Below, one piece after another: positions 1 through 64,000 of a DNA stretch of 64,000 nucleotides. Made by a program: the position numbers and the translations under genes. The stretch is from Escherichia coli (lineage in GTDB: Bacteria > Pseudomonadota > Gammaproteobacteria > Enterobacterales > Enterobacteriaceae). The DNA lies in NCBI RefSeq assembly GCF_050920415.1, contig NZ_CP169309.1, one strand, 5' to 3'. The notes beneath the pieces were generated by a model. It had not been told where the DNA came from and did not search any database. It saw only the letters and a list, made by a program, of their open reading frames with translations. Every line of letters starts with the position of its first letter. Position 1 is the first letter of the stretch.

Positions 1-2
1 CA

Positions 3-803
3 GAGCAATATCAGAAGCAATTTAATACCGGTAGCCAAACAGCAGATAACTACTACGCTTCCGTTTATTCTGTTGATCAGGGCGTAAAACGCATTCTTGA
101 ACAACTAAAGAAAAACGGACAGTATGACAATACAATTATTCTCTTTACCTCTGATAATGGTGCAGTTATCGATGGTCCTCTGCCGCTGAACGGAGCGCAA
201 AAAGGCTATAAGAGCCAGACTTATCCTGGCGGTACCCATACACCAATGTTTATGTGGTGGAAAGGAAAACTTCCGCCCGGTAATTATGACAAGCTGATTT
301 CCGCAATGGATTTCTACCCGACAGCTCTTGATGCAGCCGATATCAGCATTCCAAAAGAGCTAAAATTGGATGGTGTTTCATTGCTGCCCTGGTTGCAAGA
401 TAAGAAACAAGGTGAGCCACATAAAAATCTGACCTGGATAACATCTTATTCTCACTGGTTTGATGAGGAAAATATTCCCTTCTGGGATAATTACCACAAA
501 TTTGTCCGCCATCAGTCAGACGATTACCCGCATAACCCCAACACCGAAGATTTAAGCCAATTCTCTTATACGGTGAGAAATAACGATTATTCGCTAGTCT
601 ATACAGTAGAAAACAATCAGTTAGGTCTATACAAACTGACAGATCTACAGCAAAAAGATAACATTGCCGCCGCCAATCCGCAGATCGTTAAAGAGATGCA
701 AGGTGTGGTAAGAGAGTTTATCGACAACAGCCAGCCACCGCTTAGCGAGGTAAATCAGGCGAAGTTTAACAATATCAAGAAAGCACTAAGCGAAGCGAAA
801 TAA
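3..803 (+). CDS. ydeN: Sulfatase, C-terminal part (5' end lies outside the window)
   Basis: Open frame from window start in the frame of ORF 246..803; translation contains the sulfatase-type motif TIILFTSDNG; position immediately upstream of ydeM as in E. coli. Confidence 0.8.
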   Translation, partial: EQYQKQFNTGSQTADNYYASVYSVDQGVKRILEQLKKNGQYDNTIILFTSDNGAVIDGPLPLNGAQKGYKSQTYPGGTHTPMFMWWKGKLPPGNYDKLISAMDFYPTALDAADISIPKELKLDGVSLLPWLQDKKQGEPHKNLTWITSYSHWFDEENIPFWDNYHKFVRHQSDDYPHNPNTEDLSQFSYTVRNNDYSLVYTVENNQLGLYKLTDLQQKDNIAAANPQIVKEMQGVVREFIDNSQPPLSEVNQAKFNNIKKALSEAK

Positions 804-854
804 CTAAACCTTCATGCGGCGGATTTTTCCGCCGCCTTATTGAGCGAGATAGCG

Positions 855-2015
855 ATGCACGTTACAGCCAAGCCCTCCAGTTTTCAATGTAATCTCAAAT
901 GTGATTACTGTTTTTACCTTGAAAAAGAGTCGCAGTTTACTCATGAAAAATGGATGGATGACAGCACTCTGAAAGAGTTCATCAAACAATATATCGCAGC
1001 GTCTGGCAATCAGGTCTATTTTACCTGGCAAGGCGGTGAACCCACTCTGGCTGGCCTGGATTTTTTCCGTAAAGTTATTCACTATCAACAACGCTATGCA
1101 GGCCAAAAACGTATTTTTAATGCATTACAAACGAATGGCATTTTATTGAATAATGAATGGTGTGCCTTTCTCAAAGAACATGAGTTTCTGGTTGGTATCT
1201 CGATCGATGGACCCCAGGAGTTACATGACCGTTACAGACGCAGTAATTCGGGTAACGGAACTTTTGCAAAAGTGATAGCAGCCATCGAGCGTCTGAAATC
1301 ATATCAAGTAGAGTTTAATACGTTAACCGTCATTAATAACGTTAATGTCCATTACCCTCTTGAGGTTTATCATTTTTTAAAATCTATCGGCAGTAAACAT
1401 ATGCAATTTATCGAATTGCTCGAAACCGGGACGCCGAATATTGATTTCAGTGGTCATAGTGAGAACACATTCCGTATCATTGATTTTTCTGTGCCTCCTA
1501 CGGCTTATGGCAAGTTTATGTCAACCATTTTTATGCAATGGGTTAAAAACGATGTGGGTGAAATTTTCATCCGTCAGTTTGAAAGCTTTGTCAGCCGTTT
1601 TTTGGGGAATGGGCATACCAGTTGTATTTTCCAGGAGTCCTGCAAGGATAATCTGGTTGTTGAAAGTAATGGAGACATTTACGAATGCGACCATTTTGTC
1701 TATCCACAGTACAAAATCGGAAACATTAATAAATCGGAACTCAAAACGATGAACAGTGTACAGCTGACAGCGCAAAAAAAACGGATTTCAGCGAAATGTC
1801 AGCAATGTGTATATAAACCTATCTGCAATGGTGGTTGCCCTAAACATCGTATTACTAAAGTAAACAATGAAACTGTTTCCTATTTTTGCGAAGGTTATAA
1901 AATCCTTTTTTCAACCATGGTGCCTTATATGAACGCCATGGTGGAGTTAGCTAAGAACAGAGTTCCGCTTTACCACATTATGGATGTTGCAAAACAAATG
2001 GAGAATAATAAATAA
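855..2015 (+). CDS. ydeM: Radical SAM anaerobic sulfatase-maturating enzyme homolog
   Basis: ORF 840..2015; CxxxCxxC motif ([10 protein letters not shown]) near N-terminus and C-terminal Cys cluster; likely true start is ATG at 855 (MHVTAK) rather than TTG at 840. Confidence 0.85.
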
Positions 2016-2278
2016 CGCACTCTATTAGCTTCAGTCTTAGCCTCCTTCTTATGAACTTAACAAGGCACCCGACATAACTTCCTGTCGGGTGTTTCGTCTT
2101 CATCATCTTCCCGTGCGAAGTAAGAGCTTAAATCCTGGCTTACGAGGTATGCGTCAGGGCATTAGCAATACTCTTGATTATCAATAGCATAACCATAACC
2201 ACTGAAAATGAAATATTTCTTTATATTTCATATTGTTAAATGATACTTAAATAAATTTCATCAGTAAATCATTGCCAT

Positions 2279-2329
2279 AGATAATCATTGAATGGCACAA
2301 TCAATTTTCGCTAATGATAACCATTCCCA
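2279..2329. promoter_or_regulatory. Candidate Fur-box-like motifs (GATAATCATTGAAT and AATGATAACCATT) at the yddA 5' end
   Basis: Two close matches to the Fur consensus GATAATGATAATCATTATC read directly in the sequence; the second overlaps the annotated yddA ATG at 2314. Confidence 0.4.
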
Positions 2330-3999
2330 TTACGTTTTGTATGTTGATAGCAAAGTATCTCTGTCTGCTGAAGCCCTTTTGGCTGCGTAAGAATAATAAA
2401 ACTTCAGTGTTGTTAATCATTATTATCCTCGCCATGATCCTTGGCGTGGTTAAAATTCAGGTCTGGTTAAACGACTGGAACAATGATTTTTTCAATGCGC
2501 TAAGTCAGAAAGAAACCGATAAACTTTGGCAACTTGTTCTGTGGTTCCCTGCCCTGCTGGGGATCTTTGTATTAATATCCGTAAACAAAACATGGCTAAT
2601 TAAACTACTGACTATTCGCTGGCGCGAATGGTTAACAGATTACTACCTTAATCGCTGGTTTGCAGATAAAAACTACTACTTCACGCAGATCTACGGCGAG
2701 CATAAAAATACAGATAACCCTGACCAACGTATCGCTGAAGACATTCTCTTACTGATCAGCAAAACGCTCAGCCTTTCATTTGGCTTCATCCAGTCACTGA
2801 GCATGCTGGTCACCTTCACCGTTATTCTTTGGCAAAGCGCGGGTACGCTCTCATTCACTGTTAGTGGAACAGAATGGAATATCCATGGGTATATGGTCTA
2901 TACCGTCGCGCTTATTGTGATCGGTGGAACATTATTTACCCATAAGGTTGGAAAACGCATTCGACCACTTAATGTGGAAAAGCAACGTAGCGAAGCGACA
3001 TTTCGAACTAATCTTGTGCAGCATAATAAACAAGCGGAACTGATTGCGCTAAGCAATGCTGAATCTCTACAACGGCAGGAGTTGAGCGACAATTTTCATA
3101 TCATTAAAGAGAACTGGCATCGTTTAATGAATCGCCAGCGGTGGCTTGATTACTGGCAGAATATTTATTCGCGCTCGCTTAGCGTTCTTCCCTACTTTCT
3201 GTTATTGCCGCAGTTTATTAGCGGACAGATCAATCTGGGCGGACTGATGAAATCACGCCAGGCATTTATGCTGGTATCGAACAATTTAAGCTGGTTTATT
3301 TATAAATATGATGAACTTGCTGAACTGGCTGCGGTTATCGATCGCTTGTATGAGTTCCATCAACTCACCGAACAGCGCCCTACGAATAAGCCTAAAAATT
3401 GCCAACATGCGGTACAAGTGGCTGACGCGAGTATTCGTACTCCTGATAATAAGATCATATTAGAGAACCTGAACTTTCATGTTTCGCCAGGCAAATGGCT
3501 ATTGCTGAAAGGTTACTCTGGTGCGGGAAAAACCACACTGCTTAAAACATTATCCCACTGCTGGCCGTGGTTTAAAGGTGATATTTCTTCTCCTGCTGAC
3601 AGTTGGTATGTGTCACAAACACCGTTAATCAAAACCGGCTTACTGAAAGAGATTATTTGTAAAGCACTTCCCCTGTCCGTAGACGATAAATCGTTGAGCG
3701 AAGTACTGCATCAGGTTGGTCTGGGGAAATTGGCTGCGCGTATTCATGATCACGATCGCTGGGGAGATATTCTTTCCAGCGGCGAAAAACAACGTATCGC
3801 CCTGGCTCGATTAATTTTACGACGTCCGAAATGGATATTTCTTGACGAAACTACCTCTCATCTTGAGGAACAAGAGGCTATCCGCTTACTGCGTTTAGTG
3901 CGTGAAAAACTACCCTCAAGCGGCGTCATTATGGTCACACATCAACCTGGTGTCTGGAGCCTGGCTGATGATATTTGCGACATTAGCGCGGTTTTATAA
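2314..3999 (+). CDS. yddA: ABC transporter (fused permease/ATPase, SbmA/BacA-like membrane domain)
   Basis: 561-aa ORF with Walker A (GYSGAGKTT), ABC signature (LSSGEKQR) and Walker B (IFLDETTS); start could alternatively be ATG 2341. Confidence 0.9.
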   Translation: MITIPITFCMLIAKYLCLLKPFWLRKNNKTSVLLIIIILAMILGVVKIQVWLNDWNNDFFNALSQKETDKLWQLVLWFPALLGIFVLISVNKTWLIKLLTIRWREWLTDYYLNRWFADKNYYFTQIYGEHKNTDNPDQRIAEDILLLISKTLSLSFGFIQSLSMLVTFTVILWQSAGTLSFTVSGTEWNIHGYMVYTVALIVIGGTLFTHKVGKRIRPLNVEKQRSEATFRTNLVQHNKQAELIALSNAESLQRQELSDNFHIIKENWHRLMNRQRWLDYWQNIYSRSLSVLPYFLLLPQFISGQINLGGLMKSRQAFMLVSNNLSWFIYKYDELAELAAVIDRLYEFHQLTEQRPTNKPKNCQHAVQVADASIRTPDNKIILENLNFHVSPGKWLLLKGYSGAGKTTLLKTLSHCWPWFKGDISSPADSWYVSQTPLIKTGLLKEIICKALPLSVDDKSLSEVLHQVGLGKLAARIHDHDRWGDILSSGEKQRIALARLILRRPKWIFLDETTSHLEEQEAIRLLRLVREKLPSSGVIMVTHQPGVWSLADDICDISAVL

Positions 4000-4036
4000 A
4001 AACAATAAAAGCCCTGCTGTACGGAGATAAAAATAA

Positions 4037-6409
4037 ATGAAGCGAGTTCTTATTCCTGGCGTCATTTTATGTGGCGCTGATGTAGCGCAGGCCGTCGATG
4101 ACAAAAATATGTACATGCATGTTTTTGAAGAGATGACGGTCTATGCTCCTGTCCCTGTACCCGTAAACGGCAACACGCATTACACCAGTGAAAGCATCGA
4201 GCGTTTACCGACCGGGAATGGCAATATCAGCGATCTGCTGAGAACCAACCCTGCGGTACGCATGGATTCAACGCAAAGTACCTCATTGAACCAGGGAGAT
4301 ATTCGCCCGGAGAAAATCTCTATTCACGGTGCGTCGCCCTACCAGAATGCCTATTTGATTGACGGTATTAGTGCAACGAATAACCTGAACCCAGCGAATG
4401 AGTCCGATGCCAGTAGTGCAACCAATATTAGCGGGATGTCACAGGGGTATTATCTTGATGTCAGCTTACTGGACAATGTGACGCTTTATGACAGTTTTGT
4501 GCCGGTTGAATTTGGCCGCTTCAATGGCGGGGTAATTGATGCAAAGATCAAACGCTTCAACGCTGATGATAGCAGCGTGAAACTGGGTTATCGCACTACG
4601 CGTTCGGACTGGTTAACATCGCATATCGATGAGAATAACAAGAGCGCATTTAATCAAGGTTCTTCAGGAAGTACTTATTACTCTCCAGATTTTAAAAAGA
4701 ACTTTTATACCTTGTCGTTTAATCAGGAACTCGCTGATAACTTTGGCGTTACCGCCGGTTTATCGCGCCGCCAGTCTGATATCATCCGCGCGGATTATGT
4801 TTCGAATGACGGCATTGTCGCCGGCAGGGCACAGTATAAAAACGTTATCGATACTGCATTGAGCAAATTTACCTGGTTTGCCAGCGACCGCTTTACCCAC
4901 GATTTAACCTTAAAATATACCGGCTCCAGCCGTGATTATAATACCAGCACCTTCCCGGAGTCTGATCGCGAAATGGGTAATAAATCCTATGGTCTGGCAT
5001 GGGATATGGATACCCAGCTCGCATGGGCCAAACTGCGTACCACCGTTGGTTGGGATCATATTAGTGATTATACCCGTCACGATCATGACATCTGGTACAC
5101 CGAACTTTCATGTACATATGGTGATATTTCAGGGCGTTGCACTCGTGGCGGATTAGGACACATTTCCCAGGCTGTAGATAATTACACCTTCAAAACACGC
5201 CTTGACTGGCAAAAATTCGCCGTGGGTAATGTTTCGCATCAACCCTACTTCGGCGCGGAATACATCTATTCCGATGCATGGACTGAACGCCATAACCAGT
5301 CTGAATCCTATGTGATTAATGCTGCCGGAAAGAAAACTAACCATACCATTTACCATAAAGGTAAAGGCAGCCTGGGAATAGACAATTACACGCTGTATAT
5401 GGCGGATCGCATTAACTGGCGTAATGTGTCGTTAATGCCCGGCGTGCGGTATGACTATGATAACTATCTGTCAAACCACAATATCTCCCCGCGCTTTATG
5501 ACGGAATGGGATATTTTTGCTGATCAAACCTCAATGATTACCGCAGGTTATAACCGTTACTATGGCGGGAATATTCTTGATATGGGATTACGTGATATCC
5601 GCAATAGCTGGACGGAATCGGTATCAGGCAATAAAACCCTGACGCGTTATCAGGATTTGAAAACGCCTTATAACGATGAACTGGCAATGGGATTGCAGCA
5701 AAAAATCGGTAAGAACGTTATTGCGCGCGCAAACTATGTTTACCGTGAAGCGCATGATCAAATCAGCAAAAGCAGTCGTACCGACAGCGCGACTAAAACC
5801 ACCATTACTGAATATAACAACGACGGTAAAACCAAAACGCATTCGTTCAACCTCAGTTTTGAACTGGCCGAACCCCTGCATATCAGCCAGGTAGATATTA
5901 ACCCGCAAGTTGTCTTTAGCTATATCAAGAGCAAGGGCAACTTATCGTTGAACAATGGTTATGAGGAGAGCAATACCGGTGATAACCAGGTGGTCTATAA
6001 CGGTAATCTGGTTTCTTACGATAGCGTTCCGGTGGCAGATTTTAATAATCCATTAAAGATCTCCTTAAACATGGATTTCACACATCAACCGAGCGGATTG
6101 GTGTGGGCGAATACGCTGGCCTGGCAAGAAGCGCGTAAAGCTCGCATTATCCTCGGTAAAACGAATGCGCAATACATTAGCGAATATTCAGATTACAAAC
6201 AGTATGTTGATGAAAAACTGGATAGCAGCCTGACCTGGGACACCCGCTTGTCCTGGACGCCACAATTTCTGAAACAACAAAACCTGACGATCAGTGCCGA
6301 TATTCTCAATGTACTGGATAGCAAAACCGCTGTTGATACAACGAATACCGGCGTGGCGACCTACGCCAGTGGCCGTACTTTCTGGCTTGATGTCAGCATG
6401 AAATTTTAA
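4037..6409 (+). CDS. yddB: TonB-dependent outer membrane receptor
   Basis: 790-aa ORF, N-terminal signal peptide, C-terminal ...WLDVSMKF beta-barrel terminus; synteny yddA-yddB-pqqL. Confidence 0.9.
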   Translation: MKRVLIPGVILCGADVAQAVDDKNMYMHVFEEMTVYAPVPVPVNGNTHYTSESIERLPTGNGNISDLLRTNPAVRMDSTQSTSLNQGDIRPEKISIHGASPYQNAYLIDGISATNNLNPANESDASSATNISGMSQGYYLDVSLLDNVTLYDSFVPVEFGRFNGGVIDAKIKRFNADDSSVKLGYRTTRSDWLTSHIDENNKSAFNQGSSGSTYYSPDFKKNFYTLSFNQELADNFGVTAGLSRRQSDIIRADYVSNDGIVAGRAQYKNVIDTALSKFTWFASDRFTHDLTLKYTGSSRDYNTSTFPESDREMGNKSYGLAWDMDTQLAWAKLRTTVGWDHISDYTRHDHDIWYTELSCTYGDISGRCTRGGLGHISQAVDNYTFKTRLDWQKFAVGNVSHQPYFGAEYIYSDAWTERHNQSESYVINAAGKKTNHTIYHKGKGSLGIDNYTLYMADRINWRNVSLMPGVRYDYDNYLSNHNISPRFMTEWDIFADQTSMITAGYNRYYGGNILDMGLRDIRNSWTESVSGNKTLTRYQDLKTPYNDELAMGLQQKIGKNVIARANYVYREAHDQISKSSRTDSATKTTITEYNNDGKTKTHSFNLSFELAEPLHISQVDINPQVVFSYIKSKGNLSLNNGYEESNTGDNQVVYNGNLVSYDSVPVADFNNPLKISLNMDFTHQPSGLVWANTLAWQEARKARIILGKTNAQYISEYSDYKQYVDEKLDSSLTWDTRLSWTPQFLKQQNLTISADILNVLDSKTAVDTTNTGVATYASGRTFWLDVSMKF

Positions 6410-6453
6410 TAGTTCGGATTTTACTTAACCGGGTAAATTCGCCCGGTTTTCGC

Positions 6454-9249
6454 ATGGAGATAATTATGAGAAACCTCTGTTTCTTACTGACGTTAGTGGC
6501 AACTCTGTTGCTCCCCGGGCGACTGATTGCCGCCGCCTTACCGCAGGATGAAAAGTTAATTACCGGGCAACTGGACAATGGCTTGCGATACATGATTTAT
6601 CCGCATGCTCAACCAAAGGATCAGGTAAATTTATGGCTGCAAATTCATACCGGTTCATTGCAGGAAGAAGACAATGAGCGCGGTGTGGCTCATTTTGTAG
6701 AACATATGATGTTTAACGGCACAAAAACATGGCCGGGTAATAAAGTCATCGAAACATTTGAGTCAATGGGCCTGCGTTTTGGTCGCGATGTTAATGCCTA
6801 TACCAGCTATGACGAAACGGTGTACCAAGTAAGTTTGCCGACTACGCAGAAACAAAATCTGCAACAAGTGATGGCAATCTTCAGTGAATGGAGTAATGCC
6901 GCAACCTTTGAGAAACTTGAAGTAGACGCTGAACGCGGCGTAATTACTGAGGAATGGCGTGCATATCAGGATGCGAAATGGCGTACATCTCAGGCGCGCC
7001 GCCCTTTTCTTTTGGCAAATACACGTAATTTAGACCGTGAACCTATCGGCCTGATGGATACTGTTGCCACAGTCACACCGGCACAATTGCGCCAGTTTTA
7101 TCAACGCTGGTATCAACCCAATAATATGACCTTTATTGTGGTCGGCGATATCGACAGTAAAGAAGCGCTGGCGCTGATAAAGGATAATTTAAGTAAGCTC
7201 CCGGCTAACAAAGCAGCTGAAAATCGCGTCTGGCCGACAAAAGCCGAAAACCACCTGCGCTTTAATATCATTAATGATAAAGAAAACCGGGTGAACGGCA
7301 TCGCACTCTATTATCGCCTGCCAATGGTGCAAGTGAGCGATGAGCAAAGCTTTATCGAACAAGCTGAATGGAGCATGTTGGTTCAGCTGTTCAATCAACG
7401 TCTGCAGGAACGTATACAGTCGGGCGAGTTGAAGACTATTTCTGGTGGCACTGCGCGCAGCGTTAAAATTGCACCCGATTATCAGTCGCTGTTTTTCCGT
7501 GTAAATGCACGTGACAATAATATGCAGGATGCTGCGAATGCATTAATGGCAGAGTTGGCAACCCTCGATCAACATGGTTTTTCTGCTGAAGAACTCGACG
7601 ATGTTAAAACTACCCGCCTAACCTGGCTGAAAAATGCGGTTGATCAGCAAGCTGAACGCGATTTACGTATGCTGACCAGTCGCCTGGCGTCCAGCTCGTT
7701 AAATAATACGCCGTTCTTGTCGCCGGAAGAGACATACCAACTTTCGAAACGTCTGTGGCCGCAAATTACCGTGCAAAGTCTGGCGGAAAAATGGCAGCAG
7801 CTAAGAAAGAACCAGGACGCATTTTGGGAGCAAATGGTGAATAACGAGGTTGCAGCCAACAAAGCATTATCTCCTGCGGCTATCCTGGCGCTGGAAAAAG
7901 AGTACGCCAACAAAAAGCTGGCAGCTTACATCTTCCCTGGCAGAAATTTATCGTTAACAGTAGACGCTGACCCACAGGCGGAAATTAGCAGTAAAGAAAC
8001 ACTGGCTGAGAATCTGACATCATTAACACTTTCTAATGGTGCCAGGGTTATTCTGGCAAAATCAGCGGGTGAAGAGCAAAAGCTACAAATTATTGCCGTA
8101 TCTAATAAAGGTGATTTAAGTTTCCCTGCGCAGCAAAAATCACTTATCGCGCTGGCAAATAAAGCGGTGAGTGGCAGCGGCGTTGGTGATCTCTCCTCTT
8201 CCAGCCTGAAACGCTGGAGTGCGGAAAACTCGGTAACCATGAGCAGCAAAGTCAGTGGGCTGAATACGTTGCTCTCCGTGAGCGCGCGGGCTAATAATCC
8301 TGAACCTGGTTTCCAGTTGATTAACCAGCGAATCACTCACAGCACGATTAATGACAATATTTGGGCATCGCTACAAAATGCTCAAATTCAGGCGTTGAAA
8401 ACGCTCGACCAGCGTCCAGCAGAGAAATTCGCCCAGCAGATGTATGAGAAGCGCTATGCTGATGACCGTACGAAATTACTGCAAGAAAAACAGATTGCAC
8501 AATTTACTGCCGCAGACGCGCTGGCAGCCGATCGCCAGTTATTTTCATCTCCAGCGGATATCACGTTTGTCGTTGTCGGTAATGTCGCAGAAGACAAACT
8601 TCTGCCGTTAATTACGCGTTACTTAGGATCAATAAAACACTCTGATTCGCCATTAGCCGCAGGTAAACCATTAACTCGCGCGACGGACAACGCATCGGTT
8701 ACAGTAAAAGAACAAAATGAACCTGTGGCACAGGTTTCACAGTGGAATCGTTATGATTCCCGGACACCTGTAAATCTGGAGACGCGTATGGCGCTGGATG
8801 CCTTTAACGTTGCCCTGGCTAAAGATCTGCGCATTAATATTCGTGAACAGGCATCTGGGGCATACAGCGTTTCTTCTCGCCTCTCGGTTGATCCTCAGGC
8901 CAAAGATATCACCCATTTGCTGGCTTTTACTTGTCAACCAGAACGGCATGAAGAACTGTTAGCGTTAGCGAATGAAGTGATGGTTAAGCGTCTGGCTAAA
9001 GGGATCAGAAAGCAAGAACTGAACGAATACCAGCAAAACGTTCAGCGTAGCCTCGATATCCAACAGCGTAGCGTTCAACAATTAGCGAACACCATTGTAA
9101 ATAGTCTTATTCAATATGACGATCCTGCCGCATGGACTGCGCAGGAGCAATTATTGAAACAAATGACGGTAGATAATGTTAACACTACGGTTAAACAATA
9201 TCTTTCTCATCCGGTGAATACCTTTACCGGAGTATTACTACCAAAATAA
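6454..9249 (+). CDS. pqqL: Periplasmic M16 (pitrilysin-family) zinc peptidase
   Basis: 931-aa ORF with signal peptide and inverted zinc-binding motif HFVEH (HxxEH). Confidence 0.9.
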   Translation: MEIIMRNLCFLLTLVATLLLPGRLIAAALPQDEKLITGQLDNGLRYMIYPHAQPKDQVNLWLQIHTGSLQEEDNERGVAHFVEHMMFNGTKTWPGNKVIETFESMGLRFGRDVNAYTSYDETVYQVSLPTTQKQNLQQVMAIFSEWSNAATFEKLEVDAERGVITEEWRAYQDAKWRTSQARRPFLLANTRNLDREPIGLMDTVATVTPAQLRQFYQRWYQPNNMTFIVVGDIDSKEALALIKDNLSKLPANKAAENRVWPTKAENHLRFNIINDKENRVNGIALYYRLPMVQVSDEQSFIEQAEWSMLVQLFNQRLQERIQSGELKTISGGTARSVKIAPDYQSLFFRVNARDNNMQDAANALMAELATLDQHGFSAEELDDVKTTRLTWLKNAVDQQAERDLRMLTSRLASSSLNNTPFLSPEETYQLSKRLWPQITVQSLAEKWQQLRKNQDAFWEQMVNNEVAANKALSPAAILALEKEYANKKLAAYIFPGRNLSLTVDADPQAEISSKETLAENLTSLTLSNGARVILAKSAGEEQKLQIIAVSNKGDLSFPAQQKSLIALANKAVSGSGVGDLSSSSLKRWSAENSVTMSSKVSGLNTLLSVSARANNPEPGFQLINQRITHSTINDNIWASLQNAQIQALKTLDQRPAEKFAQQMYEKRYADDRTKLLQEKQIAQFTAADALAADRQLFSSPADITFVVVGNVAEDKLLPLITRYLGSIKHSDSPLAAGKPLTRATDNASVTVKEQNEPVAQVSQWNRYDSRTPVNLETRMALDAFNVALAKDLRINIREQASGAYSVSSRLSVDPQAKDITHLLAFTCQPERHEELLALANEVMVKRLAKGIRKQELNEYQQNVQRSLDIQQRSVQQLANTIVNSLIQYDDPAAWTAQEQLLKQMTVDNVNTTVKQYLSHPVNTFTGVLLPK

Positions 9250-9255
9250 TGACGT

Positions 9256-9286
9256 CCCCCGTCAACATATCGTTGGCGGGGGTTTT
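9256..9286 (+). terminator. Rho-independent terminator after pqqL
   Basis: GC-rich hairpin CCCCCGTCAAC...GTTGGCGGGGG followed by TTTT. Confidence 0.6.
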
Positions 9287-9510
9287 AGCAACAGACGTTA
9301 TTTTATATAATAATTTTATGAATGCGTTCAAAATAACAACCGAGTACTAATAATGATATTTTAAGGGCTAATTTTTATGTGATAATTCACCAGAGTTAGA
9401 AAGCGCGTCAAAATAATGACATACAACACCACACTACAATCCATAACACCCTACGCTATTGTTTTTTAACGTAAATATATTTTTCCCATAATATCTCACG
9501 ATAAATAACA

Positions 9511-9530
9511 TTAGGATTTTGTTATTTAAA
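9511..9530 (+). promoter_or_regulatory. GAD box (GadE/GadX/GadW binding site) upstream of gadB
   Basis: Exact match to the 20-bp GAD box TTAGGATTTTGTTATTTAAA, about 80 bp upstream of the gadB ATG. Confidence 0.75.
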
Positions 9531-9609
9531 CACAAGACCTTTGCACTTGCTTACTTTATCGATAAATCCTACTTTTTTAATGCGATCCAATCATTTTAAG
9601 GAGTTTAAA

Positions 9610-11010
9610 ATGGATAAGAAGCAAGTAACGGATTTAAGGTCGGAATTACTCGATTCACGTTTTGGCGCTAAGTCTATTTCCACTATTGCAGAATCAAAAC
9701 GATTTCCGCTGCACGAAATGCGCGATGATGTCGCATTCCAGATTATCAATGATGAGTTATATCTTGATGGCAACGCTCGTCAGAATCTGGCAACGTTCTG
9801 CCAGACCTGGGACGACGAAAATGTCCATAAGTTGATGGATTTATCCATTAACAAAAACTGGATCGACAAAGAAGAATATCCGCAATCTGCAGCAATCGAT
9901 CTGCGTTGCGTAAACATGGTTGCCGATCTGTGGCATGCGCCTGCACCGAAAAATGGTCAGGCCGTTGGCACCAACACCATTGGTTCTTCCGAGGCCTGTA
10001 TGCTCGGCGGGATGGCGATGAAATGGCGTTGGCGCAAGCGTATGGAAGCTGCAGGTAAGCCGACTAACAAACCGAACCTGGTGTGCGGTCCGGTACAAAT
10101 CTGCTGGCATAAATTCGCCCGCTACTGGGATGTGGAGTTGCGTGAGATCCCTATGCGCCCCGGTCAGTTGTTTATGGACCCGAAACGCATGATTGAAGCC
10201 TGCGACGAAAACACTATCGGCGTGGTGCCGACTTTCGGCGTGACCTATACCGGTAACTATGAGTTCCCGCAACCGCTGCACGATGCACTGGATAAATTCC
10301 AGGCCGACACCGGTATCGACATCGACATGCACATCGACGCCGCCAGCGGTGGCTTCCTGGCACCGTTCGTCGCCCCGGATATCGTCTGGGACTTCCGCCT
10401 GCCGCGTGTGAAATCGATCAGTGCTTCAGGCCACAAATTCGGTCTGGCTCCGCTGGGCTGCGGCTGGGTTATCTGGCGTGACGAAGAAGCGCTGCCGCAG
10501 GAACTGGTATTCAACGTTGACTACCTCGGTGGTCAGATTGGGACTTTCGCCATCAACTTCTCCCGTCCGGCAGGCCAGGTGATTGCACAATACTATGAGT
10601 TTCTGCGCCTCGGTCGTGAAGGCTATACCAAAGTACAGAACGCCTCCTACCAGGTTGCCGCTTATCTGGCGGATGAAATCGCCAAACTGGGGCCGTATGA
10701 GTTCATCTGTACGGGTCGCCCGGACGAAGGCATCCCGGCGGTTTGCTTCAAACTGAAAGATGGTGAAGATCCGGGATACACCCTGTATGACCTCTCTGAA
10801 CGTCTGCGTCTGCGCGGCTGGCAGGTTCCGGCTTTCACTCTCGGCGGTGAAGCCACTGACATCGTGGTGATGCGCATTATGTGCCGTCGTGGCTTCGAAA
10901 TGGACTTTGCTGAACTGTTGCTGGAAGACTACAAAGCCTCCCTGAAATATCTCAGCGACCACCCGAAACTGCAGGGTATTGCCCAGCAGAACAGCTTTAA
11001 ACACACCTGA
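9610..11010 (+). CDS. gadB: Glutamate decarboxylase beta (PLP-dependent)
   Basis: 466-aa product starting [21 protein letters not shown]; the ORF track's 489-aa version is an upstream extension; RBS GGAG precedes ATG 9610. Confidence 0.95.
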
Positions 11011-11030
11011 TAACGTTGAACGGTAACGGT

Positions 11031-11056
11031 GTCCCGAAACGAACCCGTTTCGGGAC
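11031..11056 (+). other. Perfect stem-loop in the gadB-gadC intergenic region
   Basis: GTCCCGAAACG / AACC / CGTTTCGGGAC, an 11-bp perfect inverted repeat with no following T-run. Confidence 0.6.
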
Positions 11057-11165
11057 AATTTCCAAAGTCTGTTCACTGGCATTAGCAACGGAAAATATTG
11101 TTCTGAATACGCTTCAGAACAAAACAGGTGCGGTTCCGACAGGAATACCGTTTTAGGGGGATAAT

Positions 11166-12701
11166 ATGGCTACATCAGTACAGACAGGTAAAGCTAAGCA
11201 GCTCACATTACTCGGATTTTTTGCCATAACGGCATCGATGGTAATGGCTGTTTATGAATACCCTACCTTCGCAACATCGGGCTTTTCATTAGTCTTCTTC
11301 CTGCTTTTAGGCGGGATTTTATGGTTTATTCCCGTGGGGCTTTGTGCTGCGGAAATGGCCACCGTCGACGGCTGGGAAGAAGGTGGTGTCTTCGCCTGGG
11401 TATCAAATACTCTGGGGCCGAGATGGGGGTTTGCAGCGATCTCATTTGGCTATCTGCAAATCGCCATCGGTTTTATTCCAATGCTCTATTTCGTGTTAGG
11501 GGCACTCTCCTACATCCTGAAATGGCCAGCGTTGAATGAAGACCCCATTACCAAAACTATTGCAGCACTCATCATTCTTTGGGCGCTGGCATTAACACAG
11601 TTTGGTGGCACGAAATACACGGCGCGAATTGCTAAAGTTGGCTTCTTCGCCGGTATCCTGTTACCTGCATTTATTTTGATCGCATTAGCAGCTATTTATC
11701 TGCACTCCGGTGCTCCCGTTGCTATCGAAATGGATGCGAAAACCTTCTTCCCTGACTTCTCTAAAGTCGGCACCCTGGTTGTGTTTGTTGCCTTCATTTT
11801 GAGTTATATGGGGGTAGAAGCTTCCGCAACCCACGTCAATGAAATGCGCAATCCCGGTCGCGATTATCCGCTGGCGATGTTACTGCTGATGGTGGCGGCA
11901 ATCTGCTTAAGCTCTGTTGGCGGCTTGTCTATTGCGATGGTTATTCCGGGTAATGAAATCAACCTCTCCGCAGGGGTAATGCAAACCTTTACCGTTCTGA
12001 TGTCACATGTGGCACCGGAAATTGAGTGGACGGTTCGCGTGATCTCCGCACTGCTGTTGCTGGGTGTTCTGGCGGAAATCGCTTCCTGGATTGTTGGCCC
12101 TTCTCGCGGGATGTATGTCACCGCGCAGAAAAACCTGCTGCCAGCGGCGTTCGCTAAAATGAACAAAAATGGCGTACCGGTAACGCTGGTTATTTCGCAG
12201 CTGGTGATTACTACTATCGCGTTGATCATCCTCACCAATACCGGTGGCGGTAACAATATGTCCTTCCTGATTGCCCTGGCGCTGACGGTGGTGATTTATC
12301 TGTGTGCTTATTTCATGCTGTTTATTGGCTACATTGTGTTAGTGCTTAAACATCCTGACTTAAAACGCACATTTAATATCCCTGGTGGTAAAGGGGTGAA
12401 ACTGGTCGTGGCAATTGTCGGTCTGCTGACTTCAATTATGGCGTTTATTGTTTCCTTCCTGCCGCCGGATAATATCCAGGGGGACTCTACCGATATGTAT
12501 GTCGAATTACTGGTCGTTAGTTTCCTGGTGGTACTTGCCCTGCCCTTCATTCTCTATGCTGTTCATGATCGTAAAGGCAAAGCGAATACCGGCGTATCTC
12601 TGGAACCAATCAACAGCCAGAACGCTCCGAAAGGTCACTTCTTCCTGCACCCGCGTGCACGTTCACCACACTATATTGTGATGAATGACAAGAAACACTA
12701 A
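11166..12701 (+). CDS. gadC: Glutamate:GABA antiporter
   Basis: 511-aa polytopic membrane protein directly downstream of gadB. Confidence 0.95.
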
Positions 12702-12726
12702 CCATGTCTGAATGGTTATAAGACAA

Positions 12727-12756
12727 GGGAGCGATAATTCATCGCTCCCTTTTTCG
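12727..12756 (+). terminator. Rho-independent terminator after gadC
   Basis: Hairpin GGGAGCGAT-AATTC-ATCGCTCCC followed by TTTTT. Confidence 0.7.
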
Positions 12757-12831
12757 TGCTCGCTGTCGTATTGACTTAACCGGGATAAGTACGAGAATGA
12801 GCGCACATCTGTTTACCGGAAACCAGCATAT

Positions 12832-14151
12832 ATGGATATCTGCTCCCGAAACGAGAAATTAGCGATTAGAAGACCAGCGGTACTGGTTGCACTGGCACTT
12901 TTACTGTGTAGTTGCAAAAGCACGCCCCCAGAGTCAATGGTGACACCACCAACAGGTTCGAAGCCACCAGCTACGACGCAACAATCGTCACAACCGATGC
13001 GTGGCATCTGGCTGGCCACAGTGTCTCGCCTCGACTGGCCACCGGTTTCCTCGGTTAACATTAGTAACCCCACCAGCCGTGCACGTGTACAACAACAGGC
13101 GATGATCGACAAACTGGATCATCTGCAACGTCTCGGTATAAACACGGTCTTTTTCCAGGTCAAGCCGGACGGTACCGCACTATGGCCATCGAAAATTTTG
13201 CCGTGGTCCGATCTTATGACCGGTAAGATTGGCGAAAACCCGGGTTACGATCCGTTGCAATTTATGCTCGACGAAGCCCACAAGCGTGGGATGAAAGTAC
13301 ACGCCTGGTTTAACCCTTACCGCGTATCGGTTAATACAAAGCCTGGTACTATCAGGGAACTGAATAGCACCCTGTCTCAACAACCGGCCAGCGTCTATGT
13401 GCAACACCGCGACTGGATTAGAACGTCGGGTGATCGGTTTGTCCTCGACCCAGGCATCCCTGAGGTTCAGGACTGGATCACATCAATAGTCGCGGAAGTG
13501 GTTTCCCGCTATCCGGTAGATGGCGTGCAGTTTGACGACTATTTTTATACTGAGTCACCAGCTTCACGGCTAAATGATAACGAAACGTACCGCAAATACG
13601 GAGGCGCATTTGCGTCAAAAGCAGACTGGCGGCGCAACAATACTCAGCAGTTAATTGCGAAGGTATCGCACACCATTAAAAGCATTAAGCCGGAAGTCGA
13701 ATTTGGCGTTAGCCCGGCAGGCGTGTGGCGTAACCGATCACACGATCCGCTCGGTTCCGATACCCGAGGCGCGGCAGCCTATGACGAATCCTATGCTGAC
13801 ACCCGTCGATGGGTGGAACAAGGATTGCTGGATTACATTGCTCCCCAAATTTACTGGCCGTTCTCACGGAGTGCCGCACGTTATGACGTTTTGGCAAAAT
13901 GGTGGGCGGATGTCGTTAAACCGACCAGGACCCGCCTGTATATCGGTATCGCCTTCTATAAAGTGGGTGAACCTTCAAAGATAGAACCAGACTGGATGAT
14001 TAACGGTGGCGTACCGGAACTGAAAAAGCAGCTCGATCTTAACGATGCTGTACCAGAAATCAGCGGCACAATCTTGTTCCGTGAGGACTATCTGAACAAA
14101 CCTCAGACTCAACAAGCGGTCAGCTATTTGCAAAGTCGTTGGGGCAGTTAA
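12832..14151 (+). CDS. yddW: Putative lipoprotein, glycoside-hydrolase-like (DUF187 family)
   Basis: 439-aa ORF with signal peptide and Cys-containing lipobox-like segment (LLLCSC); synteny between gadC and dosC. Confidence 0.85.
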   Translation: MDICSRNEKLAIRRPAVLVALALLLCSCKSTPPESMVTPPTGSKPPATTQQSSQPMRGIWLATVSRLDWPPVSSVNISNPTSRARVQQQAMIDKLDHLQRLGINTVFFQVKPDGTALWPSKILPWSDLMTGKIGENPGYDPLQFMLDEAHKRGMKVHAWFNPYRVSVNTKPGTIRELNSTLSQQPASVYVQHRDWIRTSGDRFVLDPGIPEVQDWITSIVAEVVSRYPVDGVQFDDYFYTESPASRLNDNETYRKYGGAFASKADWRRNNTQQLIAKVSHTIKSIKPEVEFGVSPAGVWRNRSHDPLGSDTRGAAAYDESYADTRRWVEQGLLDYIAPQIYWPFSRSAARYDVLAKWWADVVKPTRTRLYIGIAFYKVGEPSKIEPDWMINGGVPELKKQLDLNDAVPEISGTILFREDYLNKPQTQQAVSYLQSRWGS

Positions 14152-14511
14152 ACTTGTAACATGGCCGGTGCTTTACCCACCGGCTTGCTACCCTCTTGAA
14201 ATATCCCACTAGTAATCATGCTTACTTAAGTCAAATTAACCACACAATTAAACACACTTAGTTAAATAGCCATAAATCCCCTAATAAAAATGTATGAACA
14301 TGAAAAAACATACGATATTGGCTGTCACCGAAAAATAATTACGATGGGCTATACTCTTCTGAAGAACAGTAGCGTAGATTGAAACTGTCCTAAGTCGCTT
14401 ATTTGTTTTCAGTATATCTTCATATTTCAGGAGAATATGGTGCAGTTAGTCGATCCCGCACGTTTCGTTTTTGATTCCGTCTGCTTTCCCAGCCTTATAA
14501 GGGTGTGAATT

Positions 14512-15915
14512 ATGGAGATGTATTTTAAAAGAATGAAAGATGAGTGGACCGGACTTGTCGAACAGGCAGATCCGCTCATTCGTGCCAAAGCCGCGGAAAT
14601 TGCCGTTGCGCATGCCCATTACCTGAGCATTGAGTTTTATCGGATTGTCCGTATTGACCCGCATGCCGAAGAATTCTTGAGTAATGAACAAGTTGAGCGG
14701 CAGCTGAAAAGTGCGATGGAACGCTGGATTATTAATGTGCTTTCTGCCCAGGTTGACGATGTTGAAAGGCTAATACAAATCCAGCATACCGTCGCAGAAG
14801 TGCATGCCCGCATCGGCATTCCAGTAGAAATTGTCGAGATGGGGTTTCGGGTGCTGAAAAAAATCCTCTATCCGGTGATTTTCTCTTCGGATTATTCTGC
14901 CGCAGAAAAACTTCAGGTCTACCATTTCTCGATTAACAGTATTGATATCGCGATGGAAGTCATGACCCGCGCGTTTACCTTTAGTGACAGTAGTGCCTCA
15001 AAAGAAGATGAAAACTATCGTATCTTCTCGTTACTGGAAAACGCCGAAGAAGAAAAAGAACGCCAAATAGCCTCAATCCTTTCATGGGAAATTGACATTA
15101 TCTATAAAGTTCTGCTGGATTCTGATTTAGGCAGTAGTTTGCCTTTAAGCCAGGCTGATTTTGGCCTGTGGTTTAACCATAAAGGTCGACATTATTTTAG
15201 CGGCATTGCCGAAGTGGGTCATATCTCCCGCCTGATTCAGGATTTCGACGGTATTTTTAATCAAACCATGCGTAATGCAAAAAATTTGAGCAACAAAACT
15301 CTGCGGGTGAGATTTTTATTACAGATAAGAAATACCGTATCGCAAATTATTACCTTGCTGCGTGAATTATTTGAAGAAGTATCTCGCCACGAAGTGGGTA
15401 TGGATGTACTGACAAAATTACTTAACCGCCGCTTCCTGCCGACCATCTTTAAACGCGAAATTGCCCATGCCAACCGGACCGGAACCCCCCTGTCAGTGCT
15501 GATTATTGACGTTGATAAATTCAAAGAGATCAACGATACGTGGGGCCATAACACCGGTGATGAAATTTTGCGTAAAGTTTCTCAGGCCTTTTACGACAAC
15601 GTCCGCAGTAGTGATTATGTTTTTCGTTACGGGGGAGATGAATTTATCATTGTCCTGACTGAAGCTTCTGAAAACGAAACGTTACGTACTGCAGAACGTA
15701 TTCGCAGTCGGGTGGAGAAAACCAAACTGAAAGCCGCAAACGGCGAAGATATTGCCCTCTCACTTTCCATCGGTGCCGCCATGTTTAATGGTCATCCTGA
15801 CTATGAGCGCCTCATTCAAATAGCCGATGAAGCTCTGTATACGCCAAAAGACGAGGTAGAAACCGTGTTGAACTCTGGAAAGCCAGTCTTTAGATGCGCC
15901 AGGATGCAGAGGTAA
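14512..15915 (+). CDS. dosC: Heme-containing diguanylate cyclase (globin-coupled sensor, GGDEF); 3' end apparently frameshifted
   Basis: GGDEF motif (RYGGDEFIIV) present; ORF is 467 aa whereas an alternative frame from about 15843 encodes the canonical GGDEF C-terminus AKRRGRNRVELWKASL and would give 460 aa. Confidence 0.85.
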   Translation: MEMYFKRMKDEWTGLVEQADPLIRAKAAEIAVAHAHYLSIEFYRIVRIDPHAEEFLSNEQVERQLKSAMERWIINVLSAQVDDVERLIQIQHTVAEVHARIGIPVEIVEMGFRVLKKILYPVIFSSDYSAAEKLQVYHFSINSIDIAMEVMTRAFTFSDSSASKEDENYRIFSLLENAEEEKERQIASILSWEIDIIYKVLLDSDLGSSLPLSQADFGLWFNHKGRHYFSGIAEVGHISRLIQDFDGIFNQTMRNAKNLSNKTLRVRFLLQIRNTVSQIITLLRELFEEVSRHEVGMDVLTKLLNRRFLPTIFKREIAHANRTGTPLSVLIIDVDKFKEINDTWGHNTGDEILRKVSQAFYDNVRSSDYVFRYGGDEFIIVLTEASENETLRTAERIRSRVEKTKLKAANGEDIALSLSIGAAMFNGHPDYERLIQIADEALYTPKDEVETVLNSGKPVFRCARMQR

Positions 15916-15917
15916 TC

Positions 15918-18317
15918 ATGAAGCTAACCGATGCGGATAATGCCGCCGATGGCATTTTTTTCCCCGCCCTTGAGCAAAATATGATGGGCGCGGTGTTAAT
16001 TAACGAAAATGATGAAGTGATGTTTTTCAACCCCGCCGCAGAGAAACTCTGGGGGTACAAACGCGAAGAAGTCATTGGCAAAAACATTGATATGCTGATT
16101 CCGCGAGATTTGCGTCCCGCGCATCCTGAATACATCCGTCACAACCGTGAAGGCGGTAAAGCGCGCGTCGAGGGGATGAGTCGGGAGCTGCAGCTGGAGA
16201 AAAAAGACGGCAGTAAAATCTGGACCCGTTTTGCGCTATCGAAAGTGAGCGCCGAGGGTAAAATTTATTACCTGGCGCTGGTACGGGATGCCAGCGTAGA
16301 AATGGCGCAAAAAGAACAGACCCGACAATTGATTATTGCTGTTGACCATCTCGACCGACCGGTGATTGTCCTCGATCCGGAACGCCATATTGTGCAGTGC
16401 AATCGCGCATTTACCGAAATGTTTGGTTACTGCATTAGCGAAGCCAGCGGTATGCAGCCCGATACACTCCTGAACATTCCAGAATTCCCTGCTGATAACC
16501 GCATTCGTTTACAACAGTTGCTATGGAAAACCGCCCGCGATCAGGACGAATTTCTGCTGTTGACGCGCACCGGTGAAAAAATCTGGATTAAAGCCTCTAT
16601 CAGCCCGGTCTATGATGTGCTCGCGCATCTGCAGAACCTGGTAATGACTTTCTCGGATATCACCGAAGAACGGCAAATCCGCCAGCTTGAAGGCAATATT
16701 CTCGCCGCCATGTGCAGCAGCCCGCCATTTCATGAAATGGGGGAAATCATTTGTCGTAACATCGAATCTGTTCTCAACGAATCGCATGTTTCGCTGTTCG
16801 CGCTGCGCAACGGGATGCCGATACACTGGGCGTCATCTTCGCACGGTACAGAAGTTCAAAATGCGCAAAGCTGGTCAGCGACCATTCGTCAGCGTGACGG
16901 CGCACCGGCGGGGATCCTGCAAATTAAAACCTCGTCAGGAGCAGAAACCAGCGCCTTTATCGAACGCGTGGCAGATATCAGCCAGCATATGGCCGCGCTG
17001 GCGCTGGAACAGGAAAAAAGCCGTCAGCATATTGAACAACTCATCCAATTTGATCCGATGACCGGTCTGCCAAATCGCAATAACCTGCACAATTACCTCG
17101 ATGACCTGGTCGACAAAGCCGTCTCTCCGGTGGTCTATCTCATCGGTGTTGACCATATTCAGGATGTGATTGATAGCCTTGGCTATGCGTGGGCCGATCA
17201 GGCATTGCTGGAAGTGGTCAATCGCTTTCGTGAAAAACTCAAACCGGATCAGTATCTCTGTCGTATCGAAGGTACGCAGTTTGTCCTCGTGAGCCTGGAA
17301 AACGACGTCAGCAACATTACCCAAATCGCCGATGAGCTACGGAATGTGGTCAGCAAGCCGATAATGATTGACGATAAACCATTCCCGCTCACCTTGAGCA
17401 TTGGCATCAGCTACGACGTGGGTAAAAACCGCGATTACCTGCTCTCCACTGCCCATAACGCGATGGATTATATTCGCAAGAATGGCGGTAACGGCTGGCA
17501 GTTCTTCAGCCCGGTGATGAACGAAATGGTGAAAGAACGATTGATATTAGGCGCAGCGCTGAAAGATGCGATTAGCAATAACCAACTGAAACTGGTTTAC
17601 CAACCGCAAATCTTCGCAGAAACGGGTGAACTGTATGGTATCGAAGCCCTTGCTCGCTGGCACGATCCTCTGCATGGTCATGTGCCCCCTTCACGGTTTA
17701 TTCCTCTCGCAGAAGAGATTGGCGAAATCGAAAATATTGGGCGCTGGGTCATCGCGGAAGCTTGCCGTCAGTTAGCAGAATGGCGTAGCCAGAATATTCA
17801 TATTCCAGCGTTATCCGTTAACTTGTCTGCGCTGCACTTCCGCAGTAATCAGCTTCCTAATCAGGTGTCTGATGCAATGCAAGTCTGGGGCATTGACGGC
17901 CACCAGCTAACGGTGGAAATCACCGAAAGCATGATGATGGAACACGATACCGAAATTTTTAAGCGCATCCAGATCCTGCGCGATATGGGCGTGGGTTTAT
18001 CGGTAGATGATTTTGGTACGGGTTTTTCCGGGTTATCCCGCTTAGTCAGTCTTCCGGTAACGGAAATCAAAATTGACAAAAGTTTTGTTGATCGTTGTCT
18101 GACTGAAAAACGCATCCTTGCCTTACTTGAAGCTATTACCAGCATTGGGCAAAGCCTCAATTTAACCGTCGTAGCGGAAGGCGTCGAAACCAAAGAGCAA
18201 TTTGAGATGCTACGCAAGATTCACTGTCGCGTTATTCAGGGATATTTCTTTTCCCGCCCCCTGCCCGCCGAAGAAATTCCAGGCTGGATGAGTAGCGTGT
18301 TACCGCAGAAAATCTGA
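15918..18317 (+). CDS. dosP: Heme-regulated c-di-GMP phosphodiesterase (PAS-GGDEF-EAL)
   Basis: 799-aa product starting MKLTDADNAADGIFF; EAL domain motifs at C-terminus; RBS GAGG before ATG 15918. Confidence 0.95.
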   Translation: MKLTDADNAADGIFFPALEQNMMGAVLINENDEVMFFNPAAEKLWGYKREEVIGKNIDMLIPRDLRPAHPEYIRHNREGGKARVEGMSRELQLEKKDGSKIWTRFALSKVSAEGKIYYLALVRDASVEMAQKEQTRQLIIAVDHLDRPVIVLDPERHIVQCNRAFTEMFGYCISEASGMQPDTLLNIPEFPADNRIRLQQLLWKTARDQDEFLLLTRTGEKIWIKASISPVYDVLAHLQNLVMTFSDITEERQIRQLEGNILAAMCSSPPFHEMGEIICRNIESVLNESHVSLFALRNGMPIHWASSSHGTEVQNAQSWSATIRQRDGAPAGILQIKTSSGAETSAFIERVADISQHMAALALEQEKSRQHIEQLIQFDPMTGLPNRNNLHNYLDDLVDKAVSPVVYLIGVDHIQDVIDSLGYAWADQALLEVVNRFREKLKPDQYLCRIEGTQFVLVSLENDVSNITQIADELRNVVSKPIMIDDKPFPLTLSIGISYDVGKNRDYLLSTAHNAMDYIRKNGGNGWQFFSPVMNEMVKERLILGAALKDAISNNQLKLVYQPQIFAETGELYGIEALARWHDPLHGHVPPSRFIPLAEEIGEIENIGRWVIAEACRQLAEWRSQNIHIPALSVNLSALHFRSNQLPNQVSDAMQVWGIDGHQLTVEITESMMMEHDTEIFKRIQILRDMGVGLSVDDFGTGFSGLSRLVSLPVTEIKIDKSFVDRCLTEKRILALLEAITSIGQSLNLTVVAEGVETKEQFEMLRKIHCRVIQGYFFSRPLPAEEIPGWMSSVLPQKI

Positions 18318-18330
18318 CAAATCCCTCTCG

Positions 18331-18348
18331 CCCGCACTCGCGGGTTTT
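18331..18348 (+). terminator. Weak hairpin with T-run after dosP
   Basis: CCCGC-ACTC-GCGGG followed by TTTT; short stem. Confidence 0.35.
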
Positions 18349-18514
18349 CATTTAACGTGACACTGTCACTTAAATACTGTGATTTCAGCTACGATTCCGG
18401 GAGATTCCTTCCTTAACTTCCCCTCTTGCACCAAAACTGCACTACGCTGCACAAATGTTGATCAAAAGTTAAAAAATATAACTTTAAGCCAGCATTCTGG
18501 CGCTTATCCCGGCA

Positions 18515-18531
18515 TGGCATGAGATCTGCAT
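18515..18531 (+). promoter_or_regulatory. Candidate sigma-54 (-24/-12) promoter upstream of ddpX
   Basis: TGGCAT-N5-CTGCAT with correct GG-N10-GC spacing, about 45 bp upstream of the ddpX ATG; the ddp operon is reported to be nitrogen (NtrC) regulated. Confidence 0.5.
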
Positions 18532-18574
18532 AAGCGGAAAGCGCAGCAATTTTTGTCTTATACAGGAACCGTTT

Positions 18575-19156
18575 ATGTCGGATACCACCGAACTGGTTGA
18601 TTTAGCCGTGATCTTCCCTGATCTGGAGATCGAATTGAAATACGCCTGCGCTGATAACATCACAGGTAAAGCTATTTATCAGCAAGCGCGTTGTCTGTTA
18701 CACAAGGATGCGATTACCGCGCTGGCGAAAAGTATCAGTATCGCCCAGCTGTCAGGCTTACAACTGGTGATTTACGATGCGTATCGCCCACAACAAGCAC
18801 AGGCGATGTTGTGGCAAACCTGCCCAGACCCGCAATATGTCGTTGATGTGGCGGTCGGTTCTAATCACAGCCGTGGCACCGCGATCGACCTGACGCTTCG
18901 TGATGAGCACGGGAACATCCTCGATATGGGCGCAGAGTTCGATGAAATGCACGAACGTTCCCATGCTTACCATCCTTCCGTCCCGCCCGCTGCTCAGCGC
19001 AATCGCCTGTTGCTGAATGCGATTATGACTGGCGGTGGCTTTGTCGGTATCCCGAGCGAATGGTGGCACTTCGAATTACCCCAGGCAGCGAGTTACCCGC
19101 TACTCGCTGATCAATTCACCTGTTTTATATCCCCTGGCACACAGCACGCCAGTTAA
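18575..19156 (+). CDS. ddpX: D-Ala-D-Ala dipeptidase (VanX homolog)
   Basis: 193-aa ORF, first gene of the ddp cluster. Confidence 0.95.
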   Translation: MSDTTELVDLAVIFPDLEIELKYACADNITGKAIYQQARCLLHKDAITALAKSISIAQLSGLQLVIYDAYRPQQAQAMLWQTCPDPQYVVDVAVGSNHSRGTAIDLTLRDEHGNILDMGAEFDEMHERSHAYHPSVPPAAQRNRLLLNAIMTGGGFVGIPSEWWHFELPQAASYPLLADQFTCFISPGTQHAS

Positions 19157-19169
19157 TCAGGAAACTGTT

Positions 19170-20720
19170 ATGAAGAGATCGATTTCGTTTCGTCCTACAT
19201 TGCTCGCGATCGTCCTTGCCACAACAATGCCGGTTGCGCACGCCGCCCTACCGAAAGATATGCTGGTGATCGGTAAAGCTGCCGACCCACAAACCCTCGA
19301 CCCGGCGGTAACAATTGATAATAACGACTGGACAGTGACCTACCCGTCTTATCAGCGACTGGTTCAGTACAAAACGGACGGTGATAAAGGCTCAACAGAC
19401 GTTGAAGGCGATCTGGCGAGTAGCTGGAAAGCGTCTGACGATCAAAAAGAGTGGACGTTCACCCTGAAGGACAATGCTAAATTTGCCGATGGCACACCCG
19501 TCACTGCCGAAGCAGTAAAACTCTCTTTTGAGCGGTTACTAAAAATCGGTCAGGGGCCAGCAGAAGCATTTCCCAAAGATTTAAAGATTGATGCTCCCGA
19601 CGAACATACGGTGAGGTTTACCCTTAGCCAGCCATTCGCACCGTTCCTCTACACGCTGGCGAATGACGGTGCATCCATTATCAATCCGGCGGTCTTAAAA
19701 GAACATGCGGCCGATGATGCCCGTGGTTTCCTCGCGCAAAATACCGCTGGCTCCGGACCGTTTATGCTGAAAAGCTGGCAAAAAGGTCAGCAATTAGTTC
19801 TGGTGCCAAATCCGCATTACCCCGGCAATAAACCGAACTTCAAACGGGTATCGGTAAAAATTATCGGTGAAAGTGCCTCCCGTCGCCTGCAGCTCTCCCG
19901 TGGCGACATTGACATTGCCGATGCGCTGCCGGTGGATCAACTCAACGCCCTGAAGCAGGAAAACAAAGTCAACGTGGCAGAGTATCCGTCACTGCGCGTC
20001 ACCTATCTGTATCTCAATAACAGCAAAGCGCCACTTAATCAGGCGGATCTGCGTCGGGCCATTTCCTGGTCTACCGATTATCAGGGTATGGTTAACGGCA
20101 TTCTGAGTGGTAACGGAAAACAAATGCGCGGCCCGATTCCGGAAGGCATGTGGGGATACGATGCGACGGCAATGCAATACAACCATGACGAAACGAAAGC
20201 CAAAGCCGAATGGGATAAAGTGACGAGCAAACCCACCAGCCTGACGTTTCTCTACTCCGATAACGACCCGAACTGGGAACCTATTGCTCTGGCAACACAA
20301 TCCAGCCTCAACAAGCTGGGCATCAATGTGAAGCTGGAAAAGCTGGCGAACGCCACCATGCGCGACAGAGTGGGTAAAGGTGATTACGACATCGCGATTG
20401 GCAACTGGAGTCCGGATTTTGCCGACCCGTATATGTTTATGAATTACTGGTTTGAGTCAGACAAAAAAGGTCTGCCGGGTAACCGCTCGTTCTATGAAAA
20501 CAGTGAGGTCGATAAGCTACTGCGCAATGCGCTAGCGACCACCGACCAGACGCAGCGTACCCGGGACTACCAGCAGGCACAGAAAATCGTCATTGATGAC
20601 GCTGCTTATGTGTATCTGTTCCAGAAAAACTACCAACTGGCGATGAACAAAGAGGTGAAAGGCTTTGTGTTCAATCCCATGCTGGAACAGGTCTTCAATA
20701 TCAATACCATGAGTAAATAA
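19170..20720 (+). CDS. ddpA: Periplasmic dipeptide-binding protein of ABC transporter
   Basis: 516-aa product from ATG 19170 (MKRSISFRPTLLAIVLATTMPVAHA signal peptide); the ORF track's 561-aa version is an upstream extension. Confidence 0.95.
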   Translation: MKRSISFRPTLLAIVLATTMPVAHAALPKDMLVIGKAADPQTLDPAVTIDNNDWTVTYPSYQRLVQYKTDGDKGSTDVEGDLASSWKASDDQKEWTFTLKDNAKFADGTPVTAEAVKLSFERLLKIGQGPAEAFPKDLKIDAPDEHTVRFTLSQPFAPFLYTLANDGASIINPAVLKEHAADDARGFLAQNTAGSGPFMLKSWQKGQQLVLVPNPHYPGNKPNFKRVSVKIIGESASRRLQLSRGDIDIADALPVDQLNALKQENKVNVAEYPSLRVTYLYLNNSKAPLNQADLRRAISWSTDYQGMVNGILSGNGKQMRGPIPEGMWGYDATAMQYNHDETKAKAEWDKVTSKPTSLTFLYSDNDPNWEPIALATQSSLNKLGINVKLEKLANATMRDRVGKGDYDIAIGNWSPDFADPYMFMNYWFESDKKGLPGNRSFYENSEVDKLLRNALATTDQTQRTRDYQQAQKIVIDDAAYVYLFQKNYQLAMNKEVKGFVFNPMLEQVFNINTMSK

Positions 20721-20721
20721 C

Positions 20722-21744
20722 GTGACCTTCTGGAGTATTTTACGCCAACGCTGCTGGGGGCTGGTGCTCGTGGTGGCGGGCGTCTGCGTGATTACGTTTA
20801 TTATCTCGCACCTGATCCCCGGCGACCCGGCGCGGTTACTGGCGGGTGACCGCGCCAGCGATGCTATCGTGGATAATATTCGCCAGCAACTGGGACTGGA
20901 CCAGCCACTGTACGTACAGTTTTACCGCTACGTCAGCGACCTGTTTCAGGGTGACCTGGGAACATCCATTCGTACCGGGCGTCCGGTGCTGGAAGAGTTG
21001 CGCATATTTTTCCCGGCGACGCTGGAACTGGCATTTTGCGCCCTGCTGCTGGCACTCCTGGTTGGTATCCCGCTGGGCATACTCTCTGCAGTCTGGCGAA
21101 ATCGCTGGCTGGATCATCTGGTGCGAATAATGGCCATTACCGGAATCTCCACGCCTGCGTTCTGGCTTGGGCTGGGCGTCATTGTGCTGTTTTATGGTCA
21201 TCTGCAAATTCTTCCCGGCGGCGGAAGGCTTGATGACTGGCTGGATCCACCAACGCACGTTACCGGCTTTTATCTGCTCGATGCGCTGCTTGAAGGCAAC
21301 GGTGAAGTCTTCTTCAATGCGCTACAACATCTCATCTTACCGGCATTAACGCTGGCGTTCGTTCACCTGGGGATTGTCGCTCGCCAGATCCGCTCAGCTA
21401 TGCTGGAACAATTGAGTGAAGACTACATTCGTACCGCCCGGGCCAGCGGCTTGCCCGGCTGGTATATCGTTTTATGTTATGCGCTACCCAATGCGTTGAT
21501 CCCCTCAATTACCGTATTGGGGCTGGCGCTGGGCGATTTGTTGTATGGCGCAGTGCTCACCGAAACCGTTTTTGCCTGGCCCGGAATGGGTGCATGGGTA
21601 GTAACATCAATACAGGCGCTCGACTTCCCGGCAGTGATGGGCTTTGCCGTCGTGGTTTCATTTGCTTATGTGCTGGTCAACCTGGTGGTGGATTTGCTCT
21701 ATTTGTGGATTGATCCGCGTATCGGACGTGGAGGTGATGAATGA
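20722..21744 (+). CDS. ddpB: Dipeptide ABC transporter permease
   Basis: 340-aa polytopic membrane protein; overlaps ddpC start (translational coupling). Confidence 0.95.
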   Translation: MTFWSILRQRCWGLVLVVAGVCVITFIISHLIPGDPARLLAGDRASDAIVDNIRQQLGLDQPLYVQFYRYVSDLFQGDLGTSIRTGRPVLEELRIFFPATLELAFCALLLALLVGIPLGILSAVWRNRWLDHLVRIMAITGISTPAFWLGLGVIVLFYGHLQILPGGGRLDDWLDPPTHVTGFYLLDALLEGNGEVFFNALQHLILPALTLAFVHLGIVARQIRSAMLEQLSEDYIRTARASGLPGWYIVLCYALPNALIPSITVLGLALGDLLYGAVLTETVFAWPGMGAWVVTSIQALDFPAVMGFAVVVSFAYVLVNLVVDLLYLWIDPRIGRGGDE

Positions 21745-22637
21745 TGCTAAGCGAGGAAACGTCCGTCGTACGCCCACCAAAACAAACGCGATTTAACGGT
21801 GCAAAACTGGTATGGATGCTGAAAGGCAGTCCGCTCACCGTGACCGGCGCAGTCATCATTGTATTAATGCTACTGATGATGATTTTTTCACCGTGGCTGG
21901 CGACGCATGATCCCAACGCCATTGATTTAACTGCCCGCCTTTTGCCGCCTTCTGCGGCGCACTGGTTTGGCACCGATGAAGTGGGACGCGATCTGTTTAG
22001 CCGCGTACTGGTCGGCAGTCAGCAATCAATTCTCGCCGGATTAGTGGTGGTCGCCATTGCGGGTATGATGGGTTCGCTACTCGGGTGTCTATCCGGTGTG
22101 CTTGGCGGACGCGCAGACGCGATCATCATGCGCATCATGGACATTATGCTGTCGATTCCTTCGCTGGTGCTGACAATGGCGCTGGCTGCCGCACTTGGAC
22201 CGAGCTTGTTTAACGCCATGCTGGCGATTGCTATCGTGCGAATCCCGTTTTATGTGCGCCTGGCGCGGGGGCAAACATTAGTTGTCCGCCAGTACACTTT
22301 CGTTCAGGCGGCGAAAACCTTTGGTGCGTCACGCTGGCATCTGATCAACTGGCATATTTTACGTAACTCCCTGCCGCCGCTGATTGTGCAGGCATCGCTG
22401 GATATTGGTAGCGCGATTTTAATGGCCGCCACGTTGGGATTTATTGGCCTGGGTGCTCAACAACCGAGTGCTGAATGGGGGGCGATGGTGGCGAATGGTC
22501 GCAACTATGTGCTCGATCAATGGTGGTATTGCGCATTTCCGGGGGCAGCGATTTTGCTTACCGCCGTCGGGTTCAATCTCTTTGGTGATGGTATTCGCGA
22601 TCTGCTTGACCCGAAAGCAGGAGGAAAGCAGTCATGA
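21741..22637 (+). CDS. ddpC: Dipeptide ABC transporter permease
   Basis: 298-aa membrane protein; 4-bp overlaps with ddpB and ddpD. Confidence 0.95.
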   Translation: MMLSEETSVVRPPKQTRFNGAKLVWMLKGSPLTVTGAVIIVLMLLMMIFSPWLATHDPNAIDLTARLLPPSAAHWFGTDEVGRDLFSRVLVGSQQSILAGLVVVAIAGMMGSLLGCLSGVLGGRADAIIMRIMDIMLSIPSLVLTMALAAALGPSLFNAMLAIAIVRIPFYVRLARGQTLVVRQYTFVQAAKTFGASRWHLINWHILRNSLPPLIVQASLDIGSAILMAATLGFIGLGAQQPSAEWGAMVANGRNYVLDQWWYCAFPGAAILLTAVGFNLFGDGIRDLLDPKAGGKQS

Positions 22638-23620
22638 CCCAACCCGTTCTGGACATTCAACAGCTGCATTTGAGTTTCTCCGGTTTTAACGGCGACGTTC
22701 ACGCGCTCAACAATGTGTCATTGAAAATCAACCGCGGTGAAATTGTCGGTCTGGTGGGAGAATCCGGCTCGGGTAAATCAGTCACTGCAATGTTGATTAT
22801 GCGTCTGTTACCGACGGGCAGTTATTGCGTACATCGGGGACATATTTCACTGCTGGGAGAAGATGCTCTTAACGCTCGGGAAAAACAGCTTCGTCAGTGG
22901 CGCGGAGCACGAGTGGCGATGATCTTTCAGGAACCGATGACCGCCCTAAATCCGACACGTCGAATAGGTCTTCAGATGATGGACGTGATCCGCCATCATC
23001 AACTAATAAGTCGTCGGGAAGCCAGAGCTAAAGCGATTGCCCTGCTGGAAGAGATGCAAATCCCGGATGCCGTGGAAGTTATGTCGCGCTATCCGTTTGA
23101 GCTTTCAGGTGGTATGCGCCAGCGGGTAATGATTGCGCTGGCATTCTCCTGCGAGCCGCAATTGATTATTGCCGACGAACCGACTACGGCGCTGGACGTC
23201 ACGGTACAGTTGCAGGTACTGCGTCTGCTTAAACATAAAGCCCGCGCCAGTGGAACTGCGGTACTGTTCATCAGCCATGATATGGCCGTGGTGTCGCAAC
23301 TGTGCGATAGCGTTTACGTGATGTATGCCGGAAGCATGATCGAGAGCGGCATGACGGCAGACGTTATCCATCATCCCCGGCATCCGTATACCATTGGTTT
23401 GCTGCAATGCGCACCGGAACATGGAATACCACGCCAGCCATTACCCGCCATTCCAGGGACGGTACCAAACCTCACCCATTTGCCTGACGGCTGCGCTTTT
23501 CGCGATCGTTGCTATGCGGCAGGTACACAGTGTGAAAACGTCCCGGCGCTGACAGCGTGTGGTGACAACAACCACCGCTGCGCCTGTTGGTATCCTCAGC
23601 AGGAGGTCATTAGTGTCTGA
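22634..23620 (+). CDS. ddpD: Dipeptide ABC transporter ATP-binding protein
   Basis: 328 aa, Walker A GESGSGKS, signature LSGGMRQR. Confidence 0.95.
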   Translation: MTQPVLDIQQLHLSFSGFNGDVHALNNVSLKINRGEIVGLVGESGSGKSVTAMLIMRLLPTGSYCVHRGHISLLGEDALNAREKQLRQWRGARVAMIFQEPMTALNPTRRIGLQMMDVIRHHQLISRREARAKAIALLEEMQIPDAVEVMSRYPFELSGGMRQRVMIALAFSCEPQLIIADEPTTALDVTVQLQVLRLLKHKARASGTAVLFISHDMAVVSQLCDSVYVMYAGSMIESGMTADVIHHPRHPYTIGLLQCAPEHGIPRQPLPAIPGTVPNLTHLPDGCAFRDRCYAAGTQCENVPALTACGDNNHRCACWYPQQEVISV

Positions 23621-24539
23621 CACGTTATTAACGTTACGCGACGTCCATATCAATTTCCCGGCCCGAAAAAACTGGCTTGGTAAAACTACGGAACATGTTC
23701 ATGCCATCAATGGTATTGATTTACAGATCCGTCGTGGTGAAACCTTAGGGATCGTCGGTGAGTCAGGCTGCGGCAAAAGCACCCTCGCACAGCTTTTAAT
23801 GGGTATGCTGCAACCGAGCCACGGGCAGTACATCCGTTCAGGATCACAACGCATTATGCAGATGGTGTTTCAGGACCCGCTCTCTTCGCTTAATCCGCGC
23901 TTACCGGTGTGGCGCATCATCACGGAACCGCTCTGGATTGCTAAGCGTAGTAGTGAACAACAGCGGCGAGCGTTGGCAGAGGAGCTGGCTGTGCAGGTGG
24001 GTATTCGTCCGGAGTATCTCGACCGCTTGCCTCATGCGTTCTCAGGCGGGCAGCGGCAACGTATCGCCATTGCCAGAGCACTCTCTTCGCAGCCTGACGT
24101 GATTGTGCTTGATGAGCCCACCTCGGCGCTGGATATCTCCGTCCAGGCGCAGATCCTCAATTTACTGGTAACGCTACAGGAAAATCGCGAGCTGACTTAT
24201 GTGCTGATTTCACACAATGTCTCGGTGATTCGTCATATGAGCGATCGGGTAGCGGTGATGTATCTCGGGCAGATTGTAGAACTGGGCGACGCGCAGCAGG
24301 TGCTCTCTACTCCGGCACATCCATACACCCGATTATTGCTGGATTCCCTGCCCGCCATTGATAAACCGCTGGAGGAAGAATGGGCATTGCGTAAAACGGA
24401 ACTACCAGGAAACCGCACGTTGCCACAAGGCTGTTTTTTCCGTGAACGTTGCCCTCTGGCAACCCACGGATGTGAAGTCCGGCAATCATTAACAATAAGG
24501 GAGGACGGACGTGAGATCCGGTGCTGTCGGGCGCTGTAG
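23613..24539 (+). CDS. ddpF: Dipeptide ABC transporter ATP-binding protein
   Basis: 308-aa product from GTG 23613 preceded by AGGAGG; Walker A GESGCGKST, signature FSGGQRQR. Confidence 0.9.
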   Translation: MSDTLLTLRDVHINFPARKNWLGKTTEHVHAINGIDLQIRRGETLGIVGESGCGKSTLAQLLMGMLQPSHGQYIRSGSQRIMQMVFQDPLSSLNPRLPVWRIITEPLWIAKRSSEQQRRALAEELAVQVGIRPEYLDRLPHAFSGGQRQRIAIARALSSQPDVIVLDEPTSALDISVQAQILNLLVTLQENRELTYVLISHNVSVIRHMSDRVAVMYLGQIVELGDAQQVLSTPAHPYTRLLLDSLPAIDKPLEEEWALRKTELPGNRTLPQGCFFRERCPLATHGCEVRQSLTIREDGREIRCCRAL

Positions 24540-24594
24540 AGACGCTAACAACGCATCAGGCAATCACGCGCCTGACGCGTCATCCGGCAACGCT

Positions 24595-25026
24595 TTACGA
24601 TTTCAACTGGTAATCCAGCGTAATTTCCGCTTTCAGTACCTGAGAAACCGGGCATCCTGCTTTTGCTTTCTGGATAATGCCGTCAAAGGTAGAGGCATCA
24701 ATACCCGGCACGGCAACTTCGCTCTTCAGGGCGATTTTAGTAATCGCAAACCCGGCATCCACTTTATCCAGCGACACATCGGCGGTGGTATCAATCGATG
24801 TTGGCGTGAATCCCGCTTCCCCCAGCATTAATGAAAGCGCCATTGAGAAACATGCTGCATGCGCCGCGCCAATCAGTTCTTCAGGGTTAGTTCCTTTTTC
24901 GCCTTCAAAACGCGTATTAAATCCATACGGCTGTTGGTTCAGCACGCCGCTCTCGGTGGATACGGTTCCCTTCCCGCGTTTGATATCGCCTTCCCAGTGT
25001 GCCTGACCTTTCTTATGGATTGTCAT
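24595..25026 (-). CDS. osmC: Osmotically inducible peroxiredoxin
   Basis: 143-aa ORF on minus strand, OsmC/Ohr fold sequence. Confidence 0.95.
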   Translation of the reverse strand: MTIHKKGQAHWEGDIKRGKGTVSTESGVLNQQPYGFNTRFEGEKGTNPEELIGAAHAACFSMALSLMLGEAGFTPTSIDTTADVSLDKVDAGFAITKIALKSEVAVPGIDASTFDGIIQKAKAGCPVSQVLKAEITLDYQLKS

Positions 25027-25369
25027 TGTTGCTCTCCTGTGGGCTTAAAAAGGAAATTATAGACTACGTGAGAAACAGCATGAGGATAAGCGGGATATTC
25101 CGAATAGAATCCGGCGAAAATATTATCTATGTACTTAAATAAAATTCCCACAATAGATAACCGGGAATATATAACTCAAGAGATATTGCATCAATATCAA
25201 TCAACTCACACCAATAATATTCCCATTAATATCATGGAGTTAAAATATAAAATTCATCAACCAGGACTAATCTTAACAACGAAGCGGCAAATATTTGCCA
25301 TGCTGAATGTGCTTTATAAATCTGCGATCCGTAGCAGACACCATAAATACACAGACACGGAGAATCACT

Positions 25370-25585
25370 ATGTTTACTTATTATCAGGCAGAAAATTCAA
25401 CAGCAGAACCCGCTCTGGTTAATGCCATTGAGCAAGGCCTTCGGGCAGAGCACGGTGTTGTCACTGAAGATGACATTCTCATGGAGCTGACCAAATGGGT
25501 GGAAGCTTCTGATAACGACATCCTCAGTGATATCTACCAGCAAACGATCAATTATGTGGTCAGTGGCCAGCACCCTACGCTTTAA
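25370..25585 (+). CDS. bdm: Biofilm-dependent modulation protein
   Basis: 71-aa product MFTYYQAENSTAEP...; internal ATG of ORF 25307..25585. Confidence 0.9.
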   Translation: MFTYYQAENSTAEPALVNAIEQGLRAEHGVVTEDDILMELTKWVEASDNDILSDIYQQTINYVVSGQHPTL

Positions 25586-25686
25586 GGTGCTATGCTTGAT
25601 CGGCAACCTAATTTAGGGGTTTAGCACGTGTTTCTTCGCTACGGCGATGTTGTCCTTAAAACTAGCAACAGGATTGAGGAGTTAAA

Positions 25687-25824
25687 ATGAAATCGAACCG
25701 TCAGGCACGTCATATTCTTGGACTGGACCATAAAATTTCTAACCAGCGCAAAATAGTTACCGAAGGTGATAAATCCAGCGTGGTAAATAACCCAACCGGC
25801 AGAAAACGTCCCGCTGAAAAGTAA
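25687..25824 (+). CDS. sra: Stationary-phase-induced ribosome-associated protein
   Basis: 45-aa [48 protein letters not shown] read from the sequence; below the ORF-track size cut-off. Confidence 0.9.
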
Positions 25825-25854
25825 TCTTTAACAATCAGTCCTCAATGACGATTA

Positions 25855-25889
25855 AACACCATTGCCTGCGCAATGGTGTTTTTGTTTTT
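25855..25889 (+). terminator. Rho-independent terminator after bdm-sra
   Basis: AACACCATTGC-loop-GCAATGGTGTT followed by TTTTGTTTTT. Confidence 0.75.
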
Positions 25890-25980
25890 AACTGCTTTAT
25901 ACTTGGAGCCGATGCCCTGGCGGTAAAGCAAAGACGATAAAAGCACCCCAGGGATGGATATTCAAAAAAGAGTGAGTGAC

Positions 25981-27678
25981 ATGGAACCAAAAACAAAAAA
26001 ACAGCGTTCGCTTTATATTCCTTACGCTGGCCCTGTACTGCTGGAATTTCCGTTGTTGAATAAAGGCAGCGCCTTCAGCATGGAAGAACGCCGTAACTTC
26101 AACCTGCTGGGGTTACTGCCGGAAGTGGTCGAAACCATCGAAGAACAAGCGGAACGCGCATGGATCCAGTATCAGGGATTCAAAACCGAAATCGACAAGC
26201 ACATCTACCTGCGTAACATCCAGGACACTAACGAAACCCTCTTCTACCGTCTGGTAAACAATCATCTTGATGAGATGATGCCTGTTATTTATACCCCAAC
26301 CGTCGGCGCAGCCTGTGAGCGTTTTTCTGAGATCTACCGTCGTTCCCGCGGCGTGTTTATCTCATACCAGAACCGCCACAATATGGACGATATTCTGCAA
26401 AACGTACCGAACCACAATATCAAAGTGATTGTGGTGACGGACGGCGAACGTATTCTGGGGCTTGGTGACCAGGGCATCGGTGGGATGGGTATTCCGATCG
26501 GTAAACTGTCGCTCTATACCGCCTGCGGTGGCATCAGCCCGGCGTATACACTGCCGGTGGTGCTGGATGTCGGGACGAACAACCAGCAGTTGCTTAACGA
26601 TCCGCTGTATATGGGCTGGCGTAATCCACGTATCACTGACGACGAATACTATGAATTCGTGGATGAATTTATCCAGGCTGTGAAACAACGCTGGCCGGAC
26701 GTGCTGTTGCAGTTTGAAGACTTCGCACAAAAAAATGCGATGCCGTTACTTAACCGCTATCGCAATGAAATTTGTTCTTTTAACGATGATATTCAGGGCA
26801 CCGCGGCGGTAACAGTCGGCACACTGATCGCAGCCAGCCGTGCGGCGGGCGGTCAGTTAAGCGAGAAAAAAATCGTCTTCCTCGGCGCAGGTTCAGCAGG
26901 ATGCGGCATTGCGGAGATGATCATCGCCCAGACCCAGCGTGAAGGATTAAGCGAAGAAGCGGCGCGGCAGAAAGTCTTTATGGTCGATCGCTTTGGTCTG
27001 CTGACCGACAAGATGCCGAACCTGCTGCCTTTCCAGACCAAACTGGTGCAGAAGCGCGAAAATCTCAGTGACTGGGATACTGACAGCGATGTGCTGTCAT
27101 TGCTTGATGTGGTGCGCAATGTCAAACCGGATATTCTGATTGGCGTCTCAGGACAGACCGGGCTGTTTACGGAAGAGATCATCCGTGAGATGCACAAACA
27201 CTGTCCGCGTCCGATCGTGATGCCGCTGTCTAACCCGACTTCACGTGTGGAAGCCACACCGCAGGACATTATCGCCTGGACCGAAGGTAACGCGCTGGTC
27301 GCCACCGGCAGTCCGTTTAATCCGGTGGTATGGAAAGATAAAATCTACCCTATCGCGCAATGCAACAACGCTTTTATCTTCCCGGGCATTGGGCTGGGCG
27401 TTATTGCTTCCGGCGCGTCACGTATCACCGATGAGATGCTGATGTCGGCAAGCGAAACGCTTGCTCAGTATTCGCCGCTGGTACTGAACGGCGAAGGTCT
27501 GGTACTGCCGGAACTGAAAGATATTCAGAAAGTGTCCCGCGCAATTGCGTTTGCGGTTGGCAAAATGGCGCAGCAGCAAGGCGTGGCGGTGAAAACGTCT
27601 GCCGAAGCTCTGCAACAGGCCATTGATGATAACTTCTGGCAAGCCGAATACCGCGACTACCGCCGTACATCCATCTAA
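25981..27678 (+). CDS. maeA: NAD-dependent malic enzyme
   Basis: 565-aa product from ATG 25981 ([17 protein letters not shown]...). Confidence 0.95.
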
Positions 27679-27812
27679 GCCTGCGCCCGGTAGTGACTGC
27701 TACCGGGCAATTTTCCTCTTCCTTTTTCAGATCTCATCCATACTGGGTAGTGGCGAATAAATCTCATTTGCCTCACCTGCTATGCAGAACATCATCCGAA
27801 AAGGAGGAAACT

Positions 27813-28823
27813 ATGAAGGCTGCAGTTGTTACGAAGGATCATCATGTTGACGTTACGGATAAAACACTGCGCTCACTGAAACATGGCGAAGCCCTGCTGA
27901 AAATGGAGTGTTGTGGCGTATGTCATACCGATCTTCATGTTAAGAATGGCGATTTTGGTGATAAAACCGGCGTGATTCTGGGCCATGAAGGCATCGGTGT
28001 GGTGGCAGAAGTTGGCCCCGGCGTTACCTCATTAAAACCAGGCGATCGCGCCAGCGTGGCGTGGTTTTACGAAGGATGCGGTCATTGCGAATACTGTAAC
28101 AGCGGTAACGAAACGCTCTGCCGTTCAGTAAAAAATGCCGGATACAGCGTTGATGGCGGCATGGCGGAAGAGTGCATCGTGGTCGCCGATTACGCGGTTA
28201 AAGTGCCGGATGGCCTGGACTCGGCGGCGGCCAGCAGCATCACCTGTGCGGGCGTCACCACCTACAAAGCAGTAAAACTATCAAAAATTCGTCCAGGACA
28301 GTGGATTGCTATCTACGGTCTTGGCGGTCTGGGCAACCTCGCCCTGCAATACGCGAAAAATGTCTTTAATGCAAAAGTGATCGCCATTGATGTCAATGAT
28401 GAGCAGTTGAAACTGGCAACCGAAATGGGTGCAGATTTAGCGATTAACTCACGCACCGAAGACGCCGCCAAAATTGTGCAGGAAAAAACCGGTGGCGCTC
28501 ACGCTGCGGTGGTGACAGCGGTAGCTAAAGCTGCGTTTAACTCAGCGGTCGATGCCGTTCGTGCAGGCGGGCGTGTTGTAGCAGTCGGTCTGCCGCCGGA
28601 GTCTATGAGCCTGGATATCCCACGCCTTGTGCTGGATGGCATTGAAGTGGTCGGTTCGCTGGTCGGCACGCGCCAGGATCTAACCGAAGCCTTCCAGTTT
28701 GCCGCCGAAGGCAAAGTGGTGCCGAAAGTCGCCCTGCGTCCGTTAGCGGACATCAACACCATCTTTACTGAGATGGAAGAAGGCAAAATCCGTGGCCGTA
28801 TGGTGATTGATTTCCGTCGCTAA
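27813..28823 (+). CDS. adhP: Zinc-dependent alcohol dehydrogenase, propanol-preferring
   Basis: 336-aa product from ATG 27813 preceded by AAGGAGG; GHEGIG and CGVCHTDLH motifs. Confidence 0.95.
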
Positions 28824-28832
28824 GAGGCCCTT

Positions 28833-28867
28833 GCTGCGACTGCCATGTTTGAGTCGCAGCCTGTTTT
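28833..28867 (+). terminator. Rho-independent terminator after adhP
   Basis: GCTGCGACT-loop-AGTCGCAGC followed by CTGTTTT. Confidence 0.65.
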
Positions 28868-29008
28868 GCGAGACGCTTTCCGCAATTTCACTCTTCTTCT
28901 TTTCCTCCCCCATCTTTCCCCTCACAATTCGCGAAAACGTAGCGAAATTTGTTGCGCTGCACGGAACAATAGTGATAGTGTTCCTTTCGAGGGAACAAGG
29001 ATGAAGAG

Positions 29009-29287
29009 ATGATAATGAATTTCAGACACAAGGGATTGCGTGACTTGTTTCTTCTCGGCAAAACCTCCGGCGTTATACCGACGCAAATCAAACGATTACG
29101 CCACCGACTCGCTGTGATTGATGCAGCAAGCTGTCTTGCTGATATCGATATGCCCGGTTACCGACTACACCCGTTAAGCGGCGATCGTGATGGAATTTGG
29201 GCGATATCTGTCTCGGGCAACTGGCGAATCACATTTGAATTCGTCAATGGCGATGCATACATACTGGATTACGAGGACTATCACTGA
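29009..29287 (+). CDS. HigB-like toxin (RelE/ParE superfamily mRNA interferase)
   Basis: 92-aa ORF; strong resemblance to plasmid Rts1 HigB-type killer proteins (FKHKGL..., HPL.GDR.G.W.I.V..NWRITF.F.NGDAY.L.YEDYH); stop overlaps start of downstream antitoxin gene. Confidence 0.8.
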
Positions 29288-29571
29288 TGAAAATGGCCAA
29301 TCATCCCCGCCCGGGGGACATTATTCAGGAATCACTGGACGAGCTGAACGTCAGCCTGCGCGAGTTTGCCAGAGCAATGGAAATTGCGCCCTCAACGGCA
29401 AGCCGATTGCTGACCGGAAAAGCCGCGTTGACGCCAGAAATGGCGATTAAACTTTCCGTGGTGATCGGCAGTTCGCCGCAAATGTGGCTGAATCTACAAA
29501 ACGCCTGGAGTCTGGCAGAGGCAGAAAAAACGGTAGATGTGTCGCGATTACGCCGTCTGGTTACGCAATAA
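29287..29571 (+). CDS. yddM: HigA-family antitoxin, XRE-type HTH DNA-binding protein
   Basis: 94-aa ORF with HTH ([23 protein letters not shown]); ATGA overlap with the toxin gene. Confidence 0.9.
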
Positions 29572-29619
29572 AAAAATGGCACCTTATAAAGCGCCATTTG
29601 AAACTGATGGCAAACGCAA

Positions 29620-29730
29620 AATTGCCTGATGCGCTACGCTTATCTGACCTACACGTTCACTGCAATCTATTGGATTTGAACGGTTTGTAGGCCGGATAAG
29701 GCGTTCACGCCGCATCCGGCATGAACAAAG
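29620..29730. repeat. REP/BIME palindromic units
   Basis: GCCTGATGCGCTACGCTTATCAGACCTACA and GTAGGCCGGATAAGGCGTTCACGCCGCATCCGGCA, classic E. coli REP sequences; flanked by hairpins AATGGCGC...GCGCCATT that can act as bidirectional terminators for yddM and fdnI. Confidence 0.8.
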
Positions 29731-29798
29731 TGTACGTTGTCTACAATAAAAAATGGCGCTTTTTACAGCGCCATTTTCAGCTTAAAGTTCAAAAGAGA

Positions 29799-30452
29799 TT
29801 ATATCCCTTCTTCACTCTCTTTTTTCGCTTCTGCCTTTTCGATTTCACGATACCAGCGTGGATGGTGTTTCTTCGCCCAACGACGGCTCACCTTCCCTTC
29901 GATCATCCCTTTAATCGACCCTTTCACCCAGAATGCCATATACATATGAATCAGGATGGCGTGGATCAGGATGATACCCGCAGCCGCGTGAATCAACAGG
30001 CTATAACGGACAACCTGCATCGGGAAGTACTGCGCAAAGTACGGACGCCAGATAATCACCCCGGTTACCAGCAGCACGAAAATCATGCTCATGATCGACC
30101 AGAACATCATCTTTTGCCCGGCGTTGTACTTACCAACATCCGCCACTTTGTGTTCATTGCCTTTTAATACTTCGACAATGTTCAACAGCCACGGAATATC
30201 TTTCTTATCCGGGATGTTGTGATGCACAAAACGCACAAACATAAACATCAGCGCGACGAAAATCGCAATGCCGAAGAACGGGTGCAAAATGCGTCCCATC
30301 TGCGGCGTACCGAAGGTTTGTGTCAGCCATTGCAGCGTCGGGAAGAAGAACGAAATCCCGGACAGCGCTACCAGGAAGAAGCAAATCACCACGGTCCAGT
30401 GACAGGCGCGATCAATAAACTTGGTGCGCACAATCATTTTCGACTTACTCAT
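29799..30452 (-). CDS. fdnI: Formate dehydrogenase-N, cytochrome b556 gamma subunit
   Basis: 217-aa product from internal ATG ([12 protein letters not shown]...); overlaps the fdnH 3' end. Confidence 0.95.
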
Positions 30453-31329
30453 GATGATCCTCCTCGTCATCGTCCACTTCCTTATTCGGGCCAATACCGA
30501 TGTAGTGGAAAATTAACCCGGCAAAAGTGGCGATAAAGCCAGCCGCTGCCAGCGGTTTCAACGCGCCTTTCCACAGATTTACCGATGTATCGATCTTCGG
30601 ATCTTTCGGCAGACCGTGATACAGCTCCGGCTGATCGGCGTGATGCAGCACGTACATGACGTGCGTACCACCGACCCCTTCCGGATTGTAGACACCAGCA
30701 TGTTCGTAACCACGCGCTTTCAGTTTCGCCACGCGCTGTTCCGCCAGCTCCAGCATCTCCTTCTTGGTGCCGAAGTGGATAGCCCCGGTCGGACAAGTTT
30801 TCACACAAGCCGGTTCCTGACCAACGCTGACGCGATCGACGCAGAGTGTGCATTTATATACACGGTTATCCTCTTTGTTGAGGCGTGGAATATTAAACGG
30901 ACACCCGGCAATGCAGTAACCACAGCCGATGCAGTTTTCCGACTGGAAATCGACAATCCCGTTAGCGTACTGAATGATCGCACCAGCAGACGGGCACGCC
31001 TTCAGGCAGCCCGGATCTTCACAGTGCATACAACCGTCTTTACGGATCAGCCACTCCAGCTTGCCGTTCTGTTCGGTTTCGCTAAAGCGCATCACCGTCC
31101 AGGACTTGGCGCTCAGATCGGCGGGGTTATCATAAACCCCGACGCAGTGCCCCACTTCATCACGGATATCGTTCCACTCCGAACACGCCACCTGACAGGC
31201 TTTACAGCCGATACAGGTGGAAACGTCGATAAGTTTCGCGACTTCTGCTTTGTAATCACGCACCTGAGAAGGCGGCGTGATGGAGTTAGTTGCGGACCTT
31301 TTGATAATGTCCTGCGTTTCCATAGCCAT
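30445..31329 (-). CDS. fdnH: Formate dehydrogenase-N, iron-sulfur beta subunit
   Basis: 294 aa with four Cys clusters (CxxCxxCxxxC). Confidence 0.95.
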
Positions 31330-31341
31330 CTGTTCGCCCCC

Positions 31342-41410: not shown

Positions 41411-44400
41411 ATGAGTAAACTTTTGGATCGCTTTCGCTACTTCAAACAAAAGGGCGAAACATTTGCCGATGGTCACGGCCAGGTGATGCATAGCAACCGC
41501 GACTGGGAGGACAGCTATCGCCAGCGTTGGCAGTTCGACAAAATCGTGCGTTCCACTCACGGCGTTAACTGTACAGGCTCCTGTAGCTGGAAAATCTACG
41601 TTAAAAATGGCCTGGTGACCTGGGAAATCCAACAGACCGACTATCCTCGCACTCGCCCTGACCTGCCCAATCATGAACCTCGCGGCTGCCCGCGTGGTGC
41701 AAGTTACTCCTGGTATCTTTACAGCGCCAACCGACTGAAATACCCGCTAATACGTAAACGACTGATTGAACTGTGGCGTGAAGCGCTCAAGCAACACAGC
41801 GATCCGGTACTGGCGTGGGCATCGATTATGAATGATCCGCAAAAGTGCATGAGTTACAAGCAGATACGCGGACGCGGCGGTTTTATCCGCTCCAACTGGC
41901 AAGAGCTAAACCAGTTGATTGCTGCCGCTAACGTCTGGACCATCAAAACCTACGGCCCGGATCGCGTTGCCGGTTTCTCGCCGATTCCAGCCATGTCAAT
42001 GGTTTCTTACGCCGCCGGAACACGCTATCTGTCGCTGTTAGGTGGCACCTGTTTAAGCTTCTACGACTGGTATTGCGACCTGCCGCCCGCCTCACCGATG
42101 ACCTGGGGCGAACAAACCGACGTGCCAGAATCTGCCGACTGGTATAACTCCAGCTACATCATCGCCTGGGGGTCTAACGTACCGCAGACACGTACGCCGG
42201 ACGCCCACTTTTTTACCGAAGTACGCTACAAAGGCACTAAAACCATCGCCATTACCCCTGACTACTCTGAAGTGGCCAAATTGTGCGACCAGTGGCTGGC
42301 ACCGAAACAAGGCACTGATAGCGCCCTGGCGATGGCAATGGGCCATGTGATTTTAAAAGAGTTCCATCTCGATAATCCCAGCGACTATTTTATCAACTAC
42401 TGCCGCCGCTACAGCGACATGCCGATGCTGGTAATGCTGGAACCTCGCGACGATGGTAGCTACGTTCCCGGGCGCATGATCCGCGCGTCTGACCTGGTAG
42501 ATGGGCTGGGCGAAAGCAACAATCCGCAGTGGAAAACCGTAGCAGTTAATACAGCAGGTGAACTGGTGGTGCCGAACGGTTCGATTGGTTTTCGCTGGGG
42601 AGAAAAAGGCAAATGGAATCTGGAATCCATTGCCGCCGGTACGGAAACCGAATTGTCGTTAACTCTGCTCGGTCAACATGATGCCGTTGCAGGCGTGGCC
42701 TTCCCCTACTTTGGCGGCATTGAAAATCCGCATTTTCGCAGCGTAAAACACAATCCGGTCCTGGTGCGCCAATTGCCCGTTAAAAACCTGACATTAGCCG
42801 ATGGCAACACCTGTCCGGTCGTCAGCGTTTATGATTTGGTACTGGCGAATTATGGCCTCGATCGCGGGCTGGAAGATGAAAACAGCGCGAAAGATTACGC
42901 TGAAATTAAACCTTACACCCCTGCCTGGGGCGAGCAAATTACCGGCGTACCGCGCCAGTATATTGAAACCATCGCCCGTGAATTTGCCGATACCGCCCAT
43001 AAAACGCATGGGCGCTCGATGATTATCCTCGGTGCTGGCGTCAACCATTGGTATCACATGGACATGAACTACCGTGGGATGATCAACATGCTGATCTTCT
43101 GCGGTTGTGTCGGCCAAAGCGGTGGCGGCTGGGCACACTATGTCGGTCAGGAAAAACTGCGCCCGCAAACCGGCTGGTTGCCGCTGGCCTTTGCGCTCGA
43201 CTGGAACCGACCACCGCGCCAGATGAACAGCACCTCGTTTTTCTACAATCATTCCAGCCAATGGCGCTATGAAAAAGTCTCTGCTCAGGAGTTACTTTCA
43301 CCGCTCGCCGATGCCAGTAAGTACAGCGGTCATCTGATTGATTTCAACGTTCGCGCCGAACGTATGGGCTGGCTACCTTCTGCGCCGCAGCTGGGGCGTA
43401 ACCCGCTCGGGATTAAAGCTGAAGCCGACAAGGCCGGATTATCCCCCACAGAATTTACCGCTCAGGCGCTGAAATCGGGCGATTTACGTATGGCCTGCGA
43501 ACAACCAGATAGCGGCAGCAATCATCCGCGTAATTTGTTTGTCTGGCGTTCTAACCTGCTTGGCTCCTCCGGCAAAGGCCACGAATATATGCAGAAGTAT
43601 CTGCTGGGAACCGAAAGTGGGATTCAGGGTGAGGAACTCGGTGCCAGCGACGGGATCAAACCAGAAGAAGTCGAGTGGCAAACTGCGGCGATTGAAGGCA
43701 AGCTCGACCTGCTGGTGACGCTCGACTTCCGTATGTCCAGTACCTGCCTGTTCTCCGATATCGTTCTGCCCACCGCCACCTGGTACGAAAAAGACGATAT
43801 GAACACCTCGGATATGCATCCGTTTATTCATCCGCTTTCTGCGGCGGTCGATCCGGCGTGGGAATCACGCAGCGACTGGGAAATCTACAAAGGTATTGCC
43901 AAAGCATTTTCGCAAGTGTGCGTAGGGCATCTAGGCAAAGAAACCGACGTGGTATTACAACCCCTACTGCATGACTCTCCGGCAGAGCTTTCGCAGCCGT
44001 GTGAAGTGCTCGACTGGCGCAAAGGCGAATGCGATCTGATCCCGGGTAAAACCGCGCCCAATATTGTGGCAGTGGAGCGTGACTACCCTGCTACCTATGA
44101 ACGCTTTACCTCTCTCGGGCCATTGATGGACAAACTTGGCAACGGCGGTAAAGGGATTTCGTGGAATACCCAGGATGAAATCGATTTCCTCGGCAAACTC
44201 AATTACACCAAGCGTGATGGCCCGGCACAGGGGCGACCGCTGATTGACACCGCCATTGACGCATCAGAAGTGATTCTGGCGCTGGCACCGGAAACCAACG
44301 GTCATGTTGCAGTCAAAGCGTGGCAGGCGCTGGGCGAGATCACCGGACGCGAACATACCCATCTGGCGCTGCACAAAGAGGACGAAAAGATCCGCTTTCG

Positions 44401-45151
44401 CGATATTCAGGCGCAGCCGCGTAAAATTATCTCCAGCCCCACATGGTCCGGTCTGGAAAGCGATCACGTCTCCTACAACGCCGGATACACCAACGTTCAT
44501 GAATTAATTCCGTGGCGCACGCTGTCGGGACGCCAGCAGGTCTATCAGGATCATCCGTGGATGCGTGCCTTTGGTGAAAGCCTGGTGGCTTATCGTCCGC
44601 CTATTGACACGCGTAGCGTCAGTGAAATGCGCCAGATACCGCCAAACGGCTTCCCGGAAAAAGAACTTAACTTCCTGACGCCGCATCAGAAATGGGGCAT
44701 TCACTCAACCTACAGTGAAAACCTGCTAATGCTGACGCTCTCTCGCGGTGGACCGATTGTCTGGATCAGCGAAACCGATGCCCGTGAATTGACCATTGTC
44801 GATAACGACTGGGTGGAAGTGTTTAACGCCAACGGCGCGCTGACTGCCCGCGCGGTGGTCAGCCAACGTGTACCGCCGGGTATGACCATGATGTATCACG
44901 CTCAGGAACGCATTATGAATATTCCTGGTTCGGAAGTAACCGGCATGCGCGGCGGCATTCATAACTCGGTCACCCGCGTTTGCCCAAAACCAACGCATAT
45001 GATTGGCGGTTACGCGCAGCTGGCCTGGGGCTTTAACTACTACGGCACCGTCGGCTCGAACCGCGACGAATTTATCATGATCCGCAAGATGAAGAACGTT
45101 AACTGGCTGGATGATGAAGGTCGCGATCAGGTACAGGAGGCGAAAAAATGA
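41411..45151 (+). CDS. narZ: Respiratory nitrate reductase Z, alpha subunit
   Basis: 1246-aa product from ATG 41411 (MSKLLDRFRYFKQKG...); molybdopterin oxidoreductase motifs. Confidence 0.95.
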   Translation: MSKLLDRFRYFKQKGETFADGHGQVMHSNRDWEDSYRQRWQFDKIVRSTHGVNCTGSCSWKIYVKNGLVTWEIQQTDYPRTRPDLPNHEPRGCPRGASYSWYLYSANRLKYPLIRKRLIELWREALKQHSDPVLAWASIMNDPQKCMSYKQIRGRGGFIRSNWQELNQLIAAANVWTIKTYGPDRVAGFSPIPAMSMVSYAAGTRYLSLLGGTCLSFYDWYCDLPPASPMTWGEQTDVPESADWYNSSYIIAWGSNVPQTRTPDAHFFTEVRYKGTKTIAITPDYSEVAKLCDQWLAPKQGTDSALAMAMGHVILKEFHLDNPSDYFINYCRRYSDMPMLVMLEPRDDGSYVPGRMIRASDLVDGLGESNNPQWKTVAVNTAGELVVPNGSIGFRWGEKGKWNLESIAAGTETELSLTLLGQHDAVAGVAFPYFGGIENPHFRSVKHNPVLVRQLPVKNLTLADGNTCPVVSVYDLVLANYGLDRGLEDENSAKDYAEIKPYTPAWGEQITGVPRQYIETIAREFADTAHKTHGRSMIILGAGVNHWYHMDMNYRGMINMLIFCGCVGQSGGGWAHYVGQEKLRPQTGWLPLAFALDWNRPPRQMNSTSFFYNHSSQWRYEKVSAQELLSPLADASKYSGHLIDFNVRAERMGWLPSAPQLGRNPLGIKAEADKAGLSPTEFTAQALKSGDLRMACEQPDSGSNHPRNLFVWRSNLLGSSGKGHEYMQKYLLGTESGIQGEELGASDGIKPEEVEWQTAAIEGKLDLLVTLDFRMSSTCLFSDIVLPTATWYEKDDMNTSDMHPFIHPLSAAVDPAWESRSDWEIYKGIAKAFSQVCVGHLGKETDVVLQPLLHDSPAELSQPCEVLDWRKGECDLIPGKTAPNIVAVERDYPATYERFTSLGPLMDKLGNGGKGISWNTQDEIDFLGKLNYTKRDGPAQGRPLIDTAIDASEVILALAPETNGHVAVKAWQALGEITGREHTHLALHKEDEKIRFRDIQAQPRKIISSPTWSGLESDHVSYNAGYTNVHELIPWRTLSGRQQVYQDHPWMRAFGESLVAYRPPIDTRSVSEMRQIPPNGFPEKELNFLTPHQKWGIHSTYSENLLMLTLSRGGPIVWISETDARELTIVDNDWVEVFNANGALTARAVVSQRVPPGMTMMYHAQERIMNIPGSEVTGMRGGIHNSVTRVCPKPTHMIGGYAQLAWGFNYYGTVGSNRDEFIMIRKMKNVNWLDDEGRDQVQEAKK

Positions 45152-46692
45152 AAATACGTTCGCAAGTCGGCATGGTGCTTAACCTCGATAAATGTATCGG
45201 CTGCCATACCTGTTCGGTGACCTGTAAAAACGTCTGGACCGGACGCGAAGGCATGGAGTACGCATGGTTTAACAACGTCGAAACCAAACCGGGCATTGGT
45301 TATCCGAAAAACTGGGAAGATCAGGAAGAGTGGCAAGGCGGCTGGGTCCGCGATGTCAACGGTAAGATCCGCCCGCGTCTGGGCAGCAAGATGGGGGTGA
45401 TTACCAAAATCTTCGCCAACCCGGTGGTGCCGCAGATTGACGATTACTACGAACCTTTCACCTTCGACTACGAACATTTGCATAGCGCGCCAGAAGGTAA
45501 ACACATTCCTACTGCCCGCCCACGTTCGCTGATTGACGGCAAACGGATGGACAAAGTGATCTGGGGGCCAAACTGGGAAGAACTGCTGGGCGGTGAGTTC
45601 GAAAAACGTGCTCGCGACCGCAACTTTGACGCCATGCAAAAGGAGATGTACGGTCAGTTTGAAAATACGTTCATGATGTACCTGCCGCGCCTGTGCGAAC
45701 ACTGCCTTAACCCCAGCTGCGTGGCGACCTGCCCCAGCGGCGCGATCTACAAACGCGAAGAAGACGGTATTGTGCTGATCGATCAGGACAAATGCCGTGG
45801 CTGGCGTTTGTGCATTAGCGGTTGTCCGTACAAAAAAATCTACTTCAACTGGAAAAGCGGTAAGTCAGAAAAATGCATCTTCTGTTACCCACGAATTGAG
45901 TCAGGCCAACCCACCGTGTGCTCAGAAACCTGCGTGGGTCGCATCCGGTATCTGGGCGTGCTGCTTTACGACGCCGACCGCATCGAGGAAGCGGCGAGCA
46001 CCGAACGCGAGGTTGATCTCTACGAACGCCAGTGCGAAGTGTTCCTCGATCCGCACGATCCCTCGGTGATCGAAGAAGCCCTGAAACAAGGTATTCCACA
46101 AAATGTGATTGAAGCTGCCCAGCGTTCGCCAGTCTACAAAATGGCGATGGACTGGAAACTGGCGCTACCGCTGCACCCTGAATATCGCACCCTGCCGATG
46201 GTCTGGTACGTTCCTCCGCTGTCACCGATTCAGTCCTATGCAGATGCGGGCGGCTTGCCGAAAAGCGAAGGCGTGCTGCCCGCCATCGAAAGCCTGCGTA
46301 TTCCGGTGCAATATCTCGCCAATATGTTGAGTGCCGGTGATACCGGTCCGGTACTGCGGGCGCTGAAACGGATGATGGCGATGCGCCACTATATGCGTTC
46401 ACAAACCGTGGAAGGTGTTACCGATACCCGCGCCATTGACGAAGTAGGCCTGAGCGTCGCCCAGGTCGAAGAGATGTATCGCTACCTTGCCATCGCCAAC
46501 TATGAAGATCGTTTTGTCATTCCAACCAGTCATCGGGAAATGGCGGGTGATGCTTTCGCAGAACGCAACGGCTGCGGCTTCAGCTTTGGCGACGGTTGCC
46601 ACGGCTCAGACAGCAAATTCAACCTGTTCAACAGTAGCCGTATCGATGCCATCAACATTACCGAAGTGCGCGATAAAGCGGAGGGAGAATAA
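45148..46692 (+). CDS. narY: Respiratory nitrate reductase Z, iron-sulfur beta subunit
   Basis: 514 aa, multiple Cys clusters; overlaps narZ stop. Confidence 0.95.
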   Translation: MKIRSQVGMVLNLDKCIGCHTCSVTCKNVWTGREGMEYAWFNNVETKPGIGYPKNWEDQEEWQGGWVRDVNGKIRPRLGSKMGVITKIFANPVVPQIDDYYEPFTFDYEHLHSAPEGKHIPTARPRSLIDGKRMDKVIWGPNWEELLGGEFEKRARDRNFDAMQKEMYGQFENTFMMYLPRLCEHCLNPSCVATCPSGAIYKREEDGIVLIDQDKCRGWRLCISGCPYKKIYFNWKSGKSEKCIFCYPRIESGQPTVCSETCVGRIRYLGVLLYDADRIEEAASTEREVDLYERQCEVFLDPHDPSVIEEALKQGIPQNVIEAAQRSPVYKMAMDWKLALPLHPEYRTLPMVWYVPPLSPIQSYADAGGLPKSEGVLPAIESLRIPVQYLANMLSAGDTGPVLRALKRMMAMRHYMRSQTVEGVTDTRAIDEVGLSVAQVEEMYRYLAIANYEDRFVIPTSHREMAGDAFAERNGCGFSFGDGCHGSDSKFNLFNSSRIDAINITEVRDKAEGE

Positions 46693-47387
46693 TGCAGATC
46701 CTCAAAGTGATCGGCCTGTTGATGGAGTACCCGGACGAGCTGTTGTGGGAGTGTAAGGACGACGCGCTGGCATTAATCCGCCGCGACGCGTCGATGCTCA
46801 CCGATTTTGCACTCGACCTGCTCAACGCGCCGCTGCTGGATAAACAGGCCGAATGGTGTGAAGTGTTCGACCGCGGGCGCACCACGTCGCTGCTGCTGTT
46901 CGAACATGTTCATGCCGAATCCCGCGATCGAGGCCAGGCAATGGTGGACCTGCTGGCGGAGTACGAAAAGGTCGGTCTGCAACTGGATTGTCGGGAACTG
47001 CCCGATTATCTGCCGCTGTACCTGGAGTACTTAAGTGTGCTGCCGGACGATCAGGCAAAAGAAGGATTACTCAACGTTGCGCCGATCCTCGCCCTGCTTG
47101 GCGGACGCTTAAAACAACGCGAGACACCGTGGTACGCGTTATTTGACGCCCTTTTGCAACTGGCAGGAAGTCCCCTGTCAAGTGACAGTGTCACAAAACA
47201 AATTCGTAGTGAAGAGCGTGACGACACCCGCCAGGCGCTGGATGCGGTGTGGGAAGAAGAACAGGTGAAGTTTATTGAAGATAACGCCACGGCGTGTGAC
47301 AGCTCGCCGCTTAATCAATATCAGCGACGCTTTAGCCAGGATGTCGCGCCGCAGTACGTCGACATCAGTGCGGGAGGTGGGAAATGA
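46692..47387 (+). CDS. narW: Nitrate reductase Z assembly chaperone (delta)
   Basis: 231 aa; start overlaps narY stop. Confidence 0.95.
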
Positions 47388-48064
47388 TTCAGTATCTGAA
47401 CGTCTTTTTTTACGATATCTACCCGTACATTTGTGCGACGGTGTTTTTCCTTGGCAGCTGGCTGCGCTATGACTACGGGCAGTACACCTGGCGCGCCTCC
47501 TCGAGCCAGATGCTCGATAAACGCGGGATGGTGATATGGTCGAATCTGTTCCATATCGGCATTTTGGGGATCTTCTTCGGGCACCTGTTCGGCATGTTAA
47601 CGCCGCACTGGATGTACGCGTGGTTTTTGCCAGTGGCAGCGAAACAACTAATGGCGATGGTGCTCGGCGGTATTTGCGGCGTGTTGACGTTGATTGGCGG
47701 TGCAGGACTGCTGTGGCGCAGGCTGACAAATCAGCGTGTGCGTGCTACTTCCACCACGCCGGATATCATCATCATGAGCATATTGCTGATCCAATGTTTG
47801 TTGGGGCTAAGTACCATACCGTTTTCAGCACAGTATCCTGATGGTAGCGAAATGATGAAACTGGTGGGGTGGGCGCAAAGTATCGTCACTTTCCGTGGAG
47901 GATCGTCAGAAATGCTTAACGGCGTAGCGTTCGTCTTCCGCCTGCATCTGGTATTGGGAATGACCATCTTCCTGCTCTTTCCGTTCACCCGACTGGTGCA
48001 TGTGTGGAGCGCGCCGTTTGAGTACTTTACTCGTCGGTATCAGATTGTGCGTTCGCGGCGATAA
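47384..48064 (+). CDS. narV: Respiratory nitrate reductase Z, cytochrome b gamma subunit
   Basis: 226-aa membrane protein; ATGA overlap with narW. Confidence 0.95.
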
Positions 48065-48143
48065 TTCTCCCCCTGGCCGGATAGTCCTTCGCTCTCCGGC
48101 CACTTGCAGGCTATGATAGTTCTCCAGCCACAGGAGAACGTTA

Positions 48144-49037
48144 ATGAAACCGCAGGTTTATCACGTCGATGCTTTTACCGCTCAACCGTTTCGCGGCAAT
48201 TCTGCCGGTGTTGTTTTTCCCGCCGATAAACTTAGCGAAGCGCAAATGCAGCTTATCGCCCGCGAATTAGGTCATTCGGAAACTGCTTTTCTGCTGCACA
48301 GCGACGACAGCGATGTACACGTTCGATACTTTACGCCAACGGTTGAAGTGCCAATTTGCGGTCACGCAACGGTGGCTGCGCACTATGTACGTTCAAAGGT
48401 ATTAGGTTTGGGAAATTGCACGGTATGGCAAACGTCGCTGGCAGGAAAACATCGCGTGACTATCGAAAAGCACAACGATGATTATCGTATTTCGCTGGAA
48501 CAAGGTACGCCAGGCTTTGAGCCACCGCTGGAAGGTGAAACACGTGCAGCGATTATCAACGCGCTTCATCTCACTGAAGACGATATTCTGCCAGGCTTGC
48601 CAATTCAGGTGGCAACCACAGGACACTCAAAAGTGATGATCCCGTTGAAACCAGAAGTGGATATCGACGCTCTTTCGCCTGACCTTGCTGCGCTGACCGC
48701 AATCAGCAAGCAGATTGGCTGCAATGGTTTTTTCCCGTTCCAGATCCGCCCTGGCAAAAATGAAACCGATGGTCGCATGTTCTCACCTGCGATTGGTATT
48801 GTGGAAGATCCGGTGACCGGGAATGCCAATGGCCCGATGGGCGCATGGTTGGTACATCACAACTTACTACCCCACGATGGCAGCGTGTTGCGTGTTAAAG
48901 GCCATCAGGGGCGCGCACTGGGGCGTGACGGCGTGATTGATGTGACGGTGACAATTCGAGATAACCAACCGGAGAAAGTCACCATTTCTGGCACAGCGGT
49001 GATTCTTTTCCATGCTGAATGGGCCATTGATTTTTGA
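48144..49037 (+). CDS. yddE: PhzF-family isomerase-like protein
   Basis: 297-aa ORF, synteny narV-yddE-nhoA. Confidence 0.9.
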   Translation: MKPQVYHVDAFTAQPFRGNSAGVVFPADKLSEAQMQLIARELGHSETAFLLHSDDSDVHVRYFTPTVEVPICGHATVAAHYVRSKVLGLGNCTVWQTSLAGKHRVTIEKHNDDYRISLEQGTPGFEPPLEGETRAAIINALHLTEDDILPGLPIQVATTGHSKVMIPLKPEVDIDALSPDLAALTAISKQIGCNGFFPFQIRPGKNETDGRMFSPAIGIVEDPVTGNANGPMGAWLVHHNLLPHDGSVLRVKGHQGRALGRDGVIDVTVTIRDNQPEKVTISGTAVILFHAEWAIDF

Positions 49038-49039
49038 TA

Positions 49040-49130
49040 CCGTTGCCTGATGCGCTTCGCTTATCAGGCCTACAACCGGGCTAATGTGGGCCGGTTGTAG
49101 GCGTTTACGCCGCATCCGGCCCCTGGCACA
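49040..49130. repeat. REP/BIME cluster
   Basis: GCCTGATGCGCTTCGCTTATCAGGCCTACAA ... GTAGGCGTTTACGCCGCATCCGGC between convergent yddE and nhoA. Confidence 0.8.
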
Positions 49131-49132
49131 AA

Positions 49133-49978
49133 CTATTTCCCCGCCTCCGGATGCGTATCAAACGCCGCCATCACCAACGCCAGTTCATCCACAGTAAAGC
49201 CATGCTTTGCGTCATCTACGCCCAGACCAAACTGCTCCTGCATCACGGCATATAACGACGCCACATCCGCTAGATTCCGCTGCTCCACTGCATGTCCATT
49301 TTCATAATGGGTGAAATGAAAATTGGTCAGTGTCAGTTTGCCACCGTCCGGCAAATGGCGGCACATCAGCAAATGATGGCGAAAATGCGATTGCGGCCAG
49401 TGCGCCGACCAGAAATTCCCCATCACATAATCACTTTGTTGTTGTTCACAGAGATCAAAACGGTACATCGACTGCCAGTGCTGATGATGATTAAACTGCA
49501 AAATCCAGTCGTTCCCTTCCTGTAACAGCCGATATTCGCCATGTGGCGTTGTTTGCGCGATATCCGCCACTAAACGAATCGGCGCAGTCAAAGTCTGCCC
49601 ACCGAAACCGACATCGGCAATCCAGTGTTCGCCTTCCAGCTCCACCAACAACAAACGATGGGTACGCGGCGGTAATGCTGGCGGATTAGATAACACTACG
49701 CGCCCTAACAGACTGCGTACCTGAAAACCCAGCTCGCGTAACACCCGCTCAAACACGCCATTCTGCTCAAAGCAGTAACCACCACGCCGGGCGAGCACCA
49801 ATTTCTCTTCCAGCGATTGATCATCAAGCTGCATTTCTCTCGGCAGCAAAACATCGAGATTTTCAAATGGAATGGTGCAATTGTGTTTCAGGTGTAATGC
49901 GCGCAGCGTTTCGATATTGACCGCAGCCGCTCCCGACCAGTTAATGCGGGTAAAATAGTGATTCAGAATGGGCGTCAT
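49133..49978 (-). CDS. nhoA: Arylamine N-acetyltransferase / N-hydroxyarylamine O-acetyltransferase
   Basis: 281-aa minus-strand ORF with NAT catalytic Cys context (RRGGYCFEQN). Confidence 0.95.
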   Translation of the reverse strand: MTPILNHYFTRINWSGAAAVNIETLRALHLKHNCTIPFENLDVLLPREMQLDDQSLEEKLVLARRGGYCFEQNGVFERVLRELGFQVRSLLGRVVLSNPPALPPRTHRLLLVELEGEHWIADVGFGGQTLTAPIRLVADIAQTTPHGEYRLLQEGNDWILQFNHHQHWQSMYRFDLCEQQQSDYVMGNFWSAHWPQSHFRHHLLMCRHLPDGGKLTLTNFHFTHYENGHAVEQRNLADVASLYAVMQEQFGLGVDDAKHGFTVDELALVMAAFDTHPEAGK

Positions 49979-50152
49979 CAGGCGTTTCCGTTTGTGGTTT
50001 TCTCAATTTATAACCTGGAATAGACGCCGCACCGGCTATTTTGTGCGATCGCGGACATGCATCACGTTCGCAAATCGCCAATCCCGTTAATTTCGTTACT
50101 TATTGCGTTACGAGCTACGCTTTTAAAACACCCTTCTTAGCGAGGCGATACC

Positions 50153-50722
50153 GTGAGCCGATTCATCCCCGTCGAATTACACCATGCCAGCCGTCTGTTA
50201 AACCACGGCCCCACAGTTTTGATAACAACTTTTGATGAAAAATCACAGCGACGTAATGTGATGGCTGCGGCCTGGTCGATGCCGGTGGAGTTTGAACCGC
50301 CACGTGTGGCGATTGTGGTAGATAAATCGACATGGACCAGGGAGTTGATTGAGCGTAACGGTAAATTTGGCATCGTTATCCCGGGCGTTGCGGCGACTAA
50401 CTGGACGTGGGCGGTGGGAAGTGTGTCGGGTCGTGAAGAAGATAAATTTAATTGCTATGGCATTCCGGTTGTGAAAGGTCCGGTGCTTGGATTGCCGCTG
50501 GTTGAAGAGAAATGTCTGGCATGGATGGAGTGTCGATTGCTACCAGCGACTTCTGCGCAAGAAAAATACGATACGCTATTTGGCGAAGTGGTATCGGCAG
50601 CGGCAGACGCACGAGTATTTGTCGAAGGCCGCTGGCAGTTTGATGATGACAAACTCAATACACTACATCATTTAGGTGCTGGCACGTTTGTTACCAGCGG
50701 CAAGCGAGTTGCCGCTGGTTAA
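50153..50722 (+). CDS. yddH: Flavin reductase-like protein
   Basis: 189-aa ORF, divergent from nhoA. Confidence 0.9.
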   Translation: MSRFIPVELHHASRLLNHGPTVLITTFDEKSQRRNVMAAAWSMPVEFEPPRVAIVVDKSTWTRELIERNGKFGIVIPGVAATNWTWAVGSVSGREEDKFNCYGIPVVKGPVLGLPLVEEKCLAWMECRLLPATSAQEKYDTLFGEVVSAAADARVFVEGRWQFDDDKLNTLHHLGAGTFVTSGKRVAAG

Positions 50723-50760
50723 AGAGAGAGCGTTCAGAATTCTGTGTGACGTTAAAAATT

Positions 50761-51156
50761 CTACAGCGTCATCACATTATTCAGCCGCCCTTCAAAATAA
50801 ATAGCTAACTGTGACAATGTCAAATTCCAGCTCTGAACTGGCATTGTCCATTTTTTCTGCGCATTCATCAGTCCCAGGTAAAGTAGCTTCAACAGGCTGT
50901 TTTCATTCGGGAAGGCACCTTTTGTTTTGGTCAGCTTTCTGAACTGCCGGTGAACTGACTCGATAGCATTGGTCGTGTAAATCACCTTACGGATACCCGC
51001 CGGATAACGGAAGTAATGCGACAGATTTTCCCATTTTCGCCGCCACGACTGAAGCACCACCGGATACTGCTGACCCCATTTCGCCTCCAGCTCGTCCAGC
51101 GCTGTTTCTGCCGCCTCCTTCGATACCGCACGGTACACCGGTTTCAGGTCGGCCAT
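50761..51156 (-). pseudogene. IS256-family (Mutator-like) transposase, C-terminal remnant
   Basis: 131-aa ORF matching only the C-terminal region of IS256-family transposases (...YTTNAIESVHRQFRKLTKTKGAFPNE.SLLKLLYL...); N-terminal two-thirds absent. Confidence 0.7.
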
Positions 51157-51170
51157 GAGCCAGGGAAAGA

Positions 51171-52307
51171 TTACGAAAGCCCGCTCCCCGCAAGGACTGA
51201 CGCCAGATACTTTCTGTCCATGGCTGCTTTTCGCATCTTACGTCTTAACCCTGCCTTGAATACCTTATCATTCGTCAAAATATTAATAGCGATGTGCCGT
51301 ATCCCTGAAAATAATTCTGCTGCATTTCCTCTTCTTATTTTGCAGTCGTCTTCATTCATTACCACGTCCAGACGCCAGTGCAGCTTATTCTCCACGTGCC
51401 AGTGATTTCGGATCGCTGTGGCGAACTTCTCTGCGGTTAAATCAGCAGAACTGATATAATATCTGACCGTCATTTCTGGCTCTTTCTTTTGTTCTGCTAT
51501 TATTGACCGAAAGGAGACTGCCACGCATAATTTCTTCAGACCTTTCCATTCAAACGTGAAATCAATAAGTTCATCAGGGACATCGCAAACAATATGAAGA
51601 CGGATTTCTTCTCTGCCGTGACTCTTTTCACTAATTGCGTAACTGTCATGCTCTGGATTATTTAATTCTTTCAGCGGAAATTTTTCCTCGAAGGCTTTAT
51701 TTAGCCGCCCCTGGTTTCCTTTTACAGCGAATAAATAATCACCTCCCTGTTTTTGTATCTTCTCTGCAATATCTTTCTGGCAACCCATCGCATCAGTTGT
51801 GATGATTTTTCCTTTAATATCCAGCATGTTAAGAAGTTCTGGGATAGCTGTAATCTCATTGGATTTCTCATCCGTCTTGATCTGTCCGATGACCAGACTG
51901 TGCATTGTTGAGAACGCACTAATGACATGAATCGCTCCCCTGCGGCGACTCTTGTCATAAGAGTGCCGGAGCGTTTTTCCATCAATTGCAATGACGTCTT
52001 TATCATCTGAAGAATGACATTCACGCATCCGGTTAATAAAGCATTCGTGAAATTTTGCAGGACTGATACATGATACAACTCTGGCAATAGTATCGTGAAC
52101 AGGAATACCATTTTCAAAATCACCATATTGCTTCAAAAAATCGAGATGAGTTTCCCCGAAATCCTCTATATCTTCCCAGCCTTCTGCACCCGAAATAACG
52201 GCGCAAATAGTCAACAGTAGAATATCCGATAATTTATGCTCCACTTTCCAGGCTTGTCTGTAATCGGGGATAATAGAAATATGTTCCATCAATTTTTTAA
52301 GTTCCAT
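51171..52307 (-). CDS. ydcC: ISAs1-family transposase (Rhs H-repeat-associated protein)
   Basis: 378-aa [40 protein letters not shown]..., the characteristic H-rpt ORF of E. coli Rhs elements. Confidence 0.9.
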
Positions 52308-52439
52308 TTTGTTCTCCTTAATTATGTAAGGAGTATTTGATCATGTATAAGCAATAAAAAACAGCTTCAGGTAATGAGGAATATCTCAATTTTTAAACAT
52401 AAAATGCGAATTGTTTAGTACAAAAAAGCAGCGTTAAGT

Positions 52440-54323
52440 GAGTAGGCCACCGGAACCTCCCCGACAGCCTCTCGCAGAACCGTACGTGAAACTCTCGCTT
52501 CATACGGCTCCCGTCAGGCAAACGCGCTTCCTGGTCCTGCTTTCCAGTGGGCAAACAACTCCGGCTTCTCTTTTGACAGTCTTTCCATTAGCTGACACGC
52601 CTTCGTCTTTCTATACCACAGGGTTTTATATTTCTTTCTCGCCCACGCAATCAGCGTCAGATTAATATATCTGCATACTTTCTTCATCGCTGATTTGTGG
52701 TATCTCGCGTAATAATTCAGCCACCCCGATATTATCAGATTCAGCCACTTCGCAATATCTTCGAGACTCATCTCCACCCTGCGTCTGATCCACAGTTTCC
52801 TGAGTTTTCCAATCATGCCTTTCTGCGCACGGTTACTCGCCGCCGGGCTGAAACTCGTAAAGAGGTTTCCCCGCCGGTGGTTACGTGCTCTTCGCGCTCT
52901 GAACGTATACCCCAGAAAATCAAACTGCACTGTTTCATGGTTCGCCTGTCGTTCGCTGTCTTTGCAGTAAACTATTTTCGTTTTCTCCGGATGTAATTCC
53001 AGTCCACATTCCTGAAAACGTTTTGCCAGCTTATTCAGTAATTCCTCTGCCTGTTGTTTACTGCCACAATGAATTAATCCATCATCTGCATAACGGCACC
53101 AGGGAATTTCCGGATAATGTAACGTCAGCCATTTATCAAACACATAGTGCAGAAATAAATTCGCCAGTACCGGGCTGATGACTCCACCCTGTGGCGTACC
53201 TTTATTTCTTTCCTTCAGTGTTCCATCCGGCATCTGCACCGGCGCTGTCAGCCAGCGGCGAATAGACAGTCTTACCCATTTATCCGCACAATGTTTATCT
53301 ACTGCCCTGAGTAATAAATCGTGGGGGATATTATCGAATAACCCTTTAATATCAAACTCAAGACACCAGTCGTATTGCCAGCAACGTTTTCTGGTGACTG
53401 CTATTGCATCCAGCGCTGATTTTCCATGCCGGTATCCGTATGAATCATTCAGGAAATAACGCTCCACTAATGGTTCAAACGTTACCAGCACCGTCATCTG
53501 CGCTATTCTATCGCTTACTGTCGGTATTCCTAAAAGTCTTTTGCTGCCATCCTTCTTCGGAATTTCCACCGCACGCACTGGCGGCGGCATCCAGCTTCCC
53601 GACGATAACCTGTTCCAGATTTTGTACAGATTTCCTTTCAGATCCCGCTCAAAATCTTTCAGCGTCTGGTTATCCACTCCGGCAGCTCCGGCATTCGCCT
53701 TTATCCGCCGGTACGCTTCCACCACATGCAATTTACTGACCTGAAACGGTTTTGTCTGTTCACACACAGTCTCCTCCTGCCTACAGTTGGGCTGTGATGC
53801 AGACTGCCCGACGCTGTCCCTTCGCTCCACGTTCATTACAAACGCTTCCTCACTACTACGAACAGCTCTGCCCCGGTTTCGCACATCGATACTCTCATAC
53901 TCATAATTTCGGTTATTTGTAATTCTCTCTTGACATTGCGACGACCGGTTCCCGTAGTTCCTGCAAAGAGCCCGATACAGCGTCATGCCTGCTATACACC
54001 GGACATCATTCACGCAGCATTCGGAATTCACCCGTAAATTAATCCCGGCGGTATCACGAAACCTCCGGTTTTGATGTCACTTAGGACTAACGACGTTTCA
54101 ACACAGGTTCGGGTTTACTCATCTCACTGTATCTCACATAGGATCAGATCTCGTCTGATCGTTCCCCCTGCGCTCACTACCATGGCTCTTTACCACAGCA
54201 GCCGGGGTTGTTTGGGACCGACTTCCGACAGCAGATCCCGGTGGGCCTGCCACCATCTCTTCACAAGCTTATGCTTATTACATGCAAAACGTCCCGTTTT
54301 GCATCTTTGTGCCTACGGCACAC
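52440..54323 (-). mobile_element. Group II intron (boundaries approximate)
   Basis: On the minus strand: 5' GUGUG-type start near 54323, internal RT/maturase ORF, and a canonical domain V hairpin GAGCCGTATGAAGCGAGAGTTTCACGTACGGTTC (plus coordinates 52477..52510) followed by a domain VI-like helix. Confidence 0.8.
52514..54031 (-). CDS. Group II intron-encoded reverse transcriptase/maturase
   Basis: 505 aa with RT motifs including YADD (RYADDGLIHC) and a C-terminal maturase (domain X) region; stop codon abuts domain V. Confidence 0.9.
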   Translation of the reverse strand: MNSECCVNDVRCIAGMTLYRALCRNYGNRSSQCQERITNNRNYEYESIDVRNRGRAVRSSEEAFVMNVERRDSVGQSASQPNCRQEETVCEQTKPFQVSKLHVVEAYRRIKANAGAAGVDNQTLKDFERDLKGNLYKIWNRLSSGSWMPPPVRAVEIPKKDGSKRLLGIPTVSDRIAQMTVLVTFEPLVERYFLNDSYGYRHGKSALDAIAVTRKRCWQYDWCLEFDIKGLFDNIPHDLLLRAVDKHCADKWVRLSIRRWLTAPVQMPDGTLKERNKGTPQGGVISPVLANLFLHYVFDKWLTLHYPEIPWCRYADDGLIHCGSKQQAEELLNKLAKRFQECGLELHPEKTKIVYCKDSERQANHETVQFDFLGYTFRARRARNHRRGNLFTSFSPAASNRAQKGMIGKLRKLWIRRRVEMSLEDIAKWLNLIISGWLNYYARYHKSAMKKVCRYINLTLIAWARKKYKTLWYRKTKACQLMERLSKEKPELFAHWKAGPGSAFA

Positions 54324-54398
54324 CGTGATCTTTCCCTGGGAATAAAAGAAAGTTCACTGTAGTTATTAATGATATTTACTTCTTCATTCATATTTTAC

Positions 54399-54788
54399 CT
54401 ATTTAGAAAAACATATGCTCGCTTCCTCCGTGATAGAGATAACATAATCAGGTATTATTTCAAATACAGGAGTAATTAAGTATGGTCTGGAGTAACCATT
54501 ATTAAAATCCACACTATCAACTAAAAAACTAATAATGCTATCTTTGTCAGAAACAATCAATGATTCTCGGTAATAAGTTTTTTTACCTTTATTTCTCACA
54601 ATATTCAGTGCAATGTAGAATCTATCGTCTATCATAATGTCAGAAAGATTTTTAACATGATCTACCCAAGTGATGCTTCGACATTGCTCTTTTTTATTGA
54701 GCATTGCAAAAAAAATATCTTCTTTCACTTTCTCACTTGGTAACTGACTTAAAGGTTTTATACCTGTAAATATAAATTTAGTTTTCAT
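54399..54788 (-). CDS. Hypothetical protein (AT-rich accessory ORF D)
   Basis: 129-aa ORF, no recognisable family from sequence alone; 72 bp upstream of the intron 5' end. Confidence 0.5.
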   Translation of the reverse strand: MKTKFIFTGIKPLSQLPSEKVKEDIFFAMLNKKEQCRSITWVDHVKNLSDIMIDDRFYIALNIVRNKGKKTYYRESLIVSDKDSIISFLVDSVDFNNGYSRPYLITPVFEIIPDYVISITEEASICFSK

Positions 54789-54818
54789 ATTGGCTAATTC
54801 GTTTGAAGAGTTGCTACT

Positions 54819-55241
54819 TTATTCAATCCAGTAAGCTAGTCGCTCTCCAGAACTTAGATTTTCCCTTTTGTAATAAAATACCGTATCGAAATTAAGTGAA
54901 ATGTTTGCCGCTATAACTTTAAACTGTAATATTGACTCGGAATAAAACTCGAGAATAATATTAGCATCATTATCATCGTTAATTATTTTTAGTTTCATAA
55001 AATCATCAAGAGGATCACAAGTCCAGTGCGTATCACCACTCATGTAAGATGGTGCATTTATTATTATTTCAAAATTATGATAGTACGAAAGATCACTACT
55101 GCCAACGATAATTAATCGCCCATTACTATAGAGATAAATTTCAAAATCTATCCAACAGTTATTTCTGTAATTACGCCTAATTTCGTCCACTACATTTTGT
55201 TGTTTCATTTTGGATTCTTGTAAAAGATAATTACTACGCAT
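54819..55241 (-). CDS. Hypothetical protein (accessory ORF C)
   Basis: 140-aa acidic ORF, low GC, no TM segments. Confidence 0.5.
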   Translation of the reverse strand: MRSNYLLQESKMKQQNVVDEIRRNYRNNCWIDFEIYLYSNGRLIIVGSSDLSYYHNFEIIINAPSYMSGDTHWTCDPLDDFMKLKIINDDNDANIILEFYSESILQFKVIAANISLNFDTVFYYKRENLSSGERLAYWIE

Positions 55242-55285
55242 TGACTAAGTGAAATATTATCTTCTATAGATCGTATCTGTAAAAT

Positions 55286-55618
55286 TTAAAATGTGTTAAC
55301 TTCACTTCTTAATAATACAAATTCCTCCAGGCTTAATATTTTATTTTTTAATTCATCATGCCTGATCGTATCATTGATATAGAGAAGATAAGTATACTCA
55401 GGATAATCGACCTCATCCACTACGCCATCCAAAACATCATAATTTTCTTTTAGAAGAAAATGTTCATGTCTTTTGTCTCCGGGCAATAAATAGATTCCGC
55501 CATAATAAAGGCTTTCTTTCTCTTTAAATGTGATTTTTATCAGATCTTCTAACATCTTCTGCGCATCATATATTTCCACCCCATAATATCCATACAAGTC
55601 ATAATAACCCATTCCCAT
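55286..55618 (-). CDS. Hypothetical protein (accessory ORF B)
   Basis: 110-aa ORF with ATG start preceded by AGGTGA RBS. Confidence 0.55.
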   Translation of the reverse strand: MGMGYYDLYGYYGVEIYDAQKMLEDLIKITFKEKESLYYGGIYLLPGDKRHEHFLLKENYDVLDGVVDEVDYPEYTYLLYINDTIRHDELKNKILSLEEFVLLRSEVNTF

Positions 55619-55639
55619 TTCACCTGTTTGAATTTGTAT

Positions 55640-55840
55640 TCATTCACCCTCACGGGATTTACCAATTACATTCAGCAGTGGCATTAAATGTAATGTTACA
55701 AAACTATCACATCTTTCCTGAATTATCATTTGGATATAATGTTTTGTGTCATTGCTACCATATTCAGCCATATAGAATATTACTGCGTCCATTATATCTC
55801 TTTCATAGTTTTCTAATGCATCAACAAATACATCAACCAA
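55640..55840 (-). CDS. Hypothetical small ORF (accessory ORF A), possibly a remnant
   Basis: 66-aa frame with only a TTG start and no clear RBS; the frame is closed by stops just upstream; in the same frame as ORF B, separated by one TGA. Confidence 0.3.
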   Translation of the reverse strand: MVDVFVDALENYERDIMDAVIFYMAEYGSNDTKHYIQMIIQERCDSFVTLHLMPLLNVIGKSREGE

Positions 55841-56050
55841 AGTATTAACGTCTTTACTTGATGGATGCTCTGAAAGATTATTTTCATTTGTGAGAATCTG
55901 AATCGTACCATTACGATTCTCTTAGAAATATCATTAAATACGCTACCGCCCTACCCTGATAGACTGGCCCCCTGAATCTCCAGACAACCAGTATCACTTA
56001 AATAAGTGATAGTCTTAATACTAGTTTTTAGACTAGTCATTGGAGAACAG

Positions 56051-56416
56051 ATGATTGATGTCTTAGGGCCGGAGAAACGCAGACGGCGTACCACACAGGA
56101 AAAGATCGCAATTGTTCAGCAGAGCTTTGAACCGGGGATGACGGTCTCCCTCGTTGCCCGGCAACATGGTGTAGCAGCCAGCCAGTTATTTCTCTGGCGT
56201 AAGCAATACCAGGAAGGAAGTCTTACTGCTGTCGCCGCCGGAGAACAGGTTGTTCCTGCCTCTGAACTTGCTGCCGCCATGAAGCAGATTAAAGAACTCC
56301 AGCGCCTGCTCGGCAAGAAAACGATGGAAAATGAACTCCTCAAAGAAGCCGTTGAATATGGACGGGCAAAAAAGTGGATAGCGCACGCGCCCTTATTGCC
56401 CGGGGATGGGGAGTAA
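56051..56416 (+). CDS. insC: IS2 transposase OrfA
   Basis: 121-aa product [47 protein letters not shown]... Confidence 0.95.
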
Positions 56417-57279
56417 GCTTAGTCAGCCGTTGTCTCCGGGTGTCGCGTGCGCAGTTGCACGTCATTCTCAGACGAACCGATGACTGGATGGATGGCCGCC
56501 GCAGTCGTCACACTGATGATACGGATGTGCTTCTCCGTATACACCATGTTATCGGAGAGCTGCCCACGTATGGTTATCGTCGGGTATGGGCGCTGCTTCG
56601 CAGACAGGCAGAACTTGATGGTATGCCTGCGATCAATGCCAAACGTGTTTACCGGATCATGCGCCAGAATGCGCTGTTGCTTGAGCGAAAACCTGCTGTA
56701 CCGCCATCGAAACGGGCACATACAGGCAGAGTGGCCGTGAAAGAAAGCAATCAGCGATGGTGCTCTGACGGGTTCGAGTTCTGCTGTGATAACGGAGAGA
56801 GACTGCGTGTCACGTTCGCGCTGGACTGCTGTGATCGTGAGGCACTGCACTGGGCGGTGACTACTGGCGGCTTCAACAGTGAAACAGTACAGGACGTCAT
56901 GCTGGGAGCGGTGGAACGCCGCTTCGGCAACGATCTTCCGTCGTCTCCAGTGGAGTGGCTGACGGATAATGGTTCATGCTACCGGGCTAATGAAACACGC
57001 CAGTTCGCCCGGATGTTGGGACTTGAACCGAAGAACACGGCGGTGCGGAGTCCGGAGAGTAACGGAATAGCAGAGAGCTTCGTGAAAACGATAAAGCGTG
57101 ACTACATCAGTATCATGCCCAAACCAGACGGGTTAACGGCAGCAAAGAACCTTGCAGAGGCGTTCGAGCATTATAACGAATGGCATCCGCATAGTGCGCT
57201 GGGTTATCGCTCGCCACGGGAATATCTGCGGCAGCGGGCTTGTAATGGGTTAAGTGATAACAGATGTCTGGAAATATAG
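56374..57279 (+). CDS. insD: IS2 transposase OrfB (DDE integrase domain)
   Basis: 301-aa ORF overlapping insC in the -1 frame, typical IS3-family arrangement. Confidence 0.95.
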
Positions 57280-57513
57280 GGGCAAATCCACCTGATAACA
57301 TGATCTGCACTGCGTTATCATATCGACATGTTTCTCTATATGCGAAGAGATGTTTTATTTTCGGATTAAATTAAATTGATATTCAATATAAAATACAGAA
57401 TCACATCAGCGACATAAATAGTTGTAACAACTTCAATTACCATTCATAGCAAACAAATAGACGTCCAGTTAACTTTGCCGATGATTTATTAACATTAATC
57501 TCCGGCATTGTTG

Positions 57514-58131
57514 TTAAATAATGGCATTCCTTTTTAGTACTTCTTGTAACTTTGGTATCTGACATACAGCATCAGCAATCGCACTGATATTCGTGGCATT
57601 ATCCTGAAACCATTCATGCCCAGGCCCCCATGTGCGCATTGTGCAAAGATAACAGTCCACCAGCGTGAGTTGCTCTCCAAACACATACGGTTCAGCAGTC
57701 AATTGTGAATTCAGCCAGATATAAAGCGATTTGCGATATTCAATAACATTCTTCTTCAACTGTTCAGGTGCGTCGGGGACCCAACGTTCAGGGTAATCGG
57801 CGAAGGTAAACGTTGGATAGACATTAGCGACCAGCCAGACCAATAGCCGTTGAAACTGCTGACGTTCGGCACGCCCAACTGGTGGCGCAAGATCCGGGCT
57901 GCGGTCGAGCACCATTAGCGCAATAGCCGCGCTTTCGGTCATAATCTCGCCATTTTCCAGCGCCAGTGTCGGAACCTGACATAGCGGATTGAGCTTTTGC
58001 AATAGCTCACGCGCAATACCTTCACTGTCAAAACCGCTGACATCAACAAACTTATAGGGAATATCTGCCAGCGTAAGCATGAGTTCGCTGATTGTAGAAC
58101 CCCATCCCGGCACGCCATACATCTTTAACAT
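57514..58131 (-). CDS. yncG: Glutathione S-transferase homolog
   Basis: 205-aa minus-strand ORF; divergent from ansP. Confidence 0.85.
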   Translation of the reverse strand: MLKMYGVPGWGSTISELMLTLADIPYKFVDVSGFDSEGIARELLQKLNPLCQVPTLALENGEIMTESAAIALMVLDRSPDLAPPVGRAERQQFQRLLVWLVANVYPTFTFADYPERWVPDAPEQLKKNVIEYRKSLYIWLNSQLTAEPYVFGEQLTLVDCYLCTMRTWGPGHEWFQDNATNISAIADAVCQIPKLQEVLKRNAII

Positions 58132-58413
58132 AGCGCCTCCAAAACGCCTAAAAGCTTAAGTGTAGAACACCCATTTCACACGGCGTTGAGGGGCCAGAAG
58201 CGCCTTTCTGACTCTTTTATAACCACACACCTGAATTACCCCCCTAATTTATATGGTTATTTTTTGCATCGTTTCCCGAATGAAGGTAGGATTCTGCGCC
58301 GACAGACATATACCCATAAAGAATAACGGTTAGCGCTGTCATAGTTACCGTGAATAAAGAATGTATTTGTGGTAACGAGAAACGTTAATTCATGAAGATC
58401 ATCAGGGAGCGCA

Positions 58414-59913
58414 ATGAGATCACATAACAACGACGTAACTGATCAACACGCCGCGAAACGCCGCTGGCTTAATGCCCACGAAGAGGGGTATCACAAAGCG
58501 ATGGGCAATCGCCAGGTACAGATGATCGCCATTGGCGGCGCGATTGGCACCGGCTTGTTTTTAGGTGCAGGAGCCCGACTGCAAATGGCGGGGCCAGCAC
58601 TGGCACTGGTCTATTTAATCTGCGGCCTGTTTTCATTTTTTATTCTGCGTGCATTGGGTGAGCTGGTGCTACACCGCCCTTCCAGTGGCAGTTTTGTCTC
58701 TTATGCCCGTGAGTTTTTAGGAGAGAAAGCCGCTTACGTTGCAGGCTGGATGTACTTCATCAACTGGGCGATGACGGGGATTGTCGATATTACCGCCGTC
58801 GCTCTGTATATGCATTACTGGGGTGCGTTTGGCGGCGTGCCGCAGTGGGTCTTTGCGCTCGCTGCGCTGACCATCGTTGGCACCATGAATATGATTGGTG
58901 TGAAATGGTTTGCGGAGATGGAGTTCTGGTTTGCGCTTATTAAAGTGCTCGCCATCGTGACCTTTTTGGTCGTGGGTACAGTGTTCCTCGGTAGCGGTCA
59001 GCCGCTGGATGGCAACACCACTGGCTTTCATTTAATTACCGATAATGGCGGCTTCTTCCCCCACGGTTTACTGCCTGCGCTGGTATTGATTCAGGGCGTA
59101 GTGTTTGCTTTTGCCTCTATTGAAATGGTTGGAACAGCTGCCGGAGAATGTAAAGATCCGCAGACCATGGTGCCTAAAGCCATTAACAGTGTGATTTGGC
59201 GTATTGGCCTGTTTTACGTCGGCTCCGTGGTGTTGCTGGTTATGTTATTACCGTGGAGCGCGTATCAGGCGGGGCAAAGTCCGTTCGTGACGTTTTTCTC
59301 TAAACTGGGCGTGCCTTACATCGGCAGCATTATGAACATTGTGGTACTGACTGCTGCCCTCTCCAGCCTGAACTCAGGTCTGTACTGCACCGGGCGTATT
59401 CTGCGCTCAATGGCGATGGGCGGCTCTGCACCAAGTTTCATGGCGAAAATGAGTCGTCAGCATGTGCCGTATGCCGGGATCCTGGCGACGCTGGTCGTTT
59501 ATGTTGTTGGCGTATTCCTTAACTATCTGGTGCCGTCGCGCGTATTTGAGATTGTGTTGAACTTCGCGTCGCTGGGAATCATCGCTTCATGGGCGTTTAT
59601 CATCGTGTGCCAGATGCGCCTGCGTAAAGCGATTAAAGAAGGCAAAGCAGCGGATGTCAGTTTTAAACTCCCAGGTGCGCCCTTTACGTCGTGGCTGACA
59701 TTACTGTTTTTACTGAGCGTCCTGGTGCTGATGGCGTTCGATTACCCGAACGGGACTTATACCATCGCTGCGCTGCCGATTATTGGCCTTCTGCTGGTTG
59801 TAGGTTGGTTTGGTGTGCGCAAACGCGTTGCAGAAATACACAGCACTGCGCCAGTCGTCGAGGAAGATGAAGAAAAACAGGAAATTGTGTTTAAGCCTGA
59901 AACGGCGAGCTAA
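58414..59913 (+). CDS. ansP: L-asparagine permease (APC family)
   Basis: 499-aa 12-TM amino acid permease. Confidence 0.95.
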   Translation: MRSHNNDVTDQHAAKRRWLNAHEEGYHKAMGNRQVQMIAIGGAIGTGLFLGAGARLQMAGPALALVYLICGLFSFFILRALGELVLHRPSSGSFVSYAREFLGEKAAYVAGWMYFINWAMTGIVDITAVALYMHYWGAFGGVPQWVFALAALTIVGTMNMIGVKWFAEMEFWFALIKVLAIVTFLVVGTVFLGSGQPLDGNTTGFHLITDNGGFFPHGLLPALVLIQGVVFAFASIEMVGTAAGECKDPQTMVPKAINSVIWRIGLFYVGSVVLLVMLLPWSAYQAGQSPFVTFFSKLGVPYIGSIMNIVVLTAALSSLNSGLYCTGRILRSMAMGGSAPSFMAKMSRQHVPYAGILATLVVYVVGVFLNYLVPSRVFEIVLNFASLGIIASWAFIIVCQMRLRKAIKEGKAADVSFKLPGAPFTSWLTLLFLLSVLVLMAFDYPNGTYTIAALPIIGLLLVVGWFGVRKRVAEIHSTAPVVEEDEEKQEIVFKPETAS

Positions 59914-59921
59914 TTGCAAAA

Positions 59922-59944
59922 TTGCCCGGCTACGTGCCGGGCAA
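59922..59944. terminator. Bidirectional hairpin terminator between ansP and yncE
   Basis: TTGCCCGGC-TACGT-GCCGGGCAA flanked by A-run and T-rich sequence. Confidence 0.65.
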
Positions 59945-60027
59945 ATTTAGATTACTGACGAAGGTGTGCCGCATGCGGCGTGATAAAAGTCAGGCAAGTC
60001 TCTCCGTTTTCACCCTCGCCATATCTA

Positions 60028-61089
60028 TTACAGCGCAATACGAATCACATCGTCTGGCTGGGTAGCTTCCTGCTGTTTAGTGGATTTTTGTTTCACACTG
60101 ACATACAGCGTTTTGCCATCGGCAGACAGCGCCAGGCTGTTTGGATGAGTCGGCGTATCGAACGTTTTCACCACTTTATAGCTTTTCGCGTCAATCACAC
60201 TGACTTTACCTGCCTGACGATGCGTTACGTAGGCTTCATTACGCGCTGGGTTAAACAGCACAGCCAGTGATTCCGGTGCCGCAACCTTCGCCAGAATATT
60301 GCCATTACGGGTATCGACCACTAGCACTTCTGCCGCTTTAGAATCGGTGATAAATGCACGCTGCCTGGCGGTATCGAGGCTGATGTTGATAAAGAAGTGC
60401 TCTTTGCCATCATCCAGCAGCTTTTTACGGCTGAGGATTTTATTGTCGGCGGTGTCGATGGTAATCAATTCACCATCGGCATTAGTGGTGTAAAGACGTT
60501 TGCCTTTGCTATCCAGCGCCAGACCGGTACTCATTTTACCGGTGTTCTGGATGGCGGTTTTCAGTTTGATATTCTCGCCATCAACGACCCAAATCACGCT
60601 CTCTTTACCAATACCACTGATGTAAACGGTGTTCGTGGCATCATCAGCTACCAGCTCACGCGGTTGCAGCGGGCGCACCTCTTCCGTGCGCTTACGATCA
60701 TCCAGCACCAGACGGCCTTTCACTTCGCCCGTTTTGGCATCTATCGCCGTGACCGCGCTGTTTACGGTGTTACCAAACCACAACGTCTGAGTCGTGTTAT
60801 TGATGGTGGCACCAAACGGCTTGAGATCGTTATGGATCGCCTGAGTTACCTCCAGAGTGACCGGATCGAGACGATAAACCACCCCGCCTTTATCCAGTTT
60901 GCGGCTTTGTGAAGTAGCGAGCCACAGCGCGTTTTCCTGCTGGCTATAAGCCATTTCGTAGGCACCTTTACCTACCGCTTTACGCAGCATTTCTTCTGCG
61001 GCCTGCGTACTGAATGATGAAGCAATAAGCAATGAACCTAACAGTAATGAACCACGCAGGCGCGATGAAAACAGATGACGTAAATGCAT
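60028..61089 (-). CDS. yncE: Periplasmic seven-bladed beta-propeller protein
   Basis: 353 aa with signal peptide; synteny ansP-yncE-yncD. Confidence 0.9.
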   Translation of the reverse strand: MHLRHLFSSRLRGSLLLGSLLIASSFSTQAAEEMLRKAVGKGAYEMAYSQQENALWLATSQSRKLDKGGVVYRLDPVTLEVTQAIHNDLKPFGATINNTTQTLWFGNTVNSAVTAIDAKTGEVKGRLVLDDRKRTEEVRPLQPRELVADDATNTVYISGIGKESVIWVVDGENIKLKTAIQNTGKMSTGLALDSKGKRLYTTNADGELITIDTADNKILSRKKLLDDGKEHFFINISLDTARQRAFITDSKAAEVLVVDTRNGNILAKVAAPESLAVLFNPARNEAYVTHRQAGKVSVIDAKSYKVVKTFDTPTHPNSLALSADGKTLYVSVKQKSTKQQEATQPDDVIRIAL

Positions 61090-61330
61090 GACGACTCCCT
61101 TTGATGAACCGATATTTTTGCTGCTTCACAATGCTTCGCTAAGCGTAATCATCGTTACGCTCTTGTTATAAATGGGAATGGTAATCATTATTTTCTCAAA
61201 TGTGGAGCATTTCTTGCCGTTACGACTACAATTTTCTCAATTACTTAACGTATTGTGCCGTTTCATTTTCCATAAATTTACAATTTCATTACCATGACGG
61301 CGTTTTCCCATTCTTAACCTGGCTTTTTTC

Positions 61331-64000: not shown

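Follow-up and report, generated by a model that had tools for sequence, protein, structure and literature searches.

The four small ORFs (A to D) at positions 54399 to 55840 of the analyzed window, a 64-kb stretch of Escherichia coli DNA, probably represent an array of toxin-less immunity genes of Rhs/T6SS and CDI polymorphic toxin systems, which is located at the RhsE hotspot. For A, B, and C, but not for D, family members were found in other genomes right behind, and co-directional with, the C-terminal domain of a toxin, the arrangement that was used here to recognize an immunity gene. Three "hypothetical proteins" accordingly gain a concrete candidate role, ORF C and its relatives would fill the place of the missing immunity family for Ntox30, and two further unnamed toxin-tail/immunity pairs (the partners of A and B) are exposed. 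Cases of orphan immunity genes are on record for both E. coli and Vibrio (PMC6730261, PMC3150448). Orphan immunity at Rhs loci is an established concept, and the result is a useful annotation and no surprise.

Genomic setting and composition of the array

The array lies between yncG/ansP and yddH, a site that a comparison with K-12 identified as the RhsE position of this strain. The conserved flanks of the hotspot, yncG on the left (57514..58131, minus strand) and yddH on the right (50153..50722, plus strand), are annotated in both L001 and K-12. On the coding strand, the array is followed by a group II intron (52442..54338, minus strand; Rfam RF01999 and RF00029), which starts 60 bp past the stop codon of ORF D and carries ltrA, annotated in L001, and then by the H-repeat ISEc1 (ydcC; 51160..52426, minus strand), i.e., both elements are located 3' of the array where the earlier note had placed them. 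In E. fergusonii L021, the corresponding site lacks the intron. The H-repeat, which commonly accompanies Rhs elements on their 3' side, was assigned by comparison with K-12 and is 97% identical to ydcC at the K-12 RhsE locus. A complete Rhs element, which would include a GC-rich core with YD repeats and the PxxxxDPxGL boundary, was not encountered; of its parts, the site contains just the H-repeat and the downstream ORFs. On the other side, comparison with other strains revealed an IS2 element (55962..57290, plus strand) that separates the array from yncG and is located about 120 bp upstream of ORF A. Neither E. fergusonii nor strain MFDS1022581, which is identical apart from this insertion, contains the element. 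IS2 cuts the native upstream DNA off from the array, and with respect to expression this counts against an immunity array.

The content of the hotspot varies between strains. The yncG-yddH locus of EPEC E2348/69 contains a vgrG/rhs remnant together with an A-family gene. Non-immunity cargo is present in other strains, e.g., a GNAT acetyltransferase in those of the PT62 type, and the other hotspot cargo of PT62, GF4-3, L009, E. fergusonii, and E2348/69 yielded only this GNAT match and a match to one T6SS immunity lipoprotein model. A literature search on rhsE/ydcD returned nothing relevant.

All four ORFs are real at the coordinates given below, located on the minus strand, and co-directional, with spacings of 21 bp (A-B), 44 bp (B-C), and 30 bp (C-D). 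The GC content of the array is 30.8%, compared with 48.1% for the whole window, so the AT-richness and tight packing noticed earlier were borne out. The same is true for the absence of transmembrane segments: the highest Kyte-Doolittle mean over any 19 residues is 1.16, and the products of 66 to 129 aa fit small cytoplasmic proteins. The label "acidic" is correct for A to C (pI 4.5 to 4.8) but not for D (pI 7.7). Membership in the Imm, SMI1/KNR4, or SUKH families, which had been proposed for checking, was not detected: the Pfam scan of B, C, and D gave no match even at an E value of ≤10, and the NCBIfam profile search of all four ORFs gave no meaningful one. PADLOC with all four ORFs provided no convincing family match, PHROGs no credible match, and sequence searches of the PDB with profiles of all four families no usable match. 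Pairwise comparison of the four families with hhalign revealed no kinship, as expected for cassettes that differ in specificity. The promoter and terminator scan of the array was uninformative, with many promoter-like matches of the kind that AT-rich DNA yields.

Toxin-linked relatives of ORFs C, B, and A

On the evidence of its relatives, ORF C (54819..55208, minus strand) is a predicted orphan immunity gene from the partner family of Ntox30 toxins. The frame is open up to 55241 (140 aa), and the start is most likely Met12 (55208), since all distant homologs comprise 127 to 129 aa and RefSeq calls a protein of 129 aa. Relatives with 50 to 57% identity are located directly behind Ntox30 domains in five independent contexts, and all five carry Ntox30, which represents co-variation with a single toxin family. 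In Pectobacterium polaris, a 1729-aa Rhs protein with the Pfam domain Ntox30 is followed by the C homolog with a 4-bp overlap. Three metagenome contigs comprise an orphan Ntox30 ORF followed by a C homolog (L006/L007) or an uncalled Ntox30 fragment upstream of a C homolog (L008). In E. coli ST648, FDAARGOS_497, and EM10-18-28, the gene order is VgrG, a DcrB-related (Eag-like) protein, Rhs-Ntox30, and a 129-aa gene. The 129-aa immunity gene of this ST648 type is 55% identical to C and overlaps the Rhs gene by 4 bp, and the toxin tail (Pfam Ntox30, E value of 1.2e-11) is 73% identical to that of Pectobacterium. For the E. coli Rhs protein WP_022645327.1, the Ntox30 tail comprises 152 aa, and the cognate gene product is WP_022645326.1. 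An ISAs1 element closes the ST648 locus, likewise as the H-repeat does at RhsE. Ntox30 is a predicted metal-independent RNase. Zhang et al. 2012 list no immunity family for it (PMC3482391), and the ORF C family is not represented by a Pfam model.

The array itself is present in 12 of the 5426 complete E. coli genomes. A C-like copy (70%) was found in 121 of them, and Ntox30 tail DNA was also detected in 121 complete genomes, at one place per genome. Based on the equal counts and overlapping accessions, the toxin genomes are taken to be those with the C-like copy and not the 12 of the window type, a comparison of Ntox30 and array that has DNA-level sensitivity only. Accordingly, about 2% of the complete E. 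coli genomes harbor Rhs-Ntox30, and a separate 0.2% harbor only a diverged gene for the putative antidote.

ORF B (55286..55618, minus strand; 108 to 110 aa) is a probable orphan immunity gene from the partner family of an unnamed CDI/Rhs toxin tail, as suggested by its homolog contexts. The good ribosome-binding site ascribed to it was verified as the Shine-Dalgarno motif AGGTGA. A homolog with 55% identity is the last gene in PAAR-Rhs arrays of E. marmotae, and others with 35 to 37% identity are located in a CdiA orphan array of Pseudomonas aeruginosa and behind a CdiA-like gene of Rhizobium. The P. aeruginosa gene (35% identity) overlaps the stop codon of a toxin fragment by 4 bp and adjoins a Gln_amidase/Imm35 cassette. 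The toxin tails of P. aeruginosa and E. marmotae L036 are 43.6% identical (E value of 2e-23); the 118-aa gene following the L036 tail shows a weak likeness to B (HMM E value of 0.0037), and this weak link counts against an immunity array. A PDB search with the toxin tail of the B partner provided no usable match, a pattern scan of representative genomes for B gave nothing, and plasmid records contained no B relatives outside toxin loci. The AlphaFold2 model of B is unusable (pLDDT of 42). A role of B as the toxin partner of C was considered and rejected because the relatives of C pair with Ntox30 instead of B.

ORF A (55640..55840, minus strand) comprises 66 aa from a TTG codon and derives from a gene of 90 aa that has been damaged at its N terminus. 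Comparison with strains PT62 and GF4-3 revealed a 1-bp deletion near 55887, which removes the ATG-led N terminus (ATG at about 55911) and explains the lack of an ATG that had raised the suspicion of decay. The homologs P0044 (43% identity, E value of 2e-14) and P0045 (29%) start 6 to 11 bp after Rhs C-terminal toxin ORFs. In E. marmotae, Providencia, and EPEC E2348/69, in the last case at the same locus as the array, relatives of A trail an Rhs toxin tail that is conserved but has no name, and these tails are homologous with 65% identity. Pfam detected only a PASTA match (E value of 0.05) in the A-partner tail. Judged from these neighborhoods, ORF A falls into the partner family of this toxin tail, and the copy in the window is crippled by the frameshift.

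Position and conservation of ORF D

ORF D (54399..54788, minus strand; 129 aa) is a real gene according to its conservation (dN/dS of 0.18), and a role in immunity is assigned by position only, because none of its relatives is located next to a toxin and its product is not acidic. Relatives were found only in Escherichia, i.e., in E. fergusonii and, with 70% identity, at the same locus of L009. No search associated D with a family, fold, or toxin; pattern scans of representative genomes and viral contigs and a tblastn search of plasmids and phages gave nothing. The silence of the word-indexed protein search on D is not strong evidence, since the same search missed the 55% homolog of B, which a local jackhmmer search recovered. 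The predicted structure of D (pLDDT of 65) is, together with that of B, too weak for the modeling of complexes.

It is quite possible, though not the favored interpretation, that D is an unrelated small protein that landed in the hotspot and not an immunity gene. None of the examined loci has a D relative next to a toxin, its pI is neutral, and the GNAT gene of the PT62-type strains exemplifies non-immunity cargo at this site. Moreover, the homology between PT62-type and window-type arrays breaks right at the start of D, so that D is a separate acquisition. Its placement argues against this interpretation, since D is tightly packed with the other AT-rich genes, shares their direction, and is flanked by an immunity-family gene on one side and the H-repeat on the other, as do its small, cytoplasmic product and the B-like fragment that trails the D homolog in L009. 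The co-occurrence with Rhs or CDI toxin tails on which an immunity function was to be judged holds for A, B, and C and fails for D.

Absence of toxins, selection, and rival explanations

The earlier claim that no cognate toxin is present was confirmed within the 64-kb window. Two Rhs proteins and the two toxin tails served as tblastn queries and gave nothing below an E value of 0.7, and the rhs core is absent from the window according to the same two Rhs proteins. Upstream of A, nothing beyond noise was obtained when toxin remnants were sought, and the gaps between the genes (21 to 77 bp, including the B-C spacer) are too short for a toxin remnant. Orphan status was judged within the 64-kb window for A and B and, by DNA, also at the genome level for C. 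Of the proposal that these are orphan immunity genes retained after toxin loss, the immunity link stands for A, B, and C and not for D. Since the DNA upstream of A shows no remnant and the gaps are too short, the loss of toxins is not demonstrated, and we infer a history of either toxin loss or acquisition of the immunity genes alone.

Immunity proteins of polymorphic toxin systems bind their partner toxin and block it. Each of A, B, and C belongs to a different family, whose members elsewhere follow a specific toxin tail, and the products, if acting, would bind and neutralize toxins of the partner type. As the window contains no toxins, an active array could protect only against toxins injected by neighbors, e.g., by ST648-type E. 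coli with Rhs-Ntox30. Expression and cross-protection are what we infer from sequence; the identity to toxin-linked relatives is only 27 to 55%, which counts against an immunity array since immunity is usually allele-specific, and any protection is putative.

Selection on the array bears on the question of whether the genes are inert relics, descended from immunity genes but now silent or without function, which a decaying Rhs element left behind and which are drifting to loss. The frameshift of A, the truncated alleles of A, B, and D that are frequent in E. fergusonii and also occur in Escherichia sp. HH154_1D, the insertion of IS2 and the intron around the array, and its rarity among complete E. 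coli genomes are consistent with decay. The polymorphism ratios of B and D are about 0.5 and hence relaxed, and A shows 0 synonymous versus 2 nonsynonymous changes. The frameshift, the truncated E. fergusonii alleles, and the relaxed ratios all count against an immunity array. However, dN/dS values between diverged alleles range from 0.14 to 0.27 for all four ORFs, which shows purifying selection, and the polymorphism ratio of C (0.14) is close to that of its housekeeping neighbor yncG (0.12), indicating an equal constraint. Furthermore, the window copies of B, C, and D are intact, and both E. coli and E. fergusonii have retained the array, with 97 to 98% identity. We therefore regard mere debris as less likely.

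More doubtful is the opposite, bolder proposal of an actively maintained immunity-only cassette, an enterobacterial counterpart of the acquired interbacterial defense (AID) clusters, which would be exchanged as one unit that includes yncG among E. fergusonii and a small share of E. coli strains and would shield T6SS-poor strains from Rhs-Ntox30 and other attackers, with D founding a new immunity family for a toxin yet to be recognized. No dedicated mobility gene or mobile element of the recombinase type was identified for the array.

A toxin-antitoxin or anti-phage defense module, or prophage debris, is very improbable. The PADLOC match of A to NsnC (E value of 0.0013 over 42 residues) and PHROG matches of unknown function (E values of 0.005 to 0.2) are weak, and neither resource provided anything credible. 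The plasmid records contain B relatives only at toxin loci, the phage, viral, and plasmid collections contain none of D, and the interior of the array lacks a toxin-like partner; the families of A, B, and C are in turn strongly adjacent to toxins of the Rhs and CDI types. ORFs that arose by chance in an AT-rich spacer, to which the lack of family matches and the promoter-like matches might point, are refuted by the conservation of the proteins across genera and by dN/dS values well below 1, quite apart from the fact that stop codons are AT-rich and ORFs of 110 to 140 codons are therefore improbable by chance at 31% GC.

Comparison with known immunity loci

The array of probable immunity genes resembles several known systems. 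RhsI of K-12 (YdcD, after rhsE) is located at the same site, where small AT-rich ORFs likewise lie between the Rhs region and the H-repeat. PMC6730261, in summarizing Ma et al. 2017, describes the CTI genes that belong to PAAR-Rhs-CT effectors of E. coli, and genes of the A and C families likewise occur directly after Rhs tails. In contrast to RhsI and the CTI genes, the array has neither an rhs core nor a toxin tail and consists of four genes in a row instead of one, and the array genes show no sequence similarity to YdcD or the named Imm and SUKH families.

Arrays of effector-less immunity genes, stacked and shared between lineages, occur in the T6SS auxiliary clusters of Vibrio cholerae, as far as the account of Kirchberger et al. 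2017 in PMC6730261 goes. Unlike these, the E. coli array is not part of a T6SS cluster. The AID clusters of Bacteroidales (Ross et al. 2019), which are carried on mobile elements, reportedly contain such stacked and shared genes as well, and in both cases protection against non-kin attack has been proposed. The E. coli array is far smaller than the Bacteroidales clusters; it is immunity-only, shared with E. fergusonii, and devoid of an identified mobility gene, and its protective role is putative.

Orphan cassettes 3' of rhs and cdiA accumulate as displaced cassettes (Poole et al. 2011, PMC3150448; Koskiniemi et al. 2014, PMC3967940), and P. aeruginosa and E. marmotae have genes of the B family in arrays of this kind. 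In the classical form, each immunity gene of an orphan cassette is still preceded by a toxin fragment, whereas none is left in the short gaps of the present array. The CdiA-CT/CdiI array of P. aeruginosa CdiA (PA0041 type) shares the B-family gene with it, but delivery is based on CDI and not on T6SS/Rhs, and the toxin fragments have been retained.

A four-gene array at the RhsE-position hotspot

The minus strand of window positions 54399-55840 carries four ORFs in the same direction, i.e., ORF A (55640-55840; 66 aa, TTG start), ORF B (55286-55618; 110 aa), ORF C (54819-55241; 140 aa, probably 129 aa from Met12), and ORF D (54399-54788; 129 aa), with successive spacings of 21, 44, and 30 bp. 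The array has a GC content of 30.8% versus 48.1% for the whole window, and a TM-like segment was found in none of the four ORFs. The earlier note had described all four products as acidic, which is correct for A, B, and C (pI 4.5 to 4.8) but not for D (pI 7.7); the ribosome binding site that it assigned to ORF B is present (AGGTGA). RefSeq calls the identical four genes in the otherwise identical strain MFDS1022581, each as "hypothetical protein." ORFs A to D behave like real genes: comparison of the window alleles with those of strains PT62 and GF4-3 (93% identity) gave dN/dS ratios of 0.27 (A), 0.20 to 0.22 (B), and 0.14 to 0.17 (C), and the ratio for D, calculated with a homolog of 70% identity, is 0.18. 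Their families are mutually unrelated, which is the pattern expected of stacked cassettes with different specificity.

The hotspot lies between two flanking gene pairs, ansP/yncG and yddH/nhoA. K-12 carries yncH, an rhsE pseudogene, ydcD, two H-repeats, and pptA at this site and shares only yncG, yddH, and the H-repeat ydcC with the window, whose minus-strand order is yncG, IS2, A, B, C, D, group II intron, H-repeat ISEc1, IS256 fragment, and yddH. The IS2 copy (55962-57290) between yncG and ORF A is absent from MFDS1022581, which is 100% identical elsewhere across the region; it separates the array from the sequence natively located upstream and could either silence it or drive it anew. The group II intron with ltrA (52442-54338; Rfam RF01999 and RF00029) is inserted 60 bp past ORF D, in the spacer that separates D from the H-repeat; in E. 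fergusonii, this junction is free of the intron. A C-terminal fragment of an IS256-family transposase (50761-51156) adjoins the H-repeat, and all E. marmotae arrays examined likewise have IS256 directly upstream of the ORF B homolog.

The array is rare in complete E. coli genomes (A-B-C-D in 1/5426, A-B-C followed by unrelated genes in 11/5426), and none of these 12 genomes has an Rhs gene at the site. Neither an rhs core nor the partner toxins gave a tblastn match in the 64-kb window. In E. fergusonii, this site is occupied by A-B-C-D and the H-repeat, with 97 to 98% identity to the window. Across window positions 49000-58131, yncG is likewise 97 to 98% identical to E. fergusonii, whereas yncG (only 87% identical to that of K-12) and nhoA-yddH are 87 to 90% identical to K-12/PT62, far below the usual within-species identity. 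The difference between these values suggests that the segment was exchanged with E. fergusonii or belongs to an old divergent haplotype.

Putative toxin partners of the ORF C, A, and B families

Distant relatives of ORF C (50 to 57% identity, 127 to 129 aa) were followed back to their contigs. In Pectobacterium polaris, there is a 4-bp overlap between the relative and the end of a 1,729-aa Rhs protein, whose C terminus matches Pfam Ntox30, within a VgrG-PAAR-DUF4123 cluster. The relative lies downstream of a 130-aa orphan Ntox30 ORF on two metagenome contigs, and on a third, the 590-bp "gap" in front of it is an uncalled Ntox30 fragment. A sensitive DNA search retrieved a 70%-identical copy of C from 121 complete E. 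coli genomes. Strains ST648, FDAARGOS_497, and EM10-18-28 show the order VgrG, DcrB-related protein, 1,617-aa Rhs, 129-aa gene, rhs fragment, and ISAs1. The 129-aa gene of this type overlaps the Rhs gene by 4 bp and its product is 55% identical to ORF C, while the Rhs tail is 73% identical to that of Pectobacterium and matches Pfam Ntox30 (E value 1.2e-11), a predicted metal-independent RNase for which no immunity family is given (Zhang et al. 2012, PMC3482391). Ntox30 tail DNA occurs in 121 genomes, in one place each, and the listed accessions overlap those of the 121 carriers of the C-like copy. Given this overlap and the single C-like place per genome, the Ntox30 toxin is presumed absent, at the sensitivity of a DNA-level search, from the 12 genomes that bear the window-type array.

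The PT62/GF4-3 form of ORF A comprises 90 aa and has an ATG start. A 1-bp deletion common to the window, MFDS1022581, and E. fergusonii puts approximately the first eight codons out of frame and leaves the 66-aa, TTG-initiated remnant without a clear ribosome binding site, in agreement with the earlier suggestion that ORF A, which lacks both signals, may be a decayed fragment. An exhaustive HMMER search with intact A yielded two related clusters, one from E. marmotae (43% identity, E value 2e-14), which starts 6 bp past an Rhs ORF, and one from Providencia, Kluyvera, Citrobacter, and Enterobacter (29% identity), which starts 11 bp past an orphan Rhs tail. The toxin tails in front of the two clusters (L016 of E. 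marmotae, 9540-9994; L020 of Providencia, 9078-9989) are 65% identical to each other and have no Pfam family; the tail partnered with the A family looks like an undescribed Rhs toxin domain. Its terminus, ...HIPM(R/S)PGR, bears a faint likeness to the THIP end of Ntox30. Tail DNA is present in 22 complete E. coli genomes. At the ansP-yddH site of enteropathogenic E. coli E2348/69 (L039), vgrG is truncated and the rhs fragment bearing this tail (about 6900-7460) is frameshifted; an A-family gene of 92 aa and a symE-like gene accompany them.

For ORF B, the indexed protein search returned Escherichia copies only, and local jackhmmer/blastp searches over the fetched loci added a 105-aa homolog (55% identity) that is always the terminal gene of an E. 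marmotae DcrB-PAAR-Rhs orphan array, right after IS256. A tblastn search against plasmid records retrieved two further relatives (35 to 37% identity). On a Rhizobium leguminosarum plasmid, the relative is the second small gene past a CdiA-like hemagglutinin, after an unannotated 74-aa ORF that is DUF4926-like by eye and has no profile match. The P. aeruginosa contig was recognized by exact-sequence look-up as a chromosomal CdiA orphan array beside exoT; here, a Gln_amidase/Imm35 cassette lies next to the relative, which has a 4-bp overlap with the stop of a toxin fragment of 81 to 143 aa (L043, 7540-7971; unannotated in the record). This fragment is 43.6% identical (E value 2e-23) to an orphan Rhs tail of E. 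marmotae (L036, 1172-1603), which is preceded by a DPIGL...DPFGL core boundary. The next gene, 1 bp downstream, encodes 118 aa and can be aligned from end to end with a B-family HMM, albeit only with an E value of 0.0037 (6,872 ORFs). ORF B therefore fits well among the immunity genes of polymorphic toxins, its toxin pairing being direct in P. aeruginosa and weaker in L036. The tail motif GS...GRVSDFD(I/V)A resembles a nucleotidyltransferase-fold signature; the P. aeruginosa fragment had no match in NCBIfam and the L036 tail none in the PDB. The order DUF6883-type tail, DUF4926-type gene, and B-family gene recurs in Rhizobium CDI (L042, 7725-8276) and E. marmotae Rhs (L032, 248-6318) loci; DUF4926 is Pfam-assigned in L032 only, and IS256 lies between the latter two genes in E. 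marmotae. Is this a three-gene module or a coincidence?

ORF D and neighboring cargo

ORF D was found only in E. fergusonii, a few E. coli strains, Escherichia sp., and one metagenome contig (70% identity); on that contig too, it is part of a group of small ORFs in the yncG-yddH hotspot, and Rhs is absent. Searches of family, structure, plasmid, phage, viral, and representative-genome collections gave no relative, and the marginal AlphaFold model (pLDDT 65, alpha+beta fold) had no significant structural neighbor. Homology between the PT62-type and window-type arrays ends about 18 bp inside the start of D, which marks D as a separate cassette; an immunity role for D is suggested by position only. 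On the Escherichia-like metagenome contig (L009, 3154-6434), opposite-strand cargo beside the D homolog comprises two DUF3142 genes, a 531- to 565-aa protein, and a 159-aa protein of unknown function.

Other cargo accompanies the toxin/immunity cassettes. A SymE-like type I toxin gene recurs on the opposite strand a few kilobases or less downstream, directly after the cassette in Pectobacterium (L004, 10447-10602), E. marmotae (L013-L016, 10331-10546), and E2348/69 (7777-7977) and 1 to 1.3 kb off in Providencia (L017-L020, about 11286-11540) and P. aeruginosa (L049, 8202-8462). The E2348/69 hotspot probably contains another effector/immunity pair (L039, 4004-4886), i.e., a 176-aa protein with an HExxH-like motif followed by a lipoprotein matching the NCBIfam "putative T6SS immunity periplasmic lipoprotein" (E value 5e-7).

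A probable orphan immunity array

Overall, three families (A, B, and C) have relatives that occupy the canonical immunity position after toxins of a matching family, the site is an Rhs hotspot that terminates in an H-repeat, and no toxin is present; this makes ORFs A to D most likely an orphan, immunity-only array. The earlier proposal of orphan immunity genes is thus supported for A, B, and C, but for D, a toxin link was not found. No toxin remnant was detected upstream of A, and the gaps of 21 to 77 bp leave too little space for a toxin fragment; either the toxin fragments were cleanly deleted from the array, or the immunity genes were acquired by themselves, without toxins. Selection on part of the array seems to be weak, judging from its signs of decay: A is frameshifted, truncated alleles occur in E. 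fergusonii, and the polymorphism ratios of B and D are about 0.5. ORF C is as constrained as yncG with respect to polymorphism.

The additions to current knowledge are modest. The ORF C family is a candidate immunity family for Ntox30, missing from Pfam and the 2012 catalogue, and the partners of A and B add two unnamed candidate toxin-tail/immunity pairs, while gene D stays unexplained. Orphan immunity genes have been documented in Rhs/CDI loci (PMC3150448; PMC3967940) and in T6SS clusters of V. cholerae and E. coli (PMC6730261). The window array would be a further member of this group, but classical orphan cassettes keep toxin fragments, whereas the array described here is devoid of them.

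Follow-up and report, generated by a model that had tools for sequence, protein, structure and literature searches.

Between yncG and a group of four small ORFs (A–D), a 64-kb window of an E. coli genome (the window being the whole stretch of DNA that was analysed) carries an insertion sequence. The locus raises the question of whether this element arrived by a simple and recent transposition, with little consequence for its surroundings, or whether it also helped to shape the locus. A first-pass annotation of the same DNA had described a complete 1331-bp IS2 with both terminal repeats, flanked by a perfect CCTGA repeat and lying 218 bp from the yncG stop (57514) and 119 bp from the start of ORF A (55840). 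The element and its flanking repeat proved correct to the base, and both distances were correct as well. The same annotation had gone further, proposing that the element cut ORFs A–D off from any former upstream promoter or gene and that it may have contributed to a rearrangement in which an Rhs core was lost; these proposals fared less well, as detailed below. The relevant features are collected in Table 1.

Table 1. Positions of the IS2 insertion, its component parts and the adjoining genes in the window
Feature	Position	Strand	Description and basis
IS2, complete	55960..57290	+	1331 bp; 4/1331 bases differ from K-12 IS2A
IRL, left inverted repeat (recipient end)	55960..56001	+	42 bp; 5'-TA start; sequence TAGACTGGCCCCCTGAATCTCCAGACAACCAGTATCACTTAA
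IRR, right inverted repeat (donor end)	57250..57290	+	41 bp; CA-3' end; reverse complement TGGATTTGCCCCTATATTTCCAGACATCTGTTATCACTTAA
OrfA operator TAAATAA (55999-56005) and start of PIRL, TGAT (56007-56010)	55998..56019	+	putative, by likeness to PMC3299598
orfA (InsC/TnpA)	56051..56416	+	121 aa; DNA-binding regulator; NCBIfam NF006928, Pfam HTH_Tnp_1
A AAA AAG (A6G), -1 programmed frameshift window	56368..56374	+	IS position 409
orfB (InsD)	56374..57279	+	301 aa; catalytic part of transposase; NCBIfam NF006918; Pfam rve, rve_3, HTH_21
Left CCTGA copy	55955..55959	.	5-bp target-site duplication; read directly
Right CCTGA copy	57291..57295	.	5-bp target-site duplication; read directly
yncG	57514..58131	-	205 aa; glutathione S-transferase family; ORF, named yncG in MFDS1022581, whose sequence is identical here
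Four small AT-rich ORFs, A–D	54399..55840	-	ORFs reading away from IRL; 'hypothetical protein' in MFDS1022581
ORF A	55640..55840	-	119 bp from insertion to start at 55840
ORF B	55286..55618	-	
ORF C	54819..55241	-	
ORF D	54399..54788	-	

The element begins with TAGACTGGCCCCC and ends with GGGGCAAATCCA (55960-57290), and the 30 nt of its left end occur only once in the window, against 0 occurrences expected from shuffled sequence. Its G+C content (53%) is far from that of the flanks (31%). The terminal inverted repeats were also recovered independently by a repeat finder (pair I1, 55969-56001 and 57250-57282); for their lengths, 42 bp for IRL and 41 bp for IRR, and for the roles of the two ends as recipient and donor, we followed PMC3299598. 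In that paper, residues 39–51 of IS2 are described as the operator bound by OrfA together with the start of a weak extended -10 promoter, PIRL; here these positions read TTAAATAAGTGAT.

The coding parts left little doubt about the identity of the element. The product of orfA matched the NCBIfam model NF006928, 'IS2 repressor TnpA', with 276.4 bits (cut-off 229), and that of orfB matched NF006918, 'IS2 transposase TnpB', with 727.6 bits (cut-off 597). The two frames overlap at the A6G frameshift window described for IS2 in PMC3299598, and a -1 slip at this point is predicted to fuse them into an uninterrupted 409-aa OrfAB, a protein that PGAP labels 'programmed frameshift' in other IS2 copies. 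When the 409-aa fusion was compared with Pfam, it matched HTH_Tnp_1 (5e-18), HTH_21 (4e-10), rve (5e-18) and rve_3 (6e-18), so that both an N-terminal helix-turn-helix and a C-terminal integrase-type (rve, DDE) catalytic domain are present. All the sequence features that define IS2, a member of the IS3 family, were found in place and intact wherever they could be tested. The segment is an ordinary full-length IS2, a known element, and this copy is apparently functional, to judge from its sequence; nothing contradicts the identification, and the behaviour of the element is that of the textbook throughout.

The copy closely resembles IS2A of K-12 MG1655 (NC_000913.3 381260-382590, insC1/insD1), to which it is identical at 1327 of 1331 bases (99.7%). 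The two share the 1331-bp length, the 42-bp and 41-bp ends and the overlap of orfA and orfB at the A6G window, and their InsC and InsD proteins are 100% identical (to InsC1 and InsD1). They differ at positions 32 (G here, in IRL), 606, 900 and 906, the latter three differences being synonymous. They also occupy different insertion sites, flanked by ATTAC in K-12 and by CCTGA here, both duplications being 5 bp long. The G at position 32 (window 55991, A in K-12 IS2A) lies inside the transposase-binding part of IRL. We considered whether it might be a lineage-specific cause of IS2 expansion, an idea that was ruled out by the presence of G32 in B7A-type copies of other strains.

The target-site duplication deserved a closer look, since the direct repeat can be read as seven bases, CCTGATA, on both sides of the element. 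In K-12 IS2A, in a B7A copy and in two copies from E. coli MFDS1022581, the element always starts with TAGACTGG, next to the unrelated 5-bp duplications ATTAC, ATCCT, CTTTA and GAATC, respectively. The left TA is therefore the IS2 terminus, and since it belongs to the element, the target duplication amounts to 5 bp and not 7. By chance, two fixed positions would agree over 5 bases with a probability of about 1/1024. A 7-bp inverted repeat, TGATAAC...GTTATCA, overlaps the target; we looked for a terminator or a stable hairpin at this place in the empty site and found none (RNA fold z-score 0.03), and the inverted repeat itself is not a terminator.

What the locus looked like before the insertion could be read from other genomes. 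An empty-site query, made by joining 1 kb from each side of the element, was searched against 5,426 complete E. coli genomes. In E. coli MFDS1022581 (NZ_CP169399.1), 2005 of the 2005 bp of the query were matched at 100% and in a single piece. Conversely, a 15-kb query around IS2 matched this strain at 100% in two pieces that covered everything except 1336 bp. Over the whole window, MFDS1022581 aligns to positions 1-55961 and 57291-64000; the two sequences are collinear over 62.7 kb and differ there by 7 substitutions and a single-base indel, and exactly 1336 bp are absent from MFDS1022581, corresponding to IS2 plus one CCTGA. Four of the 7 substitutions (57481, 59817, 61321 and 61501) lie within 4 kb to the right of IS2, the other three being spread over 56 kb; this clustering could stem from recombination over a short patch or from errors in sequencing.

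The empty state is not peculiar to that strain. Eleven further complete E. coli genomes (such as GF4-3, at ~91%) share the left flank and show a single-piece empty site. The string expected for an empty site in the first-pass annotation, ...CGCTACCGCCCTACCCTGATAACATGATCTGC..., could be read verbatim in the alignment of other genomes, being found in MFDS1022581, in more distant E. coli and in assemblies labelled E. fergusonii (here and below, this name is the NCBI label on the proteins of the assemblies). An identical ORF A is encoded in assemblies from 127 index blocks; in the ten of these assemblies that were listed, the spacing between yncG and ORF A was invariably 337 bp (10/10); the empty-site 28-mer occurred in all of them (10/10) and the filled-junction 28-mer in none (0/10). 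Three loci from E. fergusonii-labelled assemblies were likewise empty, with both flanks 96–98% identical to those in the window. In the empty sites of MFDS1022581, GF4-3 and ten further loci, CCTGA is present as a single copy. Searches for the filled junction returned 0 matches in the 5,426 complete E. coli genomes, in the GTDB species representatives and in the JGI metagenome contigs, and the filled site is private to the source genome among the sequences searched.

Since every outgroup examined was empty (GF4-3, the ten assemblies and the three E. fergusonii-labelled loci), the empty state is by parsimony the ancestral one. The insertion was a simple one, without any adjacent rearrangement, because the duplication is intact and the flanks are collinear with those of the empty-site relative. 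The suggestion of a simple, recent transposition made in the first-pass annotation thus stands, given the empty site in MFDS1022581. The age of the event cannot be fixed more precisely, because 7 substitutions per 62.7 kb are not zero and some of them may be sequencing errors, so 'recent' should be taken on the scale of strain divergence.

The likely source of the element emerged from the comparison of IS2 copies. Two copies of MFDS1022581, one chromosomal (NZ_CP169399.1 1496096-1497426) and one on a plasmid (NZ_CP169400.1 40838-42168), are 100% identical to the window copy over 1331 bp and have their own 5-bp duplications, CTTTA and GAATC, so that only location sets them apart. Among the 5,426 complete E. 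coli genomes, 100%-identical copies were found solely on the MFDS1022581 chromosome and its 242-kb plasmid. The next-best copies differ by one base, at position 906, and the synonymous variant T906 was found only in the window copy and in the MFDS1022581 copies. IS2 as such is widespread, with matches in 4,853 of the 5,426 genomes (median 4 places per genome, maximum 41); MFDS1022581, with 20 chromosomal and 11 plasmid places, 31 in all, is near the top of this range. Because the sister strain is empty, no filled site occurs elsewhere and 100%-identical IS2 is restricted to MFDS1022581, a recent, lineage-internal insertion is indicated; the identical copies and the high load in MFDS1022581 further suggest that the window copy came from an IS2 population expanding in the lineage.

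Taken together, we consider it very probable (roughly 0.93) that the locus carries a complete, functional-looking IS2 that arrived from resident copies of the lineage, through a single simple transposition after the split from MFDS1022581, without rearrangement and with an effect that is probably neutral or mildly polar. The element is known and the insertion is ordinary; nothing departs from the textbook. By analogy with published work on IS2, OrfAB would be made through the -1 frameshift at A6G, with PIRL allowing low-level expression of orfA and orfAB. OrfAB would then cut IRR and join it beside IRL, yielding a figure-of-eight, and replication of this intermediate would give a minicircle whose abutted-end junction forms the strong promoter Pjunc. 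Finally, the attack of the abutted ends on the target would be staggered by 5 bp, and repair of this stagger would duplicate CCTGA. The figure-of-eight and minicircle pathway, Pjunc and a product flanked by direct repeats are all described in PMC3299598, and an intact 5-bp duplication with collinear flanks is the product expected of that pathway.

As for the effect on neighbouring genes, IS2 reads on the plus strand, yncG and ORFs A–D on the minus strand, and the element lies between ORFs A–D and everything upstream of them. From IS2 it is 48 nt downstream to the ancestral ATG of ORF A, and 119 nt to the start of the ORF as it now stands. The proposal that IS2 separates ORFs A–D from upstream sequences is thus true as geometry, but any functional meaning is hypothetical: the sole upstream promoter-like site (minus strand, 57346-57317), now cut off from ORF A by IS2, matches the consensus at 9 of 12 positions, and 9-of-12 matches are no commoner than chance (8 found, 7.3 expected; 4 and 4.2, respectively, in the empty site). 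In the empty site, the stretch from yncG to ORF A contains no predicted intrinsic terminator. Minus-strand transcription coming from yncG or from 57346-57317 would meet IRR first and then cross 1.3 kb of antisense IS2. The antisense RNA contains more C than G (29% and 24% overall; 37% and 17% in local stretches). Rho acts on untranslated RNA, and the antisense IS2 transcript, being untranslated with respect to the flanking operon and having C above G, is a plausible Rho substrate. We found no usable literature on the polarity or orientation effects of IS2. We infer that the insertion probably has no effect or is mildly polar, lowering the expression of ORFs A–D.

ORFs A–D themselves offer few clues to function. 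None of them matched NCBIfam, and ORFs B, C and D, which were scanned with Pfam, gave no match there. A PADLOC match to NsnC (E=0.0013, covering 42 residues in an ORF of 66 aa) and PHROGs matches of unknown function (E=0.005 and 0.098) were dismissed as insignificant. Relatives of ORF C are confined to E. coli, E. fergusonii and Pectobacterium, all as 'hypothetical protein'. ORF A as listed has 66 aa and a TTG start; compared with its 90-aa homologue in GF4-3 it is out of frame at the N-terminus (55840-55911, minus strand), because 1 nt has been deleted downstream of the ancestral ATG (55911), and its sequence suggests that it is possibly a decaying gene. Given that ORF A seems to be damaged already, there may be no expression of the cluster. 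In two E. fergusonii-labelled loci (L020, 8251-8423, and L021, 8243-8423) the array of small ORFs extends to a gene with the PF28203 domain, CDI_Immunity_Comp. This is suggestive only, but ORFs A–D may be part of an orphan immunity-gene island, though none of them matches a known family.

A more eventful account would make the insertion one event of an ongoing IS2 burst that silenced an E. fergusonii-like orphan array, possibly of immunity type, by cutting it off from yncG read-through or from its own promoter. The burst finds support in the 31 IS2 matches of the sister strain and in the occurrence of T906 in all the inspected copies of the lineage. On the whole we regard this account as doubtful; if true, it would provide a small natural example of the IS-driven loss of an orphan immunity island.

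The opposite effect, namely that IS2 switched on its neighbours through an outward or fusion promoter, appears improbable. IS2 is known to build fusion promoters from an outward -35 located in IRR, as at ampC, acrEF and neoR (PMC9330008). The present insertion resembles these cases (Jaurin & Normark 1983, as cited in PMC9330008) in being intergenic and near a gene start. In those cases, however, IRR faces the activated gene, with a -10 at the right spacing, whereas here IRR points to the 3' end of the convergent yncG, ORFs A–D lying beyond IRL, an end for which no outward promoter has been described. Moreover, in a consensus scan no promoter-like match crossed either junction between IS2 and its flanks, and none combined a -35 inside the element with a -10 outside it; the sole nearby plus-strand match (57292-57321) consists entirely of host DNA and is also there in the empty site.

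We also asked whether the copy could have been misplaced in a collapsed or chimeric repeat assembly. The many identical IS2 copies of the lineage (31 places in MFDS1022581) create a setting prone to assembler mistakes, and the filled junction is seen in no other public sequence searched. Yet a misjoin would neither duplicate exactly 5 bp of a target of which every empty-site genome has one copy, nor leave flanks that meet to the base after IS2 and 5 bp are taken out; in addition, the 5-bp rule holds in the four other IS2 copies inspected. An assembly artefact is thus highly improbable.

Even less credit can be given to the idea that an IS2-linked deletion or inversion removed an Rhs core from the locus, leaving ORFs A–D as orphans. 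It draws on the fact that in many E. coli the interval between yncG and yddH contains a VgrG-Rhs element with a group II intron and an ISAs1/ISEc1 copy behind it, and that the window retains such an intron and ISEc1. In strain C10, for instance, the interval comprises yncH, ISEc1, VgrG, an Rhs core, immunity genes and orphan Rhs tips, after which come a group II intron, an ISAs1 fragment and pptA; of all these, just the intron and ISEc1 have counterparts in the window, at 96–97% identity. Against the idea, MFDS1022581 has the same order as the window (yncG, four small ORFs, group II intron, ISEc1, IS256 fragment, yddH) without IS2. In GF4-3-type E. coli and in the E. fergusonii-labelled loci, yncG is directly followed by the small ORFs (A–C or A–D), with no Rhs, VgrG or IS2. 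Deletions and inversions that an IS produces next to itself leave it without matching duplications; here an intact duplication is present, and the DNA on either side of the element runs collinear with the empty site. Finally, a tblastn search of the whole window with the Rhs core, an orphan Rhs tip, an immunity protein, VgrG, YncH and PptA of C10 returned nothing at E<=1e-3, so no remnant of Rhs, VgrG, yncH or pptA is detectable in the window in this way. The Rhs-removal role of IS2 is effectively refuted. As the same architecture exists without it, IS2 can be taken out of any scenario, of Rhs loss or of Rhs never having been there, for the yncG–yddH interval; the events that shaped this interval predate the insertion of IS2 and did not involve it.

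An old insertion lost from MFDS1022581 by precise excision, a process that recreates the exact empty-site sequence, would fit a comparison of two genomes, and an excision enhancer is reported to make the excision of IS3-family elements efficient (bioRxiv 10.1101/2023.06.07.543989), but loss is unparsimonious with all the examined outgroups empty and the window IS2 is 100% identical to other copies of the lineage, private T906 included, so we give this alternative scarcely any weight.

For the simple, lineage-internal transposition, the practical meaning is limited. The filled or empty state of the yncG site, together with the T906 variant, provides clean markers to separate the source strain from its closest sequenced relative, and the two document an active spread of IS2 in the lineage. 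Beyond strain typing the significance is small, the useful outcome being a negative one, i.e., that IS2 has no place in the history of this Rhs-less locus.

Some features of the flanks are worth recording in their own right. The yncG allele of the window is only ~87.5% identical to the yncG of most E. coli, and ORFs A–C are found beside yncG in just 12 of the 5,426 complete genomes. Judging by its sequence, the segment made up of 54339-55961 and 57291-60500 looks E. fergusonii-like, through either introgression or old polymorphism. Its homology to the E. fergusonii-labelled loci ends exactly at 54339, which places the boundary of the group II intron just beyond ORF D. The intron itself spans 52427-54338 on the minus strand, with Rfam matches to RF00029 (52437-52512) and RF01999 (54137-54254), and its reverse transcriptase/maturase ORF is at 52514-54031 (minus strand). 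Further on, at 50761-52307 on the same strand, are an ISEc1/H-repeat (ydcC) transposase gene (51171-52307) and a fragment of an IS256-family transposase (50761-51156), which take the place that pptA has in strain C10.
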